A stretch of DNA of 64,000 nucleotides from Legionellaceae bacterium (GTDB lineage: Bacteria; Pseudomonadota; Gammaproteobacteria; Legionellales; Legionellaceae). The notes below the pieces were generated by a model that saw nothing but the letters and a program-made list of their open reading frames with translations, searched no databases and had not been told where the DNA came from. A program made the translations under genes and the position numbers. Location: positions 16,155 through 80,154 of the forward strand of contig JAGOTG010000001.1 in assembly GCA_018061965.1 (NCBI GenBank). The letters run 5' to 3'. Each line of letters opens with the position of its first letter. Positions within the stretch are counted from its first letter, which is position 1. Shown piece after piece: positions 1 to 64,000 of this stretch.

Positions 1-615
1 TCTGTCCCGCATCAGCGACAGGGCTTGCAGGAGTTGGTGCTGAAGCAAGCGCTGTATTGACGGTTAAAGTCCGAGCTGCGCTGGTTACAACCCGATGAGT
101 TGATGTACCGGTATCGGTAACGATGACTTGATATTGGTCGTTATTATTAGTTGTAGTTAATGTGGCCGTGGTATAGGTAGCAGTTTGACCACCAGAGCCG
201 GTGGTGACATCAGCAAATGAAGTGCCTCCATTGGTACTGACCTGCCATTGATAGGTAAATGAATTACTACCCCCCGTGACGCCTGCGCCGAAAGCTATTG
301 TTTGTCCTGCATCAGCGACAGGGCTTACAGGAGTTGGGGATGAAGCAAGTGCAGTGTGGACGGTTAAAGTAGCAGCAGTACTAGTCGCTGTAGCAGATCC
401 AGCGTCGGTTACTTTGAGTCTGTATTGATCGTTATTGTTACTGGTATTCAGCGTGTTAGTAGTATAGGAAGAGGAGTTTGCACCGGTTATATTTAAAAAT
501 GAGGTGTTGCCGTTCGGCTTCACCTGCCATTGATACGAATACGGAGCAGTCCCATCAGATGCTACTGCAGAGAAAGAAGCTGTTTGTCCGGCATCAGCAA
601 TTACAGCAGATGGAT
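1..615 (-). repeat. Tandem coding repeats (period about 282-300 nt) that encode the Ig-like units of the adhesin
   Basis: Positions 1-70 and 301-370 align without gaps at 61/70 identical bases (tctgtcccgcatcagcgacagggcttgcagg... versus tttgtcctgcatcagcgacagggcttacagg...). A third, more diverged unit starts at 583 (tttgtccggcatcagc). Confidence 0.8.
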
Positions 616-1771
616 TCGTGGTGCTTAGCGCTGCATTTATCGTTCCACTGGTTGTAGCGGTTGCCATGGCCCCATCATCGTCTGTAACTTTGATCCTATA
701 TGAAAAAGGGCCTGAAGCTGTAACCTGTGGTGGGCCAGAAACAGTGCCTGTATCAGGATCGAGACTCGTCCCTGCAGGAAGAAGGCCTGAGTCGAGAGTA
801 TAATGGAATGGCGCAGTCCCGTTGGTGGCTACGTTCGCTTGTGAATAGAGAACATTCACTTCGGTATAGGTGGAGGGGGTGGCATTTAATCCTACTCTGC
901 CGGATATTGTTCCAGTAATCGCTGGTGTTGTTTTACTGCCCCCGTCACTGTCTACTACATTGATGGTATAACTATAAGCGGCTGCGGTGGTAGGGGTGCC
1001 TGAGACTGTGCCAGTTGTAGTATCCAAATTAGTTCCTGCGGGAATCTCACCGGATGCCACACTGTAGGTGTAAGGAGCTGTGCCGCCACTGGCTACGTTG
1101 GTTTGCAGATAGGTGATACCCACCTGATTGTCTGCAGATGCGGTGTGGGTTATGACTAACCGACGGGCTATTGTGCCAGAGGTTAATGCGGTGTCTGTTG
1201 TGCCGAGGGCTCCTGCTACTTGAATGGTATAAGAAAATGCGCCGTGAGTGGTGGGTGTTCCAGAGACAGTCCCATTGGCTTGTAAGGTGGTGCCTGCCGG
1301 GAGCGTTCCGTCGACTACGCTGTAGGTGTATGGCTCAATGCCACCCGTGGCAATATTCTGTTGTGTATAAGTTACATCAACTTCGGTATGTGCAGCGGGG
1401 GTTGCGTGTAATCTAACTCCGACCGTTGTGATCGGTATCTCGGTTGGAGTGTGATTATTCAGTGGCAGTGAACAATAACCGTTAGCAGTAGTGGAGCAAT
1501 ATGCGTTGAGTACTTTAAATGTGCTGGTATCCATTTTGATACCAGAACGTGCGTAGCTTCGGCCGGTAGTGGTCAGTATACTTAAAGTAGTATGTCTTAC
1601 GATATATCTTTGACATGATGCAGGTGCGTCGATGTTAGCGCAAATAGTAATTGTCGCAGGGGCTTCAAGAGCGGCACCGGATTCTTGAATTGCAAACAAT
1701 GAACCAGCTGCAAAAGCACTTTGGCAAAATATCAAAGCTAGCATTACAGTATTTATTACGCGTCTTATCAT
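1..1771 (-). CDS. Secreted repeat-rich surface protein / adhesin. Only the N-terminal 590 aa are visible because the ORF continues past the left window edge.
   Basis: This ORF is absent from the supplied track because it has no stop inside the window. I checked the minus-strand frame by hand: plus-strand triplets in phase with position 2 contain no TTA/CTA/TCA from 2 to 1771. The ATG at 1771-1769 has an in-frame stop at 1777-1775 and an AGGA-type SD upstream. The translation begins MIRRVINTVMLALIFCQSAFA|AGS, a signal peptide, followed by a Cys-containing N-domain. Three ~90-aa units follow, such as YTYSVVDGTLPAGTTLQANGTVSGTPTTHGAFSYTIQV (He_PIG / putative-Ig-like). After these come at least three ~95-100-aa units such as ADAGQTASFSAVASDGTAPYSYQWQV...NNNDQYRLKVTDAGSATATSTAATLTV (Ig-like). 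Confidence 0.8.
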   Translation of the reverse strand, partial: MIRRVINTVMLALIFCQSAFAAGSLFAIQESGAALEAPATITICANIDAPASCQRYIVRHTTLSILTTTGRSYARSGIKMDTSTFKVLNAYCSTTANGYCSLPLNNHTPTEIPITTVGVRLHATPAAHTEVDVTYTQQNIATGGIEPYTYSVVDGTLPAGTTLQANGTVSGTPTTHGAFSYTIQVAGALGTTDTALTSGTIARRLVITHTASADNQVGITYLQTNVASGGTAPYTYSVASGEIPAGTNLDTTTGTVSGTPTTAAAYSYTINVVDSDGGSKTTPAITGTISGRVGLNATPSTYTEVNVLYSQANVATNGTAPFHYTLDSGLLPAGTSLDPDTGTVSGPPQVTASGPFSYRIKVTDDDGAMATATTSGTINAALSTTNPSAVIADAGQTASFSAVASDGTAPYSYQWQVKPNGNTSFLNITGANSSSYTTNTLNTSNNNDQYRLKVTDAGSATATSTAATLTVHTALASSPTPVSPVADAGQTIAFGAGVTGGSNSFTYQWQVSTNGGTSFADVTTGSGGQTATYTTATLTTTNNNDQYQVIVTDTGTSTHRVVTSAARTLTVNTALASAPTPASPVADAGQ

Positions 1772-2171
1772 GATTCATCCTTAAATCGTTTTTGATACGC
1801 TTACGTGAGCGGCTGTTTTATTAAAACTTAATTATGTTTCTTTCACTTTGTTGTTGAGCTTAATTTGGGGGATATAGAGAATTAATTTTTAATTGACTGA
1901 TAAATTTAAATTTGGCCTTGGCCCAACGAAGCACTGTTGTTGGGCCAAGACCCAACCTACTTCTTTTATTAACTAGTCAACTAAAAATTGTAAGACTATA
2001 TATCTTATTGCAGCATCTTACTCTTAGTCTGAGCGCTCTGTAAACAGGGTTCTATGAATGGAGCGTTTTTTTTGCGTGAAGGGTCTCTATGATTGAGCAC
2101 AGTGCCTCTGTCAGGAGATACTTTGCGCAAAAAACGCACTCTGGATAACGTGGCTTGTCGCTACGTTTTTC

Positions 2172-2930
2172 TTATACCGTAAAAGAACACATCACTGCGT
2201 TGGCATAGCCTTCGCCTGTATTCAAAATAGTGTTTATCTGATCATTTAATGCCTTAAATTTACCCTGGCCTAGATAGAAAAAGCGGTAACCACATTCGAG
2301 TGGGGATGCACCAAAGACTTGATTTATTTTTATACCAATGCCTGCTGTTGCACTAAATACAGTGGTAGTTGTGCCTGAAAAAATTTGATCAGGAATGGTG
2401 TTGGCACCAAGAGATTGTTCTGAGAACTTGCTGGTAGTCATAAAATTGGGACCTATGCCGGCATTCATTGTCATATCATATTTGGATGAATGGGTCTTAA
2501 AAGTTGATTGCACTGCGGCATAAAGCGGATAATTGGTCACTTTGTAGCGATATCCCAAATTAGTATATAGATTTTCTTGTGTAACGGTGCCCGATCTACT
2601 GGTTGGGCCAAGATAAAACCAGTTCAGACCAAATGATGGCTTAAACACTGGGTTATCTTTCCCATCAATAAAATAGCCCACTCCGACTAACCCGCTACCA
2701 GGTGTTTTCGGAGTGGGCGCACTAAATTCATCGCCGGCTAGCCCTGTAATATCTATATGTTGCGCATGTCCTTGCGTATTCCAATACCCGCCTAATTGTA
2801 AGACACCATGCCCATGCGTTAGCGCATGCTTGAGATCGTAGGCAAAAGTTTGTGATGCGGAGCTGGTTACTACGGCTAAGAATAATAAATGAAGTCGGTG
2901 TTTTTTTGTCCACGTTTTACATTGCATCAT
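2172..2930 (-). CDS. Outer-membrane beta-barrel protein (OmpA-like / opacity-type small barrel) with a signal peptide
   Basis: The track ORF is 2172..2987. I prefer the ATG at 2930, which gives MMQCKTWTKKHRLHLLFLAVVTSSASQTFA|YD, because an AGGGA SD lies about 7 nt upstream. The sequence is G/Y/F/N/T-rich with alternating strands typical of small OM barrels. I cannot name a specific family. Confidence 0.6.
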   Translation of the reverse strand: MMQCKTWTKKHRLHLLFLAVVTSSASQTFAYDLKHALTHGHGVLQLGGYWNTQGHAQHIDITGLAGDEFSAPTPKTPGSGLVGVGYFIDGKDNPVFKPSFGLNWFYLGPTSRSGTVTQENLYTNLGYRYKVTNYPLYAAVQSTFKTHSSKYDMTMNAGIGPNFMTTSKFSEQSLGANTIPDQIFSGTTTTVFSATAGIGIKINQVFGASPLECGYRFFYLGQGKFKALNDQINTILNTGEGYANAVMCSFTV

Positions 2931-3258
2931 TTCAATCCCTGTTTTTGCACATCTCTTGAGGCTAACAAATCCATTTGAATGGTGCAATTAAAAATTGATT
3001 TTTTGCTGAGCTATCTTATCCCGCTCGCGCTTACAGACGAGCAGGTTAAAAAATTAGTTGATTTAGGCAAACTTTGCGAGGTAAACACAAATGGCTAATA
3101 TACAAGATACTGTTAATGATTTAGCGGTAGAACTCGATGCTTCTATACTAACCTACGTGGATTCCTGCTTCAGAATTAGATTTAACAGTTAGGTTATATC
3201 CTCGAAGTTGATACCTACTTTTACAATCTGATCGGATCAATTTAGAAAACTGTCAAGC

Positions 3259-3558
3259 TCATTTTGCGGGCAGTACTTCGTTCAAATTTTTCTTAAATGT
3301 CAACCCGGCTTTAAATGTGACCACTCTACGGGCTGATATGGTCGCATCGATACCGGTTTTGGGATTACGTCCTGGTCGCTCTGATTTATCGCGTAATCTA
3401 AAATTGCCAAACCCGGATAGTTTTACATGCTGTCCAGAAGAGAGAATCGTTTTAATTTCTTCAAAAAACTCTTCTACCAGAGATTTAGAATCTAATTTAG
3501 ATAATCCTAATGCATTGCTCAATGCTTCGGCCATTAATAGTTTACTGAGTGCGCCCAC
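3259..3558 (-). CDS. ihfA: Integration host factor alpha subunit
   Basis: This 99-aa protein contains the HU/IHF signature [23 protein letters not shown]...RRVVTFKAG. It sits in the conserved position directly downstream of pheT. Confidence 0.9.
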
Positions 3559-3583
3559 GATCTATTCCTTGTTCCTTGTTGAG

Positions 3584-5980
3584 TTACGCCATATCTGGTG
3601 ATGTGCGCAATACGGCATTCAGTTTCTGCTGCAAAGCGGTCACCACGGCCGCTATCATAGCATGAATTTCATCATCAACTAATGTGCGTTCATTACTTTG
3701 GAGTAACAAACCTAACGCCAAACTTTTTTTATGTTCATCTGCCAATCCACCGCCGGTATAGACGTCAAAAATGTAAAAATCTTTTAAAATATTCGGATCA
3801 AGGATAGCACGAACCACGTCTTCGATGGCTTGGGCGCTGATATGAGCATCCAATAAAAGTGACAAATCGCGTCTGATCTGGGGATATTTGGAAATAGATT
3901 GATAGGTAATCGAAGGATGCTGGGGCAAAGAGTCGAGCATGAGTTCAAATACGATGACTTCTGCGTCTAGGTCCAATGTATCCAATAAGCGTGGGTGCAA
4001 AGCGCCGATCCAACCGATGGGTTGCTCGCCACACATAATTTTTGCGGTTTTTCCGGGATGTAAAGCAGCATGCTGATCGGGCACGAAGTGAATATCAGCT
4101 TGCTTCATGGTTCCAAACAGTGCTTGAAGATCGCCTTTCATATCATAGAAATCGTATTGGGCATCGGGTTCAGACCAATTGTATTGTCCATGTGTCCCAA
4201 CTATTAGGCCCGCACAAGCTGGTTTCTCTTCAACGCAGTCTCCGGTCAGTAAAAATACTTTTCCGGTTTCGCATAATTTTAATGCCGCATGCTGGCGGTG
4301 AATATTATGCATCATCGCAGCCAGCAGGCCTGGCCATAATCCGACTCGCATAGCTGAAAGCTCGGTTGAAATGGGGTTTAGCAGCGCTTTGGCAGGCAGG
4401 TCGGGATACACCACTTGTTGGAACTGAGGATCTACAAAACTGTAAGAAATAGTTTCTTGATAGCCGCGTTGCGCCAAAAATTGCATGATGGATGAACTCA
4501 TTTGCTCAAGAGGATCAATGGTTCCGGCCTGGAGCGTCGATATGATGGCGTGGGTAGGGATTTTGTCATAACCATTGATGCGAATAATTTCTTCGACTAA
4601 ATCTGCTTCAATACTTAGATCAAAGCGATAGGTGGGTATGGTCACGTCCCAGAGTTCTTCTTGCACTACAATCGTCATGCCCAAATGCTGTAATATACTT
4701 TGCATACGTTCTTTGGCTACGGTCACGCCGGATAAACGGAGGACTGAGCTTGGGCGGAAAGAAATGCGAATCGGTTGCTCCGAAAAATGCTCCGCTGATT
4801 GTTGAACAATAGGCCCTGCTTGACCACCTACGATCTCGATTAATAGTGCGGTAGCAATTTCTAAAGCAGCCAATCCCAAATTGGGATCTACGCCGCGTTC
4901 AAAACGATGCGAAGCATCGGTCGATAAACCAAAACTCCGTGCCACGCCTGCGATGGCTTTGGGTTCAAAAAAGGCTGCTTCTAACCAAATATCGGTGGTC
5001 TCTGTTTGCACGCCGCTATGCTCGCCGCCCATAATACCGGCCAAAGCCAAAGCTTTGTGGTCATCGGCAATTACCACCGTACGCTCGTTCAATACAATGT
5101 CTCGTCCACCTAATAATTGTAACGATTCTTCAGCTTGTGCTTTGCGAACCTGTATAGCCCCTGAAATTTGACGTAGATCAAACGCATGCATAGGTTGCCC
5201 TACTTTGAGCATGACATAATTCAAAATATCTACGACAGGGTGGATGGGACGAATATCTGCGCGTCTTAAGCGCTCAGTCATATACAATGGCGTGGTTGCA
5301 TGCGAGGAAATCCCCGTGAGGATGCGCCCTGCATAACGCGGACAAGCCTGCGGACAATTCAAATGAACAGCAAGCGTGTTATCCGTGTTGACTGAATTTT
5401 TCGGAATGTCTAAGGTCTTTAATGACAAATCATTTAACGCGGCAAGATCGCGCGCGACGCCCAAAACACTCAAGCAATCCGCACGATTAGGCGTGAGATC
5501 AAGATCAAAAATATGATCGTCTAAAGTTAAATAATTACGTAGATCTTGTCCGAGGGGGGCATCGTTGGCAAGCTCTAAAATGCCTTCAGATTGGGGCGTC
5601 AAACCTAATTCTTCTGCTGAGCACAGCATGCCTTGAGAGAGTTCTCCGCGTAATTTTGTTTCTTTGATGATCAAGCCATTGGGTAAATGAGCGCCAATTT
5701 TAGCCAAAGCGACCATCAAACCTGGGCGGACATTAGAGGCACCGCAGACGACTGCTAACGGTACGTCATCTCCGGCATCGATTTCACAAAGTGTCAGACG
5801 ATCGGCTTGAGGATGCGGTTTGGTCTGTACGACTTTGGCGACAACCACCTGATCAAATGTACCCGCCGCAGGTGCGAGCGATTCGACTTCCAAGCCGGCC
5901 ATGGTGAGTTGATTTGCCAAGTCTTGCGTTGATAAAGGAGGGTTTATCCACTCGCGTAGCCATGCTTCACTGATCTTCAT
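3584..5980 (-). CDS. pheT: Phenylalanine--tRNA ligase beta subunit
   Basis: This 798-aa protein starts MKISEAWLREWINPPL, which resembles the E. coli PheT N-terminus. It follows pheS. Confidence 0.97.
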   Translation of the reverse strand: MKISEAWLREWINPPLSTQDLANQLTMAGLEVESLAPAAGTFDQVVVAKVVQTKPHPQADRLTLCEIDAGDDVPLAVVCGASNVRPGLMVALAKIGAHLPNGLIIKETKLRGELSQGMLCSAEELGLTPQSEGILELANDAPLGQDLRNYLTLDDHIFDLDLTPNRADCLSVLGVARDLAALNDLSLKTLDIPKNSVNTDNTLAVHLNCPQACPRYAGRILTGISSHATTPLYMTERLRRADIRPIHPVVDILNYVMLKVGQPMHAFDLRQISGAIQVRKAQAEESLQLLGGRDIVLNERTVVIADDHKALALAGIMGGEHSGVQTETTDIWLEAAFFEPKAIAGVARSFGLSTDASHRFERGVDPNLGLAALEIATALLIEIVGGQAGPIVQQSAEHFSEQPIRISFRPSSVLRLSGVTVAKERMQSILQHLGMTIVVQEELWDVTIPTYRFDLSIEADLVEEIIRINGYDKIPTHAIISTLQAGTIDPLEQMSSSIMQFLAQRGYQETISYSFVDPQFQQVVYPDLPAKALLNPISTELSAMRVGLWPGLLAAMMHNIHRQHAALKLCETGKVFLLTGDCVEEKPACAGLIVGTHGQYNWSEPDAQYDFYDMKGDLQALFGTMKQADIHFVPDQHAALHPGKTAKIMCGEQPIGWIGALHPRLLDTLDLDAEVIVFELMLDSLPQHPSITYQSISKYPQIRRDLSLLLDAHISAQAIEDVVRAILDPNILKDFYIFDVYTGGGLADEHKKSLALGLLLQSNERTLVDDEIHAMIAAVVTALQQKLNAVLRTSPDMA

Positions 5981-5992
5981 TGTCCACAGACC

Positions 5993-7009
5993 TTAAAATT
6001 GATTCAAAAAGGTTACATCATTTTCAAACATCAAACGCAGATCGTCGATGGTATAATACAGCATGGTAATTCTATCTATGCCCATGCCAAAAGCCCAACC
6101 CTGATAGGTTTCGGGAGAAATATTAACTGCTTGTAATACATTAGGATGCACCATGCCACAGCCACCCACTTCAATCCAGCCTGAAAATTTACAGGTTCTA
6201 CATCCACTGCCAGAACATTGTGTGCATTCAATATCCATTTCCGCCGAAGGTTCTGTAAAGGGGAAATAGGAGGGTCTGAAGCGCACGCGTAATTCGCGAC
6301 CGAACAATTCGGAAAAAAATTGGTGCAAGACCCCTTTCAAATCAGCCAAACTGGCGTGCGTATCAATTAATAAGCCTTCCACTTGGTGAAACATCGGTGT
6401 ATGGGTCAAATCAGATTCATAGCGGTACACGCGACCCGGTGCAATCAAGCGTAAAGGCGGTTTGCGTTGTTCCATCGTACGAATTTGGACTGAAGAGGTA
6501 TGGGTCCGTAATAAGGCGCCATCTCCAAAATAAAACGTATCATGCATCGCTCTTGCTGGATGATGATCGGGGATATTCAGGGCGGTAAAATTATAAAAAT
6601 CGGTTTCGATTTCTGGACCATCAACAATATCAAAGCCTAAGCGGCTAAAATATTCGTTGATACGGTGTTTGATTTGCGCAACGGGGTGTCTTGAGCCCAG
6701 CTCACAGGCACGTCCGTTTAATGTGACGTCAATTTTTTCTGCTTGGAGTTTCGTTTGTAAGATCTGATCTTTCAAGGTTGTTAATTTAGCTTCGATGCGA
6801 TCATTGATATCGCGTTTTACTTGATTGACCACTTGACCAATCAAAGGTTTTTCAGCTGCAGACAAATTGACAACTTGTTTCAATAATTCTGTGAGACGGC
6901 CTTTTTTTCCAAGGAAATCGACACGAATGGCCTGCAAGGCAGTCAAATCGTTGACTGCCTCGATGGCTGTAAAAGCACTTGCTTGTAATTGCTCGATTTC
7001 TTGTTTCAC
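5993..7009 (-). CDS. pheS: Phenylalanine--tRNA ligase alpha subunit
   Basis: This 338-aa protein has class II aaRS motifs ([32 protein letters not shown]). Confidence 0.97.
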
Positions 7010-7015
7010 AACAGA

Positions 7016-7375
7016 TCAAGCCGCTAAAGCTGCTTTCGCTTGTTCGGCAACCGCTGCAAAGGCTATTTTATCGTGAACAGCCATGTCAGCCATTACTTTT
7101 CTGTCCAATTCAATACCGGCTATTTTCAGGCCATTGATCAATTGGCTATAAGTAATACCACACTCACGTGCTTGAGCATTGATTCGCACAATCCAAAGCG
7201 CTCTGAATTGGCGTTTTTTCTGACGGCGATCTCGATAAGCGTATTGACCTGCTTTGATAACCGCCTGCTTGGCCATACGGTAGGTACGCGACCGGGCACC
7301 GTAATAACCTTTGGCTTGCTTTAAGACTTTTTTATGACGGGCTTTTGCCGTCACACCACGTTTAACTCTTGGCAT
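7016..7375 (-). CDS. rplT: 50S ribosomal protein L20
   Basis: This 119-aa protein starts [30 protein letters not shown]. Confidence 0.97.
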
Positions 7376-7387
7376 AATTCACTCTCC

Positions 7388-7588
7388 TTAACTACCCTGC
7401 AACATACGCTTAGCTAAGCGTGCATCACAAGATTTTAATGTACCAGCATTCACACGAAGGTGTCGTTTTCGTTTGGTCGATTTTTTAGTTAGGATGTGAT
7501 TTAGATTGGCGCCTTTGCGCTTAATCCTACCATTTGCTGTTTTACGGAAGCGCTTCGCAGCACCTCTGTGAGTTTTCAATTTAGGCAT
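7388..7588 (-). CDS. rpmI: 50S ribosomal protein L35
   Basis: The track ORF extends to 7606. The canonical L35 start [14 protein letters not shown] corresponds to the ATG at 7588-7586. Confidence 0.9.
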
Positions 7589-7666
7589 AACAATGTAACT
7601 CCGCATTTGTAAATAGTTATATAGGGGAGAGAACTAAGTCCCTCTCCTCTAACAACCCCTTATCGC

Positions 7667-8206
7667 TTAGGGTTGTTTCTTTTTGGGCGATAATACCATC
7701 AAAAGTTGTCGTCCTTCGCGCTTTGGATGCTGCTCGACGACTGCAAATTCTGCAGTATCTTGCTGCAAGCGTTCCAGAATTTTCATACCCAATTCTTGAT
7801 GCGCCACTTCACGACCACGAAAACGTAGTGTGACTTTGACTTTATCGCCATGTTTCAGGAATCGTAGCAGGTTGCGTAGCTTGACCTGATAATCCCCATC
7901 TTCCGTCGTAGGACGGAATTTTAATTCTTTGACTTGAATTTGCTTTTGCTTTTTACGAGCTTCAGCTTGCTTCTTACTCACTTCAAAGAGAAATTTGCCA
8001 TAATCCATGATACGGCACACTGGTGGCTTGGCGGTTGGCGATATTTCCACCAAATCACAGCCGCTTTCCTCGGCAGCACGCAGTGCTTCACGGGTAGATA
8101 CTATTCCGGCTTGATTGCCGTCTACATCAATTAAACGCACCTCAGGCACAGTAATTTGTTCATTAATTCGTGCGCGATCACTATCACGCTTAGCTGATGC
8201 ACTAAT
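7667..8206 (-). CDS. infC: Translation initiation factor IF-3, with a probable ATT start
   Basis: The track starts at the GTG at 8149 (MPEVRLID...). The frame stays open upstream as [25 protein letters not shown], which matches the IF-3 N-terminus (E. coli ...RINGEIRAQEVRL). The only initiator-like codon after the in-frame TGA is the ATT at 8206-8204. ATT is the conserved unusual start of infC. Confidence 0.75.
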
Positions 8207-10139
8207 AGCTCAACCCTCCGTTTATATTTATCGATTTCGATAAAATTTCCTGACGCATCCTATCACAAACTGATTCGATAGTCACCATTCCTAAATCAAC
8301 ACCCGCTCGAGTGCGCCAGGTAGCTTGATTTTGGTCAACTTCTTTGTCACCAATAATCAGCATATAAGGCACTTTTAAGAGCGTATGCTCTCGAATTTTA
8401 AATCCTATTTTTTCATTTCTCAAGTCAATGCCCGCACGAATGCCTGCATTTTGGAGTGCTTTTTGGACTTTTGTGGCATGTTCATTATGCTTTTCACTGA
8501 TAGTGAGGACGACCACTTGAGTGGGTGCTAACCATAGCGGAAAATGTCCAGCGAAATGCTCAATGAGAATGCCAATAAAGCGTTCGAAACTGCCCAAAAT
8601 TGCGCGATGAATCATGACGGGATGCTGTTTGCTACCATCTTCTGCGACGTATAATGCACCTAGTCGATTCGGGGTAGAAAAATCAATTTGAATGGTACCA
8701 CATTGCCAAATTCTACCTAAACAATCTGCTAACGAACATTCTATTTTAGGACCGTAAAAGGCGCCTTCGCCTGGCGCATCAATCCAAGTAATTTGTTTGG
8801 CATCCATTGCATTTTGCAATGCCAGTTCCGCATTATCCCAGATTTCATCCGAACCCACACGTGATTCTGGACGGCGAGCCAAACGATAAGTGATGGTATC
8901 AAACCCAAAATCCGCATAGATGGATTGCACCAAATCTAAAATTTGGCGTACTTCGGTTTGAATTTGTTCTTTGGTACAGAAAATATGTGCATCATCTTGA
9001 GTAAATCCGCGTACCCGCATGAGACCATGAAGAGCTCCGGACGGTTCACTGCGATGACAAGACCCAAACTCTGCCATACGCAAGGGAAGATCCCGATAGC
9101 TTTTCATGCCTTGATTAAAAATTTGCACATGACAAGGGCAATTCATCGGCTTGACCGCGTATTGACGATTTTCGGTTTCCGTAATAAACATCTGTTCGCG
9201 GAAATTTTCCCAATGGCCTGATTTTTCCCAAAGAATTTTATCGACTAATTGCGGTGTTTTTACTTCTTGATAATCGGCAACCGCTAGTTTTTCACGTATG
9301 TATTGTTCGATTTGCTGGTAAATTATCCAGCCATTGGGGTGCCAAAAGACCATGCCTGGGGCTAGATCTTGGAAATGAAATAACGCCAATGCTTTGCCCA
9401 ATTTGCGATGATCCCGCTTTTCTGCCTCTTCTATGCGGTGCAAATAAGCCGCTAAATCGGCTTTATCATGCCAAGCAGTGCCGTAAATACGTTGCAGCAT
9501 CTCATTTTTTGCATCACCGCGCCAATAAGCGCCGGCCAGCTTGGTTAGTTTGAATGCTTTTAATTTTCCAGTTGAGGGTACATGCGGGCCCCGGCAGAGA
9601 TCTTCGAACTCACCCTGTCGATACAAAGACAACACTTCAGTATCGGGTAAATCTCGAATGATTTGTCCTTTGTAAGATTCACCCAGCCCGGTAAAATAAG
9701 CAATCGCATCATTGCGTGATAATTCACGCCGTGTGATAGGGGTATTGGCTCGCGCCAATTCCGTCATTTTTTCTTCTATTGTGATCAAATCTTCGGGTGT
9801 AAAAGGACGTTCAAATGCAAAATCATAATAAAAGCCATCTTCAATTACTGGGCCTATCGTTACTTGCGCTTGAGGAAAGAGTAATTTGACCGCTTGGGCT
9901 AACAAATGGGCGGTAGAATGTCGAATTACCTCTAAACTTTCTTCCTGATCTTTCGCCGTGATGATGACCAAATCACAATCGTGGGTCAAGGTATGACTGA
10001 GATCAACCAAACGCCCATCAACTTTGGCTGCCAATGCCGATTTCGCTAAACTAGGGCTAATCGCTTGCGCGACATCAAAGGCAGTGACTGCATTCTCAAA
10101 TTTTTTTTCTTGGCCGTTAGGGAGTCTGATGTTTGGCAT
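8202..10139 (-). CDS. thrS: Threonine--tRNA ligase
   Basis: This 645-aa protein starts [14 protein letters not shown], comparable to E. coli MPVITLPDGS. Class II motifs are present. Confidence 0.97.
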
Positions 10140-10162
10140 GATTGTGATGTCTTACATGAATT

Positions 10163-10237
10163 TGGTAGGCACGAGTGGGATCGAACCACCGACCACCACC
10201 ATGTCAAGGTGGTGCTCTACCACTGAGCTACGTGCCT
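10163..10237 (-). tRNA. tRNA-Val (anticodon GAC)
   Basis: The reverse complement folds by hand into a cloverleaf: AGGCACG TA GCTC AGTGGTA GAGC A CCACC TTGACAT GGTGG TGGTC GGTGG TTCGATC CCACT CGTGCCT A CCA. It has a 7-bp acceptor stem, a TTCGATC T-loop, the anticodon loop TT-GAC-AT and an encoded CCA. Confidence 0.93.
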
Positions 10238-10646
10238 ATGAGCGAAAGGCGGGAAGTATAGTATGGTTTGGATCTTAACGTCAATGGATTTGTAGGAATA
10301 GCAGAGCAAACGCATCTTGTGCCTGATATTTGAACAGTTAATCCGACTTAAATAGGGGCGTAATTTAGAAAGGCTGGTATCATCAGGGAGATTGATTCCA
10401 GCCCGTGGCGAGGTTTACAGCTATGGTTACCACTGCTTCCTTGTGATTTGCGGAGCACTCCAAACTCAACAAATCATTCCTTGTTGGACTAACTTGAAAA
10501 CCAAGATGCCTTGGTTTTCAGAAATAGAGTTTAACGGCAAGACAAATAATGTCAATTGTTTATTTCCAATCGAAACGAAGAGTTTCCTTGTTGCGCTAAA
10601 TGAAATCATTGATTACACTCTGAATCTCATTTGTGAGATGTTTATC

Positions 10647-11156
10647 ATGCTTAAATTAGAAAAATCTGATTTAAATCAAAAATTCGCGGTCAGATTGCGC
10701 GATGCGCTATTGGCAAAAGGCTACCATTCGTCGCGGAGTCCTTCCGGGGTGCATGTCCAGAAATTTGCAGATTTAACTGGGCATTCTTTGCAAATTTGCC
10801 GTAAGTATTTGCGTGGTCAAGCCATTCCAGAATCACCAAAATTAATGGAAATTGCAGCGCATCTAGAGGTCTCGCCTGGTTGGTTATTATTTGGAGACTG
10901 CCATGGCCAGACGCATGGGCAAGCCAATAAAATTACGATTAATAAGGAGCTGCTGCATTACATTTTTGTCCATGTTTCGGCTTTGCACCAGCCACAACCC
11001 GCGCAAGCTGAATTTTGCTCACAATTTTTTATGACGCTCACCCAAGATATTAGTCAGATTTCTGATAATGTGGAGCAATCCAAAAAAATCATAGATTTAG
11101 CTGTGTCAGCAGCTCATAAATCAACAATCTCATCTCCGTCTTTGCGAGCAAAGTGA
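10647..11156 (+). CDS. XRE/Cro-C1-type helix-turn-helix transcriptional regulator
   Basis: The HTH_3-like segment is FAVRLRDALLAKGY...VHVQKFADLTGHSLQICRKYLRGQAIPESPKLMEIAAHLEVSPGWLLFGD. The track ORF starts at a TTG at 10392, but the HTH domain normally lies at the N-terminus. I therefore prefer the ATG at 10647 (or 10638). Confidence 0.6.
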   Translation: MLKLEKSDLNQKFAVRLRDALLAKGYHSSRSPSGVHVQKFADLTGHSLQICRKYLRGQAIPESPKLMEIAAHLEVSPGWLLFGDCHGQTHGQANKITINKELLHYIFVHVSALHQPQPAQAEFCSQFFMTLTQDISQISDNVEQSKKIIDLAVSAAHKSTISSPSLRAK

Positions 11157-11312
11157 TCCAGTGACTGATACCAATGCCTAAGCTCACTGGATTGCTTCGC
11201 TAATGCTCGCAACGTGTCCTCGATCAGCCCTGTTCCCATAGCAACTTTTTGCACAAATTATGGTATACTCGTCTATAGTATAGTTACTATAAATCATGAA
11301 GGGCAGTAGAAA

Positions 11313-12239
11313 ATGAGTGCAAAGCATATTTTCTTGGCAATTATGACCGCTGCGATCTGGGGTTGTAATTTTATTTTTATTTCGATGGCACTGGTCGATT
11401 TGCCGCCTTATCTGCTGTGCGCACTGCGTTTTTTCTTTTCTTGTTTTCCAGCGATATTCTTTCTGCCTAAGCCCAATGTGAGTTTTAAATTGATTATGGG
11501 GTATGGGCTGTTGATGTTTGGTGTTCAATTTGCTTTGCTGTTTGCGGGCATGTATGCAGGGATGCCGCCTGGTTTGACGTCGTTGGTATTCCAATCGCAA
11601 GTATTTTTTAGTTTATTTATGGCAGCCATTTTTTTAGATGAAATACCCAGTCCTTTGCAATTGATTGGTTCGGTGGTTTCTTTTGCTGGTTTGGGCGTAG
11701 TGTGGGTCAATTATACCGATGCTGCAAGCTGGGTGGGCTTTGCTTTAATCATTGGCGCGGCGGCGGCAATGGGTGGCGGTAATTTGTTTTCGCGTAAATT
11801 GGCGCATGTGAATTCATACTCTGTGGTTGCTTGGGGAAGTCTCTTCTCTTTGCCGTTATTGATTCCGCTGAGTTTGTATATGGAAGGCCCCACTGTGATC
11901 GCTCAAAGTTTAACCCACGTCTCTTGGACCACCGTGGGTGCATTGTGCTTTACCGTGTATATTTCAACTTGGATAGGATATGGTGCCTGGAATCAATTGC
12001 TGCGGCAATATTCGATTGCAGCCGTGATTCCGTTTACTTTATTGGTGCCCGTTTTTGGAATCATATTTTCGCATATGGCACTGGGTGAACCCATCCAACA
12101 TTGGAAGCTCTTATCTGCATGGTTGATCATTTGCGGATTGGGCATCAATGTTTTAGGCAGTCGGCTCCTATTGCGTCGTCAAAGATCTCTGGAAACCATC
12201 GCGACAGATGTTACCGATGCGCCAGTGAAGGCTGTGTGA
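11313..12239 (+). CDS. EamA/DMT-family permease (10-TM drug/metabolite exporter)
   Basis: This 308-aa protein has a duplicated 5-TM pattern. Its N-terminus MSAKHIFLAIMTAAIWGCNFIFI is typical of EamA-like transporters. Confidence 0.8.
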   Translation: MSAKHIFLAIMTAAIWGCNFIFISMALVDLPPYLLCALRFFFSCFPAIFFLPKPNVSFKLIMGYGLLMFGVQFALLFAGMYAGMPPGLTSLVFQSQVFFSLFMAAIFLDEIPSPLQLIGSVVSFAGLGVVWVNYTDAASWVGFALIIGAAAAMGGGNLFSRKLAHVNSYSVVAWGSLFSLPLLIPLSLYMEGPTVIAQSLTHVSWTTVGALCFTVYISTWIGYGAWNQLLRQYSIAAVIPFTLLVPVFGIIFSHMALGEPIQHWKLLSAWLIICGLGINVLGSRLLLRRQRSLETIATDVTDAPVKAV

Positions 12240-12347
12240 CCCTAGCCACTCCCTCCCTGACGGTCATGCCTCTGTAGAGGTTATTTGCAATTTCGCATAT
12301 TGCAGCTAACATCAATAATGAGGGTAACCGCACATCTCAAGGAGACT

Positions 12348-12923
12348 ATGATGGCCAGAGTAGCAAAAGCACCTGCAAAGAGAAAAAAAGCAGTCCCGAC
12401 AACGGCGCGTAATTGGTCTTGGTTATTGGGATTAGGCGTATTGTTTGTTGTTTTTGGATTTTTGGGATTGGGCTCAGTGGTAGGGGTCACGTTAATTAGC
12501 ATTGTGTTTATTGGATTTATGTTTTTGATAGCGGGTGTTTTACAGTTCGTTGATGGTTTTAAAAGCAGACAATGGGCTCCAGCAGTTTGGCATGGTCTGA
12601 TTGCAATCATGTATTTCATCGGGGGTTGTTTTATCATTTGGGATCCGGTGTTGGCTTCTACCGTCATCACTGCACTGATTGGTTGGACGCTTGTGGTCAT
12701 TGGGCTCATACGCTTGGTGATGTCGATTTCGTTGCATGGCACAAAAGGATGGGTGTTTACTTTGATTGCCAGTTTGGCGGCCATCATCCTTGGGGGCGTC
12801 ATTTTAATGCAATGGCCTCTGTCTAGCTTGTGGGTGATCGGCATGTTTATTTCTATAGAGTTGATGCTCAATGGTTTGAGTTATATCGTTATGGCGCTAG
12901 CAATGCGCAGTCAACTGAAGTAG
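12348..12923 (+). CDS. HdeD/DUF308-like small integral membrane protein
   Basis: It has six evenly spaced hydrophobic helices with a GxxxG-rich pattern (GLGVLFVVFGFLGLGSVVG...). The preferred start is the ATG at 12348, preceded by AAGGAG. The antisense 196-aa ORF is low-complexity. Confidence 0.6.
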   Translation: MMARVAKAPAKRKKAVPTTARNWSWLLGLGVLFVVFGFLGLGSVVGVTLISIVFIGFMFLIAGVLQFVDGFKSRQWAPAVWHGLIAIMYFIGGCFIIWDPVLASTVITALIGWTLVVIGLIRLVMSISLHGTKGWVFTLIASLAAIILGGVILMQWPLSSLWVIGMFISIELMLNGLSYIVMALAMRSQLK

Positions 12924-12952
12924 CCGCAGAAACTATCTAGAACCGCTCAAGT

Positions 12953-13007
12953 AAACGTCAGATTTGGGTGCATCTTGAACGAAAAGATGCGCTCAAATCT
13001 GACGTTT
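12953..13007 (+). terminator. Long hairpin (24-bp stem, 7-nt loop) about 30 nt downstream of the HdeD-like gene
   Basis: aaacgtcagatttgggtgcatctt-gaacgaa-aagatgcgctcaaatctgacgttt pairs at 22 Watson-Crick positions plus 2 G.U. The G.U pairs form only in the plus-strand RNA. There is no long U tract (only UUU), so this is not a textbook intrinsic terminator. Confidence 0.45.
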
Positions 13008-13068
13008 CACGAGAATCGAGATTTGTGTTGTATCCATACGGCTTTACAGGGTTTTTGTGTGTTTATTA

Positions 13069-13097
13069 TTGACAGAATACCAAAAAAAAGATATTAT
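13069..13097 (+). promoter_or_regulatory. Near-consensus sigma70 promoter for the 13166 orphan gene
   Basis: TTGACA (13069-13074), a 17-nt spacer, then TATTAT (13092-13097). Confidence 0.5.
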
Positions 13098-13165
13098 GTT
13101 GCACAATTTATGTTTTTTTTGGATAAAAAAAGTTGTTTGCGAAAGCAGAAGATCCTTATTCAAAC

Positions 13166-14302
13166 ATGATGGTTGCGCTTCTATCAGAGATGCGGCGGTT
13201 GGTTTATGAACGAGCCAATCTTACGCCTCATGTCGGTCAGCGTTTTTACCTAGATGCTTTGGTCGCAGTATTGGGCAAAACCCGCGAACATATCCCAAAT
13301 TTTTTTCCTTCAGTAGATACCAAAGAAAAAGAACGCATTGTTCGTTCGTTTATGGTTAATTATGACCTTATTCATATCGATCATGAAGCCGCAGTGTCCA
13401 TGCGGACAGGCCTAAAAACTGATGCCGCTCTGACGGCTGATGCCATTACTCGGTTTTATGAGGGAAACGCTCGCTATCGGTTAGGTAATGCAAGATCGCC
13501 TCTGACGGGCGTAAAAGCCAGTGAAAATATGACAGATCCAGGCACTGCGGCGCCTGTGCTTGCCCGATTGTATCGAGAAAATATTCGGTGTCCGCAACGT
13601 GACACGCAATCACCGCATGCCATTGTTTTATATAAAAAGGTACTACACCATTATAATTTTACTAATCCAGATGCGCCCACGTTTACTCCAATTGCGATAG
13701 ATTTTAACAATAGGACGGAGGCAGGACAAAATCGACAAAAAGCGTATAAAAGCTTGATGGACAAATTAGTCAGTCTCCCTACAGATCATATTTATAGGGC
13801 GGAGCGAGAACGAGAATGGATGGAAACTTTGCTTGTTAATGTTCCCAAAGATAGAACATGGCGGCACATTAATCTGCGCTTGGTGATGGAGTTTTTAGCA
13901 AAATTTGAGCCGATTTTAAACAAGATTGCTCAAGATTGGGCTGACACAAAAAAAGGGATGTTGTGGTTGGCCATTATGGCGGTACTGCTGATGGGGGGGC
14001 TTTATTTACTGGGGGTCTTGTTATCCTGGGCTAAAATTGTGGTGCTGGTTCAATTTGCAATGCTGCCTGTACTGGCTGCAGGGGTTTTTGGGCTTGGGAT
14101 CGCTGCATACTGTTATGTTCAAGAAAAGTTTTATCAGAAGATGCTGGCGGATTTTACTCAGATTGATTACGAAAAAACTTACCCAGCGGGTAATTTACAA
14201 CCCGAGCAATCATTCTCTGTGAAAAAATCGTTAGCTACTTTCTTTAAAGATCATCAGGCAATATTAGCGCCTGCTTTCCCTGCTCCCGCTCATCATGTAT
14301 GA
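13166..14302 (+). CDS. Hypothetical protein with a C-terminal pair of long hydrophobic helices (effector-like orphan)
   Basis: This is a 378-aa ORF counted from the ATG at 13166; the track starts at the TTG at 13133. The N-terminal ~270 aa are soluble. They are followed by MLWLAIMAVLLMGGLYLLGVLLSW and VLVQFAMLPVLAAGVFGLGIAAYCY. I recognise no family. Confidence 0.6.
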   Translation: MMVALLSEMRRLVYERANLTPHVGQRFYLDALVAVLGKTREHIPNFFPSVDTKEKERIVRSFMVNYDLIHIDHEAAVSMRTGLKTDAALTADAITRFYEGNARYRLGNARSPLTGVKASENMTDPGTAAPVLARLYRENIRCPQRDTQSPHAIVLYKKVLHHYNFTNPDAPTFTPIAIDFNNRTEAGQNRQKAYKSLMDKLVSLPTDHIYRAEREREWMETLLVNVPKDRTWRHINLRLVMEFLAKFEPILNKIAQDWADTKKGMLWLAIMAVLLMGGLYLLGVLLSWAKIVVLVQFAMLPVLAAGVFGLGIAAYCYVQEKFYQKMLADFTQIDYEKTYPAGNLQPEQSFSVKKSLATFFKDHQAILAPAFPAPAHHV

Positions 14303-14431
14303 GTGTTTTCCGTCCAATTATTGGACAAGCAATGTCCATTCTAGGTGTTTTACGTACAAGGCTCTTGAAAGTTATTGATAATCATTCTCATTTGCGCTAG
14401 GATACGGCAAAAAATAACGAGAACATATATT

Positions 14432-17134
14432 ATGCATTCTTTATCTTCTGAACTGGTCCGCCCATCTGCCATCACGCTCGATCGACGCGCTTATCCTACC
14501 TATGATCGATGGGCCATTGTTATAGAAGTATCTGCCTGGGTTTTGGCCATAAGTGCCAGTATGATTCTTGGGTTGCTCAGTTTTTCTGGGATGTTGGCAA
14601 TCTGGCCCGTACTTCCTTTGGCATTTGCAGCGTTCCTTTTTGCGATTGTGATTGAAGGGCAAATATATTTAGATAATATGCGTAGCTCGTTAGAAAAGCT
14701 CAGTGATCCCAAAGCGTATGAACATCAGTTATCAGCTTTATATTTGCAAGAAAAATTGGTCAACTATGACAAAAATCGCGATTTATTTATATTGAACGAA
14801 CCGACTGAAGACAATATAAGGCGGGTACGTGAACACAATGAAGTCGTGGTGTTTAAAAAAGACCGCCATTATGCAATAGGGTTTCGTAATCTTAACGGGG
14901 AGTATGAACAAAGGGATTTGGTGGATGCCGAGCAAAATAAGTTTTTAGCGCATTATTCGCAAAAAGAACAATTTATGGAAATCCCAGGACATCACGATCT
15001 GATTCAAAATATTTTACGCAGTTTTGATGGACAAATTTCAGATAGACCGCAAGAGCAGTATCCCGTATTGGTTCATGCATATGTTTCCCAATGCCGTTAT
15101 CTGCGCAAATTGAATTGTTATTTGCACACTCAGGTCGAAAATGAAGCCAGTCAAAATGACTTGAAGAATATGAACCTTCATTTGACGAAACTATCAGAGG
15201 ATATGAGCGAGTATTTGTTCCATGATGTGTCAAGAGATGAGACAGCCGCTCACATTCCTTTTGATTTATGGAATACGGGTAAAAAATATAGTCTGGATTT
15301 AGAAACCATGACTGTTGCAGCAGATGCGGTAGTAGCCAAATCCAAATCCAGATCCAAGACGTACTTTTCGGCATTCAATTCTAGCACTTTCAACAAAGAA
15401 CTCAGGACACCCGCTTTGTTGGAACTCAAAGTGGCTATAGAAGACAATTTGTCATCAGAGGAAGCTACTAGTCTAAGTGTTCAAACGATTGAGGAGCTTG
15501 AGCAGCAGCTTAAGTTTGCGCGCAGCCAATTAATAGTCTTTTCAGAAGAGGAAGCGCATCGCAGGAATGAAAGGAAGAGCGTGCTTGAGCCGATGCTTTG
15601 TGATGCGAGGGAAGTTAGAAGCGCGGAAAATAAAGACGGGTATAAGGAGAATAAGGAGCTTGATAAGTCGATTGAGTTGATGCGTACAGAATTAGATGAT
15701 CTTCTGCAGGCTACGGTGAGCAGACGGATAAGTCGGCTCGAACAACATATTTCGGATAGAACAGCAAAAGAAGATCGTGAGCGTACAAAGTTAGCATTAG
15801 TCGCGATGCTTGGTGAAAAAACGTATGAGTATCATCGAAATAAATTAATCGAATGGATCGCACCGGATAAAGCGGACTGGGAAAAGCGTCTCACGAAGCA
15901 TACGATTAATTCCCGCATTGCGTTTGTGATCGCTGCCTTTTCTGGTCTGATCATGGGTATCGGGACCACTTATCTCATTATGGAAGCGGTGGCGGTGATT
16001 CCTTGGTTGATGATCCTTCCTCTCAGTTTGTTTCCTCCTGTGATTGGACCTTTGGCTCTGATAGCCGGTGCGGCTTATGGGTTGTTGATATACAATTCGT
16101 TGACGGATATTTTGCTGGATAATCCTGCCAAAAAATTTATTGATAGAATAAGAGCGATCTCCACACAAGAGATGACTTTCAAAAGAGTCCTGATACTAAG
16201 TCTGAGCCTAGTGTTATTTTTGGTTACAATTTTTCTTACGATGTGTACAGCAGGGACTTGGCTGACGGTGTTTCACAAAACCAAACCTTTGTTTACTTGG
16301 ATCAGTGTTATTCCCAATGTTTTGTTAAATATTATTATTCCGATTTTAATTGGTATTTCGGTACTGCCATTTAGTTTCCAAAGCGTTTCCAACACGTTGG
16401 AAGGATTAGAAGCGAATCCGAGTCTGGATCGGGCAATCAACGCGCTTAATCCGCGAAATTGGCGTGCTCCAACAGGGCGGTTGCCGCATACGTGGGCCGA
16501 GGCTTCAGAGTGGTTATCCGAGAGGATGTGGCAACATTGGGTTCCCGATTTTTTGGGTATCACCGCAGCTGAATTTGCGCTTGAAACCGATATGCAAAAG
16601 AAAAACCCCTATCGGATTATGTATCGGCTGTTTTTTGAGCCTCTGCGCAACTTTATCTTTATTGGTCATTTGGTGAGTGCTGGTGCGACGTCGGACCAAA
16701 TCGAAGGACATGTGTGGCTCTCTTTTTGGCTTAATTTCTGGTTTGAATGTGTTGAAGATTGGGACTGGATTTGGGGTCGTGCGCATGTGGATGATATTGA
16801 CACGGTCGATTTACTCAAAGAGCGTGCGCAAAAAACTGATGATCATAATCATGATAAAAATTTACCGATGCGCCTGCTTAAGTTTGTCTTCGAACCGATT
16901 TTGCAACGTGCTGCACAATGGGATAATAAGTATCGCAATGTTGCGCGTCGCGATGTTGATAATGTTCAAAAACGCTACGAAAAAATACAGGGTCTCCAGC
17001 CAGAAAAGCCTGCACCAGTGATACCGGCGTATCGCAAAGGGGCCGATTTCAATTTATTTTTATTTAAATCGAGTATGTATGAATCTTCCGCATCGCTCAG
17101 AGATGATTGCTGCGCGCCGAAGAGGGCTATGTGA
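14432..17134 (+). CDS. Very large membrane/coiled-coil protein (about 900 aa), hypothetical and effector-like
   Basis: The ATG at 14432 gives MHSLSSELVRPS. An N-terminal bilobed hydrophobic hairpin (VSAWVLAISASMILGLLSFSGMLAIWPVLPLAFAAFLFAIVIEG) is followed by a ~430-aa charged, coiled-coil-like middle. A cluster of about 5-6 TM helices comes next (RIAFVIAAFSGLIMGIG ... ILIGISVLPFSF), then a Trp-rich C-domain. I recognise no family. Confidence 0.7.
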   Translation: MHSLSSELVRPSAITLDRRAYPTYDRWAIVIEVSAWVLAISASMILGLLSFSGMLAIWPVLPLAFAAFLFAIVIEGQIYLDNMRSSLEKLSDPKAYEHQLSALYLQEKLVNYDKNRDLFILNEPTEDNIRRVREHNEVVVFKKDRHYAIGFRNLNGEYEQRDLVDAEQNKFLAHYSQKEQFMEIPGHHDLIQNILRSFDGQISDRPQEQYPVLVHAYVSQCRYLRKLNCYLHTQVENEASQNDLKNMNLHLTKLSEDMSEYLFHDVSRDETAAHIPFDLWNTGKKYSLDLETMTVAADAVVAKSKSRSKTYFSAFNSSTFNKELRTPALLELKVAIEDNLSSEEATSLSVQTIEELEQQLKFARSQLIVFSEEEAHRRNERKSVLEPMLCDAREVRSAENKDGYKENKELDKSIELMRTELDDLLQATVSRRISRLEQHISDRTAKEDRERTKLALVAMLGEKTYEYHRNKLIEWIAPDKADWEKRLTKHTINSRIAFVIAAFSGLIMGIGTTYLIMEAVAVIPWLMILPLSLFPPVIGPLALIAGAAYGLLIYNSLTDILLDNPAKKFIDRIRAISTQEMTFKRVLILSLSLVLFLVTIFLTMCTAGTWLTVFHKTKPLFTWISVIPNVLLNIIIPILIGISVLPFSFQSVSNTLEGLEANPSLDRAINALNPRNWRAPTGRLPHTWAEASEWLSERMWQHWVPDFLGITAAEFALETDMQKKNPYRIMYRLFFEPLRNFIFIGHLVSAGATSDQIEGHVWLSFWLNFWFECVEDWDWIWGRAHVDDIDTVDLLKERAQKTDDHNHDKNLPMRLLKFVFEPILQRAAQWDNKYRNVARRDVDNVQKRYEKIQGLQPEKPAPVIPAYRKGADFNLFLFKSSMYESSASLRDDCCAPKRAM

Positions 17135-17145
17135 GGATAGAGGTT

Positions 17146-17901
17146 TTACATTGAGGGTTTGTTTTGAGACTCATCATCCTCAACTTCGACTTTATTAAAA
17201 CCACATATTTGGGCGATAAAATTCATGATCTTAGTGATGAAATCAATCGGTCTTAGTACGGGCTCGAGATCAGCGCGGCCCACACTGATTTTATTGCTTT
17301 TGACGGTGATGACTGGATCAGACGCATCGCCCTTAAAATTAAAATGGAGTGTTCCTTCTGCTTTGATGACATAAGGTTTTGCTGCTGTAGTGTCAGTGTC
17401 AGGGTCAGGTTTCAATTCTTTGTACGCTTTGCCTAGGGTGCAGGTAACTTGCTTTACTTCAACCAATTCTTGAATCGTAAGTCCTTCTGAACTGACGGTG
17501 ATGTTCATGTGTTTGACGCTTGTCTTGTCATCTGGGGTCAGTCCATAGCCATCATTTTTGCCTGCTTCCATTAAAGTATAAGTTAGCGTGTTCGAAACCG
17601 GATACATAAAACCTTGTTGCTGAAAGTGACTTGCTAGGTACGTTAAGACGGCTTGTTTTTGGCCGTCTGGCAGCCCCAATTTTTGATAGAATTCTTTATC
17701 AAAAAACTCAATAACACCCTCATCACTTTTAAAATACTCGCGGAAAGTAGATAAAGGTTGGCCATTCAAATATACATTGGGCTCGTTGGAAAGACGTTCC
17801 CAATCACTAGCTAGGTTTGCACTCGCATTTTGTCTATTTTCTTTACTTCCAATTGGAAGATAACTCGATACACTATCGAAAAAATGGACTTTTTTTACCA
17901 T
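17146..17901 (-). CDS. Hypothetical soluble protein with an acidic C-terminus (effector-like orphan)
   Basis: This 251-aa ORF has a clean ATG and no TM or signal sequence. Its C-terminus is ...FNKVEVEDDESQNKPSM. It is convergent with the 900-aa gene, with an 11-nt gap. Confidence 0.65.
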   Translation of the reverse strand: MVKKVHFFDSVSSYLPIGSKENRQNASANLASDWERLSNEPNVYLNGQPLSTFREYFKSDEGVIEFFDKEFYQKLGLPDGQKQAVLTYLASHFQQQGFMYPVSNTLTYTLMEAGKNDGYGLTPDDKTSVKHMNITVSSEGLTIQELVEVKQVTCTLGKAYKELKPDPDTDTTAAKPYVIKAEGTLHFNFKGDASDPVITVKSNKISVGRADLEPVLRPIDFITKIMNFIAQICGFNKVEVEDDESQNKPSM

Positions 17902-18113
17902 GATAAATCCCGAGATTTAAGAGTTGATACTTAATTATAGTACATAAAATACACTTAAAGAAAAATGTTTTTGCAATTAATCCCGTTTTACTTCGGTATG
18001 AACGGAGTGCGTAGTGTTTAAGTAAGAGCTCATAACTTGGGGCCATTAGGACAAGATCGACTATGGACAGGTAGCTCGGGTGGTACCCATCTTAAGGATG
18101 TAGACACATCCAA

Positions 18114-20102
18114 TCAAATGAGCAAATTTTTCAAAGTGGATAAATGAGATTGAGCCAGGGCTTTGGATTTAGTGGGGTCTCGATGTTCTTTGCCATGCCA
18201 TTCTAAATGGTCGGCAGGTAATTCTTCTAAAAAACGACTGGGCGTGGTGACTTGGTTTTCGCCGCCGCTGCGGCGTTGGCGAGCTAAGCTCAAGGTTAAG
18301 ACTTGTTTGGCTCGGGTAATCCCTACGTACGCCAAACGTCGCTCTTCTTCAATTTGATCCGTCTCAATACTCACTCTATGGGGGAGAATGCCTTCTTCCA
18401 TGCCGACCAAATACACACAAGGAAATTCTAGGCCTTTGGCTGCGTGGAGCGTCATTAATTGGACACCGCTTGCCTCGGTATCGTCATTATTGTCCAAGCG
18501 GTCGATTAACAGCATCGTAGCGAGCGCGTCTGAAAGCGTTGATTCGGGTTTTTTCTGGATCTGAGCGTTGACCCAATCCAATAGTTGCCAAACATTGTCC
18601 ATCTTTTTTTGTGCTTGTTGGGGTTGGTCGCTACTTGCATACACATGGGTTTCATACCCGAATGTGTCTAACATATCGCGTAATATGACAGTCATATCTC
18701 CAGACTCGGTTTCAAGTCGTTGTTGGCAACGTAAAATGGTTTGTTTGAATTGAGCTAGAATAGCACGTGGTTTTTCGGGTAAATATTCGCTTAAAGCGAT
18801 GTGATCCGCGCATTGGAATAAAGATTGTCCGCGGGATTTGGCATAATCGCCCAAAGAACTTAAAGTCGTCGCGCCGATGCCACGTTTTGGGGTGGTGACT
18901 GCGCGAATAAAAGCGGCATCGTCGGCTGCATTGCAGATCAATTTTAAATAAGCCAAGCAATCTTTGATTTCTACCCGAGCAAACCAGGATTGCCCTCCGC
19001 TGATATGATAAGTGATTCCTTGAGCGCGAAGGAGGGTTTCAAACAAGCGAGCCTGATGATTGCCTCGATAAAGAATGGCATAATCTTCTAGTGGGCGACC
19101 TTGGCGTAATTTATGACTAATGAGATCGGCAACCACTAATTCCGCCTCATCCTGTTCATCGCGACACGCCAACACGCGTATCTCTTCGCCGGGTCCATAT
19201 TCTGACCAGAGTTTTTTAGGAAATGGTTTGGGATTGTGGGCAATCAAATGATTGGCCAAATGTAAAATTTTTCCGGAAGAACGATAGTTTTGTTCTAAAG
19301 TGATAATATTTAATTGCGGAAAATCTCGTTGTAAATGTTGTAAATTTTCCGGCCTAGCCCCGCGCCAAGCATAAATAGACTGGTCGTCATCCCCCACTGC
19401 CGTAAAACACGCCCTGTCTCCTACCAAGGCTCGCAGCAATACGTATTGGCTGTTATTCGAGTCTTGATATTCATCGACTAAAATGTGGCGGAATTTCTGT
19501 TGCCAGGGGATTAATGCTTCGGGGTTTTCGCGAAATAGCCATACAGGAAGCGCAATCAAATCATCAAAATCAACGGCATTGTACGCACGTAATGTCGTTT
19601 CATAATGTTGGTATAAATTTTTAGCGGCTAAATTATTTGCGGACGAAGGCACGTCATCCGGCCGCAAAAGTTCGGATTTCCAGAAAGAAATCTGTTGTTG
19701 AACTTGTTCCAGTTCTTTGCGATCTTGGCCCAGATTTTCGGAAACCAAAGAGCGTAAAATTTGCAAGCAATCTTCTGCATCAAAAATAGAAAAATGTGCA
19801 GTGAGGCCGCAGTGCTGCCCAGCCTTTTTTAAAATCATATGACCTAAGGCATGAAAGGTGGTGATCACAATACCGCGGCGTTGAGGGGCAGGAATGAGCG
19901 CATGCAATCGATGTTGCATTTCACGTGCTGCTTTATTGGTAAAGGTTAGTGCGCAAATATTGTTTGCTGCATATTGGCAGTGTTCGATAAGATAGGCTAT
20001 TTTTTCAGTAATAACTCGGGTTTTGCCGCTTCCTGCCCCGGCTAAAACCAACAGAGGACCTTCAATATAACGGACTGCCGTTTTTTGTGGCGCATTCAAC
20101 AT
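18114..20102 (-). CDS. rep: ATP-dependent DNA helicase Rep (UvrD/Rep superfamily 1)
   Basis: This 662-aa protein starts MLNAPQKTAVRYIEGPLLVLAGAGSGKTRVITEKIAYLIEH and contains TFTNKAAREM. Its length and N-terminus are closer to Rep than to UvrD. Confidence 0.88.
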   Translation of the reverse strand: MLNAPQKTAVRYIEGPLLVLAGAGSGKTRVITEKIAYLIEHCQYAANNICALTFTNKAAREMQHRLHALIPAPQRRGIVITTFHALGHMILKKAGQHCGLTAHFSIFDAEDCLQILRSLVSENLGQDRKELEQVQQQISFWKSELLRPDDVPSSANNLAAKNLYQHYETTLRAYNAVDFDDLIALPVWLFRENPEALIPWQQKFRHILVDEYQDSNNSQYVLLRALVGDRACFTAVGDDDQSIYAWRGARPENLQHLQRDFPQLNIITLEQNYRSSGKILHLANHLIAHNPKPFPKKLWSEYGPGEEIRVLACRDEQDEAELVVADLISHKLRQGRPLEDYAILYRGNHQARLFETLLRAQGITYHISGGQSWFARVEIKDCLAYLKLICNAADDAAFIRAVTTPKRGIGATTLSSLGDYAKSRGQSLFQCADHIALSEYLPEKPRAILAQFKQTILRCQQRLETESGDMTVILRDMLDTFGYETHVYASSDQPQQAQKKMDNVWQLLDWVNAQIQKKPESTLSDALATMLLIDRLDNNDDTEASGVQLMTLHAAKGLEFPCVYLVGMEEGILPHRVSIETDQIEEERRLAYVGITRAKQVLTLSLARQRRSGGENQVTTPSRFLEELPADHLEWHGKEHRDPTKSKALAQSHLSTLKNLLI

Positions 20103-20107
20103 AGGGT

Positions 20108-21553
20108 TTAAATCGCTTCAGTGCGTCCATAATTGTCTTCGAAGCGCACAATATCATCTTCCCCTAAATATTGGCCGGACTGCACTTCAATCATCACCAA
20201 ATCGATCATCCCGGGATTCCTTAGGCGATGTTTATGACCTGCTGGGATATAAGTGGATTCATTGGTGGCAACTAAAAAGGTATTATCCCCATTGATTACT
20301 TCTGCAGTCCCACTGACCACAATCCAATGTTCAGAACGATGATGATGCATTTGTAAACTTAAACTGCCCTGCGGTTTGACCACAATGCGTTTGATTTTAA
20401 AACTAGGACTTTCTTCTAAAACGGTATAAGTGCCCCAAGGACGATGGACAGTCCGATGCACTTTATGGACATCATGACCCTCTTTTTTTAATTTTGCATA
20501 GATGTGTTTGACGTCTTGAGCCCGAGTTTGACTGGCTACCAATAAAGCATCTGGCGTATCTATAATTAAAATATTGTCTAAACCGACGACGCCAACTAAA
20601 CGATTATCACTTGAGATGGTGCAGTTGTTAACATCATGCAAACAAACCTGGCCAGTAATACGGTTGCCCTGTGCATCGGGCGCGACGAGGTCGCCTAATA
20701 CGGTCCACGAGCCAACATCAGTCCAACCCATGTCGCAGGCAACCACGGATACCTTTTTGGCTTTTTCCATCACGGCATAGTCAATCGAATTATCTTGAAT
20801 CAGACCAAAGGTTTCTTCCTGTAATATAATTTGCTGTGTCGTACCAGATTGAACCGTGCGAGAAGTTTCGAAGCAGGTTTTGGCTGCGGACAGAATATCG
20901 GGACAAAATGTTTGCATGGCCGAGAGCATGGTTTCTGCGGTAAATAAAAACATGCCAGAATTCCATAGAAAACGGCCTGTAGCCAAATAAGTTTCTGCCA
21001 GTTCTAAAGTTGGTTTTTCTACAAAGCGTAAAACCTCGTGGCCGTTGGCTTCGATATAGCCATATCCCGTATTGGGCTCATGCGGTGTAATCCCAAAAGT
21101 GACCAATTGACCTTTTAATGCCAAGTCCATCGCGTCGTTCACAGCACTTTGAAACGCAGTTTGGTTGGCAATGAGGTGATCGGCGGCGAGTACTAGCATG
21201 AGCGCATCGCTACTATAGATTTGTTGGATATGGAGCGCGGATATGGCAATGGCCGCAGCGGTATTTCTACCAAAAGGTTCAAGAATAAAGGTGGTGGAGA
21301 GGGATGCGGGGTTTATGGCGGCAAATTCTTCTTCGATTTTAAAATATAATTCGCGGTTGGTGACGGTCAATATTTCAGCGACATGCGGTAAGTTGGCGCC
21401 TCTTAAAAACGCTTTTTGCAATAAACTTTGTCCATCATCCAGACGAATAAACGGTTTGGGATGCAGTTCACGCGAAACTGGCCATAAGCGCGATCCCGCG
21501 CCGCCACAAAGTATTGTTGGAATTAAATGCATGATTTGCTCTGATACGCTCAT
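20108..21553 (-). CDS. manC: Bifunctional mannose-1-phosphate guanylyltransferase / mannose-6-phosphate isomerase
   Basis: This 481-aa protein has the nucleotidyltransferase motif ILCGGAGSRLWPVSR. It also has a C-terminal cupin (RPWGTYTVLEE...HHHRSEHWIVVSGTA). The start could be the ATG at 21553 or at 21532. Confidence 0.9.
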   Translation of the reverse strand: MSVSEQIMHLIPTILCGGAGSRLWPVSRELHPKPFIRLDDGQSLLQKAFLRGANLPHVAEILTVTNRELYFKIEEEFAAINPASLSTTFILEPFGRNTAAAIAISALHIQQIYSSDALMLVLAADHLIANQTAFQSAVNDAMDLALKGQLVTFGITPHEPNTGYGYIEANGHEVLRFVEKPTLELAETYLATGRFLWNSGMFLFTAETMLSAMQTFCPDILSAAKTCFETSRTVQSGTTQQIILQEETFGLIQDNSIDYAVMEKAKKVSVVACDMGWTDVGSWTVLGDLVAPDAQGNRITGQVCLHDVNNCTISSDNRLVGVVGLDNILIIDTPDALLVASQTRAQDVKHIYAKLKKEGHDVHKVHRTVHRPWGTYTVLEESPSFKIKRIVVKPQGSLSLQMHHHRSEHWIVVSGTAEVINGDNTFLVATNESTYIPAGHKHRLRNPGMIDLVMIEVQSGQYLGEDDIVRFEDNYGRTEAI

Positions 21554-21801
21554 TGGACTGTATTAATTTTTCATCATCATAGCGCAAAATTTGTCAAAAT
21601 TAAACCATCGTAGACGGGTCAACTTTATTTTGTCTCATGAGGCTCCAATTTAAACGAGTACTTAAGCCGATTTTGTGTCTCAGGGTTACTGCCGCTGCAG
21701 GGATCCCATCGTGCTCCCAAGCTGCGCGCGACAGGAGCCCTCCTGACCCGTCACCCTTCGTTGAACAACGGGAGAGGACAAAAGAAAGTTGATGTTGTAG
21801 T

Positions 21802-21829
21802 CTTCAAAAGGCGCTCCTTCGCCCTAGCC
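21802..21829 (+). promoter_or_regulatory. Possible sigma32-type heat-shock promoter for hslO (weak call)
   Basis: CTTCAAA (21802-21808), a 13-nt spacer, then CCCTAGCC (21822-21829), compared with the E. coli sigma32 consensus CTTGAA-N13-17-CCCCATNT. A sigma70-like TGCACA-N16-TATACT (21831-21858) overlaps just downstream. Confidence 0.25.
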
Positions 21830-21885
21830 CTGCACAGAACATTCTTCTCTGATATACTGTATTTCTTTGTTTGTGATTGCATCTT

Positions 21886-22722
21886 ATGAATAGTTTACAA
21901 CGGTTTTTATTTGAACATGCGGCTATCCGTGGGGAAATGATCCATTTGGATAGTGTCTATCAAACCATCACGCAACAACGTGCCTACCCTCCTAAAATCA
22001 AGCAATTACTCGGCGAAGCCATGATGTCGTGCGCGTTGCTAGTCGGAGGTATTAAATTTGAGGGAGAGGTGAGCGTGCAATTTCAAGGGGATAAACGGTT
22101 CCCGTTGATGTTGATTCAATGCGACCATTTATTACAAATGCGTGGCTTTGCTAATTTTTCTGAGAATCTGACAGATGAAGCGTATACCGAAGCATTTATG
22201 CAAGGTAATCTGGTTATCAATTTGACCCCTCATCAGCAAACGCAAACTTACCAAAGCGTCGTACCATTGATTTCGACTGCCATGAGCGACAATCTCATGC
22301 ACTATTTTTCCCAATCAGAACAATTGCCAAGCAAAGTATGGTTTGCCATCAACGAGCAAAGCGCGGCTGGAATCTTATTACAGTTGATGCCAGGCCAAAG
22401 CAGTTTACAACGTGAGCATTTTTGGGAATATGCGGTGCAGATTGGGGCGACCATTACTGCCGAAGAATTATTAACTTTGGATAATGCAACGTTGTTACAT
22501 CGGCTCTATCATGAAACAGAGTTGCGTTTGTATCCCGAGCGTCTTATTCAATTCAAATGTCGTTGTTCGCATGAAAAAATGCAACAAGTCATTGGGTTGT
22601 TGGGTGAAAAAGAAGCGCAGGATTTGGTGCAAGAAAAAGGGCAAGTCGATATTCGTTGTGAGTTTTGTAGTTTGAATTATACTTTTGATGCGATCGATGT
22701 GGCGTTGTTGTTTCGTAAATGA
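21886..22722 (+). CDS. hslO: Redox-regulated chaperone Hsp33
   Basis: MNSLQRFLFEHAAIRGEMIHLD matches the Hsp33 N-terminus. The C-terminal zinc motif is CRCSHEKM...CEFCSLNY. The ATG at 21886 is preferred over the track TTG at 21877. Confidence 0.93.
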   Translation: MNSLQRFLFEHAAIRGEMIHLDSVYQTITQQRAYPPKIKQLLGEAMMSCALLVGGIKFEGEVSVQFQGDKRFPLMLIQCDHLLQMRGFANFSENLTDEAYTEAFMQGNLVINLTPHQQTQTYQSVVPLISTAMSDNLMHYFSQSEQLPSKVWFAINEQSAAGILLQLMPGQSSLQREHFWEYAVQIGATITAEELLTLDNATLLHRLYHETELRLYPERLIQFKCRCSHEKMQQVIGLLGEKEAQDLVQEKGQVDIRCEFCSLNYTFDAIDVALLFRK

Positions 22723-22816
22723 ATCAATGGGGTGAGAATATTCGTAACTTACCCCTGGGACGTCATTTTGGGCGCGTGACAATAAATCTGTTTATGGATG
22801 AATTTTAGGTCTTCTT

Positions 22817-23542
22817 ATGCAACAGCTGACGTTAAAAATTATTTCTTTAAATATTGAAATGGATGCCCATTTTGAGCGTATCTTGCCTTTTATTAATGAG
22901 GAGCAGCCCGATGTCATTTTATTCCAAGAAGTGTTGGGTAAGGACAAAGCGTTTTTAGAAGAAGTGACTGGCATGACGGGCATCTATACCATTCAAAATA
23001 TTATCGACCTAGAAAAGGTGGAATCTTTTATAGGGTTATTAACACTCACCAAACTACCCATCTTAAATCAAAATCATGTTTTTTATCGAGGGAATAACCT
23101 AAATCCTATCCGGATGACAAAAAATGATCCAGACAAAATGGCGCGAGTTGTCACGATGGTTGAAGTGTGCAAAGAAAATCAAACGTATCTATTGCTTAAT
23201 ACCCATTTTACCTGGACGCCCAATGCGGAGGTCAATGAAATGCAAAGACAAGATTTACCGAAATTGTTTGCCTATCTTGATCGGGTGCCGGAATTTATTT
23301 TGTGTGGTGATTTTAATGCCCCACGGGGTAAAGAAATTTTTGATACCATTGCAACAAAATATCGGGATAATATGCCATCCTATGTGACGACTACTATTGA
23401 TAAACAATGGCACCGAGCGGGTGATTTAGGGATTGTAGTGGACGGGGTATTTACAACGTCTGGGTACCGTGCTTCTAGCGTCGAAGTGAGAGATGGGTTA
23501 AGCGATCATTGTGCGATCATTGCGACAGTATACAAAGTATAA
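22817..23542 (+). CDS. Endonuclease/exonuclease/phosphatase (EEP) family protein
   Basis: This 241-aa protein has EEP landmarks: ...SLNIE..., PDVILFQEV, ILCGDFNAP and the C-terminal GLSDHCAI. There is no signal peptide. Confidence 0.75.
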   Translation: MQQLTLKIISLNIEMDAHFERILPFINEEQPDVILFQEVLGKDKAFLEEVTGMTGIYTIQNIIDLEKVESFIGLLTLTKLPILNQNHVFYRGNNLNPIRMTKNDPDKMARVVTMVEVCKENQTYLLLNTHFTWTPNAEVNEMQRQDLPKLFAYLDRVPEFILCGDFNAPRGKEIFDTIATKYRDNMPSYVTTTIDKQWHRAGDLGIVVDGVFTTSGYRASSVEVRDGLSDHCAIIATVYKV

Positions 23543-23579
23543 AGGATCTCCAGTAGATCTGGAGACCCTAAAGCAAGGC

Positions 23580-24083
23580 CTAATGCGCTCGCGTCTCATC
23601 CGAATCAAGCCAGGCTGAATTGGGTTCCGCTTGCGAAAATTGATAAAAACTGCCACGCATTGCTTGGAGGATTTTTTGTAAATTCGGAAAATGTTGGCTC
23701 AATTGCAAATACAATTCAGCTGTGGTGCGTTCTTGCAATTCGCTGACAGTCAAATAAGCTGCTTTCCCCATCTGGCTGTAATAATCGATAGAGACATGGC
23801 GTCGTGTAGCCAAACCTGGAAAGAGCCCGCAGACCAACAGGCTTTTATCGCCGACGGCTTTTAATTGTTCGATTTGTAATTGGGTGGGCCCCTGAAGAGC
23901 TGTTAAAAAATCCATGGCCGCAGTTGATTCAAATAATTGGGGAGTTTGTGCAAACCGATGTAATAAAAATACCAAATAACTTTCAGTATCTTCATTCAAA
24001 TTTTGGTGCGCAGCCACCTCTGCTTCGGTGACCAATGCATACCACTGACTGATGTCAGTAGGGTGCAAAATCAAGTTCTTCAT
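23580..24083 (-). CDS. Hypothetical protein
   Basis: This 167-aa ORF has a clean ATG and is convergent with the EEP gene. I recognise no family. Confidence 0.55.
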   Translation of the reverse strand: MKNLILHPTDISQWYALVTEAEVAAHQNLNEDTESYLVFLLHRFAQTPQLFESTAAMDFLTALQGPTQLQIEQLKAVGDKSLLVCGLFPGLATRRHVSIDYYSQMGKAAYLTVSELQERTTAELYLQLSQHFPNLQKILQAMRGSFYQFSQAEPNSAWLDSDETRAH

Positions 24084-24249
24084 CCGACTTCTCCTTGATT
24101 TTCTTCTTATTCTAAGTGTAGCAAAGATATCTTAAATATGTGGTGAACTGATCAAAATCACTGCTATAAGATAATTTCTATCTCGTACTAAGCTAAAATC
24201 ATGTATAATCATTCGTTTATAATTTGAATTAGGCTTATTTAAGGTATCT

Positions 24250-26079
24250 ATGATTGAACAAATTAGAAACGTAGCCATTATTGCGCACGTGGACCATGGT
24301 AAAACAACGTTAGTTGATAAATTATTGCAGCAAACTGGATCGTTGAATGAGCGCGGACCCAAAGTTGAGCGTTTGATGGATTCAAATGATCTAGAAAAGG
24401 AACGCGGTATTACGATTCTAGCCAAAAATACGTCTGTGCATTGGAATGGCTACCAAATTAACATCGTCGACACGCCTGGACATGCTGATTTCGGTGGGGA
24501 AGTGGAACGAATCTTATCCATGGTGGACAGTGTGTTATTGTTGGTAGATGCGGTAGATGGCCCTATGCCCCAGACACGATTTGTAACCCAAAAAGCGTTT
24601 GCGCGCGGATTAAAGCCCATCGTGGTGATCAATAAAATTGACCGTCCTGGCGCTCGACCCCATTGGGTGATGGATCAAGTTTTTGATCTGTTCGACAATT
24701 TGGGTGCGACTGACGAGCAATTAGATTTTCCAGTCGTCTATACGTCTGCATTGAACGGTTATGCAAAATTAGATATCGATGATGAAAGTGGCAATATGGA
24801 TCCTTTGTTGCAAACCATTATTGATCGGGTTGCGCCACCGGATGTGGATGCGGAAGGTCCTTTTCAAATGCAGGTTTCTTCTTTGGACTACTCTTCTTAT
24901 GTGGGTACCATCGGCATTGGTCGTGTGACGCGTGGCCATGTGAAAGCAAAAGGTGCCGTAAAAATTATTGATAAAGATGGAAATGTACGTGCCGGACGAT
25001 TGTTGCAATTGTTAGGATTCAAAGGACTCGATCGCGTAGAAATTACTGAAGCACGGGCTGGCGATATTATTGCGGTTACGGGAATCGATAATTTAAATAT
25101 TTCCGATACATTGTGTGATCCCTCTTTGGTAGAGGCATTGCCGCCATTGACCGTGGATGAACCGACCATTAGCATGACGTTCCAAGTGAATGATTCACCT
25201 TTTGCGGGTCAGGAAGGGAAATTTGTGACCAGTCGCAAGATTCGTGAACGTTTGGAAACAGAATTGTTGCACAATGTGGCTTTGCGCGTTGAAGATACGG
25301 TAGATCCTGATAAATTCAGGGTATCGGGCCGCGGAGAGTTGCATTTATCGATTTTGATTGAAACCATGCGCCGTGAAGAATATGAAATGGCTATTTGTAA
25401 ACCCGAAGTCATCATCAAAATAGAAGATGGTGAACAATTAGAACCATATGAACGTCTGACGGTCGACGTTGAAGAAGCGAATCAAGGCAGTATCATGGAA
25501 AAATTGGGTGAGCGTCGTGGGGAACTGCAAAATATGGTTCCAGATGGCAAAGGACGTGTCCGTTTAGATTATCAAATTCCTACACGGGGATTGATTGGAT
25601 TTCACACTGAGTTTTTATCTGCCACTTCTGGAACTGGGTTGATGTATCATGTGTATGATCATTATGGCCCGATGTTAAAAGGCCGGATTGGGAAACGGAA
25701 TAATGGTGTTCTGATTGCCAACTGCCAAGGTACTGCTCGTGGATTTGCTTTGTTTAATTTGCAAGAGCGCGGTCGTTTGTTTATTGAGCCACAGACATCC
25801 TGTTATGAAGGTATGGTGGTTGGTATCCATGCTCGGGATAGTGATTTGGTCGTGAATGTCACCAAAGAAAAACAATTAACTAATATGCGTGCATCAGGTA
25901 CCGATGAAAATATTGTTTTAACCCCCGCGATCAAATTGTCTTTGGAGCAGGCTCTAGAGTTCATTGATGATGATGAATTGGTAGAAGTGACACCGAAAAC
26001 AATCCGTATTCGGAAAAAAGAGTTAAACGAGACGGAGCGCAAGAGGACATCACGTTCTCAAGCCAATACCGATGGTTAA
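24250..26079 (+). CDS. typA: Ribosome-associated translational GTPase TypA/BipA
   Basis: This 609-aa protein starts [26 protein letters not shown] and contains [14 protein letters not shown] and NKIDRP. Confidence 0.97.
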
Positions 26080-26082
26080 GCT

Positions 26083-26964
26083 ATGAAGCAAAAAAAATTC
26101 CAACGTGTCATTTTATATGCGCGATTAGAACGAGAAAACCGAGATGTGTTAGAGACTTTGCAACAAGTCTCTGCACATTTAGCGCAAAAGCATATCGTAA
26201 TGCTGGATCCCGATACCGCGCAGAATTGTGATTTGCCCATCCCCGTATTGCCGCGTGCAGAGCTCGATCCTGATCAGGATTTGATGATTGTAGTGGGTGG
26301 AGATGGTAGTTTGTTGTCTGCTGGGCAGATCGCGATTCAACACCATATTCCAGTGGTGGGTATCAATCGGGGGAATTTGGGTTTTTTAACTGATATTTCG
26401 CCGCATGATTTTGCGCTGGAATTGGACCAGGTTTTACAGGGTTCGTATCTTCAAGAGTCTCGCTCAGTGCTGGCCATGTCTATTTATGAACAAAATACGG
26501 TGTGTTTTGCGGCGCAAGCCTTGAATGATGTGGTATTAAGCCGGGGTAATGAAACACGGCTGATTACGTTTGATGTATTTGTTAATGAACAATTTGTCAG
26601 TCATTACCGTTCAGATGGGTTGATTTTGGCAACCCCTACTGGTTCGACGGCCTACGCTCTATCGGCAGGTGGGCCCATTTTGCATCCTCAATTAAATGCC
26701 ATGGTGATGGTGCCGATGTTTTCGCATAGTTTTTCGGCTCGTCCTTTGGTGATCGATGATCAATCCGAACTGCGGATTGAGATCAGTGCGCAGAATGAAG
26801 TGCCTTTACAGATTTCTTGCGATGGGCAATGCTCTTATTCCATTGCACCGGGACAATCTGTGCGCGTTAAAAAAAGTGAGCGGTCATTACAGCTGTTGCA
26901 TCCTAAAGACTATCGTTATTATGATACGCTAAGAATTAAATTGGGTTGGGGTTCTGAGGGATAA
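26083..26964 (+). CDS. nadK: NAD+ kinase
   Basis: This 293-aa protein has the motifs GGDGSLL and NRGNLGFLTD, plus TPTGSTAYALSAGGPI. Confidence 0.93.
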   Translation: MKQKKFQRVILYARLERENRDVLETLQQVSAHLAQKHIVMLDPDTAQNCDLPIPVLPRAELDPDQDLMIVVGGDGSLLSAGQIAIQHHIPVVGINRGNLGFLTDISPHDFALELDQVLQGSYLQESRSVLAMSIYEQNTVCFAAQALNDVVLSRGNETRLITFDVFVNEQFVSHYRSDGLILATPTGSTAYALSAGGPILHPQLNAMVMVPMFSHSFSARPLVIDDQSELRIEISAQNEVPLQISCDGQCSYSIAPGQSVRVKKSERSLQLLHPKDYRYYDTLRIKLGWGSEG

Positions 26965-26966
26965 CC

Positions 26967-28628
26967 ATGCTTACCTCCCTATGCATCAAAAACTTTACCA
27001 TCGTTGCTGAATTGGAACTCGATTTTGCGGCGGGGATGTCGGCTTTCACCGGAGAAACTGGGGCCGGGAAATCGATTATGATCGATGCCTTGATGTTGGC
27101 ATTGGGCGGTCGCGCAGATGCCAGTGTGATTCGGCCGGGTGCAGAATCTTGCGATATCCAAGCCTGTTTTACTTGCTCTTTGGATTCAGACTCGGCACAT
27201 TGGTTATTGGACCACGATTTGGCTATGGACGACGATATTTTTCTGCGTCGGGTTATCACACGCGAAGGCCGTTCCAAGGCGTATATCAATGGTGTGGCGT
27301 TCCCTTTACAAAAAGTTAAAGAATTAGGCGTGACATTGGTGCATATTCATGGCCAACATGAACACCAAACTTTATTTTCAGCTACGACTCATCGTGATCA
27401 ACTTGATCAATTTGCGCAGCATGGTGATTTGCGGAAACAATTAGCTGAATGTTATCGTCGTTGCCAGCAACTCAAAACACAGCAAGCAGCTTTGGCTGCG
27501 AATGCGCAACAAGACAATAGTCTCTTGATCGAAAATCTCAACGAATGGCAAAGAATCCAACCTCTCGAAGGTGAAATCGAAGCGTTGCATCAAGAACATC
27601 AATCATTGCATCATGCGGAAGCATACGCGACCCAAACCCAAGCGATATTACAAATGCTTCAGGCAGAAGATGAGCTTTGTATTCACCAAAGTTTGCATCT
27701 CTGTTTACAAAATTTGTCGCGATTGCCACAGGACAACCGGCAGGTGCAGTCTGTCCAAAATTTATTAGAGCAAGCCCGTATTCTGTGTGATGAAGCGTAT
27801 GATGAGCTAGACAATTTTGGACAAGCGATTTCGATGGATCCGCAGCGCTTACAGGCGGTAGAAACGCGGATGAGTACCTTGCATCATTTGGCGCGCAAAT
27901 GGCAGATTGCGGTGCAGCAATTGCCGGCACAAGGGCAGGTTTGGGAAGAGGCATTGCAAGACCAACAACAAATGGATGTTCGCAAAGCGCAATTGGCGGC
28001 AGATTATTTGGCCGCACAAGAAGCTTATCAAACGCTTGCAATGCAAATTCGCGCATCGCGCGTGGAATCGGCACAGCGTTTGGCCATGCAAATTACTGAA
28101 AATATTCAGCAATTAGGCATGCCGCATGGCTTGATTGAGTTAACCATGACACCGCTTACGACGATGCAAGAACATGGTTTGGATAAAGTGGAATATCGGG
28201 TTGCAACCAATCCGGGCATGCCACCCGACTTGTTAACCAAAATCGCATCGGGCGGAGAACTGTCGCGCATTAGTTTGGCGATTCAATTGATTGCCGCGCA
28301 ACAGGGGAGCACGCCTACTTTGTTTTTTGATGAAGTGGATGTGGGGATTGGAGGCGGAACGGCTGCGATAGTGGGGCGATTGTTACGACAATTAGGGAAC
28401 CGCTTGCAAGTATTCTGTGTGACCCACCAGCCGCAAGTGGCTGCCAGCGCGCATCAGCATTTTTTAGTGCAAAAACAGTCCGATCTAGAACAGACCATTT
28501 CTCGCATTACCGCTTTAAATACCAGTGCAGAAAAAGTAGAAGAATTGGCCAGGATGCTGGGAGGATTAACTATCACCGCACAAACCAGGTTACATGCTCA
28601 AGAATTGCTGGAGTCTTTGACTGCGTAG
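26967..28628 (+). CDS. recN: DNA repair protein RecN
   Basis: This 553-aa protein has an N-terminal Walker A (FTGETGAGKSIMIDAL). It also has a long coiled-coil middle and a C-terminal SMC signature (SGGELSRISLAI, FDEVDVGIGG). Confidence 0.95.
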   Translation: MLTSLCIKNFTIVAELELDFAAGMSAFTGETGAGKSIMIDALMLALGGRADASVIRPGAESCDIQACFTCSLDSDSAHWLLDHDLAMDDDIFLRRVITREGRSKAYINGVAFPLQKVKELGVTLVHIHGQHEHQTLFSATTHRDQLDQFAQHGDLRKQLAECYRRCQQLKTQQAALAANAQQDNSLLIENLNEWQRIQPLEGEIEALHQEHQSLHHAEAYATQTQAILQMLQAEDELCIHQSLHLCLQNLSRLPQDNRQVQSVQNLLEQARILCDEAYDELDNFGQAISMDPQRLQAVETRMSTLHHLARKWQIAVQQLPAQGQVWEEALQDQQQMDVRKAQLAADYLAAQEAYQTLAMQIRASRVESAQRLAMQITENIQQLGMPHGLIELTMTPLTTMQEHGLDKVEYRVATNPGMPPDLLTKIASGGELSRISLAIQLIAAQQGSTPTLFFDEVDVGIGGGTAAIVGRLLRQLGNRLQVFCVTHQPQVAASAHQHFLVQKQSDLEQTISRITALNTSAEKVEELARMLGGLTITAQTRLHAQELLESLTA

Positions 28629-28658
28629 GTTAGACCCTTTGGACTGCTTACTATGATA

Positions 28659-28711
28659 GTGAGGGATCTCCTGATATGAGCATTTGCTCAAATTGCTGGG
28701 AGATTCCTCAC
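28659..28711 (+). terminator. Nested hairpin between the convergent recN and the Gly/Ala-rich membrane gene
   Basis: The outer 13-bp stem is gtgagggatctcc / ggagattcctcac, with one G.U that forms only in the plus-strand RNA. The inner stem is tgagc-attt-gctca. No U tract follows, so terminator function is inferred from position only. Confidence 0.4.
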
Positions 28712-28734
28712 TACGTTACTACGTTCGGGATGAC

Positions 28735-29280
28735 TTATCTTCTGCCACCGCTCCACAGTTGGCTACCAAAGTCTGAGCCGCCGCCGTTAGTCCCCTGAGT
28801 TACGAAGTCTCCGAAACCTTGGCATAAACAAGTTGCAGTAAGACCTGCCAATACGCTAGCACTCAGCATAACAGCGCCTGCACCAGCTAAAACGCATGTA
28901 GTCGTTGCAGCAAATGAAACACTTGCACCTGCCGCAGAAAGCGTTGCTGCTGCAATACCAGCACATATAATAAGATTTGCGAAGCCTAAAATCAGCGCGA
29001 GTGTTCGATATTTTGCACCAATTTCTGGCGGAAGTACAAAGCTATAGGCAAAAATTCCACCAATTATTGGAATGGCAACCCATGCAAGCGCCCAAGACCC
29101 AGTAAACACAGCGGCCGCAACAGATGCTTTGGCCGTGCCCGTGGCTACGCCAGGCACAAAAAAAGCTCCCACTGTTGCAGACAAAGCTGCCCCAAATGGG
29201 TTGGAAGTCACGGCTAACCCCGCACCTTTTGCGGCTAATGTAGAAAGCTGTATCCCTGGTGAGGCTTCTCGGTGCGGCAT
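28735..29280 (-). CDS. Gly/Ala-rich multi-pass membrane protein, hypothetical
   Basis: The ATG at 29280 (MPHREASPG...) has a GGAG SD. About 180 aa are dominated by A/G/V/T/S hydrophobic stretches. The C-terminal tail is GTNGGGSDFGSQLWSGGRR. I recognise no family. Confidence 0.55.
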   Translation of the reverse strand: MPHREASPGIQLSTLAAKGAGLAVTSNPFGAALSATVGAFFVPGVATGTAKASVAAAVFTGSWALAWVAIPIIGGIFAYSFVLPPEIGAKYRTLALILGFANLIICAGIAAATLSAAGASVSFAATTTCVLAGAGAVMLSASVLAGLTATCLCQGFGDFVTQGTNGGGSDFGSQLWSGGRR

Positions 29281-29347
29281 AAATATCTCCAAATCAATTA
29301 TAAAATGCGCATTTTATTTTTTTCCAACGCAATTGTCAATTAATTTA

Positions 29348-29404
29348 TCATGCGCCAGCTACGCCATCCTTTGTTTCGCTCCGGATGACGTAGCTGGGGC
29401 GTGA
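29348..29404. repeat. 22-nt-arm imperfect inverted repeat in the divergent promoter region upstream of gyrB
   Basis: tcatgcgccagctacgccatcc, a 13-nt loop, then ggatgacgtagctggggcgtga. Pairing gives 19 Watson-Crick pairs, 1 G.U and 2 mismatches. A TATAAT hexamer follows at 29416-29421. Confidence 0.45.
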
Positions 29405-29516
29405 CGAAAATCGTCTATAATCATCTGTTTTTTGCAGCGAAAGGGTTGTTAGTTTGTCGCGCGGAGCTTTATTCCAAATCCCCCCATTTGGACTCGAAAA
29501 TAAGACAAAAATCTGA

Positions 29517-32509
<2,993 letters not shown>

Positions 32510-32529
<20 letters not shown>

Positions 32530-34246
32530 AACCAGTAGTAGGGTGTGGTTTATTGGTATGGCCTTCCAGCAGAGAGTGTTCTTTGAATAGCTTAAGTTTT
32601 TTAAAATTGACACTCACACCAGCATCTTGAACTTGACGCAACAACTGCATTAAATAATCCGTGAATTTTCTAAACAAAATATTCATGCTCAAACTTAAGC
32701 TGATGGTTTGGTGTTCTTTTTTTTGTATGATACCTTGAGCAACCATTGAAAATGGCATGTCATATTTCTTCAATTCTCGTAAAATAGATAATTCTGTTCT
32801 CTCGATAGCATGGGTAGTCATTTTTAAATTATGGATAGCAACTGGACTAACCTGAGTAAGCAGATATTTTACAGCTGAAAATTGGTTTTTTCGGATAGCC
32901 AAAAGTAAGTACTCTATTTTTTCTTCGTCAGAAAAAGCAAAGCAGCTGGCGTCACCCAATTCGATAAGAGTTTGAATGCACTTTGCATTACCACTTTTAA
33001 TCGCTGGTTTGATGATATCTATATAGGAGTTTTTTTCTGAAAAAATGCAGGTCATTATTTCATCATGAATCTGGGCATTGTTATCGTAAAGGCTACCCTT
33101 TGCGCCATAGATTTTTTGTGCGGCATCCAATAATAGCGTTTTGAGTACTTTATGATTTCCACCTAATGCAGCCTGATAAATACAGTTGCGTAACTTCCTT
33201 TTATCAAATAATGCTTCGTAATCAGTTGGACACTCTGTTGAAAGTAGATCCATTGTTTCCTCTTGGCCAAGTAAGAGCGCCATTTCAAAGTACTCTTCTA
33301 TATAAGAGGGAGAGTATTCTATAACCTTTGGTAATAAGGCTTCTATTGCCTTGATATTGCAATCTAAAATAGCACGTCGCATGGCTCTTTTAAAATCATG
33401 TGCACCGGCTGAAATGAGTGCGTTGATGACGATGTCATCGCAATATGTGGCAGCAGAAAACAAATGATCATTCAAATCTTCAATATCATTTATCTCTTGA
33501 TGAAGGATGTATTTTTCATACAAATGCATGCTGGTTGGTAATGGAGGCACTCTTGGGTCTTTCATCTTAGGGTGACGTAACAGATTCATTTGTAGGCCCC
33601 AATACTTATCAGGGGCTGTTGGATCACCAAGTTGCTTGCGAAGTTCGTGTACCAAAGATACTGCGTCTTCAAAATATCTAAAGCCATCAGAATAGTTGGG
33701 GTCATACACTGCATATTGCCCATTACTTTGTGTGACACAAACAGAATGATTGGGGCCACTCATGATCATGGCTTCATCATGATTTAAATTAATGTCAGAG
33801 ATGATGTCAGGCCAGTTTTCATTTTTCGAGCTCATTCCAAAATCAAAAGACGAACTTAAGCGTTCACCATCGATTTCTAAACATTGCATCGAGTTTTTTT
33901 GTGTGATGCTCTTTTCATATTCGTGCGGAGATTGAGTCAACGCTACTTCAACTGCAAAATGGTTAATAGCATTATCATGTTCTGAATCAGGCTGCACGTT
34001 ACCTGATATCAGATATAAGATATGCTTAAACTCTCTGGTTCTGTTTTCCAAGACATATTTGGCATATACCGTTGATAAACCTCGACACATCCCTGCAGCT
34101 CCCATTCGTATGGGAAAATGATGCCATGCTAAATAAGCATTTAATCGTTTAATAATCTGCAACTGATTAATCGGCTCTTCATCCACGTCTTGTTCGAGCC
34201 TATTGTATTTTATATTCCCTTGCTCTTGGTGGCTGCTTTCTGACAT
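32510..34246 (-). CDS. Putative effector with an N-terminal YopT-like (peptidase C58-type) Cys-His-Asp protease domain and C-terminal ankyrin-like helical repeats
   Basis: This is a 578-aa protein. The candidate catalytic residues are C54 (AAGMCRGLSTVYAKYVL), H167 (GPNHSVCV) and D182 (AVYDPNYSDG). The spacings are 113 and 15 residues, against 119 and 16 for YopT C139/H258/D274. The C-terminal half has repeats of the ankyrin type (INALISAGAHDF..., AALGGNHKVLKTLLLDA, AIKSGNAKCIQTLIELGD, LLLAIRKNQFSAVKYLLTQ). By eye the gene is more AT-rich than its neighbours. Confidence 0.7.
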
Positions 34247-34398
34247 ATTTATTCAAAATAATATCATGCTGTATGGTTAAGTATAGCACTGTTTTATGTC
34301 ATGCTGATTATGAGGGTGATTTAAGCTTCGGTATGAAATAATACTAAAGGATTCAAAAACTTTGTCGATAACCTTGTTAGAACAATAAGGAGACGGTA

Positions 34399-34605
34399 AT
34401 GCCAACAACACAAATAATACAAAACGCATTTCTTGCCCAATTAATGAAAGATGAAGTGCCTGTGTCTATTTTTTTGGTGAGTGGTATCAAATTGCATGGA
34501 GTTGTGAGCGATTTTGATGAGCATGTCATTATGCTGAAGTCTACGGCGACTCAAATGGTTTATAAGCACGCTATTTCTACGGTGGTGCCTACTGTAAGCC
34601 GATAA
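34399..34605 (+). CDS. hfq: RNA chaperone Hfq (minimal Sm core, 68 aa)
   Basis: [54 protein letters not shown] aligns with E. coli [62 protein letters not shown] is present. Confidence 0.9.
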
Positions 34606-34750
34606 TTTGAAGAAGATAGAAAGGGTCAATCAGTGTGTCGCCAATTGACCCAGTGGAATGACACATAGCAAGTCCAACCTCGCGTCGATACTATCTCATA
34701 GTTCGATCATTCTTGCAAGGCACTGGTTATGTAAGAAGTCTAATGTATCT

Positions 34751-35797
34751 TTAGGCCAGACTTTCCGAGTTGAGAGTGCTGGAGACCGGAATGATGTTTT
34801 CACTGAGCACAAGTTCTGCACCCTGATGGTCATAGCTCGGAGAAGGTTTAACAGTACGCCCGAACTGTTCTTGACTAAAGGCTATGCGGGCAGCGACGGA
34901 TTCTCGGCCTTGTGCAGCTCTGTCTTCGATTGCCCGATAGCGATGAAGAGCGCCTTCTCTGTTTGCAATTTGAATATTTAAGCCAGGTCGAGCATTAAGC
35001 TCTAGCATCATGGGCCCTTGGTCTTTATCTAGGACAATATCTACTCCGATGTATCCCAATCCCGTAAGTTCATAACAACTGGCCGCGATTTCTAAAATTT
35101 TGTCCCAATAGGGAATCGCAATATCTTTAATTGGATTTAAGGTGTCGGGATGATAATCAATCGTATCATTATGAAAAACACCGCCTAATGTGAGGCCGGT
35201 AGCCAAATCTACGCCAGCACCGATGGCACCTTGATGTAGATTGGCTTTTCCACCCGATCCTTGTGTAGGTAAGCGCACCATCGCCATGGCGGGATAGCCT
35301 AGCAAAACGATAATCCGAATGTCAGGAACCCCTTCATGACTTACTTGTGCAAAGACCGGATCCACGATGACTCGCCGCTCAATAATGGCGTAATCGGCAT
35401 TGCCTCCAAGACTATAGGCGCCAGAAATCAAACTGGATAAATGATAAGAGATGTCTTGATTTGTGAGTAATTTTCCATTGATTTGGCGGTAGCGCCCCAA
35501 AACTCGGCTGGTTATGACTAAAATACCGTCACCTCCGGCACCGTGAGCGGGTTTGATCACAAAATCTGTATAAGGTTCTAAGAGTAAGTCAATTTTTTTA
35601 ATTTCATGTTCGGTTTCCACCGTGCCATACAATGTGGGAACGGCAATGTTTGAGTTGATCGCCAAACGTTTGGTTTTTAGTTTGTCATCTACCAAGGGGT
35701 ATAATTTACGGCGGTTATATTTCAACACATAATCGCCATTCCTTTGATTAATACTCATTACACCAGCCTTGCGTAACTGACGGTATATGCCTAGCAT
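34751..35797 (-). CDS. RimK-like ATP-grasp enzyme (alpha-L-glutamate ligase-related protein)
   Basis: This 348-aa protein has ATP-grasp landmarks: VIKPAHGAGGDGILVI, VPDIRIIVLLGYPAMAMVRLPT..SGGKANLHQGAIGAGVD and GVDIVLDKDQGPMMLELNARPGL. It is the last gene of a 3-gene operon. Confidence 0.85.
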   Translation of the reverse strand: MLGIYRQLRKAGVMSINQRNGDYVLKYNRRKLYPLVDDKLKTKRLAINSNIAVPTLYGTVETEHEIKKIDLLLEPYTDFVIKPAHGAGGDGILVITSRVLGRYRQINGKLLTNQDISYHLSSLISGAYSLGGNADYAIIERRVIVDPVFAQVSHEGVPDIRIIVLLGYPAMAMVRLPTQGSGGKANLHQGAIGAGVDLATGLTLGGVFHNDTIDYHPDTLNPIKDIAIPYWDKILEIAASCYELTGLGYIGVDIVLDKDQGPMMLELNARPGLNIQIANREGALHRYRAIEDRAAQGRESVAARIAFSQEQFGRTVKPSPSYDHQGAELVLSENIIPVSSTLNSESLA

Positions 35798-37323
35798 GCT
35801 TTGACTCGGGATAAGGCATTGAAGCGGAATAATTCAAACAGTCGATATCCGCGGTATTGGCCGAACCACAAAATCAAGGCCAAAATAATGAGTAAAAGTT
35901 CTGGGAAAGCAAAAAGCAAATATTGCAGCGGTTGATAAGACATGGCGAAATAAGCAATCACAGCGGCAATCAAACTGCCTCCGCCTGATTTGATGGCATC
36001 GGAGGCACCCCTTTCATCCCAAGAAATGCACATTCTTTCGATAGTCATAGTTAAAATAACCATAGGGAATAAAGCGGCAGACAGACCAGCTTCTAAGCCC
36101 AGATTTTGGCTGATCACTGAGAGCATGAGCATGAGCAAAACCACAATCGTCAAGATTGCAGCTAATCTCGGGACCAAAAGTAAGCGCAGTTTTTCCAAAT
36201 AAAACCGAGCGAGTAGTCCCAGCGATACCAAAAAGCTAAATAAACAAACGCCTAAAATGACATGGGTTTCTCGAAATGCCAGAGCAATCAATATAGGCAT
36301 AAATGTACCAAACGTTTTTAGCCCAATAAAATTACGGAGTAATAAAATAATGAAAGCCCCAATGGGTAATGCCAGCAGGATTTTATAAGTCTCTTGAACA
36401 TGAATAGGTAATTCTAACGGAGAAAACCGTAATAATTGCGATTCTGTTTGGAGACCATGGGTTTTGGCGATGCTTAATGCATTAATCGGAGTGGGTGAAA
36501 TCGTCAATGAAAATTGTGGCTTTTTGCCACCAATAACATCGAACATAGGGTCAGTGCCATACTGCCAAGTTAAGAAATTTTTTGGAAACCCAGCCGCACT
36601 CGTTTTGGGATCGATGTACACCCAGTCTTGTCCATTATAGACACCCAGATACACACTCATATTGGCTTTTCTTTGCTCGAGCAAATGGAGGCCTTGGATA
36701 GTGATTGCCGGTATTTTGGCTTGATTCAAGACTAAAATTGCCGCATTGATCAAATGGATACCATCAAATTCATTGCCCACCAATAGTTTGGCATTGCCTG
36801 ATTTTTTGTTCAATTCACTTAAGGTTGCTTGCGCAAAGGTTTGTATGTCTGCAGAGGCTTCACGCGCTTGTCTGGTGATGGCCATCACAGCAGTTTTTTG
36901 ATTCTCATCGAGTAAGTCAATTTTGTTATGTGGGGGTTTGCCTAACACCGGGGGCGCATTATCCGTTTCACGAACAACGGCTCGATAATATAAAGATTGC
37001 GGTTTGGTGGCCGCACGTCGTAAAGACCAGACAACCTGACGATTATAGCCATTTAAACTCGTGGTGATCCCATAGTTTTGGGCCACAAAATATTCGTCAA
37101 GAATAGCAAAATTAGGGGGTAAATAAGGCACTGTAAAACTGGCTTTGACTGGTTTGTTATCTTCTGCGACAAAATGCAGATTGGCTTCAATCATCCAGCT
37201 ATTGACGTTTTCGGTGTCGGTAAATGGGACGTCTAAGACGTGGTGCCGATAAACGAACATACTTAGCCCAATGAGCGTCAAGGCTACAATGAGTCCGTAT
37301 AAATGACGTTGCGTGGAATTCAT
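35791..37323 (-). CDS. Inactive-transglutaminase-like periplasmic domain fused to a 7-TM module
   Basis: This 510-aa protein has one N-terminal TM helix, a ~300-aa extracytoplasmic domain and then about seven C-terminal TM helices (ILLALPIGAFIILLL ... LLLIILALILWFGQY). It overlaps the ATP-grasp gene by 7 nt and the protease gene by 4 nt. Confidence 0.75.
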   Translation of the reverse strand: MNSTQRHLYGLIVALTLIGLSMFVYRHHVLDVPFTDTENVNSWMIEANLHFVAEDNKPVKASFTVPYLPPNFAILDEYFVAQNYGITTSLNGYNRQVVWSLRRAATKPQSLYYRAVVRETDNAPPVLGKPPHNKIDLLDENQKTAVMAITRQAREASADIQTFAQATLSELNKKSGNAKLLVGNEFDGIHLINAAILVLNQAKIPAITIQGLHLLEQRKANMSVYLGVYNGQDWVYIDPKTSAAGFPKNFLTWQYGTDPMFDVIGGKKPQFSLTISPTPINALSIAKTHGLQTESQLLRFSPLELPIHVQETYKILLALPIGAFIILLLRNFIGLKTFGTFMPILIALAFRETHVILGVCLFSFLVSLGLLARFYLEKLRLLLVPRLAAILTIVVLLMLMLSVISQNLGLEAGLSAALFPMVILTMTIERMCISWDERGASDAIKSGGGSLIAAVIAYFAMSYQPLQYLLFAFPELLLIILALILWFGQYRGYRLFELFRFNALSRVKAC

Positions 37324-37859
37324 GATACAGAAGCCTTTTCAGTAGAGCTGTTATCCGGTTCCCTGTGGGTAAATTTTTTGCTAGGGTCAATAATGCCGTC
37401 GAATGCAATAATAGCTTCCCTACCTAAAAGCAAAGGGTAAATAAAGCGGCTGCGGTTGGTTAAATTCACACGAATAATTTTTTCAGAATTATTCAGGCGA
37501 ATTGGCATTAATACCACAGGACGTTTCACATGCTCGCGCAATAATGAGTTGATTTGATGCTCTCCCGTGCGCATTTTGATTTGTACTTTTCCGACGTATT
37601 CACATTCAAAGACAATATCCCCTTCCTTACTTGGAACCATAAAGCTGAGATAGGGTATGCCATGTTTGCGAATTTCATGAATTTTGATCGCGTTCAACGA
37701 TGCGGTTTTTGCCCCGGTATCTAATTTAGCAGACAGGGTCAAATCCCGTTGGGTTAAGGTCGCTTTTTCAAGGTATCCGTAGATTGTTTTGGAATGGTTT
37801 GCCATAGCTTGTCCGGCTAGTAAAGACCAAAAAATAAAAAACAGCGTAAAAATGCGCAT
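37320..37859 (-). CDS. Secreted retropepsin-like aspartic protease (family annotated as putative ATP-dependent zinc protease)
   Basis: This 179-aa protein has the signal peptide MRIFTLFFIFWSLLAGQAMA. The catalytic-type motif is AKLDTGAKTASL (D-T-G-A). It is the first gene of the operon. Confidence 0.75.
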   Translation of the reverse strand: MRIFTLFFIFWSLLAGQAMANHSKTIYGYLEKATLTQRDLTLSAKLDTGAKTASLNAIKIHEIRKHGIPYLSFMVPSKEGDIVFECEYVGKVQIKMRTGEHQINSLLREHVKRPVVLMPIRLNNSEKIIRVNLTNRSRFIYPLLLGREAIIAFDGIIDPSKKFTHREPDNSSTEKASVS

Positions 37860-38272
37860 TCACGCTCCCAGGCGGCATAATAAATTTCACTGATCCTAAC
37901 AGATTTTATGCCTAAGTCACAGTCTATATCAGAGTTTTGCTAAAACGTCGATGGGATGCAAAGGGTTTTTTTAAGAAATAGCGATCTAATTGCAATCAAT
38001 TTGATCTTATTTGATCCTGGGTGTTTGTTTGGGTTTTTGACGCTGGCCACTCAAGATGAACGTGCTTCGTTGTTCTCCTCTTCCTATCTCTCTCAATTTG
38101 TTGTATACTATGCGCACTCCTAAACGACAATATTTGTGGTCGTTGATGATCAAGAACAGATACTTTTCATTGAGACATTGTCATATGATTGAGCCTGAGT
38201 TTCTGAATGTGGATGCCGAGAATTATGGATATCCCCGAGAGAGCCTGTTTCTTGATGCTATTGGAGGGATGA

Positions 38273-41155
38273 ATGGCTGGCAATAGTGTAGATATTCATT
38301 CAGCCCAAACTCATTCCACTCAACCAGTTTCAAGTGTTCAAAATTCTAATTTCCCCAATGTAGCGCTGCGTAAACTACGCGCTTCTTTGTTTAGTTTTAC
38401 TACCCAAGCCAATCAAACCTGTGAAAACCTCACAAATCCTGTGCGCGAATTTATTCAACCTTATCAGCAGACTGGGAATGTTTTGCGTGCGTATGGGTTT
38501 GCAGATGCTGTCAATCTTAGTTTTAGTTTGTGTGGGATGTACTATTTTTTTAAGCACGCCTATCAGAATTATGATCAAATGCTCTCCCCTCAAATATTTC
38601 AACTCTCTGCACATGAGCTCCATGCAGCAGAAAACACCCCAGAAGGATTGGCTCTGGCCGTTCTGTTTACTGTGTTTTTAGTTGGGTTTTCCACTTTGGG
38701 GAGTCATTATGATGAGAACCGGGATGAACCTTGGGTAAAGAATCTGGTTTTTTTATGGCCATTTTTTCGGACTGCATGTAAGCAAATCAAATGGTGGGCG
38801 AAAGGATGGTGGGCCTTGCTATCCCTGCTTTTGCAATATCAGGTCTCGCAGCAAGATTTTTTAATTCAGCTTTTTTTCCCTCTTGCCATGCTAGGTGGCA
38901 TTTTTGCAGCGATGAATTCTGTTTGGTTACGCTGGATGCGGGATCAACGCAAAGAGATGGTAAAAAATAATCTCACTTTGATTGAAGGGCTTAAATCTCC
39001 ACTCCATATCTTGGATAAGATGCCCAACTCTCTAACTGGGTATGAACGTTCTTTGATATGTTTGCAAGAAACCACCAAGGACGGCGAAGAAATTAAGTCA
39101 TTATACTATGTCAATGTTCTGAAAAATGACGCTGGCAAGGAAGAGGCAAAAGCCGAGCGCATTGAGATGAGCGAACCGGAGTGGCGTGATTTGTATCAAG
39201 AAGTCGAAAAGCTACAAACAGAGAATATCCATGCGAGAATGAGGCAATATTTATCCTATATCAATAGACTATCTGCGACGCAAGCTGAGCCAAGTTTAGT
39301 AGCCCCAACAACGACCCGCTTGCATTTTATTGCTGATGTGAACGATTTCAGTCAGGGTTCTGTGAGGGTTGCTGACGAGAATGATGCTGAGGGCACTAAA
39401 GTATGGCGAAGTATTTGTAATTCTTATGTATACTTTTCCCAGGCAGAAGGGGTTGATGATGGACAACGCCTTTTTTATGTTGATAGTTCTGGAGGATTGA
39501 TTGCGCAAACAGAAAAAGTTCACTATGTTAATAGCGCAGGCATGTCGGTTGAGCAAGGAGAGAAAAGTGCGGTATTTCATAAAAAATTCCAACAAGTACA
39601 GCAAGACAAAAATGTATTAAATCTTTCAACCATTCAATTAAAATCGGTACAACATGTGAAAATTAAGCGTGACGGCAAGAAATTTGACTACAGTTACGCA
39701 CAATTTGTCGATTTGCGCCGTAATATTCTGAATACCGAGTCCGAGCAAGAAACCCAATCTGGCTGGGGTGAATGGGTTGCCTCTGGTCTTGAGACTGGGT
39801 CTAAGCAAACAAAAATTAAAACGCAATATGATTGGGTTAAAGTGCTTGCTCCTATTTCGGCGGGCGCATCTAGCCTCGGCGATGGACTATATTTCTACGT
39901 GTTTGTAGCAAAAATGACTGTTGCTACTTTGTCGCCTTATATGGCAACTATAATGTTAGGTTCTTCAGTGGCATTGTTTCTCACTTGTATTGTGACACGT
40001 ATTGCAGAAGAATTTGATTTTCAGAGGCGTCTTGAAGTCACCGTACTGCGAACGGAAGCCGAATTGTCGAAAAAAGATTGTGGGTTTTTACATGAGCAAT
40101 TGGAAAAATTATTGGATGATGATAACGGTGATGTTAATAGTGAAGCGCAATTACAATCCATCATCACGGCTCTTCAATACTCAAGGGCTGGTAGAGAGAA
40201 ACAATTAAAGCGTTATAAGCTTGATCCGACACAGCAGCCTATTTATGAAGGACTGACTCCGCATGACAACACCGTCGTGTTGTTATGGAATGAACTTGCC
40301 GATGAATTTAAGCTTAGTATAGAGCTGCAAGACCAATTAAGAGTTAAATTAAACCGTTCTTATTGGGCTGCAGGCTTTGAAGGTTTGCAGAATGGCTTGG
40401 CAATACAAGGTGCCATTGCTAGCTTTTCGTTTATGATTTCTAGTTTGTGTTATATTTCAGCAGCAGCCTGTCCGCCTGCATTTATGTTAACGTGCTTAGG
40501 GATAGGGATTGCTGCAATTATCGTATCTCTGCTTCAGGGGTGCATCAGTCATTACTTTTATATAGACAGAGTGAAACAAACGAAACAAGAGTTGTCCTTA
40601 TCGTTCCACGCAGAGATGTTGGCAAAAATGACCGGCCAGGAGGGCGTTCAGGTTGATCGTGAGGCATTAAAGAAAACGATTGATTATGTGAACAATCAAC
40701 CGTTAGAGCCACCCGTTGATTTTGTGGTGATTGAATGGTGCGAAATATTTCGTTTGTTGTTCAAAGGTGCCGTAAAGGGGAAAAATGCTGCTATCGAAGT
40801 TCTGGCTAGATTTTTAGAAGGCTCGGATAATAAGTGGCTATTACCTGTTGTAATAGTGGCTGGTGTGATCAGTTTTTCTGGAGCGTTAGGTATGCGCGCA
40901 ACGGCGAAAGGATTTGCGGTGGGTCGCCCTGATTCACTTAATACAGGAAATGTTGAAAAGAAAGCGCGTACATTCTTCGATGAAGATAATAGAATTGACA
41001 AAAGAGCCGTGTTTTCCTCATCTGTTTCGATGGCAATTCGTCAGCAGGAGCTTGAGGTTGATGACGATATTGCCAGCGTTGATGAGGATGAGGGTCTTGA
41101 GTACGACCAAATCTGTGGTGATAATGGGTCTCCGTTTATTTCACCCCTCATATAG
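38273..41155 (+). CDS. Very large membrane/coiled-coil protein (960 aa), hypothetical and effector-like
   Basis: The ATG at 38273 has a GGAGGG SD. The N-terminal third has about 4-5 TM helices (LALAVLFTVFLVGFSTLG, WWALLSLLLQY, LFFPLAMLGGIFAAMNSVWL). The long soluble middle includes a coiled-coil. Further TM helices follow (LYFYVFVAKMTVATL, IMLGSSVALFLTCIV, AACPPAFMLTCLGIGIAAIIVSLL, LLPVVIVAGVISFSGALG). The C-terminus is acidic (ELEVDDDIASVDEDEGLEYDQ). Confidence 0.7.
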   Translation: MAGNSVDIHSAQTHSTQPVSSVQNSNFPNVALRKLRASLFSFTTQANQTCENLTNPVREFIQPYQQTGNVLRAYGFADAVNLSFSLCGMYYFFKHAYQNYDQMLSPQIFQLSAHELHAAENTPEGLALAVLFTVFLVGFSTLGSHYDENRDEPWVKNLVFLWPFFRTACKQIKWWAKGWWALLSLLLQYQVSQQDFLIQLFFPLAMLGGIFAAMNSVWLRWMRDQRKEMVKNNLTLIEGLKSPLHILDKMPNSLTGYERSLICLQETTKDGEEIKSLYYVNVLKNDAGKEEAKAERIEMSEPEWRDLYQEVEKLQTENIHARMRQYLSYINRLSATQAEPSLVAPTTTRLHFIADVNDFSQGSVRVADENDAEGTKVWRSICNSYVYFSQAEGVDDGQRLFYVDSSGGLIAQTEKVHYVNSAGMSVEQGEKSAVFHKKFQQVQQDKNVLNLSTIQLKSVQHVKIKRDGKKFDYSYAQFVDLRRNILNTESEQETQSGWGEWVASGLETGSKQTKIKTQYDWVKVLAPISAGASSLGDGLYFYVFVAKMTVATLSPYMATIMLGSSVALFLTCIVTRIAEEFDFQRRLEVTVLRTEAELSKKDCGFLHEQLEKLLDDDNGDVNSEAQLQSIITALQYSRAGREKQLKRYKLDPTQQPIYEGLTPHDNTVVLLWNELADEFKLSIELQDQLRVKLNRSYWAAGFEGLQNGLAIQGAIASFSFMISSLCYISAAACPPAFMLTCLGIGIAAIIVSLLQGCISHYFYIDRVKQTKQELSLSFHAEMLAKMTGQEGVQVDREALKKTIDYVNNQPLEPPVDFVVIEWCEIFRLLFKGAVKGKNAAIEVLARFLEGSDNKWLLPVVIVAGVISFSGALGMRATAKGFAVGRPDSLNTGNVEKKARTFFDEDNRIDKRAVFSSSVSMAIRQQELEVDDDIASVDEDEGLEYDQICGDNGSPFISPLI

Positions 41156-41177
41156 TACTATTTAACACCTACCTACC

Positions 41178-41771
41178 CTAAGATTGTTGTGAATAAAGTT
41201 CCGGATTTAAACTGGGGTCATTATACATTTTCAATTGATGATAGCGGCGAAAAGTACGAGTTTGTACGACAAAATCCTGGAGTAATTGCCGTAAACATTG
41301 GCTTAATTGGTTATGCTGAGCATGGAGTATATGGAGTTTCTGTTTGCATAATTGGTGATGAGACTCCTCTGCACTGGCGCGTGTGGTTTGAGCGGTCATA
41401 TAATAAGATTTCAGAGATAAAATAGACAAACGGTCGATGATCATGCCAGGTGTTTCAGAATGGACGGGGCATGTCTCTGCTACAGACAACGTAATGATGT
41501 TAGCCAGATATTCATCAATGGCTTCCATGCGATTATTCCGTTGTTGATTAAAATGATCGATAGCGCGTTTGGCTTCATAGACAAAGCTATGACCTTTGTC
41601 TTCACGACGTGCTCGATCTTCAGCCTGCCATAACTGAAAATTAAAAGCATGATTTTCTTCAATGAGTTGGAGAAGCCCCTCATTTTGAATTTGCACGTGG
41701 CCGCTGTGCCAACGGCGGATGGCGTTTTGATGCAAATTGGTTATCTCTTCAAGCAATATATCAAAATTCAT
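41178..41771 (-). CDS. Hypothetical protein (possibly DUF4254-like)
   Basis: This 197-aa soluble, helical protein contains the motif NFQLWQAEDRARRED. The length and motif remind me of DUF4254, but I cannot verify that. Confidence 0.55.
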   Translation of the reverse strand: MNFDILLEEITNLHQNAIRRWHSGHVQIQNEGLLQLIEENHAFNFQLWQAEDRARREDKGHSFVYEAKRAIDHFNQQRNNRMEAIDEYLANIITLSVAETCPVHSETPGMIIDRLSILSLKSYYMTAQTTRASAEESHHQLCKQKLHILHAQHNQLSQCLRQLLQDFVVQTRTFRRYHQLKMYNDPSLNPELYSQQS

Positions 41772-41879
41772 GCAGTATTCTTAGAGTAAAAATTACTCAT
41801 TTTACTGGGTTTTTCGGAAGAGTGCTAGTGTTATACTGCGCGCGACCACAATCTGAAGTTTTTGTCTGGTTATTTTGAC

Positions 41880-42641
41880 TCAGATTGAGGCTGCGCTCAG
41901 TATACGTTGTCGCACTATTTCATATAAAGAAATGCCAGTAGCTACGGAGACATTGAGACTGCTGACTGATCCCTGCATTGGGATTCGAAAAAGCCCATCA
42001 CAATGTTCTCGGGTTAGTCGACGTAATCCTTCGCCTTCGGCGCCTAATACGATAGCGATGGGGACTTGAGCATCCAGCGCATAGAGTGTTTTTTCCGCTT
42101 CGTTGGCAGCACCGTAGAGCCAAACACCCAAGTCTTTTAACGTTTCCATGGTGCGCACCAAATTGGTCACCCGGATAACTGGGATTGATTCTGCAGCGCC
42201 GCAAGCAACTTTACTAACCACAGGCGTGATCGATGCAGATTTGTCTTTGGGGATGATTACACAATCTACGCCAGCAGCATCAGCAGAGCGCAAACAAGCG
42301 CCCAAATTATGCGGATCAGTGACGCCATCTAAAATGAGGATGAACGGTGGTTTGGGTGCGTCCTTTATTAATTGCGGCAAATCTTTTTCTTGAAATACAG
42401 GCATGGGGGTGACCATTGCGACGATACCTTGATGCACTATGTCAGGAAATTTGCTTGCCATTTTGGCTGCCGACAGCGCGACTGTGGGAATTGCTTTGGA
42501 CTGAATTTCGTTCAGCAAAGTTAATAGCCGTTGATCCTGGCGATCTTGATTGAAAAAAATCTGTTTGATATCGCGCTGTGGATTATTGATCAATGCTGCG
42601 ACAGCGTGTAATCCATAAATGTGCTGGTCAGTCATCAACAT
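41880..42641 (-). CDS. rlmB: 23S rRNA (guanosine-2'-O)-methyltransferase RlmB (SpoU/TrmH family)
   Basis: This 253-aa protein has the SpoU motifs ILDGVTDPHNLGACLRSA, VLGAEGEGL and IPMQGSVSSLNVSVA. It sits in the conserved position downstream of rnr. Confidence 0.9.
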   Translation of the reverse strand: MLMTDQHIYGLHAVAALINNPQRDIKQIFFNQDRQDQRLLTLLNEIQSKAIPTVALSAAKMASKFPDIVHQGIVAMVTPMPVFQEKDLPQLIKDAPKPPFILILDGVTDPHNLGACLRSADAAGVDCVIIPKDKSASITPVVSKVACGAAESIPVIRVTNLVRTMETLKDLGVWLYGAANEAEKTLYALDAQVPIAIVLGAEGEGLRRLTREHCDGLFRIPMQGSVSSLNVSVATGISLYEIVRQRILSAASI

Positions 42642-44823
42642 TCTCGTCTAACACGGGGTCGAATTCTATTTTACGCTCTGCTAAATCCACTCGAGCCACC
42701 AAGACGGTCATCGGATCACCTAGTCGATAGGTATGTCCGCCCCGTTCTCCCACCAAACGATGTTTGGCAGCATCAAATGCATAATAATCTGATTTCAAAG
42801 CGGTAACGTGGACTAAGCCTTCGACATAGACATCATTCAATTCGACAAAAATACCAAAGCCTGTGACTGCAGAAATTTTGCCCTGAAAAACCTGCCCAAC
42901 TTTATCCTGCATATATTCACATTTGAGCCAGGTGACCACTTCGCGGGTTGCTTCATCTGCGCGGCGCTCAGTAGCTGAGCAATGTTTTCCCAAACGATTC
43001 ATCTCTTCATCGGTATAAGAAAATGTCTCCGGGGGTTGGTTATCAATCAAATGACCAACAGCACGGTGAATCAGTAAGTCCGGATATCTTCGAATGGGAG
43101 AGGTAAAATGAGTATAAGCAGTATAGGCTAGGCCAAAATGCCCTTCATTACATTCGATATAAGTTGCTTGTTTCAAGGAGCGTAACATGACGGTTTGAAT
43201 TAAATGTTTTTCAGGTTTGTCATCTAATTGCGCCAGAACTTGTTGAAAATCTTTGGGACTGGGTTGCTTCCCGCCAGGTAATTTCAAACCAAATTCACTT
43301 AAAAATTTACGTAATCCTACAATTTTATCTTCTTCTGGTGCGGGATGAACACGATAGAGTGCGGGAATTTTGGCCTTTTCTAGAAATTTCGCCGTAGCCA
43401 TATTGGCAGCCAACATACATTCTTCAATTAATTTATGCGCATCGTTGCGGATCAACGGTTTGATGCGTTGGATTTTACGATTGGCATCAAATTCGATTTG
43501 AGTTTCCACCGTATCAAAATCCATGGCGCCACGTTGCTTACGCAGTTTATATAATTGGTGGTACAAAGAAATGAGATCTTGGAGTGCTGGCCAGAAGGAT
43601 TCTGTGCCTTTATCTGCTGCGCCATCGATCATCCATTGGTTGACTTGGTCATAAGTCAGACGTGCTTTGGAGTGAATGACCGCCCGGTAAAATCGTGAGC
43701 GGCTGACTTTGCCTTCAGGACCTATGGTCATTTCAGCAACCATGCATAAGCGGTCAACATTGGGGTTGAGAGAGCAGATGCCATTGGAGAGTGCTTCGGG
43801 CAGCATGGGAATCACCTTCCCTGGAAAGTAGACAGAATTTCCACGTCGCGCACCTTCTTTGTCTAGCGCTGAATGGAGTGATACATAATGACTGACATCC
43901 GCGATAGCAACATATAATTGAAATCCCCCTTTGGGTTTGGCGACACAATAGACTGCGTCGTCAAAATCTTTGGCATCAGCGCCATCAATCGTGACGAAAG
44001 GTAAGGAGCGAAGATCTGACCGTTTTTGTAAATCACTGTCTTGTACGGTTTGTTTTATTTTCGCTACATCACCAGCGACATCAGCTGGCCAATCGCGAGG
44101 GATGCCATGAGCCAGAATGGAAATTTCAATTTCCATTCCCGGCGCCATGTGTTCCCCTAAAATGTGCACGACTTTGCCGATGGCTTGAGAGCGTTTGTTG
44201 GGAAACACCAAAACTTCTAGTAGAACAATTTGCCCATTTTGAGCCGCCAAAGTAAATTCTGGCGGAATGGAAATATCTTGGGTCAAGCGTTTGCTGTCAG
44301 GTACCACATAGCTGATGCCATGTTCAGAAAAAAATCTGCCGACTACGGTAGCATTAGCATGCTCTATGACTTCATGAATTTTTCCTTCCGGCCGTCCACG
44401 GCGATCGAGGGAGGTTTGAAAGGCAAGTACCACATCGCCGTGCATAACGCCGCGCATTTCAGAGGCAGACAAAATCATGTCGGGTTCTTCACCGTCAGAA
44501 ATAAAAAACCCGAATCCATCTGGATGGGCTTGTATGGTGCCTCTGCGTAAATTGATGCGCTCGAACAAACAATAACGTCCACGTCGATCTTGCATCAATT
44601 GCCCATCGCGCAACATTGCACGCAACCGAAAATTTAGTGCTTCTTGTTTGCTTTCGTCGTGGATGTCTAGCTTTTTGATGATCTGATTGCGGGTTATGGG
44701 ACGACCAAAGTCATCCAATACCATCATAATGTATTCCCGACTTGGGATCGGGTGTTCGTATTTTTCTTGTTCCCTTGTATGAAAAGGGTCTTTCGCTTTT
44801 TTATTAGTCACTGTGTTCACCAC
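42628..44823 (-). CDS. rnr: Ribonuclease R
   Basis: This 731-aa protein has an RNB domain (DGADAKDFDDAVY, HFGLAYTAYTHFTSPIRRYPDL) and a C-terminal S1 domain (GKISAVTGFGIFVEL). Confidence 0.95.
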   Translation of the reverse strand: MVNTVTNKKAKDPFHTREQEKYEHPIPSREYIMMVLDDFGRPITRNQIIKKLDIHDESKQEALNFRLRAMLRDGQLMQDRRGRYCLFERINLRRGTIQAHPDGFGFFISDGEEPDMILSASEMRGVMHGDVVLAFQTSLDRRGRPEGKIHEVIEHANATVVGRFFSEHGISYVVPDSKRLTQDISIPPEFTLAAQNGQIVLLEVLVFPNKRSQAIGKVVHILGEHMAPGMEIEISILAHGIPRDWPADVAGDVAKIKQTVQDSDLQKRSDLRSLPFVTIDGADAKDFDDAVYCVAKPKGGFQLYVAIADVSHYVSLHSALDKEGARRGNSVYFPGKVIPMLPEALSNGICSLNPNVDRLCMVAEMTIGPEGKVSRSRFYRAVIHSKARLTYDQVNQWMIDGAADKGTESFWPALQDLISLYHQLYKLRKQRGAMDFDTVETQIEFDANRKIQRIKPLIRNDAHKLIEECMLAANMATAKFLEKAKIPALYRVHPAPEEDKIVGLRKFLSEFGLKLPGGKQPSPKDFQQVLAQLDDKPEKHLIQTVMLRSLKQATYIECNEGHFGLAYTAYTHFTSPIRRYPDLLIHRAVGHLIDNQPPETFSYTDEEMNRLGKHCSATERRADEATREVVTWLKCEYMQDKVGQVFQGKISAVTGFGIFVELNDVYVEGLVHVTALKSDYYAFDAAKHRLVGERGGHTYRLGDPMTVLVARVDLAERKIEFDPVLDENVDD

Positions 44824-44844
44824 ATTAAATGTTTACTCTAGCGT

Positions 44845-45309
44845 TTACTGCAAAACATAGCCCTGTCGAGCTAAGAATGCTTGTAATGGCGCTAAGTGCA
44901 TGTTTTCACCGGCCCAAAAAATGCCTGAGTCTATTTCTGGAAATTTGGTTTTTGGCCATTGGCAAATAGCCAGAACATCTGCGCAAGAAATTTCTTGTTC
45001 ATGACCAGGTTGAGACTCAATGCATTTTATAGGCAAAGAAGTTTTGTCTAGATTGATTGCCAAAGAGGACCATTTTCCAGCCTGTAATAGACTGTTAAAT
45101 CCAGCTTGGGCCCCTTGGTCATTCGCGGAACGAGTGACCCATAAATCATTGTTCGATAAATTATGTAACATCAGTATCGAAGGTTGCGTGTTAGTAAAAG
45201 TGGGGATAGCTTCGTGAATCGGCCAAGGTATGCAGCCTGTTGGGTACACTTCTTGGGCAAGGGCATCCAAGGACAGCACGCAGAATAAAATAGTAGTTAA
45301 CAGCCTCAT
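44845..45309 (-). CDS. Hypothetical exported protein
   Basis: The ATG at 45309 gives MRLLTTILFCVLSLDALA|QEV, a signal peptide. The mature protein has four Cys residues. I cannot confirm any family. Confidence 0.6.
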   Translation of the reverse strand: MRLLTTILFCVLSLDALAQEVYPTGCIPWPIHEAIPTFTNTQPSILMLHNLSNNDLWVTRSANDQGAQAGFNSLLQAGKWSSLAINLDKTSLPIKCIESQPGHEQEISCADVLAICQWPKTKFPEIDSGIFWAGENMHLAPLQAFLARQGYVLQ

Positions 45310-45446
45310 GTTCCGACTCAAAATAAAGTAAGCGCTCCGTGTTTTTATTCACAGCTTATCATGTTAAGCCTATATAGAATAGATTTATCCTTCTGCAAAC
45401 AGCAAAGATACGCTATAATTTTCAATTTTTCAGAGCTGCGAATCCT

Positions 45447-47096
45447 ATGACAACTCCGCGTAAAATGCTGGTGACCAGTGCGCTACCCTATGCAAATGGT
45501 CATTTGCATTTGGGACATATGGTCGAACATATTCAAACCGATATCTGGGTTCGTGTACAAAAAATGTTGGGTCATGACTGTGTTGCGGTCTGTGGAGATG
45601 ATGCGCATGGCACGCCCATTATGCTTAAAGCTCGGCAACAAGGCATCACCCCCTTAGCCTTAACCCAAGCAATGCAATCGAGTCATATGCAAGATTTCAC
45701 CGCGTTCGGGATCCACTATGACTGTTATCACACCACGCATTCTCCAGAAAATGAAGCACTGGTAAGCGATATTTACCAGCGTTTACGTGAGCGGGGTGAT
45801 ATTTATACCAAATTAATCACTCAAGCTTATGATCCCGTAGAAAATATTTTTTTGCCAGATCGTTATGTCAAAGGCTCATGCCCAAAATGTCAGGCAGTCG
45901 ATCAATATGGGGATAGTTGTGAAGTGTGCGGTGCAACGTATGCACCGACTGATTTGTTAAATCCAGTATCGGCTATTTCTGGTGCGACGCCTATTGAAAA
46001 AGAATCTGAGCACTATTTTTTTGATTTGCAACGCTATGAGTCTTTTTTGAAGCAATGGACAGCCAGCGGTACGTTGCAGTCAGAAGTTGCGAATAAATTG
46101 GAAGAATGGTTTGCCGCGGGACTCCAAGCTTGGGATATTTCTAGAGACTCGCCCTATTTTGGATTTTTGATTCCAGGAACCAAGGATAAATATTTTTATG
46201 TTTGGTTAGATGCCCCCATTGGTTATATGGCGGCTTGCCAACGTTATTGCGAGCAAACGGGGAAGTCTTTTGCCGAATTTTGGGATCCGGATACAACGAC
46301 TGAGTTGTACCATTTCGTCGGGAAAGACATCATGTATTTTCATGCGCTGTTTTGGCCTGCTTTGTTATCTGGTAGTGGTCATCGCTTGCCTACAGCTATT
46401 TTTACCCATGGGTTCTTAACAGTTAATGGGCAAAAAATGTCAAAATCACGGGGTACTTTTATTGAAGCCAGACGCTATTTGGCTCATTTACATCCGGATT
46501 ATTTGCGGTATTATTTTGCTGCTAAAATGAATGGTCGCGTAGATGATTTGGACCTTAATTTTACCGATTTATTACATCGTGTGAATGCGGATTTGGTTGG
46601 GAAAGTAGTGAATATTGCGAGTCGATGTGCGGGCTTTATTCAAAAAAACTTCCAACAAACGCTAGCAAAAACTGTGCATAAGCCTGATTTGTACCAGAAT
46701 TTGCTAAATTTGCGTCCAGATTTGATTGCTGCTTATATTGGCCGGGATTATGCAAGAGCACAACGGTTGATTATGGAGGGCGCAGATGCAGTGAATCAGT
46801 ATATCGATGCTGAGAAACCTTGGGTGTTGGCCAAAGATCCCGAGACGCTACCGCAGGTACAAATGGTGTGTAGCATGGGGTTGAATCTGTTTCGGGTTTT
46901 AATGGCCTATTTGAAACCCGTGTTGCCCAAAATGGCCGAGACAGTGGAAGCATTTTTGGATTGCCCTGCTTTGGACTGGGCAAACATAGATCAACCATTG
47001 TTGGATCACATGATCCAACCTTTTGTGCCATTGATGCAACGCGTCGAACAAAGCCAGATTGATGCATTGTTAGCCGACACTAAGGAAATGCAGTGA
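45447..47096 (+). CDS. metG: Methionine--tRNA ligase (short form, without the C-terminal tRNA-binding/dimerisation domain)
   Basis: This 549-aa protein has the HIGH motif ([11 protein letters not shown]), the zinc knuckle CPKC...CEVCG and KMSKS. It ends about 130 aa before the E. coli MetG C-terminus would. Confidence 0.97.
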
Positions 47097-47698
47097 GTTT
47101 GGTGCAAGATATCGATGCGGTTTTACCTCAAACGCAATGTGGTTTATGTGGGTATGCCGGTTGTCGGCCGTATGCAGAAGCGATGGCTGTCGGTGCGGCT
47201 ACCATTGATCATTGTCCTCCAGGTGGGATCAAAACTTTGCATGCTTTGGGAACATTGCTACAGGTTGATCCCGCGCCTTATGAAGATCAGGTAAGACAGC
47301 AAACGAGTGCACCCGTTTTGGCTATGATTCGCGAAGCAGAATGTATTGGTTGTACCAAATGTATTCAGGCCTGCCCAGTCGATGCGATTGTGGGGGCGGC
47401 TAAACTCATGCACACGGTCTTGGCACATGAATGCACCGGTTGTGGCTTGTGTGTAGAGCCTTGCCCAGTGGATTGTATTGATATGGTTCATGTGCCAGAA
47501 CTGAGTTATGAGCCGGACGTGGCGCGTACTCGCTATCAGGCGAGACAGGTTCGACTGGTGGCGGAAGACAATGCAAAAGTACAGCATTATCGAACTAAGC
47601 GTCGCTTGAGTGTAGAGCAAGGCGATGATACGGCAGAGAAGGCCGCAAAAAAAACCTATATATTGGAAGCATTAGCACGTGTGAAGGCGAAATTTTGA
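47093..47698 (+). CDS. rnfB: RnfB/RsxB-like ferredoxin (4Fe-4S cluster protein)
   Basis: This 201-aa protein has an N-terminal [15 protein letters not shown]...CPPGG cluster and two CxxCxxCxxxCP motifs. It overlaps the metG stop by 4 nt and precedes nth, as at the end of rnf/rsx operons. No other rnf genes are present. Confidence 0.8.
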
Positions 47699-47699
47699 C

Positions 47700-48332
47700 A
47701 TGAATCGGGCAACCTTACAGCTCATTTTTCAACGCTTGCAAGCTCAAAACCCACATCCCAAAACAGAGTTACACTATCACTCTCATTTCGAATTATTAAT
47801 CGCTGTGATTTTATCCGCGCAAGCCACCGATGTGAGTGTGAACAAAGCAACCCGACATTTGTTCCCAATTGCCAATACACCCGAAGCAATATTGGCATTA
47901 GGGGAAGACAAATTAAAGGAACATATCAAAACCATCGGGCTTTTTAATAGTAAAGCGCGCCACATTATTCAGGCATGCGAACGCCTGGTGACGTTTCATC
48001 ATGGTAAAGTGCCCGCAACGCGCTCGGAATTGGAGGCATTACCTGGTGTGGGCAGAAAGACCGCGAATGTGGTTTTAAATACCGCGTTTGGTCTGCCAAC
48101 TATTGCGGTGGATACGCATATTTTCCGAGTGGCCAATCGGACCGGTATGGCGCGGGGGAAAACACCTTTGGAAGTAGAGCGTGGTTTAGAAAAAAGGGTT
48201 GATGCGTCTTTTTTACAGAATGCTCATCATTGGTTGATATTACATGGGCGCTATGTCTGTGCGGCAAAAAAACCACATTGTGCGACTTGTATCATCCGCG
48301 ATTTATGCGAATATAAAGAAAAAACCGACTGA
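47700..48332 (+). CDS. nth: Endonuclease III
   Basis: This 210-aa protein has the HhH-GPD motif (LPGVGRKTANVVL) and the C-terminal cluster CAAKKPHCATCIIRDLC. Confidence 0.95.
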   Translation: MNRATLQLIFQRLQAQNPHPKTELHYHSHFELLIAVILSAQATDVSVNKATRHLFPIANTPEAILALGEDKLKEHIKTIGLFNSKARHIIQACERLVTFHHGKVPATRSELEALPGVGRKTANVVLNTAFGLPTIAVDTHIFRVANRTGMARGKTPLEVERGLEKRVDASFLQNAHHWLILHGRYVCAAKKPHCATCIIRDLCEYKEKTD

Positions 48333-48341
48333 GGGGACCCT

Positions 48342-48716
48342 GTGAATATCGTTTGGGTGTTTTTAGGCTCGGGATTGGGGGGCGCTTTCCGTTATCTATT
48401 GTCTAACGCCGCATATTGGTTATTGGGCCGGAATTTTCCCTGGGGTACACTGTTGGTTAATGCCAGCGGGTCGTTCTTAATGGGTGTCCTGTTTTCTCTG
48501 CTATTGAGTCGATATGTTGCGTATGCGCCACAATTGCGCTTGTTTCTATTGGTTGGCTTTTTAGGGGGATACACAACTTTTTCTTCTTTTTCCATAGAAA
48601 CTTGGAATCTTCTTGAATCAGGGGCGTGGGTTTCAGGCATGATGAATGTTCTTATGCATATTGTGCTATGTTTGGGGTTAACGTGGCTGGGTATTTTATG
48701 GGGAAGGCAATTATGA
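48342..48716 (+). CDS. crcB: Fluoride channel CrcB/Fluc
   Basis: This 124-aa protein has 4 TM helices and a GTG start. It contains GSGLGGAFRY, GTLLVNASGSFLMG and GFLGGYTTFSSF. Confidence 0.9.
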   Translation: MNIVWVFLGSGLGGAFRYLLSNAAYWLLGRNFPWGTLLVNASGSFLMGVLFSLLLSRYVAYAPQLRLFLLVGFLGGYTTFSSFSIETWNLLESGAWVSGMMNVLMHIVLCLGLTWLGILWGRQL

Positions 48717-49015
48717 AAACAACCAAAGTTCTTGTGGTACGTATTTACATAACGGAATCCTCACAGTTACTAGAAAGCATCATGAAGTATTTGAAAAACG
48801 AAGCGAAACTCCGTGGTGTCACGGTATTTCGGGCTATTTCTGGCTTTGGCGAAACCGGGGAACAAACAGCTTCCTTTATGGCATTATCTTTAGATTTGCC
48901 CTTAGCCATCGATTTCTTTGATATTCCTAGCAAAGTAGAGCCCGCTTTGGAGCATTTGAGTACAGTTATAAAACCAGAGCATATGATATTTTGGGAAGCT
49001 AGCGCGGTTGATTAG
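48713..49015 (+). CDS. DUF190-domain protein (a common CrcB partner)
   Basis: The ATG at 48713 overlaps the crcB stop (ATGA). The sequence MKTTKVLVVRIYITESS...RGVTVFRAISGFGETG is typical of DUF190. Confidence 0.75.
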   Translation: MKTTKVLVVRIYITESSQLLESIMKYLKNEAKLRGVTVFRAISGFGETGEQTASFMALSLDLPLAIDFFDIPSKVEPALEHLSTVIKPEHMIFWEASAVD

Positions 49016-49029
49016 AGGCTATAAATTCA

Positions 49030-49500
49030 TTAGGGACAAGTATACATTCCAGGTAATGATGGGTTCACCTCTTGAGCTACATCAATCTGCGCTAAAATAG
49101 ATCTTAATCCCTCTCCAAACTCTGTGCTGATGGAGATGCTTGCATTAATGCTTGCTCGATTCAGGATTTTAGCGTAAGCCCTTGTCATTTTGACTCTGAA
49201 TTGATCAATTGCAAAAGGATTAATGTTATTAATTTCTAGCCAAGGGGTAATGACTGTATCAAACCTGTCTTCTATAAATGAGAGTTTAGCCCTTTTTTCA
49301 GAACCACAATCCTCTACGAGCTGAGTAAAACTAGAATCAGGTTCGTGTTGCACACGTTCTATCTCGTCGCTTGCGTTTTCCAGCATAGCCACCAAATGAT
49401 CTTTCATTTTTTGTGCTTTGCTAAGTGCGGGGTTCGTCATCGTGTGACTATCAGGTAAGGTTTTTTTAAAATGTGTCATGTTTGTGGATGTAAATTCCAT
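49030..49500 (-). CDS. Hypothetical protein (orphan)
   Basis: This 156-aa soluble ORF lies downstream of MITE copy 1. I recognise no family. Confidence 0.5.
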   Translation of the reverse strand: MEFTSTNMTHFKKTLPDSHTMTNPALSKAQKMKDHLVAMLENASDEIERVQHEPDSSFTQLVEDCGSEKRAKLSFIEDRFDTVITPWLEINNINPFAIDQFRVKMTRAYAKILNRASINASISISTEFGEGLRSILAQIDVAQEVNPSLPGMYTCP

Positions 49501-49639
49501 AATTAACGAGCTTCTGTATTTTCAAAGAGTAAATTCATTATACCTACTTCGCATATTTTTGTTATTAAATTCGTAGTTTCTATATGGTAAACGCATTTAA
49601 TGTGAGCGAGTCAGGCCCAAATGCGGCAATTAAGCGGTA

Positions 49640-49749
49640 TAGGACTTACGTAAAACTCCGATCTCTTCGTTGGATTTAGCATTTTAGCCATTTAAACGCC
49701 CTAATTAAAGACTAAATCCACCTCGACTCAGAGTTTTGCGTAAGTCCTA
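49640..49749 (+). mobile_element. MITE-like palindromic repeat element, copy 1 (about 110 bp)
   Basis: TAGGACTTACGTAAAACTCCGA ... TCAGAGTTTTGCGTAAGTCCTA are terminal inverted repeats. Internal arms also pair (tggatttag / ctaaatcca). It has no coding capacity. It lies 21 nt downstream of the glmU stop. Confidence 0.8.
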
Positions 49750-49770
49750 AGGTAGTACTGGGATCCGATT

Positions 49771-51150
49771 TTACTTAGGGTGATCGATCTTCTTCTTGCG
49801 CTTCCAACCCGGTATGGTTTTTTGTTGAGAGAGCGAGAGTGTTAATTGATCTGGAGGTGCATTGCTGCGTATGGTGCTACCGGCGCCGATGGTCGCATTT
49901 TTTCCGATAGTGACGGGCGCAACCAATTGTGTGTCGGAACCAATGTTTACCCCGTCTTCGATAATGGTTTGATGTTTGTTTGCACCGTCATAATTACAGG
50001 TAATGGTGCCTGCTCCAATATTGACATGACTCCCAATGGTCACATCGCCCAAATAGCTAAGATGATTGGCTTTGCTATGTTCACCAAAAATGGCTTGTTT
50101 GGCTTCAACAAAATTGCCAATTTTACAATGAGCGGCTAATTGCGTACCAGGCCGAATACGGGCAAAAGGGCCAATCTGGCAATTATCACCAATGATGCAA
50201 TTCTCCAAAACGCTGGCAGTTTCTATTTTACAGTGTGCGCCAATGGTGACATGAGACAAAACGCAATTGGGTCCAATAACGGAACCCTCACCAATGTGTA
50301 CTTGGCCCTTGAAGAGCGTGTTAATATCAATAAATACATCTTGATCACAGTTCAAGGTTCCGCGAATATCAATGCGATTGATATCAGCAATGCCGATGCC
50401 TGACAATAATAATTGTTCTGCAACACGCCGTTGCCAGATGCGTTCAACCTGATGGAGTTGTGATCGATCGTTGACGCCTAAAATGTCTTGATAGTTATCA
50501 ACCGATAAAGAAACAATGGGTTGTTGTTCAGCTTTGGCAAGACCGATGATATCTGTGAAATAATATTCTTTTTGCGCATTTTTTGGGGTTGTTTTAGGCA
50601 GCCAGCGCTGAAGATTCGCCGCTGAAGTGCAGCAAATGCCTGAATAAATTTCTGCAATGACACGTTGGGTTGGATTGGCATCTTTTTCTTCAATAATAGC
50701 CACAATTTGCTGTTGCTCATTTCGAATAATGCGACCCAAACCCAATGGGTTGGGCACGGTGGCAACGAGCAAAGCCAATGCTTGCTGGTGCTTTTGGCCA
50801 AGTTTGATCAGTGCTTCGATGGTTTCAGCACGAAGCAAAGGCACATCACCATACAGTACTAATACGTCAGCTTCATCAGGGATATGAGGAAGGGCCTGCA
50901 GCACAGCATGCCCTGTACCCAGCTGCTCCGCTTGCGTAATCCAATTAACTGGCAACGCCTGACAGGCCGTTTGAATCGTGTCAGCAGCATGTCCTATGAT
51001 GACATGTATTTTTTCAGGAGCTTGACTCTGCGCAGTGTCTATTACCCGTTCCAACATAGAACGACCCGCAACAGTATGCAAGACTTTGGGTAATGTTGAA
51101 CGCATGCGTTGCCCAAGCCCCGCAGCCAGAATAACAATGTGTAATGCCAT
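49771..51150 (-). CDS. glmU: Bifunctional UDP-N-acetylglucosamine pyrophosphorylase / glucosamine-1-phosphate N-acetyltransferase
   Basis: This 459-aa protein starts MALHIVILAAGLGQRMRSTLPKVLH and has C-terminal left-handed beta-helix hexapeptide repeats. Confidence 0.96.
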   Translation of the reverse strand: MALHIVILAAGLGQRMRSTLPKVLHTVAGRSMLERVIDTAQSQAPEKIHVIIGHAADTIQTACQALPVNWITQAEQLGTGHAVLQALPHIPDEADVLVLYGDVPLLRAETIEALIKLGQKHQQALALLVATVPNPLGLGRIIRNEQQQIVAIIEEKDANPTQRVIAEIYSGICCTSAANLQRWLPKTTPKNAQKEYYFTDIIGLAKAEQQPIVSLSVDNYQDILGVNDRSQLHQVERIWQRRVAEQLLLSGIGIADINRIDIRGTLNCDQDVFIDINTLFKGQVHIGEGSVIGPNCVLSHVTIGAHCKIETASVLENCIIGDNCQIGPFARIRPGTQLAAHCKIGNFVEAKQAIFGEHSKANHLSYLGDVTIGSHVNIGAGTITCNYDGANKHQTIIEDGVNIGSDTQLVAPVTIGKNATIGAGSTIRSNAPPDQLTLSLSQQKTIPGWKRKKKIDHPK

Positions 51151-51180
51151 AGTCGCCCTTCACAAATAGGATGAGTCCAT

Positions 51181-51303
51181 TAGGACTTACGCAAAACTTC
51201 GATCTCTTCGTTGGATTTAGTATTTAATTCGGTCATGTAGTCATCTAAACACCCGCATAAAAGACTACAGCCGCCACGACCTCGGAGTTTTGCGTAAGTC
51301 CTA
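51181..51303 (+). mobile_element. MITE-like palindromic repeat element, copy 2 (about 123 bp)
   Basis: TAGGACTTACGCAAAACTTCGA ... TCGGAGTTTTGCGTAAGTCCTA. It has the same orientation as copy 1, and 37 of the first 40 nt are identical to copy 1. It lies 30 nt upstream of the glmU start codon. Confidence 0.85.
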
Positions 51304-51369
51304 TCCATATAATTTACAATTATTACATATAATCCTAGAAAAAGCAGTTGCAGGCTATATGGTTGAAGG

Positions 51370-51398
51370 TTGACAAAATAACCCCTTTATTGTACAAT
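51370..51398 (+). promoter_or_regulatory. Near-consensus sigma70 promoter
   Basis: TTGACA (51370-51375), a 17-nt spacer, then TACAAT (51393-51398). It lies upstream of the 51425 ORF and the atp operon. Confidence 0.45.
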
Positions 51399-51424
51399 AA
51401 ATGCACGATAAAGGGAGTGTTGTT

Positions 51425-51820
51425 ATGATTGCTAATGACGAAAAATGGGAATGTGCTCGCAATGCAACCAGCAAACAAGGGTTTTTTGCTACAGTACCTG
51501 GCACGTCAGATTGGCATGAACCGGTGTATCAATCCAAAGATTTTTCATATTGCAGGCTGTTTAAAGTCAGTTGTCCTGGTCTTTTATTGGGTTCGGCGAT
51601 GATCTTAATCGGTAAATATTTGCCTTTTATCATAGTTGCGCACGTACCACCTGTAGCGCTTACGATATTAATAGTCGCAGGGGGCTTTTTCCTCGCTTAT
51701 GGGATGCTCCAAGGTTTAAAATATGCGACCAGTCCTACGTTGAAAGAGGGCTTTAACGAAGATGTTGAAGAGTTACCTCAGCGCGCACACAGTTGTTGGG
51801 AACGATTTTCTAACGTGTAA
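51425..51820 (+). CDS. Hypothetical small membrane protein
   Basis: The ATG at 51425 has a GGGAG SD. The track start at 51401 would lie only 3 nt from the -10 hexamer. There are two predicted TM helices (LLLGSAMILIGKYLPFIIVA, VALTILIVAGGFFLAYGML). Confidence 0.5.
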   Translation: MIANDEKWECARNATSKQGFFATVPGTSDWHEPVYQSKDFSYCRLFKVSCPGLLLGSAMILIGKYLPFIIVAHVPPVALTILIVAGGFFLAYGMLQGLKYATSPTLKEGFNEDVEELPQRAHSCWERFSNV

Positions 51821-51971
51821 ATACGCATTGCATAGCGATTTTTTTCAAAGAGGTGTGTCATTCCCGTGCAGGCGGGCATCTGACTGTTCAGTCGTACAGC
51901 ACTATATTAGCGAAGGATCCACGCTGACGTGGCGCTGGCAATTATTATGAAAAAAAACTGCACATTCTAAC

Positions 51972-52000
51972 TTGCAGCGCTTGCAAGATTCATCTATAAT
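51972..52000 (+). promoter_or_regulatory. Sigma70-like promoter of the atp operon
   Basis: TTGCAG (51972-51977), a 17-nt spacer, then TATAAT (51995-52000). It coincides with the TTG start proposed by the ORF track for atpI. Confidence 0.45.
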
Positions 52001-52028
52001 TCATGCCCGTGACAAGTGGGGATATTCC

Positions 52029-52397
52029 TTGATTGGAACCAACCAACAACGTATACGCAAGATTTTGCTGGTCGACCTGGCTTCTTTATTTCTGCTAGTT
52101 TGTATCGCTGCTTGCTATGCAGGGATGATAGGCGTAAAATCAGCCTACTTGGCAGGGATAACCTATTTTGTTCCGAATGCACTTCGTACGTATCGCATAT
52201 TTCGCCACCAAGGCGCGCAGGCAGCGCGTTTGATTCTGAAAGGATTTTATCAGGGTGAGATGCTGAAGTTTGGGTTGTCGATAGTGTTGTTTACAATGGT
52301 TTTTGCTGGATGTACCGTTAACCCGATGATTTTTTTTGGTACCTATCTCGGGATGCAGATACTGGCATGGGTAATGCCGGTGTTCAACAAAATATAG
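52029..52397 (+). CDS. atpI: ATP synthase protein I
   Basis: The track ORF is 51972..52397. Homology (E. coli MSVSLVSRNVARKLLLVQL versus here (M)IGTNQQRIRKILLVDL) favours the TTG at 52029, as does the promoter at 51972-52000. A GGGGA lies about 8 nt upstream. The start is uncertain. Confidence 0.65.
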   Translation: MIGTNQQRIRKILLVDLASLFLLVCIAACYAGMIGVKSAYLAGITYFVPNALRTYRIFRHQGAQAARLILKGFYQGEMLKFGLSIVLFTMVFAGCTVNPMIFFGTYLGMQILAWVMPVFNKI

Positions 52398-52412
52398 AAT
52401 AACTTACTTTAA

Positions 52413-53252
<840 letters not shown>

Positions 53253-53284
53253 GGTTTAATATTTTATTTTAGTTAAGGGGATAA

Positions 53285-53557
<273 letters not shown>

Positions 53558-53613
53558 TAAAGAATTCGTGAAGCAAGTGCTGCAATTATTTTGAATTACC
53601 CGGAGAATTTGTC

Positions 53614-54084
53614 TTGGACATTAATGCAACTTTGATTATACAAATGTTGGTTTTTGCATGTTTTGTATGGTTCACCATGACATTTGTCTGGCCGCCATTG
53701 CAAAAAGCGCTTGCAGCGCGACAGGCTAAAATTGCCGAAGGTTTGGCTGCTGCAGAGCGTGGGCAGAGAGAATTAGAGTTATCGCATCACCGAGCTCTTG
53801 ATGAATTGAAAGAAGCGAAGCATCAGGCGAATGAGATCATTGAAAAAGCGTCCTTTCGCGCAACTCAGATCATCGAAGAAGCAAAAGAGCAAGCCAAAAT
53901 CCAAACCGACCATGCAGCCAAGGTTGCTGCTGAGCATTTGGTGCAAGAAGTGAACCGTGCTCGGGCCTCGCTGCATAAAGAAATCGGTAAATTGGCGGTT
54001 GCTGGTGCAGAAAAGATCCTAAAAAACGAAATTGATGCTGCTCGCAACCATTTATTGATTGATGATTTGATCGCAGAGATTTGA
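53614..54084 (+). CDS. atpF: F0F1 ATP synthase subunit b
   Basis: This 156-aa protein has a TTG start with a GGAG SD. (M)[28 protein letters not shown] compares with E. coli [29 protein letters not shown]. Confidence 0.93.
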
Positions 54085-54635
54085 TGATGACTGATATGAC
54101 CCCCATAGCAAGGCCCTATGCAAAAGCCGCTTTTGAGTTCGCTTTAGAACATAAAGATATTGTGCTATGGGCTAATCTTCTCGAGTGTTTGACTCAAATT
54201 ATCTCTGATCCTTTGAGTGTTGCATTCATTACCGACCCAGCAACCACACCAACGCAACATTGTGAATTATTGGGCGCGGTGTTACAGCGCTTTAAATTGG
54301 CGAAGAGTAGTGCGCATTTTCATAATTTTATTGAGTTGCTGGCGCATAACAAGCGTTTGTTGGCTGTGCCAAGTATATTTCAACAGTTTCAGAATTTGCG
54401 GGCGGAATACGAAAAAACGTTGACCGTCGATGTGGTGAGTTTTTCAGATTTATCAAATGAACAAATTAAACAGTTGACGACGCGTTTGAGTCAACGTTTG
54501 GAACGCGATATTACGCTTAACATTACAATTGACCCCACCCTACTGGGCGGTGCAATTATTCGTGCAGGGAATTTGGTTTTTGATGGCTCCGTGCGAACTC
54601 AGATAAAAAACTTAAGCAACACATTGGCTGCATAG
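54081..54635 (+). CDS. atpH: F0F1 ATP synthase subunit delta
   Basis: This 184-aa protein contains [16 protein letters not shown], comparable to E. coli [16 protein letters not shown]. Confidence 0.9.
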
Positions 54636-54652
54636 TATAGAGAGGAATATTC

Positions 54653-56203
54653 ATGGTACAAGGCACTTTGAGTTCATCAGAAATTTCTGAAGAAATTAAG
54701 AATCAAATTACAAAATTCCAGATTGCTGCGACATCGCAAGACGAAGGCACTATCACCAGCAACAAAGATGGTATTGTTCGTTTGCATGGTTTGAGCGGCG
54801 TCATGCAAGGTGAAATGGTCGAGTTTGATGGCGGTGTTTCTGGGCTGGCTCTTAATTTGGAGCGTGACTCCGTTGGGGTTGTTATTTTAGGCGATGCCAG
54901 CACTTTGTACGAAGGCATGGTCGGTCGCTGCACAGGCAGAATTCTAGAAGTACCCGTTGGTCCCGCATTGTTGGGACGCGTCGTCGATCCCCTAGGTAAT
55001 CCGATTGATGGCAAAGGCCCGATTAAAACAGATTCCTTCTTGCCGATTGAGCGTATTGCACCTGGTGTAATTGAACGTAAATCAGTAGATGAGCCCGTGC
55101 AAACCGGCTTGAAAGCGATTGATGCGATGGTTCCGATTGGTCGTGGCCAACGTGAATTGATTATTGGAGATCGCCAAACAGGTAAAACAGCGATTGCGAT
55201 TGATGCCATCATTAACCAAAAGACTACCGGTGTGGTGTGTATTTATGTTGCGATAGGTCAAAAAGCCTCTTCGGTTGCATCCATTGTGCGCAAATTAGAA
55301 GAACATGATGCGCTCGCACATACTATTGTTGTGGTTGCAGGCGCTGCCGATTCTGCGGCTTTGCAGTTCATTGCGCCTTATTCAGGTTGCTCGATGGGCG
55401 AGTATTTCATGGAGCGTGGTGAAAATGCGCTGATTGTCTATGATGATTTGACCAAACAAGCATGGGCCTACCGACAAATTTCATTGTTGCTACGTCGGCC
55501 ACCAGGCCGCGAAGCTTATCCTGGTGATATTTTCTATTTGCACTCACGGTTGCTAGAACGCGCAGCTCGAATTAATGCTGAAGAAGTCGAAAGACTCACT
55601 GGTGGCGAAGTGAAAGGAAAAACTGGGTCACTTACTGCATTACCCATTATTGAAACGCAAGCCGGCGACGTGTCTGCATTTGTACCCACGAACGTTATTT
55701 CGATTACCGATGGTCAGATTTTCTTGGATAATAATTTGTTTAATTCTGGCGTACGCCCAGCGATCAATTCTGGTTTGTCAGTATCGCGAGTAGGTGGTGC
55801 TGCACAAACTAAAATTATGAAAAAATTGGGCGGTGGTACTCGCTTGGCTTTGGCGCAATTCAGAGAATTAGAGGCATTTTCTCAATTTGCTTCTGATTTG
55901 GATGATGCGACACGTAAGCAATTAGAACGCGGACAACGTATTACAGAATTGATGAAACAAAAACAATATGATCCGTTGTCTGTTTCTGAGATGGGCTTGT
56001 CATTGTATGCCGTTGAGAAAGGCTTTTTGGACGATGTTCCGGTTGCAGAGGTCACCGCATTTGAAGCTGCATTACGGGGTTTCATGCACAGTTTACATGC
56101 CCCACTCATGGCGCAAATTAATGCAGCGGGTGGTTATGATGATGATATCGATGCAAAATTGAAAGCAGCATTGGTTGAATTCAAGCAAACTGGCAGCTGG
56201 TAG
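54653..56203 (+). CDS. atpA: F0F1 ATP synthase subunit alpha
   Basis: This 516-aa protein has the Walker A motif GDRQTGKTA and the typical alpha-subunit sequence throughout. Confidence 0.98.
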
Positions 56204-56214
56204 AAGAGGCGATT

Positions 56215-58499
<2,285 letters not shown>

Positions 58500-58513
58500 G
58501 GCAGGCTGAAGAA

Positions 58514-58936
58514 ATGGCAATTACCACACAATTAGATATCGTCAGTGCAGAAAAAGAAATATTTTCTGGTTTGGTTGAAATGGTGGTTGCCAGCGCCGAG
58601 TTGGGTGAAATTGGTATTATCCCTGGACATGCCCCATTGCTAACTTTGCTCCGACCAGGTGAAGTCCGCGTAACGCTGCCTGGTGGTGCCAAAGAATTGT
58701 ATTATGTTTCGGGTGGTATGCTGGAAGTACAGCCGCACCACGTGACGGTATTGGCTGATGCAGTAGAGCGTGCAGATGATATTAATGAAGCGGCGGCTTT
58801 AGCAGCCAAAGCACGTGCGGAAGAAGCGATTGCTAATAAAAGTTCAACCATAGATTATTCAGTCGCATCTGCTGAATTAACCAGAGCCTTGGCTCAAATT
58901 CGTTTATTACAAAAAGTCCGAAAAAATTTGCGTTAA
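58514..58936 (+). CDS. atpC: F0F1 ATP synthase subunit epsilon
   Basis: MAITTQLDIVSAEKEIFSG compares with E. coli MAMTYHLDVVSAEQQMFSG. On this basis I prefer the ATG at 58514 over the track start at 58496. Confidence 0.92.
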   Translation: MAITTQLDIVSAEKEIFSGLVEMVVASAELGEIGIIPGHAPLLTLLRPGEVRVTLPGGAKELYYVSGGMLEVQPHHVTVLADAVERADDINEAAALAAKARAEEAIANKSSTIDYSVASAELTRALAQIRLLQKVRKNLR

Positions 58937-59031
58937 GGACACGATAAGTCACATCTTCTCATATTAAATTTGCGTGCTAGAAACTCTGTGCTATCCTGAT
59001 TATAGAGCAACTACTCTGTTAAGGAATCATT

Positions 59032-59319
59032 GTGACTGGCCCAATGCCACCTGCCGGCGGGGGAATCCCGAATCCAGAAGAGATAGGAAAACAGATTGAT
59101 AAGTTACCTCCTGGCTCCGAAACCATGGCCCAACTTTTACAGAATCCTGTAGTAGCTGGATTGGCTAGCGTTGTGCTTACTGCTGTTACCGGGACACCAA
59201 TTTCTCCCCAACAAGTTATGATGGGAGCTCAAATTGGGGAGAAGGCAATTAAGATGAGAAGAGAGCAAAAGGAAGAAAACCAAGATGGCGTTTCAAATGG
59301 ACCGCGCCCTGGAAATTAA
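59032..59319 (+). CDS. Hypothetical small Pro/Gly-rich protein
   Basis: This 95-aa ORF has a GTG start with an AAGGA SD 6 nt upstream and one central hydrophobic segment. There is no homology evidence, and it is convergent with aguA. Confidence 0.4.
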   Translation: MTGPMPPAGGGIPNPEEIGKQIDKLPPGSETMAQLLQNPVVAGLASVVLTAVTGTPISPQQVMMGAQIGEKAIKMRREQKEENQDGVSNGPRPGN

Positions 59320-59329
59320 TACTTTTGTT

Positions 59330-60361
59330 TTACGCCAGGCCTGAGTTGGATGGTTGCTGCTGAGTAATGCAATGAATGCCTCCGCCGCCTGCAAATACAT
59401 CGAGAGCATCAATTTGAGTAATAATCCGTTCTGGAAAATGTTGTTCAAATAGCGCTTTGGCAGCCGCATCATATTGCGGGTGGCCAAATGCAGGCATGAC
59501 GATACCGCCATTAGCGGCATAAAAATTAATATAAGACAATGTTAACCGTTCTTGGTTCAGATACGTTGCCGGAGGTTGTTCGATTGGAATGACGTCCAGC
59601 AGGCGCCCTTTGGCATCGCGACTCTGCTGTAATAGGCTGAAATTTGCCTGCAATCTTGGATAGTTGATATCTGTAGGGTCGTTTGTAATCAGACAAAACA
59701 CACGACCGGGAGCAATAAAACAGGCAATTTCATCAACATGACCGTCAGTTTCATCTCCTACCAATCCTTGGTTTAACCAAATAATGGTTTGAATATTTAG
59801 ATAGTTTTGCAAATAGTGGGTAATCTTAGCTTCTGTTAATTGTGGATTGCGATTGGGATTTAACAGACATTCGCGCGTAGTGAGCAGCGTACCCTCGCCA
59901 TCTACATGAAAAGATCCGCCTTCCATGACGAGGGGGGCTTGAAAGGCGCGTGCGCCCGTTATGCGTAGTACTGCCCCTGCAATTTGATTATCCAAATCAC
60001 ATGGCTCGTAATTACCGCCCCAAGCATTATGAATCCAATCAATGCCTGCCAATTGTTGTTCAGCATTCAATAAAAAACTAGGACCTGTATCGCGTAACCA
60101 AGAGTCATTCAAGGGGAGCGTTATCTGGCGAATGGTGGGTCCGCATAATGCCTGCGCTGAAGCTTCGTCTCCAGGATTGACCAGCATGGTTACCGGTTCG
60201 AACATTTGAATGGCGTGCGCAACGCGTGCATACGCCTCGCGCGCACGTTGTAGCCCAATGGTATGCCATGTAGCCCTGTGACAGGGCCAGGCCATCCAGC
60301 ACCCGCTATGTGGGTGCCATTCTGCAGGCATTGAAAAACCAGCTTCTTTAGGTGTTTGCAT
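59330..60361 (-). CDS. aguA: Agmatine deiminase
   Basis: This 343-aa protein contains [18 protein letters not shown] and the C-terminal catalytic Cys motif [13 protein letters not shown]. Confidence 0.93.
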
Positions 60362-62242
60362 TTATACTCGCAAGTAGGTGGATTGAGAAAAAATACTAGA
60401 AAGTTCCATCAAATACAATTGAATCGTGTCGTCCGGTAAATCGGTTCGCTTCAATTGCTGCTTGTAGGATAACAATAACGTTTTGCAATCGAAATGTGCC
60501 GCTGATAGAACATTTGATACCGTATCGCCGTCGCACATATCATACAAAGAAAACTGGCCATTTCCCTGTAAGGTAACCGCCACAGAATTTGTATCTCCAA
60601 ATAAATTATGTAAATTACCTAAAATTTCCTGATAAGCGCCCACCAAAAAAAATCCTAGCATATAAGGCGCGCTTTTATCAAACTCAGGCAGGAGGAGTGT
60701 TGAACTTACACTCCCTCCCCCTACATAATGATTCAAAGTACCGTCTGAATCGCAGGTTAAATCAGCTAAAATACTATGCATCAATGGACGGTTTAACAGT
60801 TGTGAAATAGGTACTACTGGAAAAACTTGGCTCAACGCCCAAGCATCAGGCAAAGATTGAAAAAATGAAAGATTACAAAACACTTTTGCTGCTAATCTTT
60901 CTGAAAGCTGCTCAGATAAAGCCTGATCAACAGGATGAGTCATGTCCAAGCTGTTTTGTATGTCCAAACAGATTTTTTTGAATAAGCATTCCACCGTTGC
61001 TTTGTCTTGCAAAGAAATGTCGCCGTGCAAAAAGTTGTTTTGTGCAGTGATTAATAATTGGGAGCTGGAGGCATAGACTTCAGATGGCATGCAAGTCGGC
61101 AAGGATTGATAATTTTGCCACATTTCTAAAACCACCGGAACCGATGGATCCTGAATGAATGGGGCTAGTATTTCTTCACAGCCATGCTCAACGCCAGTAA
61201 TATTGGTGATCAGGACCGCGTGATGTGCAGTTAAAGCACGCCCTGACTCCGTGATAATATTAGGTTCTGGCAGCTGAGCGCTCGCACAAGCTCGTTGAAT
61301 ATTGGACATGATACTCGATGCATATTCATATAAACTATAATTCATAGAGCAACCCGTCGCGGATTGTGTCCCTTCGTAATCCACACTGAGACCTCCTCCG
61401 ACATCCAGGGTGTGAATAGGTACAGCAAGCTGATGTAACGCGATATAATACTGCGAAATTTCTTGCATACAATCACCAATGTCTTGAATATTGGCAATTT
61501 CAGAGCCCATATGACAGTGCATCATTTGCAGACAATTCAGCATGCCGCTGTGAGTCATTCGTGAGACTAGCAATAGAACTTGGGCTGCAGACAATCCAAA
61601 TTTAGATTTTTCTCCTCCAGTGTCTTCCCAAAGTCCTGCGCCCTTAGAAACCAACCGAATGCGAACACCAATTTGAGGACGTATTCCTAGGCGGTTGGAT
61701 TCTTGCTCAATAATGTCCCATTCAGCAATTTTTTCAATGACGATAAAGACAGTATGCCCCATTTTTTGGGCAATTAGAGCTGCGCGAATATAGGTACTAT
61801 CTTTATATCCATTACATATGATGACGGATTTTGTTTGGCTTAGCATGCCAATGACGGCCAACAATTCTGGCTTAGAGCCTGCTTCGAGTCCTAGCGCGTG
61901 GGTTTGTGTATTTAATAGTTCTTTGACGACGGCCCATTCTTGATTTACTTTGATGGGGTATACCAATTGATATTGGCCTCGGTAAGCTAATGTTTGCCGA
62001 GCTTGGTCAAACGCAGAATAAATTTTTGTAACTCGGTCATGTAATATGTCATTAAAGCGGATTAATAAAGGGAGGGAAAGTCCAGAGAGTTCGGCTTCTT
62101 GCACAATGGCTAATAAGGTCACGCTGGTATCGTCAGGGTATTTACGTACGATGATTTCGCCTTGGTCATTCATTGCGAAATAGCCATCTCCCCAATGTTT
62201 GATATGGTAATATTGGTCTAACGAGGGTGTATGGAATGTCAT
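60362..62242 (-). CDS. speA: Biosynthetic arginine decarboxylase
   Basis: This 626-aa protein contains YHIKHWGDGYF, the PLP-lysine region YPIKVNQ and HCHMGSEI, which are typical SpeA features. Confidence 0.95.
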   Translation of the reverse strand: MTFHTPSLDQYYHIKHWGDGYFAMNDQGEIIVRKYPDDTSVTLLAIVQEAELSGLSLPLLIRFNDILHDRVTKIYSAFDQARQTLAYRGQYQLVYPIKVNQEWAVVKELLNTQTHALGLEAGSKPELLAVIGMLSQTKSVIICNGYKDSTYIRAALIAQKMGHTVFIVIEKIAEWDIIEQESNRLGIRPQIGVRIRLVSKGAGLWEDTGGEKSKFGLSAAQVLLLVSRMTHSGMLNCLQMMHCHMGSEIANIQDIGDCMQEISQYYIALHQLAVPIHTLDVGGGLSVDYEGTQSATGCSMNYSLYEYASSIMSNIQRACASAQLPEPNIITESGRALTAHHAVLITNITGVEHGCEEILAPFIQDPSVPVVLEMWQNYQSLPTCMPSEVYASSSQLLITAQNNFLHGDISLQDKATVECLFKKICLDIQNSLDMTHPVDQALSEQLSERLAAKVFCNLSFFQSLPDAWALSQVFPVVPISQLLNRPLMHSILADLTCDSDGTLNHYVGGGSVSSTLLLPEFDKSAPYMLGFFLVGAYQEILGNLHNLFGDTNSVAVTLQGNGQFSLYDMCDGDTVSNVLSAAHFDCKTLLLSYKQQLKRTDLPDDTIQLYLMELSSIFSQSTYLRV

Positions 62243-63099
62243 GATTCACCTTCCTGTATAGCGCTAAGTAGTGCTCGATATGTTTGGGGTTGACGTTGTT
62301 GAGCAAATGGGAATAATCTGCCCCACAGCGCGCGTTGTTCAAGCTCTATTGTGGTTACTAAAACCGCAGGCTCATGCCGCGGTGCTTGTGCTAAGACTTG
62401 ACCTAAAGGTGAGGAAATAAAACTACTCCCATAGAATTGTAGACCATCTTCCTTTCCTACGCGATTGACCGCAACCATAAAACAATTGGCCATAATACCC
62501 TGAGCAATCATGACAGTTTGCCACATCGGTTGAGTATCCAAATCCGGTGCAGTGGGTTCATCCCCAATTGCGGTGGGGTAGATCAAAATATCGGCATTTT
62601 TTAACCCATAAATGCGGGATAGCTCTGGAAACCATTGATCATAACAGGTAGGCAGCCCCACGTGACACCCCGCAAGATTGTGAATAGGGTAATCAGAGTC
62701 TCCCACCTTGAAATAGTGATCTTCGTGATATTTTTCGCCACTCGGGATATGTTGTTTGCGAGTAGCTGCGACTAGCTGACCCTGTGGATCAAATGCTACG
62801 GCGGTGTTATATCCAGCACTATCGCATAATGAGGCGGTGATAGTAGTTTGAGTGCTTTGTGCCATATGACCAACAAATTTTGCAGTAGGCCCATGTTCCA
62901 GATCTTCCATATAAGGTTTCGGATCGACATCTGGTTGAGTACAAAAATAAGGGGACAAGGTCAATTCTTGCAAACAAATTAAGCTGGCACCTTGTTGCGC
63001 AGCCGATCTAATGCCTATGGCAAGATTATCTTGATGGATCGAGGGGTTGTCCACCCACCGTTCTTGCACCAAGCCAATAGTTAAATTTTTCTTAACCAC
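62239..63099 (-). CDS. aguB: N-carbamoylputrescine amidase (nitrilase superfamily)
   Basis: This 286-aa protein has the CN-hydrolase Glu-Lys-Cys landmarks (CLQELTLSPYF, KQHIP, GLPTCYDQWFPE). It overlaps the speA start by 4 nt. Confidence 0.92.
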   Translation of the reverse strand: MVKKNLTIGLVQERWVDNPSIHQDNLAIGIRSAAQQGASLICLQELTLSPYFCTQPDVDPKPYMEDLEHGPTAKFVGHMAQSTQTTITASLCDSAGYNTAVAFDPQGQLVAATRKQHIPSGEKYHEDHYFKVGDSDYPIHNLAGCHVGLPTCYDQWFPELSRIYGLKNADILIYPTAIGDEPTAPDLDTQPMWQTVMIAQGIMANCFMVAVNRVGKEDGLQFYGSSFISSPLGQVLAQAPRHEPAVLVTTIELEQRALWGRLFPFAQQRQPQTYRALLSAIQEGES

Positions 63100-63138
63100 G
63101 TTATGCTCCTAATTGTTGGTAAAAATATAAAAAGAGCC

Positions 63139-63248
63139 GGACTTACGCAAAACTCCGATCTCTTCGTTGGATCTAGTATTTAATTCGGTCATTCTCTTAT
63201 CTAAATTCACCTTGAAATCGGGGGTTTGCATGAGACTTGAAGAATCTA
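63139..63248 (+). mobile_element. MITE-like palindromic repeat element, copy 3 (right end degenerate)
   Basis: In the left half, 52 of 54 nt are identical to copy 2 (ggacttacgcaaaactccgatctcttcgttggatctagtatttaattcggtcat). The right inverted repeat has decayed (tcgggggtttgcatgagactt versus tcggagttttgcgtaagtcct). It lies between the pgk stop and the aguB start. Confidence 0.65.
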
Positions 63249-63434
63249 AATTGTTTATAACCAATCTAATACTCGGTTTGAATCTATCCGAGACGTCGTG
63301 ATGAAGTGGAGGCAAAGGACGAGCTCAGTTGAGTAAAAAGGTGGTAAAACAGGCGCCGGATTAGAGCAAAAGAGTTTCCAGCACCCTCGAATTTAAAGGC
63401 AGATAAAAAGTAAAAAAGTGCTGGTTTTTGATCT

Positions 63435-64000
63435 TTAAACACAAATCGCGTTTTTGGCCCTTTCTTCTAAAATTGCGACAGCAGGTAATGGCTTGCCTTC
63501 CAAATACTGTAAGAATGCACCACCGCCAGTGGAAATATAATCCATTTGGTCAGTCAAATCGTATTTGTCAATGGCGGCTAATGTGTCGCCACCGCCGGTT
63601 ATACTGAAAGCATCAGAGTTTGCAATGGCAATGGCTACGGCGCGCGTTCCATATCCAAATTGTGGAAATTCGAATACGCCTAATGGACCGTTCCAAATGA
63701 TGGTTTTACCTGTCTCAATGAGCGCAATGTAACGGGCTACCGTTTCTGGTCCAATATCCATAATCATGTCGTCTGTCGCGACATGAGAGAGGGTTTTGTT
63801 ATAGGCTGGGCAAGTATCTTGAAAATGTTTACCCACGACGACGTCAGTTGGCAGCACGATTTCACAGCCTGTCGTTTTAGCCAATTGTAAAATGGCTTGC
63901 GATTCTTCTATTAAATTCGGTTCATACAAAGAAATGCCAATTTCTTTGCCACTGGCTTTCAAGAAAGTATTCGCAATGCCGCCGCCAGGGATCAAAACAT
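63435..64000 (-). CDS. pgk: Phosphoglycerate kinase. Only the C-terminal part is visible because the gene continues past the right window edge.
   Basis: The sequence ...[19 protein letters not shown]...[16 protein letters not shown]...[21 protein letters not shown] matches the typical Pgk C-terminal domain. The frame is open to position 64000. Confidence 0.93.

Follow-up and report, generated by a model that had tools for sequence, protein, structure and literature searches.

A Legionella rloABC operon: a secreted retropepsin-like protease, a 7TM membrane protein and an ATP-grasp ligase

What do a secreted protease, a polytopic membrane protein and a cytoplasmic ligase make, or unmake, when their genes are joined end to end? 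Three overlapping genes raise this question in a 64,000-nucleotide stretch of a Legionellaceae bacterium genome (assembly GCA_018061965.1, contig JAGOTG010000001.1, positions 16,155 to 80,154; hereafter, the window), for which the initial annotation knew of no substrate, product or phenotype from experiments. That statement is out of date: the trio is orthologous to rloABC, an operon known from Pseudomonas aeruginosa, where cleavage of glutamate runs by RloA and a lethal phenotype have been reported (Lormand et al., mBio 2025, PMC12239564). NCBIfam already holds models for RloA and RloB. Because the operon has been characterised, the novelty is largely removed and the annotation, which was right, stands, as the initial annotation itself had allowed. 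The locus contains the following features.

37903..37932, minus strand: sigma-70-like promoter candidate upstream of rloA, CTGATA-18-TAAAAT, consensus match only
37865..37869, minus strand: Shine-Dalgarno sequence GGGAG, 5 nt upstream of the rloA ATG, read from sequence
37320..37859, minus strand: rloA, secreted retropepsin-like aspartic peptidase, 179 aa, with matches to PF05618, NCBIfam RloA1/RloA2 and PDB 2pma
37800..37859, minus strand: RloA signal peptide, aa 1-20, predicted cleavage after A-M-A, read from sequence
37710..37721, minus strand: RloA catalytic motif D47-T48-G49-A50, aligning to the DTGA of 2pma, 9g58 and 9g59
37320..37323, minus strand: 4-nt overlap (ATGA) of the rloA stop and the rloB start, from the junction sequence
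35791..37323, minus strand: rloB, inner-membrane protein, 510 aa (PF14400, PF14402, NCBIfam RloB); an N-terminal TM helix, then a periplasmic inactive transglutaminase-like domain, then a 7TM domain
36406..37248, minus strand: RloB extracytoplasmic domain, aa 26-306, transglutaminase-like, without nucleophile (PF14400)
35794..36405, minus strand: RloB 7TM domain and basic amphipathic C-terminal helix, aa 307-510, the conserved core (PF14402)
35791..35797, minus strand: 7-nt overlap (ATGCTAG) of the rloB stop and the rloC start, from the junction sequence
34751..35797, minus strand: rloC, cytoplasmic ATP-grasp amidoligase, 348 aa (TIGR02291, PF14397)
34754..34855, minus strand: RloC lineage-specific C-terminal tail, aa 315-348, pLDDT below 50
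34613..34651, minus strand: terminator-like hairpin with an 11-bp stem, GGGTCAAT...ATTGACCC, and a T-rich tail, about 100 nt past the rloC stop

The window's list of open reading frames gives rloA, rloB and rloC as three minus-strand ORFs of 179, 510 and 348 aa, and both this list and the junction sequences agree with the overlaps described initially. Promoter-type matches in the region do not exceed the count expected from shuffled sequence, so the rloA promoter is given as a candidate. The order rloA-rloB-rloC was found in 79 of 80 Legionellaceae loci, the lone exception (L070) being a 2.2-kb contig that ends before rloC; the A-to-B junction overlaps or abuts in 70/78 loci and the B-to-C junction in 71/77. 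Aeromonas caviae and six of six distant metagenomic relatives (31-33% identity) keep the same order, and an integral membrane protein gene lies between the protease and ligase genes every time, in the Legionellaceae loci as in the six distant relatives. Since the order recurs across all of these, the arrangement exceeds chance adjacency. The three co-directional genes, previously judged to form one unit and now seen to be co-conserved within Legionellaceae and beyond, thus make up a single tightly coupled unit, conserved in families, order and catalytic residues. In the loci examined, the trio is a self-contained module with variable flanks. Within Legionellaceae the cluster is core across the genus, and its surroundings in the window are ordinary housekeeping and effector-like genes, which leaves the idea of a notable retention in a streamlined genome without support. 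Assignments to a defence system (PADLOC protein models gave no match for RloA, RloB or RloC) and to a mobile element (none of the three had phage homologs) were rejected; of the two 'plasmid' matches, one is a Legionella record of 54 kb whose synteny is of chromosomal type, the other an Aeromonas record of 4.9 Mb.

Profile searches assigned the families that had been predicted, namely PF05618 for RloA, PF14400 plus PF14402 for RloB and PF14397/TIGR02291 for RloC. RloA matches PF05618 (E 8e-24), PDB 2pma from L. pneumophila Lpg0085 (E 7e-51, residues 24-166) and the Pseudomonas RloA structures 9g58 (E 3e-23) and 9g59 (E 1.5e-20). Its N-terminus, MRIFTLFFIFWSLLAGQAMA followed by NHSK, is a Sec-type signal read directly from the sequence, and the 2pma crystal chain aligns with RloA from residue 24. 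The signal peptide and D-T-G-A motif noted initially are both upheld by conservation among Legionellaceae orthologs (M19 in 77/77, A20 in 74/77, DTGA in 76/77 and D47 in 77/77). RloA therefore has the features of a secreted PF05618 retropepsin-like protein with a DTG(A) motif, as in rloABC. It also has the basic substrate-channel residues: K45, D47, R113 and R136 are invariant in 77/77 orthologs and, by alignment and numbering offset, would be equivalent to K46, D48, R114 and R137, which were mutated in the P. aeruginosa enzyme (PMC12239564), with K46, R114 and R137 belonging to the channel. The mature protein is net basic, with 25 K+R against 17 D+E. Lpg0085 is a direct ortholog, sharing the LDTGAK and LGR(D/E) motifs and a dimeric retropepsin-like fold; this L. 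pneumophila RloA structure has been available since 2007 and is placed in the 'Lpg0085-like' SCOP family of acid proteases, although 2pma was deposited with no function assigned and the window RloA comes from a different, uncultured Legionella lineage.

RloA scored about 111 bits against NCBIfam RloA1/RloA2 (cutoffs 280/250), and RloB 455 bits against NCBIfam RloB (cutoff 900). These models are of the 'exception' type, tuned for Pseudomonas proteins that are nearly identical, so falling below their cutoffs says that the window proteins are not close orthologs and does not imply a different family. Periplasmic Pseudomonas RloA has a disulfide, whereas the window RloA has the single cysteine C86 and Legionellaceae orthologs have none (35 sequences) or one (42 sequences) in the mature part. 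The two-cysteine disulfide of periplasmic orthologs is thus absent from the window and Legionellaceae proteins, and the stability or location of Legionella RloA could differ from that of the Pseudomonas enzymes.

In P. aeruginosa PA14, the operon comprises rloA, rloB (PA14_41710) and rloC (PA14_41730), and crystal structures of RloA orthologs have been solved (PMC12239564). There, RloA is a secreted retropepsin-like dimer with a basic substrate channel that cuts runs of at least 8 Glu in vitro, including 8E and 10E reporters; triple rloA loss is lethal in hypoosmotic medium, and deletion of rloB or rloC suppresses this lethality (PMC12239564). The likeness to the window extends over gene order, the three families, the RloA signal peptide, DTGA and basic channel residues, the RloB architecture and a TIGR02291-type RloC, and order and families recur across Gammaproteobacteria. 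The differences, beyond the disulfide, are moderate sequence identity (the RloA E value of 3e-23 and the NCBIfam scores of 111 and 455 bits), an extra disordered 34-aa tail on the window RloC, and one visible rloA copy here compared with three redundant paralogs there. Transferred by orthology, the window RloA would be a secreted dimeric protease cutting runs of at least 8 Glu, the loss of which would be toxic only with RloB and RloC present. We consider it reasonably probable that rloABC here forms an envelope-spanning producer/antagonist module in which RloB and RloC make a Glu-rich product that RloA degrades, because rloB or rloC deletion suppresses the triple-rloA lethality and RloA cleaves 8E and 10E. 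The same trio is reportedly among the ATP-grasp / inactive-transglutaminase-7TM / aspartyl-protease neighbourhoods predicted by Iyer, Abhiman, Burroughs and Aravind (Mol Biosyst 2009; cited in PMC12096838), a study said to be the origin of PF14397, PF14400 and PF14402 and of the proposal of membrane peptide or peptide-tag synthesis. Theirs was a prediction only; a producer/antagonist relationship now has support from the genetics and biochemistry of 2025.

As in the P. aeruginosa rloABC operon, RloC is a cytoplasmic TIGR02291/PF14397 ATP-grasp protein: it passes TIGR02291, 'alpha-L-glutamate ligase-like' (457 bits, cutoff 314), matches PF14397 (E 1e-88) and has no TM segment or signal peptide. 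Gene 3 had been called a ligase of the RimK type; the cytoplasmic ATP-grasp part stands, with motif residues intact, whereas the RimK label is only approximate, as the protein scores 38 bits against the RimK model TIGR00768 (cutoff 143) and lacks the RimK N-terminal pre-ATP-grasp domain. In the alignment, residue 37 of RloC pairs with residue 98 of RimK, PF08443 covers RloC at profile positions 132-170 only, and upstream of residue 37 the AF2 model has just two short low-confidence helices. K82, the G86-G91 loop, E140, D159, R161, K184-x-N-x-H188, D253, E266 and N268 are invariant in 75/75 sequences. The model (pTM 0.73) is structurally nearest to ArgX/LysX (3vpb, E 1e-9) and RimK; searches of solved structures returned marginal matches (E ~0.05) to RimK and TTLLs. 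RloC is predicted to be an active ligase because its ATP-grasp residues are invariant, its fold lies near ArgX/LysX and RimK and it passes TIGR02291, and, judging from the alignment and the model, it may depend on a partner. LysX and ArgX likewise are ATP-grasp enzymes, which ligate to the C-terminal Glu of a partner protein, but their identity to RloC is 14-16% with a TM-score of about 0.45-0.5, their biosynthetic context is another one and no LysW-like carrier gene is linked to rlo. RloC orthologs are mostly 314-317 aa long, and the 348-aa length is common only to the near-identical MAG locus L001.

The putative glutamate specificity of RloC derives from family naming and from the in vitro cleavage by RloA, and our literature search found no paper defining an RloC product in any organism. 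Extension of an acidic C-terminus of RloB or of RloC itself, as RimK does on RpsF, was rejected, since neither protein ends in an acidic stretch, a conserved basic helix forms the tail of RloB and no D/E run of 6 or more is encoded in the window. The ribosome would be the target if RloC were a second RimK polyglutamylating S6 and RloA its RimB. RimK/RimB (with RimA) indeed pairs an ATP-grasp ligase with a retropepsin-like poly-alpha-glutamate protease, RloC and RimK have a Mg-ATP motif and fold in common, RloA is homologous to RimB (NF052261, E 9e-9, 35 bits against a cutoff of 200) and RloA cleaves polyglutamylated RpsF in vitro (PMC12239564). This explanation is nevertheless effectively refuted. 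Besides the failed RimK model and missing N-domain of RloC, RloA has a signal peptide whereas RimB has none, the RimK/RimB system is entirely cytoplasmic whereas rloA and rloC always have an integral membrane protein encoded between them, and rimB deletion showed no genetic interaction with rloA mutants (PMC12239564). The window has no rloA, rimK or rimB paralogs.

Since PF14397 is described as 'sugar-transfer associated', the RloC acceptor need not be a peptide. RloC might add amino acids (Glu) to a sugar- or lipid-linked envelope precursor or to the peptidoglycan stem, with RloB as scaffold or flippase and RloA removing the added peptide. PF14397 is the best Pfam family for RloC, Ddl and a pseudomurein ATP-grasp model are among its weak or structural matches, and envelope phenotypes fit: in P. 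aeruginosa, rlo affects cell shape, beta-lactam sensitivity and osmotic lysis, and the authors suggest a defect in peptidoglycan homeostasis, not a polyanion or osmotic mechanism (PMC12239564), and in Shewanella an rloB homolog affects membrane-vesicle production (PMC12096838). However, the loci examined have no glycosyltransferase, flippase or Mur-type gene linked to the trio, and the top structural neighbours of RloC are the protein C-terminus ligases ArgX/LysX and RimK, not Ddl. We regard an envelope-glycan or peptidoglycan acceptor as distinctly improbable.

RloB matches PF14400 (E 2e-42, aa 25-184) and PF14402, 7TM_transglut (E 2e-99), the same fusion of an inactive transglutaminase domain to a 7TM domain as in rloABC. 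A TM helix at residues 7-25 is followed by about 280 aa without a hydrophobic segment and then by a polytopic C-terminal domain that PF14402 covers end to end, in line with the large extracytoplasmic domain and about seven TM helices reported initially. Residues 26-314 contain no cysteine, as in 118 of 139 diverse relatives, and the Cys-His-Asp triad of catalytic transglutaminase or papain-like enzymes is absent. By eye, against what we take to be the canonical transglutaminase core, the expected Cys and His look substituted and D238-P239 kept. Among the 139 diverse sequences, 29% of positions in the 7TM domain are at least 80% conserved, compared with 6% of those in the periplasmic one; R330 belongs to the conserved residues, as do the G339-T-F-M-P343 loop, R373, R386, E429, R430, E437, E475, E497 and R500. 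We infer that the basic C-terminal helix lies on the cytoplasmic face together with the charged residues that are conserved, because seven helices follow the periplasmic domain and by the positive-inside rule, a topology drawn from a model of low confidence and a rough hydropathy scan. The AF2 model, built from a 47-sequence Legionellaceae alignment, is poor (pLDDT 54, pTM 0.36), and Foldseek with it gave no significant match, the weak top ones all being transglutaminase/papain-like folds. Single-sequence and profile structure searches found no solved relatives of RloB.

A variable periplasmic domain over a highly conserved cytoplasmic face is also the typical pattern of a receptor. RloB could be a 7TM sensor: a ligand derived from the envelope would bind its periplasmic domain and RloC would be activated at the cytoplasmic face, the product staying in the cytoplasm or at the inner leaflet, with RloA keeping the pathway off by destroying the ligand or clipping the RloB ectodomain. 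The epistasis fits equally well, as RloA loss would leave a hyperactive, toxic RloB/RloC pair; no similarity of RloB to a known transporter was detected, and some UniRef entries label RloB homologs 'Membrane-associated HD superfamily hydrolase', hinting at a 7TMR-type 7TM. Against this, the 7TM domain and the ectodomain, scanned separately against Pfam at permissive settings, returned PF14402 and PF14400 only, the 7TMR-HD link being conjectural, and a polyGlu substrate is indicated by the conserved basic RloA channel and the strict need for at least 8 Glu. Such a run is encoded neither by any periplasmic protein of P. aeruginosa (PMC12239564) nor in this window, and RloB relatives have no acidic run of 6 or more; a non-ribosomally made substrate reaching the periplasm would therefore still be needed. 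A receptor role for RloB seems rather unlikely to us.

In the producer/antagonist reading that we favour, RloC would belong to the LysX/ArgX/RimK clade of ATP-grasp ligases, act in the cytoplasm and have no N-terminal acceptor-binding domain of its own. It would dock on the RloB 7TM domain, at the conserved cytoplasmic face with its many charged residues, and use ATP there to make a Glu-rich acidic peptide or peptide tag. RloB would pass or present this product to the periplasmic side, its catalytically dead transglutaminase-like domain serving as a periplasmic binding module, and RloA would trim or degrade it, setting its steady-state level. An impermeant polyanion in the periplasm would raise the osmotic pressure there and contribute to the charge of the envelope, and its build-up in an rloA-null strain would explain low-osmolarity death, disturbed cell shape and beta-lactam tolerance. 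Much more tentatively, and with considerable doubt, RloB/RloC could be an unrecognised trans-membrane peptide synthase/exporter in which the 7TM cytoplasmic face completes an acceptor-less ligase, with poly-alpha-glutamate or a similar polymer as a periplasmic fixed-charge osmolyte and RloA as its 'valve'.

The window thus gains a secure annotation for rloA, rloB and rloC, and misleading names are corrected: the former Pfam 'Zn_protease' and the RefSeq 'RimK/LysX family protein' for RloA, and the UniRef 'HD superfamily hydrolase' for RloB. To a system with effects on biofilm formation, beta-lactam sensitivity and osmotic tolerance in P. aeruginosa, this analysis adds that RloC lacks the RimK N-domain, that universal conservation in RloB lies in the 7TM domain, on its probable cytoplasmic face, and, at the level of sequence, that the RloB periplasmic domain is without a catalytic cysteine and Legionella RloA without the Pseudomonas disulfide. 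RloB R330, R373, R386, E429, R430 and R500 and the short conserved N-terminus of RloC are targets for mutagenesis. Our literature search found no paper mentioning lpg0083 or lpg0084. Legionella offers a simpler genetic background, since only one rloA copy is visible beside the operon, and the RloA crystal structure 2pma is already solved. The Legionella module always stands back to back with an LceA-like gene, which is probably the core Dot/Icm effector LceA. Were the synthase/exporter reading true, the module could matter when Legionella shifts between fresh water and the host vacuole, a possible role suggested by its genus-core status and its constant place beside the LceA-like gene.

The trio lies on the minus strand of the window, and the ORF table places its three genes exactly where the initial annotation had put them:

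37859-37320, minus strand: rloA, 179 aa
37323-35791, minus strand: rloB, 510 aa
35797-34751, minus strand: rloC, 348 aa

Both overlaps proposed from the sequence were seen when the junctions were read: rloA and rloB share 4 nt (ATGA, within ...GTATCATGAATTCC...), and rloB and rloC share 7 nt (ATGCTAG, within ...AAAGCATGCTAGGC...). A Shine–Dalgarno sequence, GGGAG, precedes the rloA ATG by 5 nt. About 100 nt 3′ of the rloC stop codon there is a GC-containing hairpin with an 11-bp stem and, after it, a T-rich tract. Upstream of rloA there is a sigma-70-like candidate match, of a kind that is no more frequent there than in shuffled sequence.

A Pfam search returned every family that had been expected, assigning RloA to PF05618 (E = 8e-24), RloB to PF14400 (Transglut_i_TM, 2e-42) and PF14402 (7TM_transglut, 2e-99), and RloC to PF14397 (ATPgrasp_ST, 1e-88); scanning the isolated RloB 7TM region on its own matched no other Pfam family. 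RloC also passes the NCBIfam model TIGR02291, 'alpha-L-glutamate ligase-like protein' (457 bits against a curated cutoff of 314). The initial annotation was therefore correct overall, but its term 'RimK type' is loose, because RloC falls below the cutoff of the RimK family model TIGR00768 (38 versus 143 bits); the RimK domain PF08443 gives a short partial match only (8e-8). Database names for these families are inconsistent. PF05618 is labelled 'Putative ATP-dependent zinc protease' in older Pfam releases and 'RimB-like' in newer ones, RefSeq calls the Legionella adelaidensis RloA a 'RimK/LysX family protein' (WP_232048481.1; positions 3540-3998 of locus L081), and several UniRef entries name RloB 'Membrane-associated HD superfamily hydrolase'.

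In NCBIfam, gene 1 is related to 'retropepsin-like aspartic peptidase RloA/RloA2' and gene 2 to 'osmotic stress tolerance membrane protein RloB', names that led us to the rloABC operon of P. aeruginosa PA14 (Lormand et al., mBio 2025, PMC12239564). Crystal structures of two RloA orthologs reported there are C2 dimers that bring the DTG motif to their interface and have long flaps and a basic channel, and RloA cut reporters with 8 or 10 consecutive glutamates but not those with six or fewer. Deletion of all three secreted RloA paralogs abolished growth in salt-free medium and disturbed biofilm formation, beta-lactam tolerance and cell shape, and these defects were suppressed by deleting rloB or rloC (PMC12239564). 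The same study recognised an RloA-like protein in PDB entry 2pma of Legionella pneumophila. In a sequence search of the structure database, RloA from the window matched 2pma (Lpg0085) with an E value of 7e-51 and the Pseudomonas structures 9g58 and 9g59 with 3e-23 and 1.5e-20, respectively; sequence search returned no solved relatives of RloB or RloC. The trio is thus almost certainly orthologous to rloABC. The statement that no substrate, product or phenotype was known is out of date, given the substrate and phenotypes reported in P. aeruginosa, and the claim of novelty fails, as the 2025 study had already named the operon and characterised it in part, and a Legionella RloA crystal structure has been available since 2007. 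In the papers found in our literature search the product of RloC is not identified, and the presumed rloB and rloC genes of L. pneumophila go unmentioned.

Searching reference genomes with RloB yielded 185 confirmed loci, of which the best 80 are all from Legionellaceae; the top locus, a contig of an uncultured Legionella metagenome-assembled genome (MAG), is 99% identical. Among these best 80 loci, tblastn placed rloA directly 5′ of rloB in 80/80 and rloC directly 3′ in 79/80, the sole exception being a 2.2-kb contig that ends before rloC. Overlap is seen at the rloA–rloB junction in 70 of 78 loci; at the rloB–rloC junction, the genes overlap or abut in 71 of 77. Outside Legionellales, the order is kept in Aeromonas caviae at 24% (RloA), 36% (RloB) and 49% (RloC) identity. 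We also sampled six metagenomic RloB representatives with 31–33% identity to RloB from the window: a PF05618 gene lies immediately 5′ in five, with a contig end cutting the upstream gene in the sixth, and a PF14397 gene immediately 3′ in four, with contig ends cutting the other two. The three genes are therefore co-conserved, as the initial annotation had supposed, in Legionellaceae, A. caviae and the metagenomic loci; and as the flanking genes vary between the six distant loci while the trio is kept, it behaves as a self-contained module. Two PLSDB 'plasmid' records carry the operon, namely NZ_LR134414.1 (Legionella; 54 kb, non-mobilizable, with the same synteny as the chromosome) and NZ_AP026896.1 (Aeromonas; 4.9 Mb, labelled plasmid), and both are most likely chromosomal sequence. 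No phage genome matched the trio. A reading as a defence system was dropped, as no defence-system model matched.

RloA begins with a Sec-type signal, read from the sequence as MRIFTLFFIFWSLLAGQAMA|NH, with M19 shared by 77/77 relatives and A20 by 74/77. The motif D47-T-G-A50 is kept in 76/77, and K45, R113 and R136 do not vary. Judged by alignment and the offset in numbering, these three residues are the counterparts of Pseudomonas K46, R114 and R137, which coordinate polyglutamate (PMC12239564). Mature RloA is net basic (25 K+R versus 17 D+E). A disulfide is described as conserved in periplasmic orthologs (PMC12239564), whereas Legionellaceae RloA proteins carry only 0 or 1 cysteine and so differ from those of Pseudomonas.

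A deep search with RloB gave 1,967 clusters at 50% identity, uniformly about 505–520 aa long. Across 139 diverse sequences, 29% of positions in the 7TM domain (aa 307-510, including the C-terminal helix) are at least 80% conserved, compared with 6% in the periplasmic domain (aa 26-306); the conserved set includes R330, G339-T-F-M-P343, R373, R386, E429, R430, E437, E475, E497 and R500. Cysteine is absent from the periplasmic domain, both in this protein and in 118/139 relatives, which rules out a catalytic transglutaminase. AF2 modelled RloB poorly (pLDDT 54), and Foldseek found no significant match with the model, the weak top matches all being transglutaminase/papain-like folds. If seven helices follow the ectodomain, as assumed from Pfam, and the positive-inside rule holds, most of the conserved charged residues would face the cytoplasm, as would the basic C-terminal 'ELxRF(K/R)xL' helix.

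Every ATP-grasp motif residue of RloC (K82, the G86-G91 loop, E140, D159/R161, K184-A-N-L-H188 and D253/E266/N268) is invariant in 75/75 sequences. Its AF2 model is usable (pTM 0.73) and lies nearest to ArgX/LysX and RimK, then DcsG, Ddl and cyanophycin synthetase, with TM scores of 0.4–0.5 and 14–21% identity. The N-terminal domain of classical ATP-grasp ligases contributes to acceptor binding. In the alignment, RloC residue 37 falls on RimK residue 98, and only two short low-confidence helices precede it in the model; RloC therefore lacks this domain, and its central region carries insertions. Most orthologs (314–317 aa) end before the following element, and the near-identical MAG locus is the only other one in which it has this length:

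34754-34855, minus strand: RloC C-terminal tail, 34 aa, disordered, pLDDT below 50

It is established in Pseudomonas that RloB and RloC give rise to something that does harm when RloA is missing, and that RloA cuts long glutamate runs. This logic of producer and antagonist probably transfers to Legionella; the specifics of polyglutamate export we put forward tentatively, as a possibility. RloC, having no acceptor-binding domain of its own, would act at RloB's conserved cytoplasmic face to make an acidic peptide or tag, which RloB would deliver or present on the periplasmic side and whose level RloA would limit. A polyanion that cannot leave the periplasm would raise the osmotic pressure there and so account for lethality specific to low-osmolarity medium. 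In a less likely model, RloB would be a receptor that activates RloC, with RloA removing its periplasmic ligand. In another, RloC would modify a glycan or peptidoglycan precursor; PF14397 is described as 'sugar-transfer associated', and the Pseudomonas authors lean towards a peptidoglycan link (PMC12239564). Plain RimK-like ribosome modification is effectively excluded by the RloA signal peptide and by the membrane protein always encoded between the two other genes; it is further countered by the failure of RloC against the RimK model and by the lack of genetic interaction between rimB and rloA in P. aeruginosa (PMC12239564). A RimK-style acidic C-terminal acceptor on RloB or RloC was dropped, as neither C-terminus is acidic, and none of the window's ORFs has six or more acidic residues in a row.

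The genes around the trio are mostly ordinary ones (gyrB, a recN-like gene, rnr with rlmB), with some Legionella-type genes too. The impression of a streamlined, host-adapted genome finds no support in the window, and the trio is a core cluster of the genus. Four nearby genes were noted:

38273-41155, plus strand: LceA-like gene, 960-aa multi-TM protein, divergent from rloA
41178-41771, minus strand: DUF4254 gene, beyond the LceA-like gene
34399-34605, plus strand: hfq, 68 aa (Pfam 3e-24; NF001602 95.3 bits against a cutoff of 95)
32510-34246, minus strand: putative effector gene, 578 aa, weak ankyrin-repeat matches

The 960-aa protein has no Pfam or NCBIfam match; a homolog occupies the same position in 67 of the best 80 of 185 loci, with 640 aa in L. 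norrlandica (positions 3310-5232 of locus L076) and 745 aa in L. adelaidensis. The gene lpg0086 encodes the genus-core Dot/Icm effector LceA (648 aa, 8 TM; PMC8760000). As lpg0085 is RloA and lpg0086 LceA, the 960-aa protein is very probably orthologous to LceA, with roughly 270 aa inserted (about residues 242-513). A core effector gene and rloABC thus appear to be held in a fixed back-to-back arrangement throughout the genus. The DUF4254 gene is found beyond the LceA-like gene in L. adelaidensis too (positions 428-1018 of L081), which defines a conserved block of DUF4254, LceA-like, rloA, rloB and rloC.

On the other side, hfq and rloC are convergent, with the hairpin between them common to both. 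Among the 80 related loci it adjoins rloC only in the near-identical MAG contig, so its placement is lineage-specific, and it may be a second, short hfq copy. The 578-aa protein, which has no homolog in the other loci, may be a lineage-specific effector; inspected by eye, the N-terminal region shows a papain/transglutaminase-like Cys-His-Asp resemblance (GMCRGLS ... NHSVCV ... YDPN).
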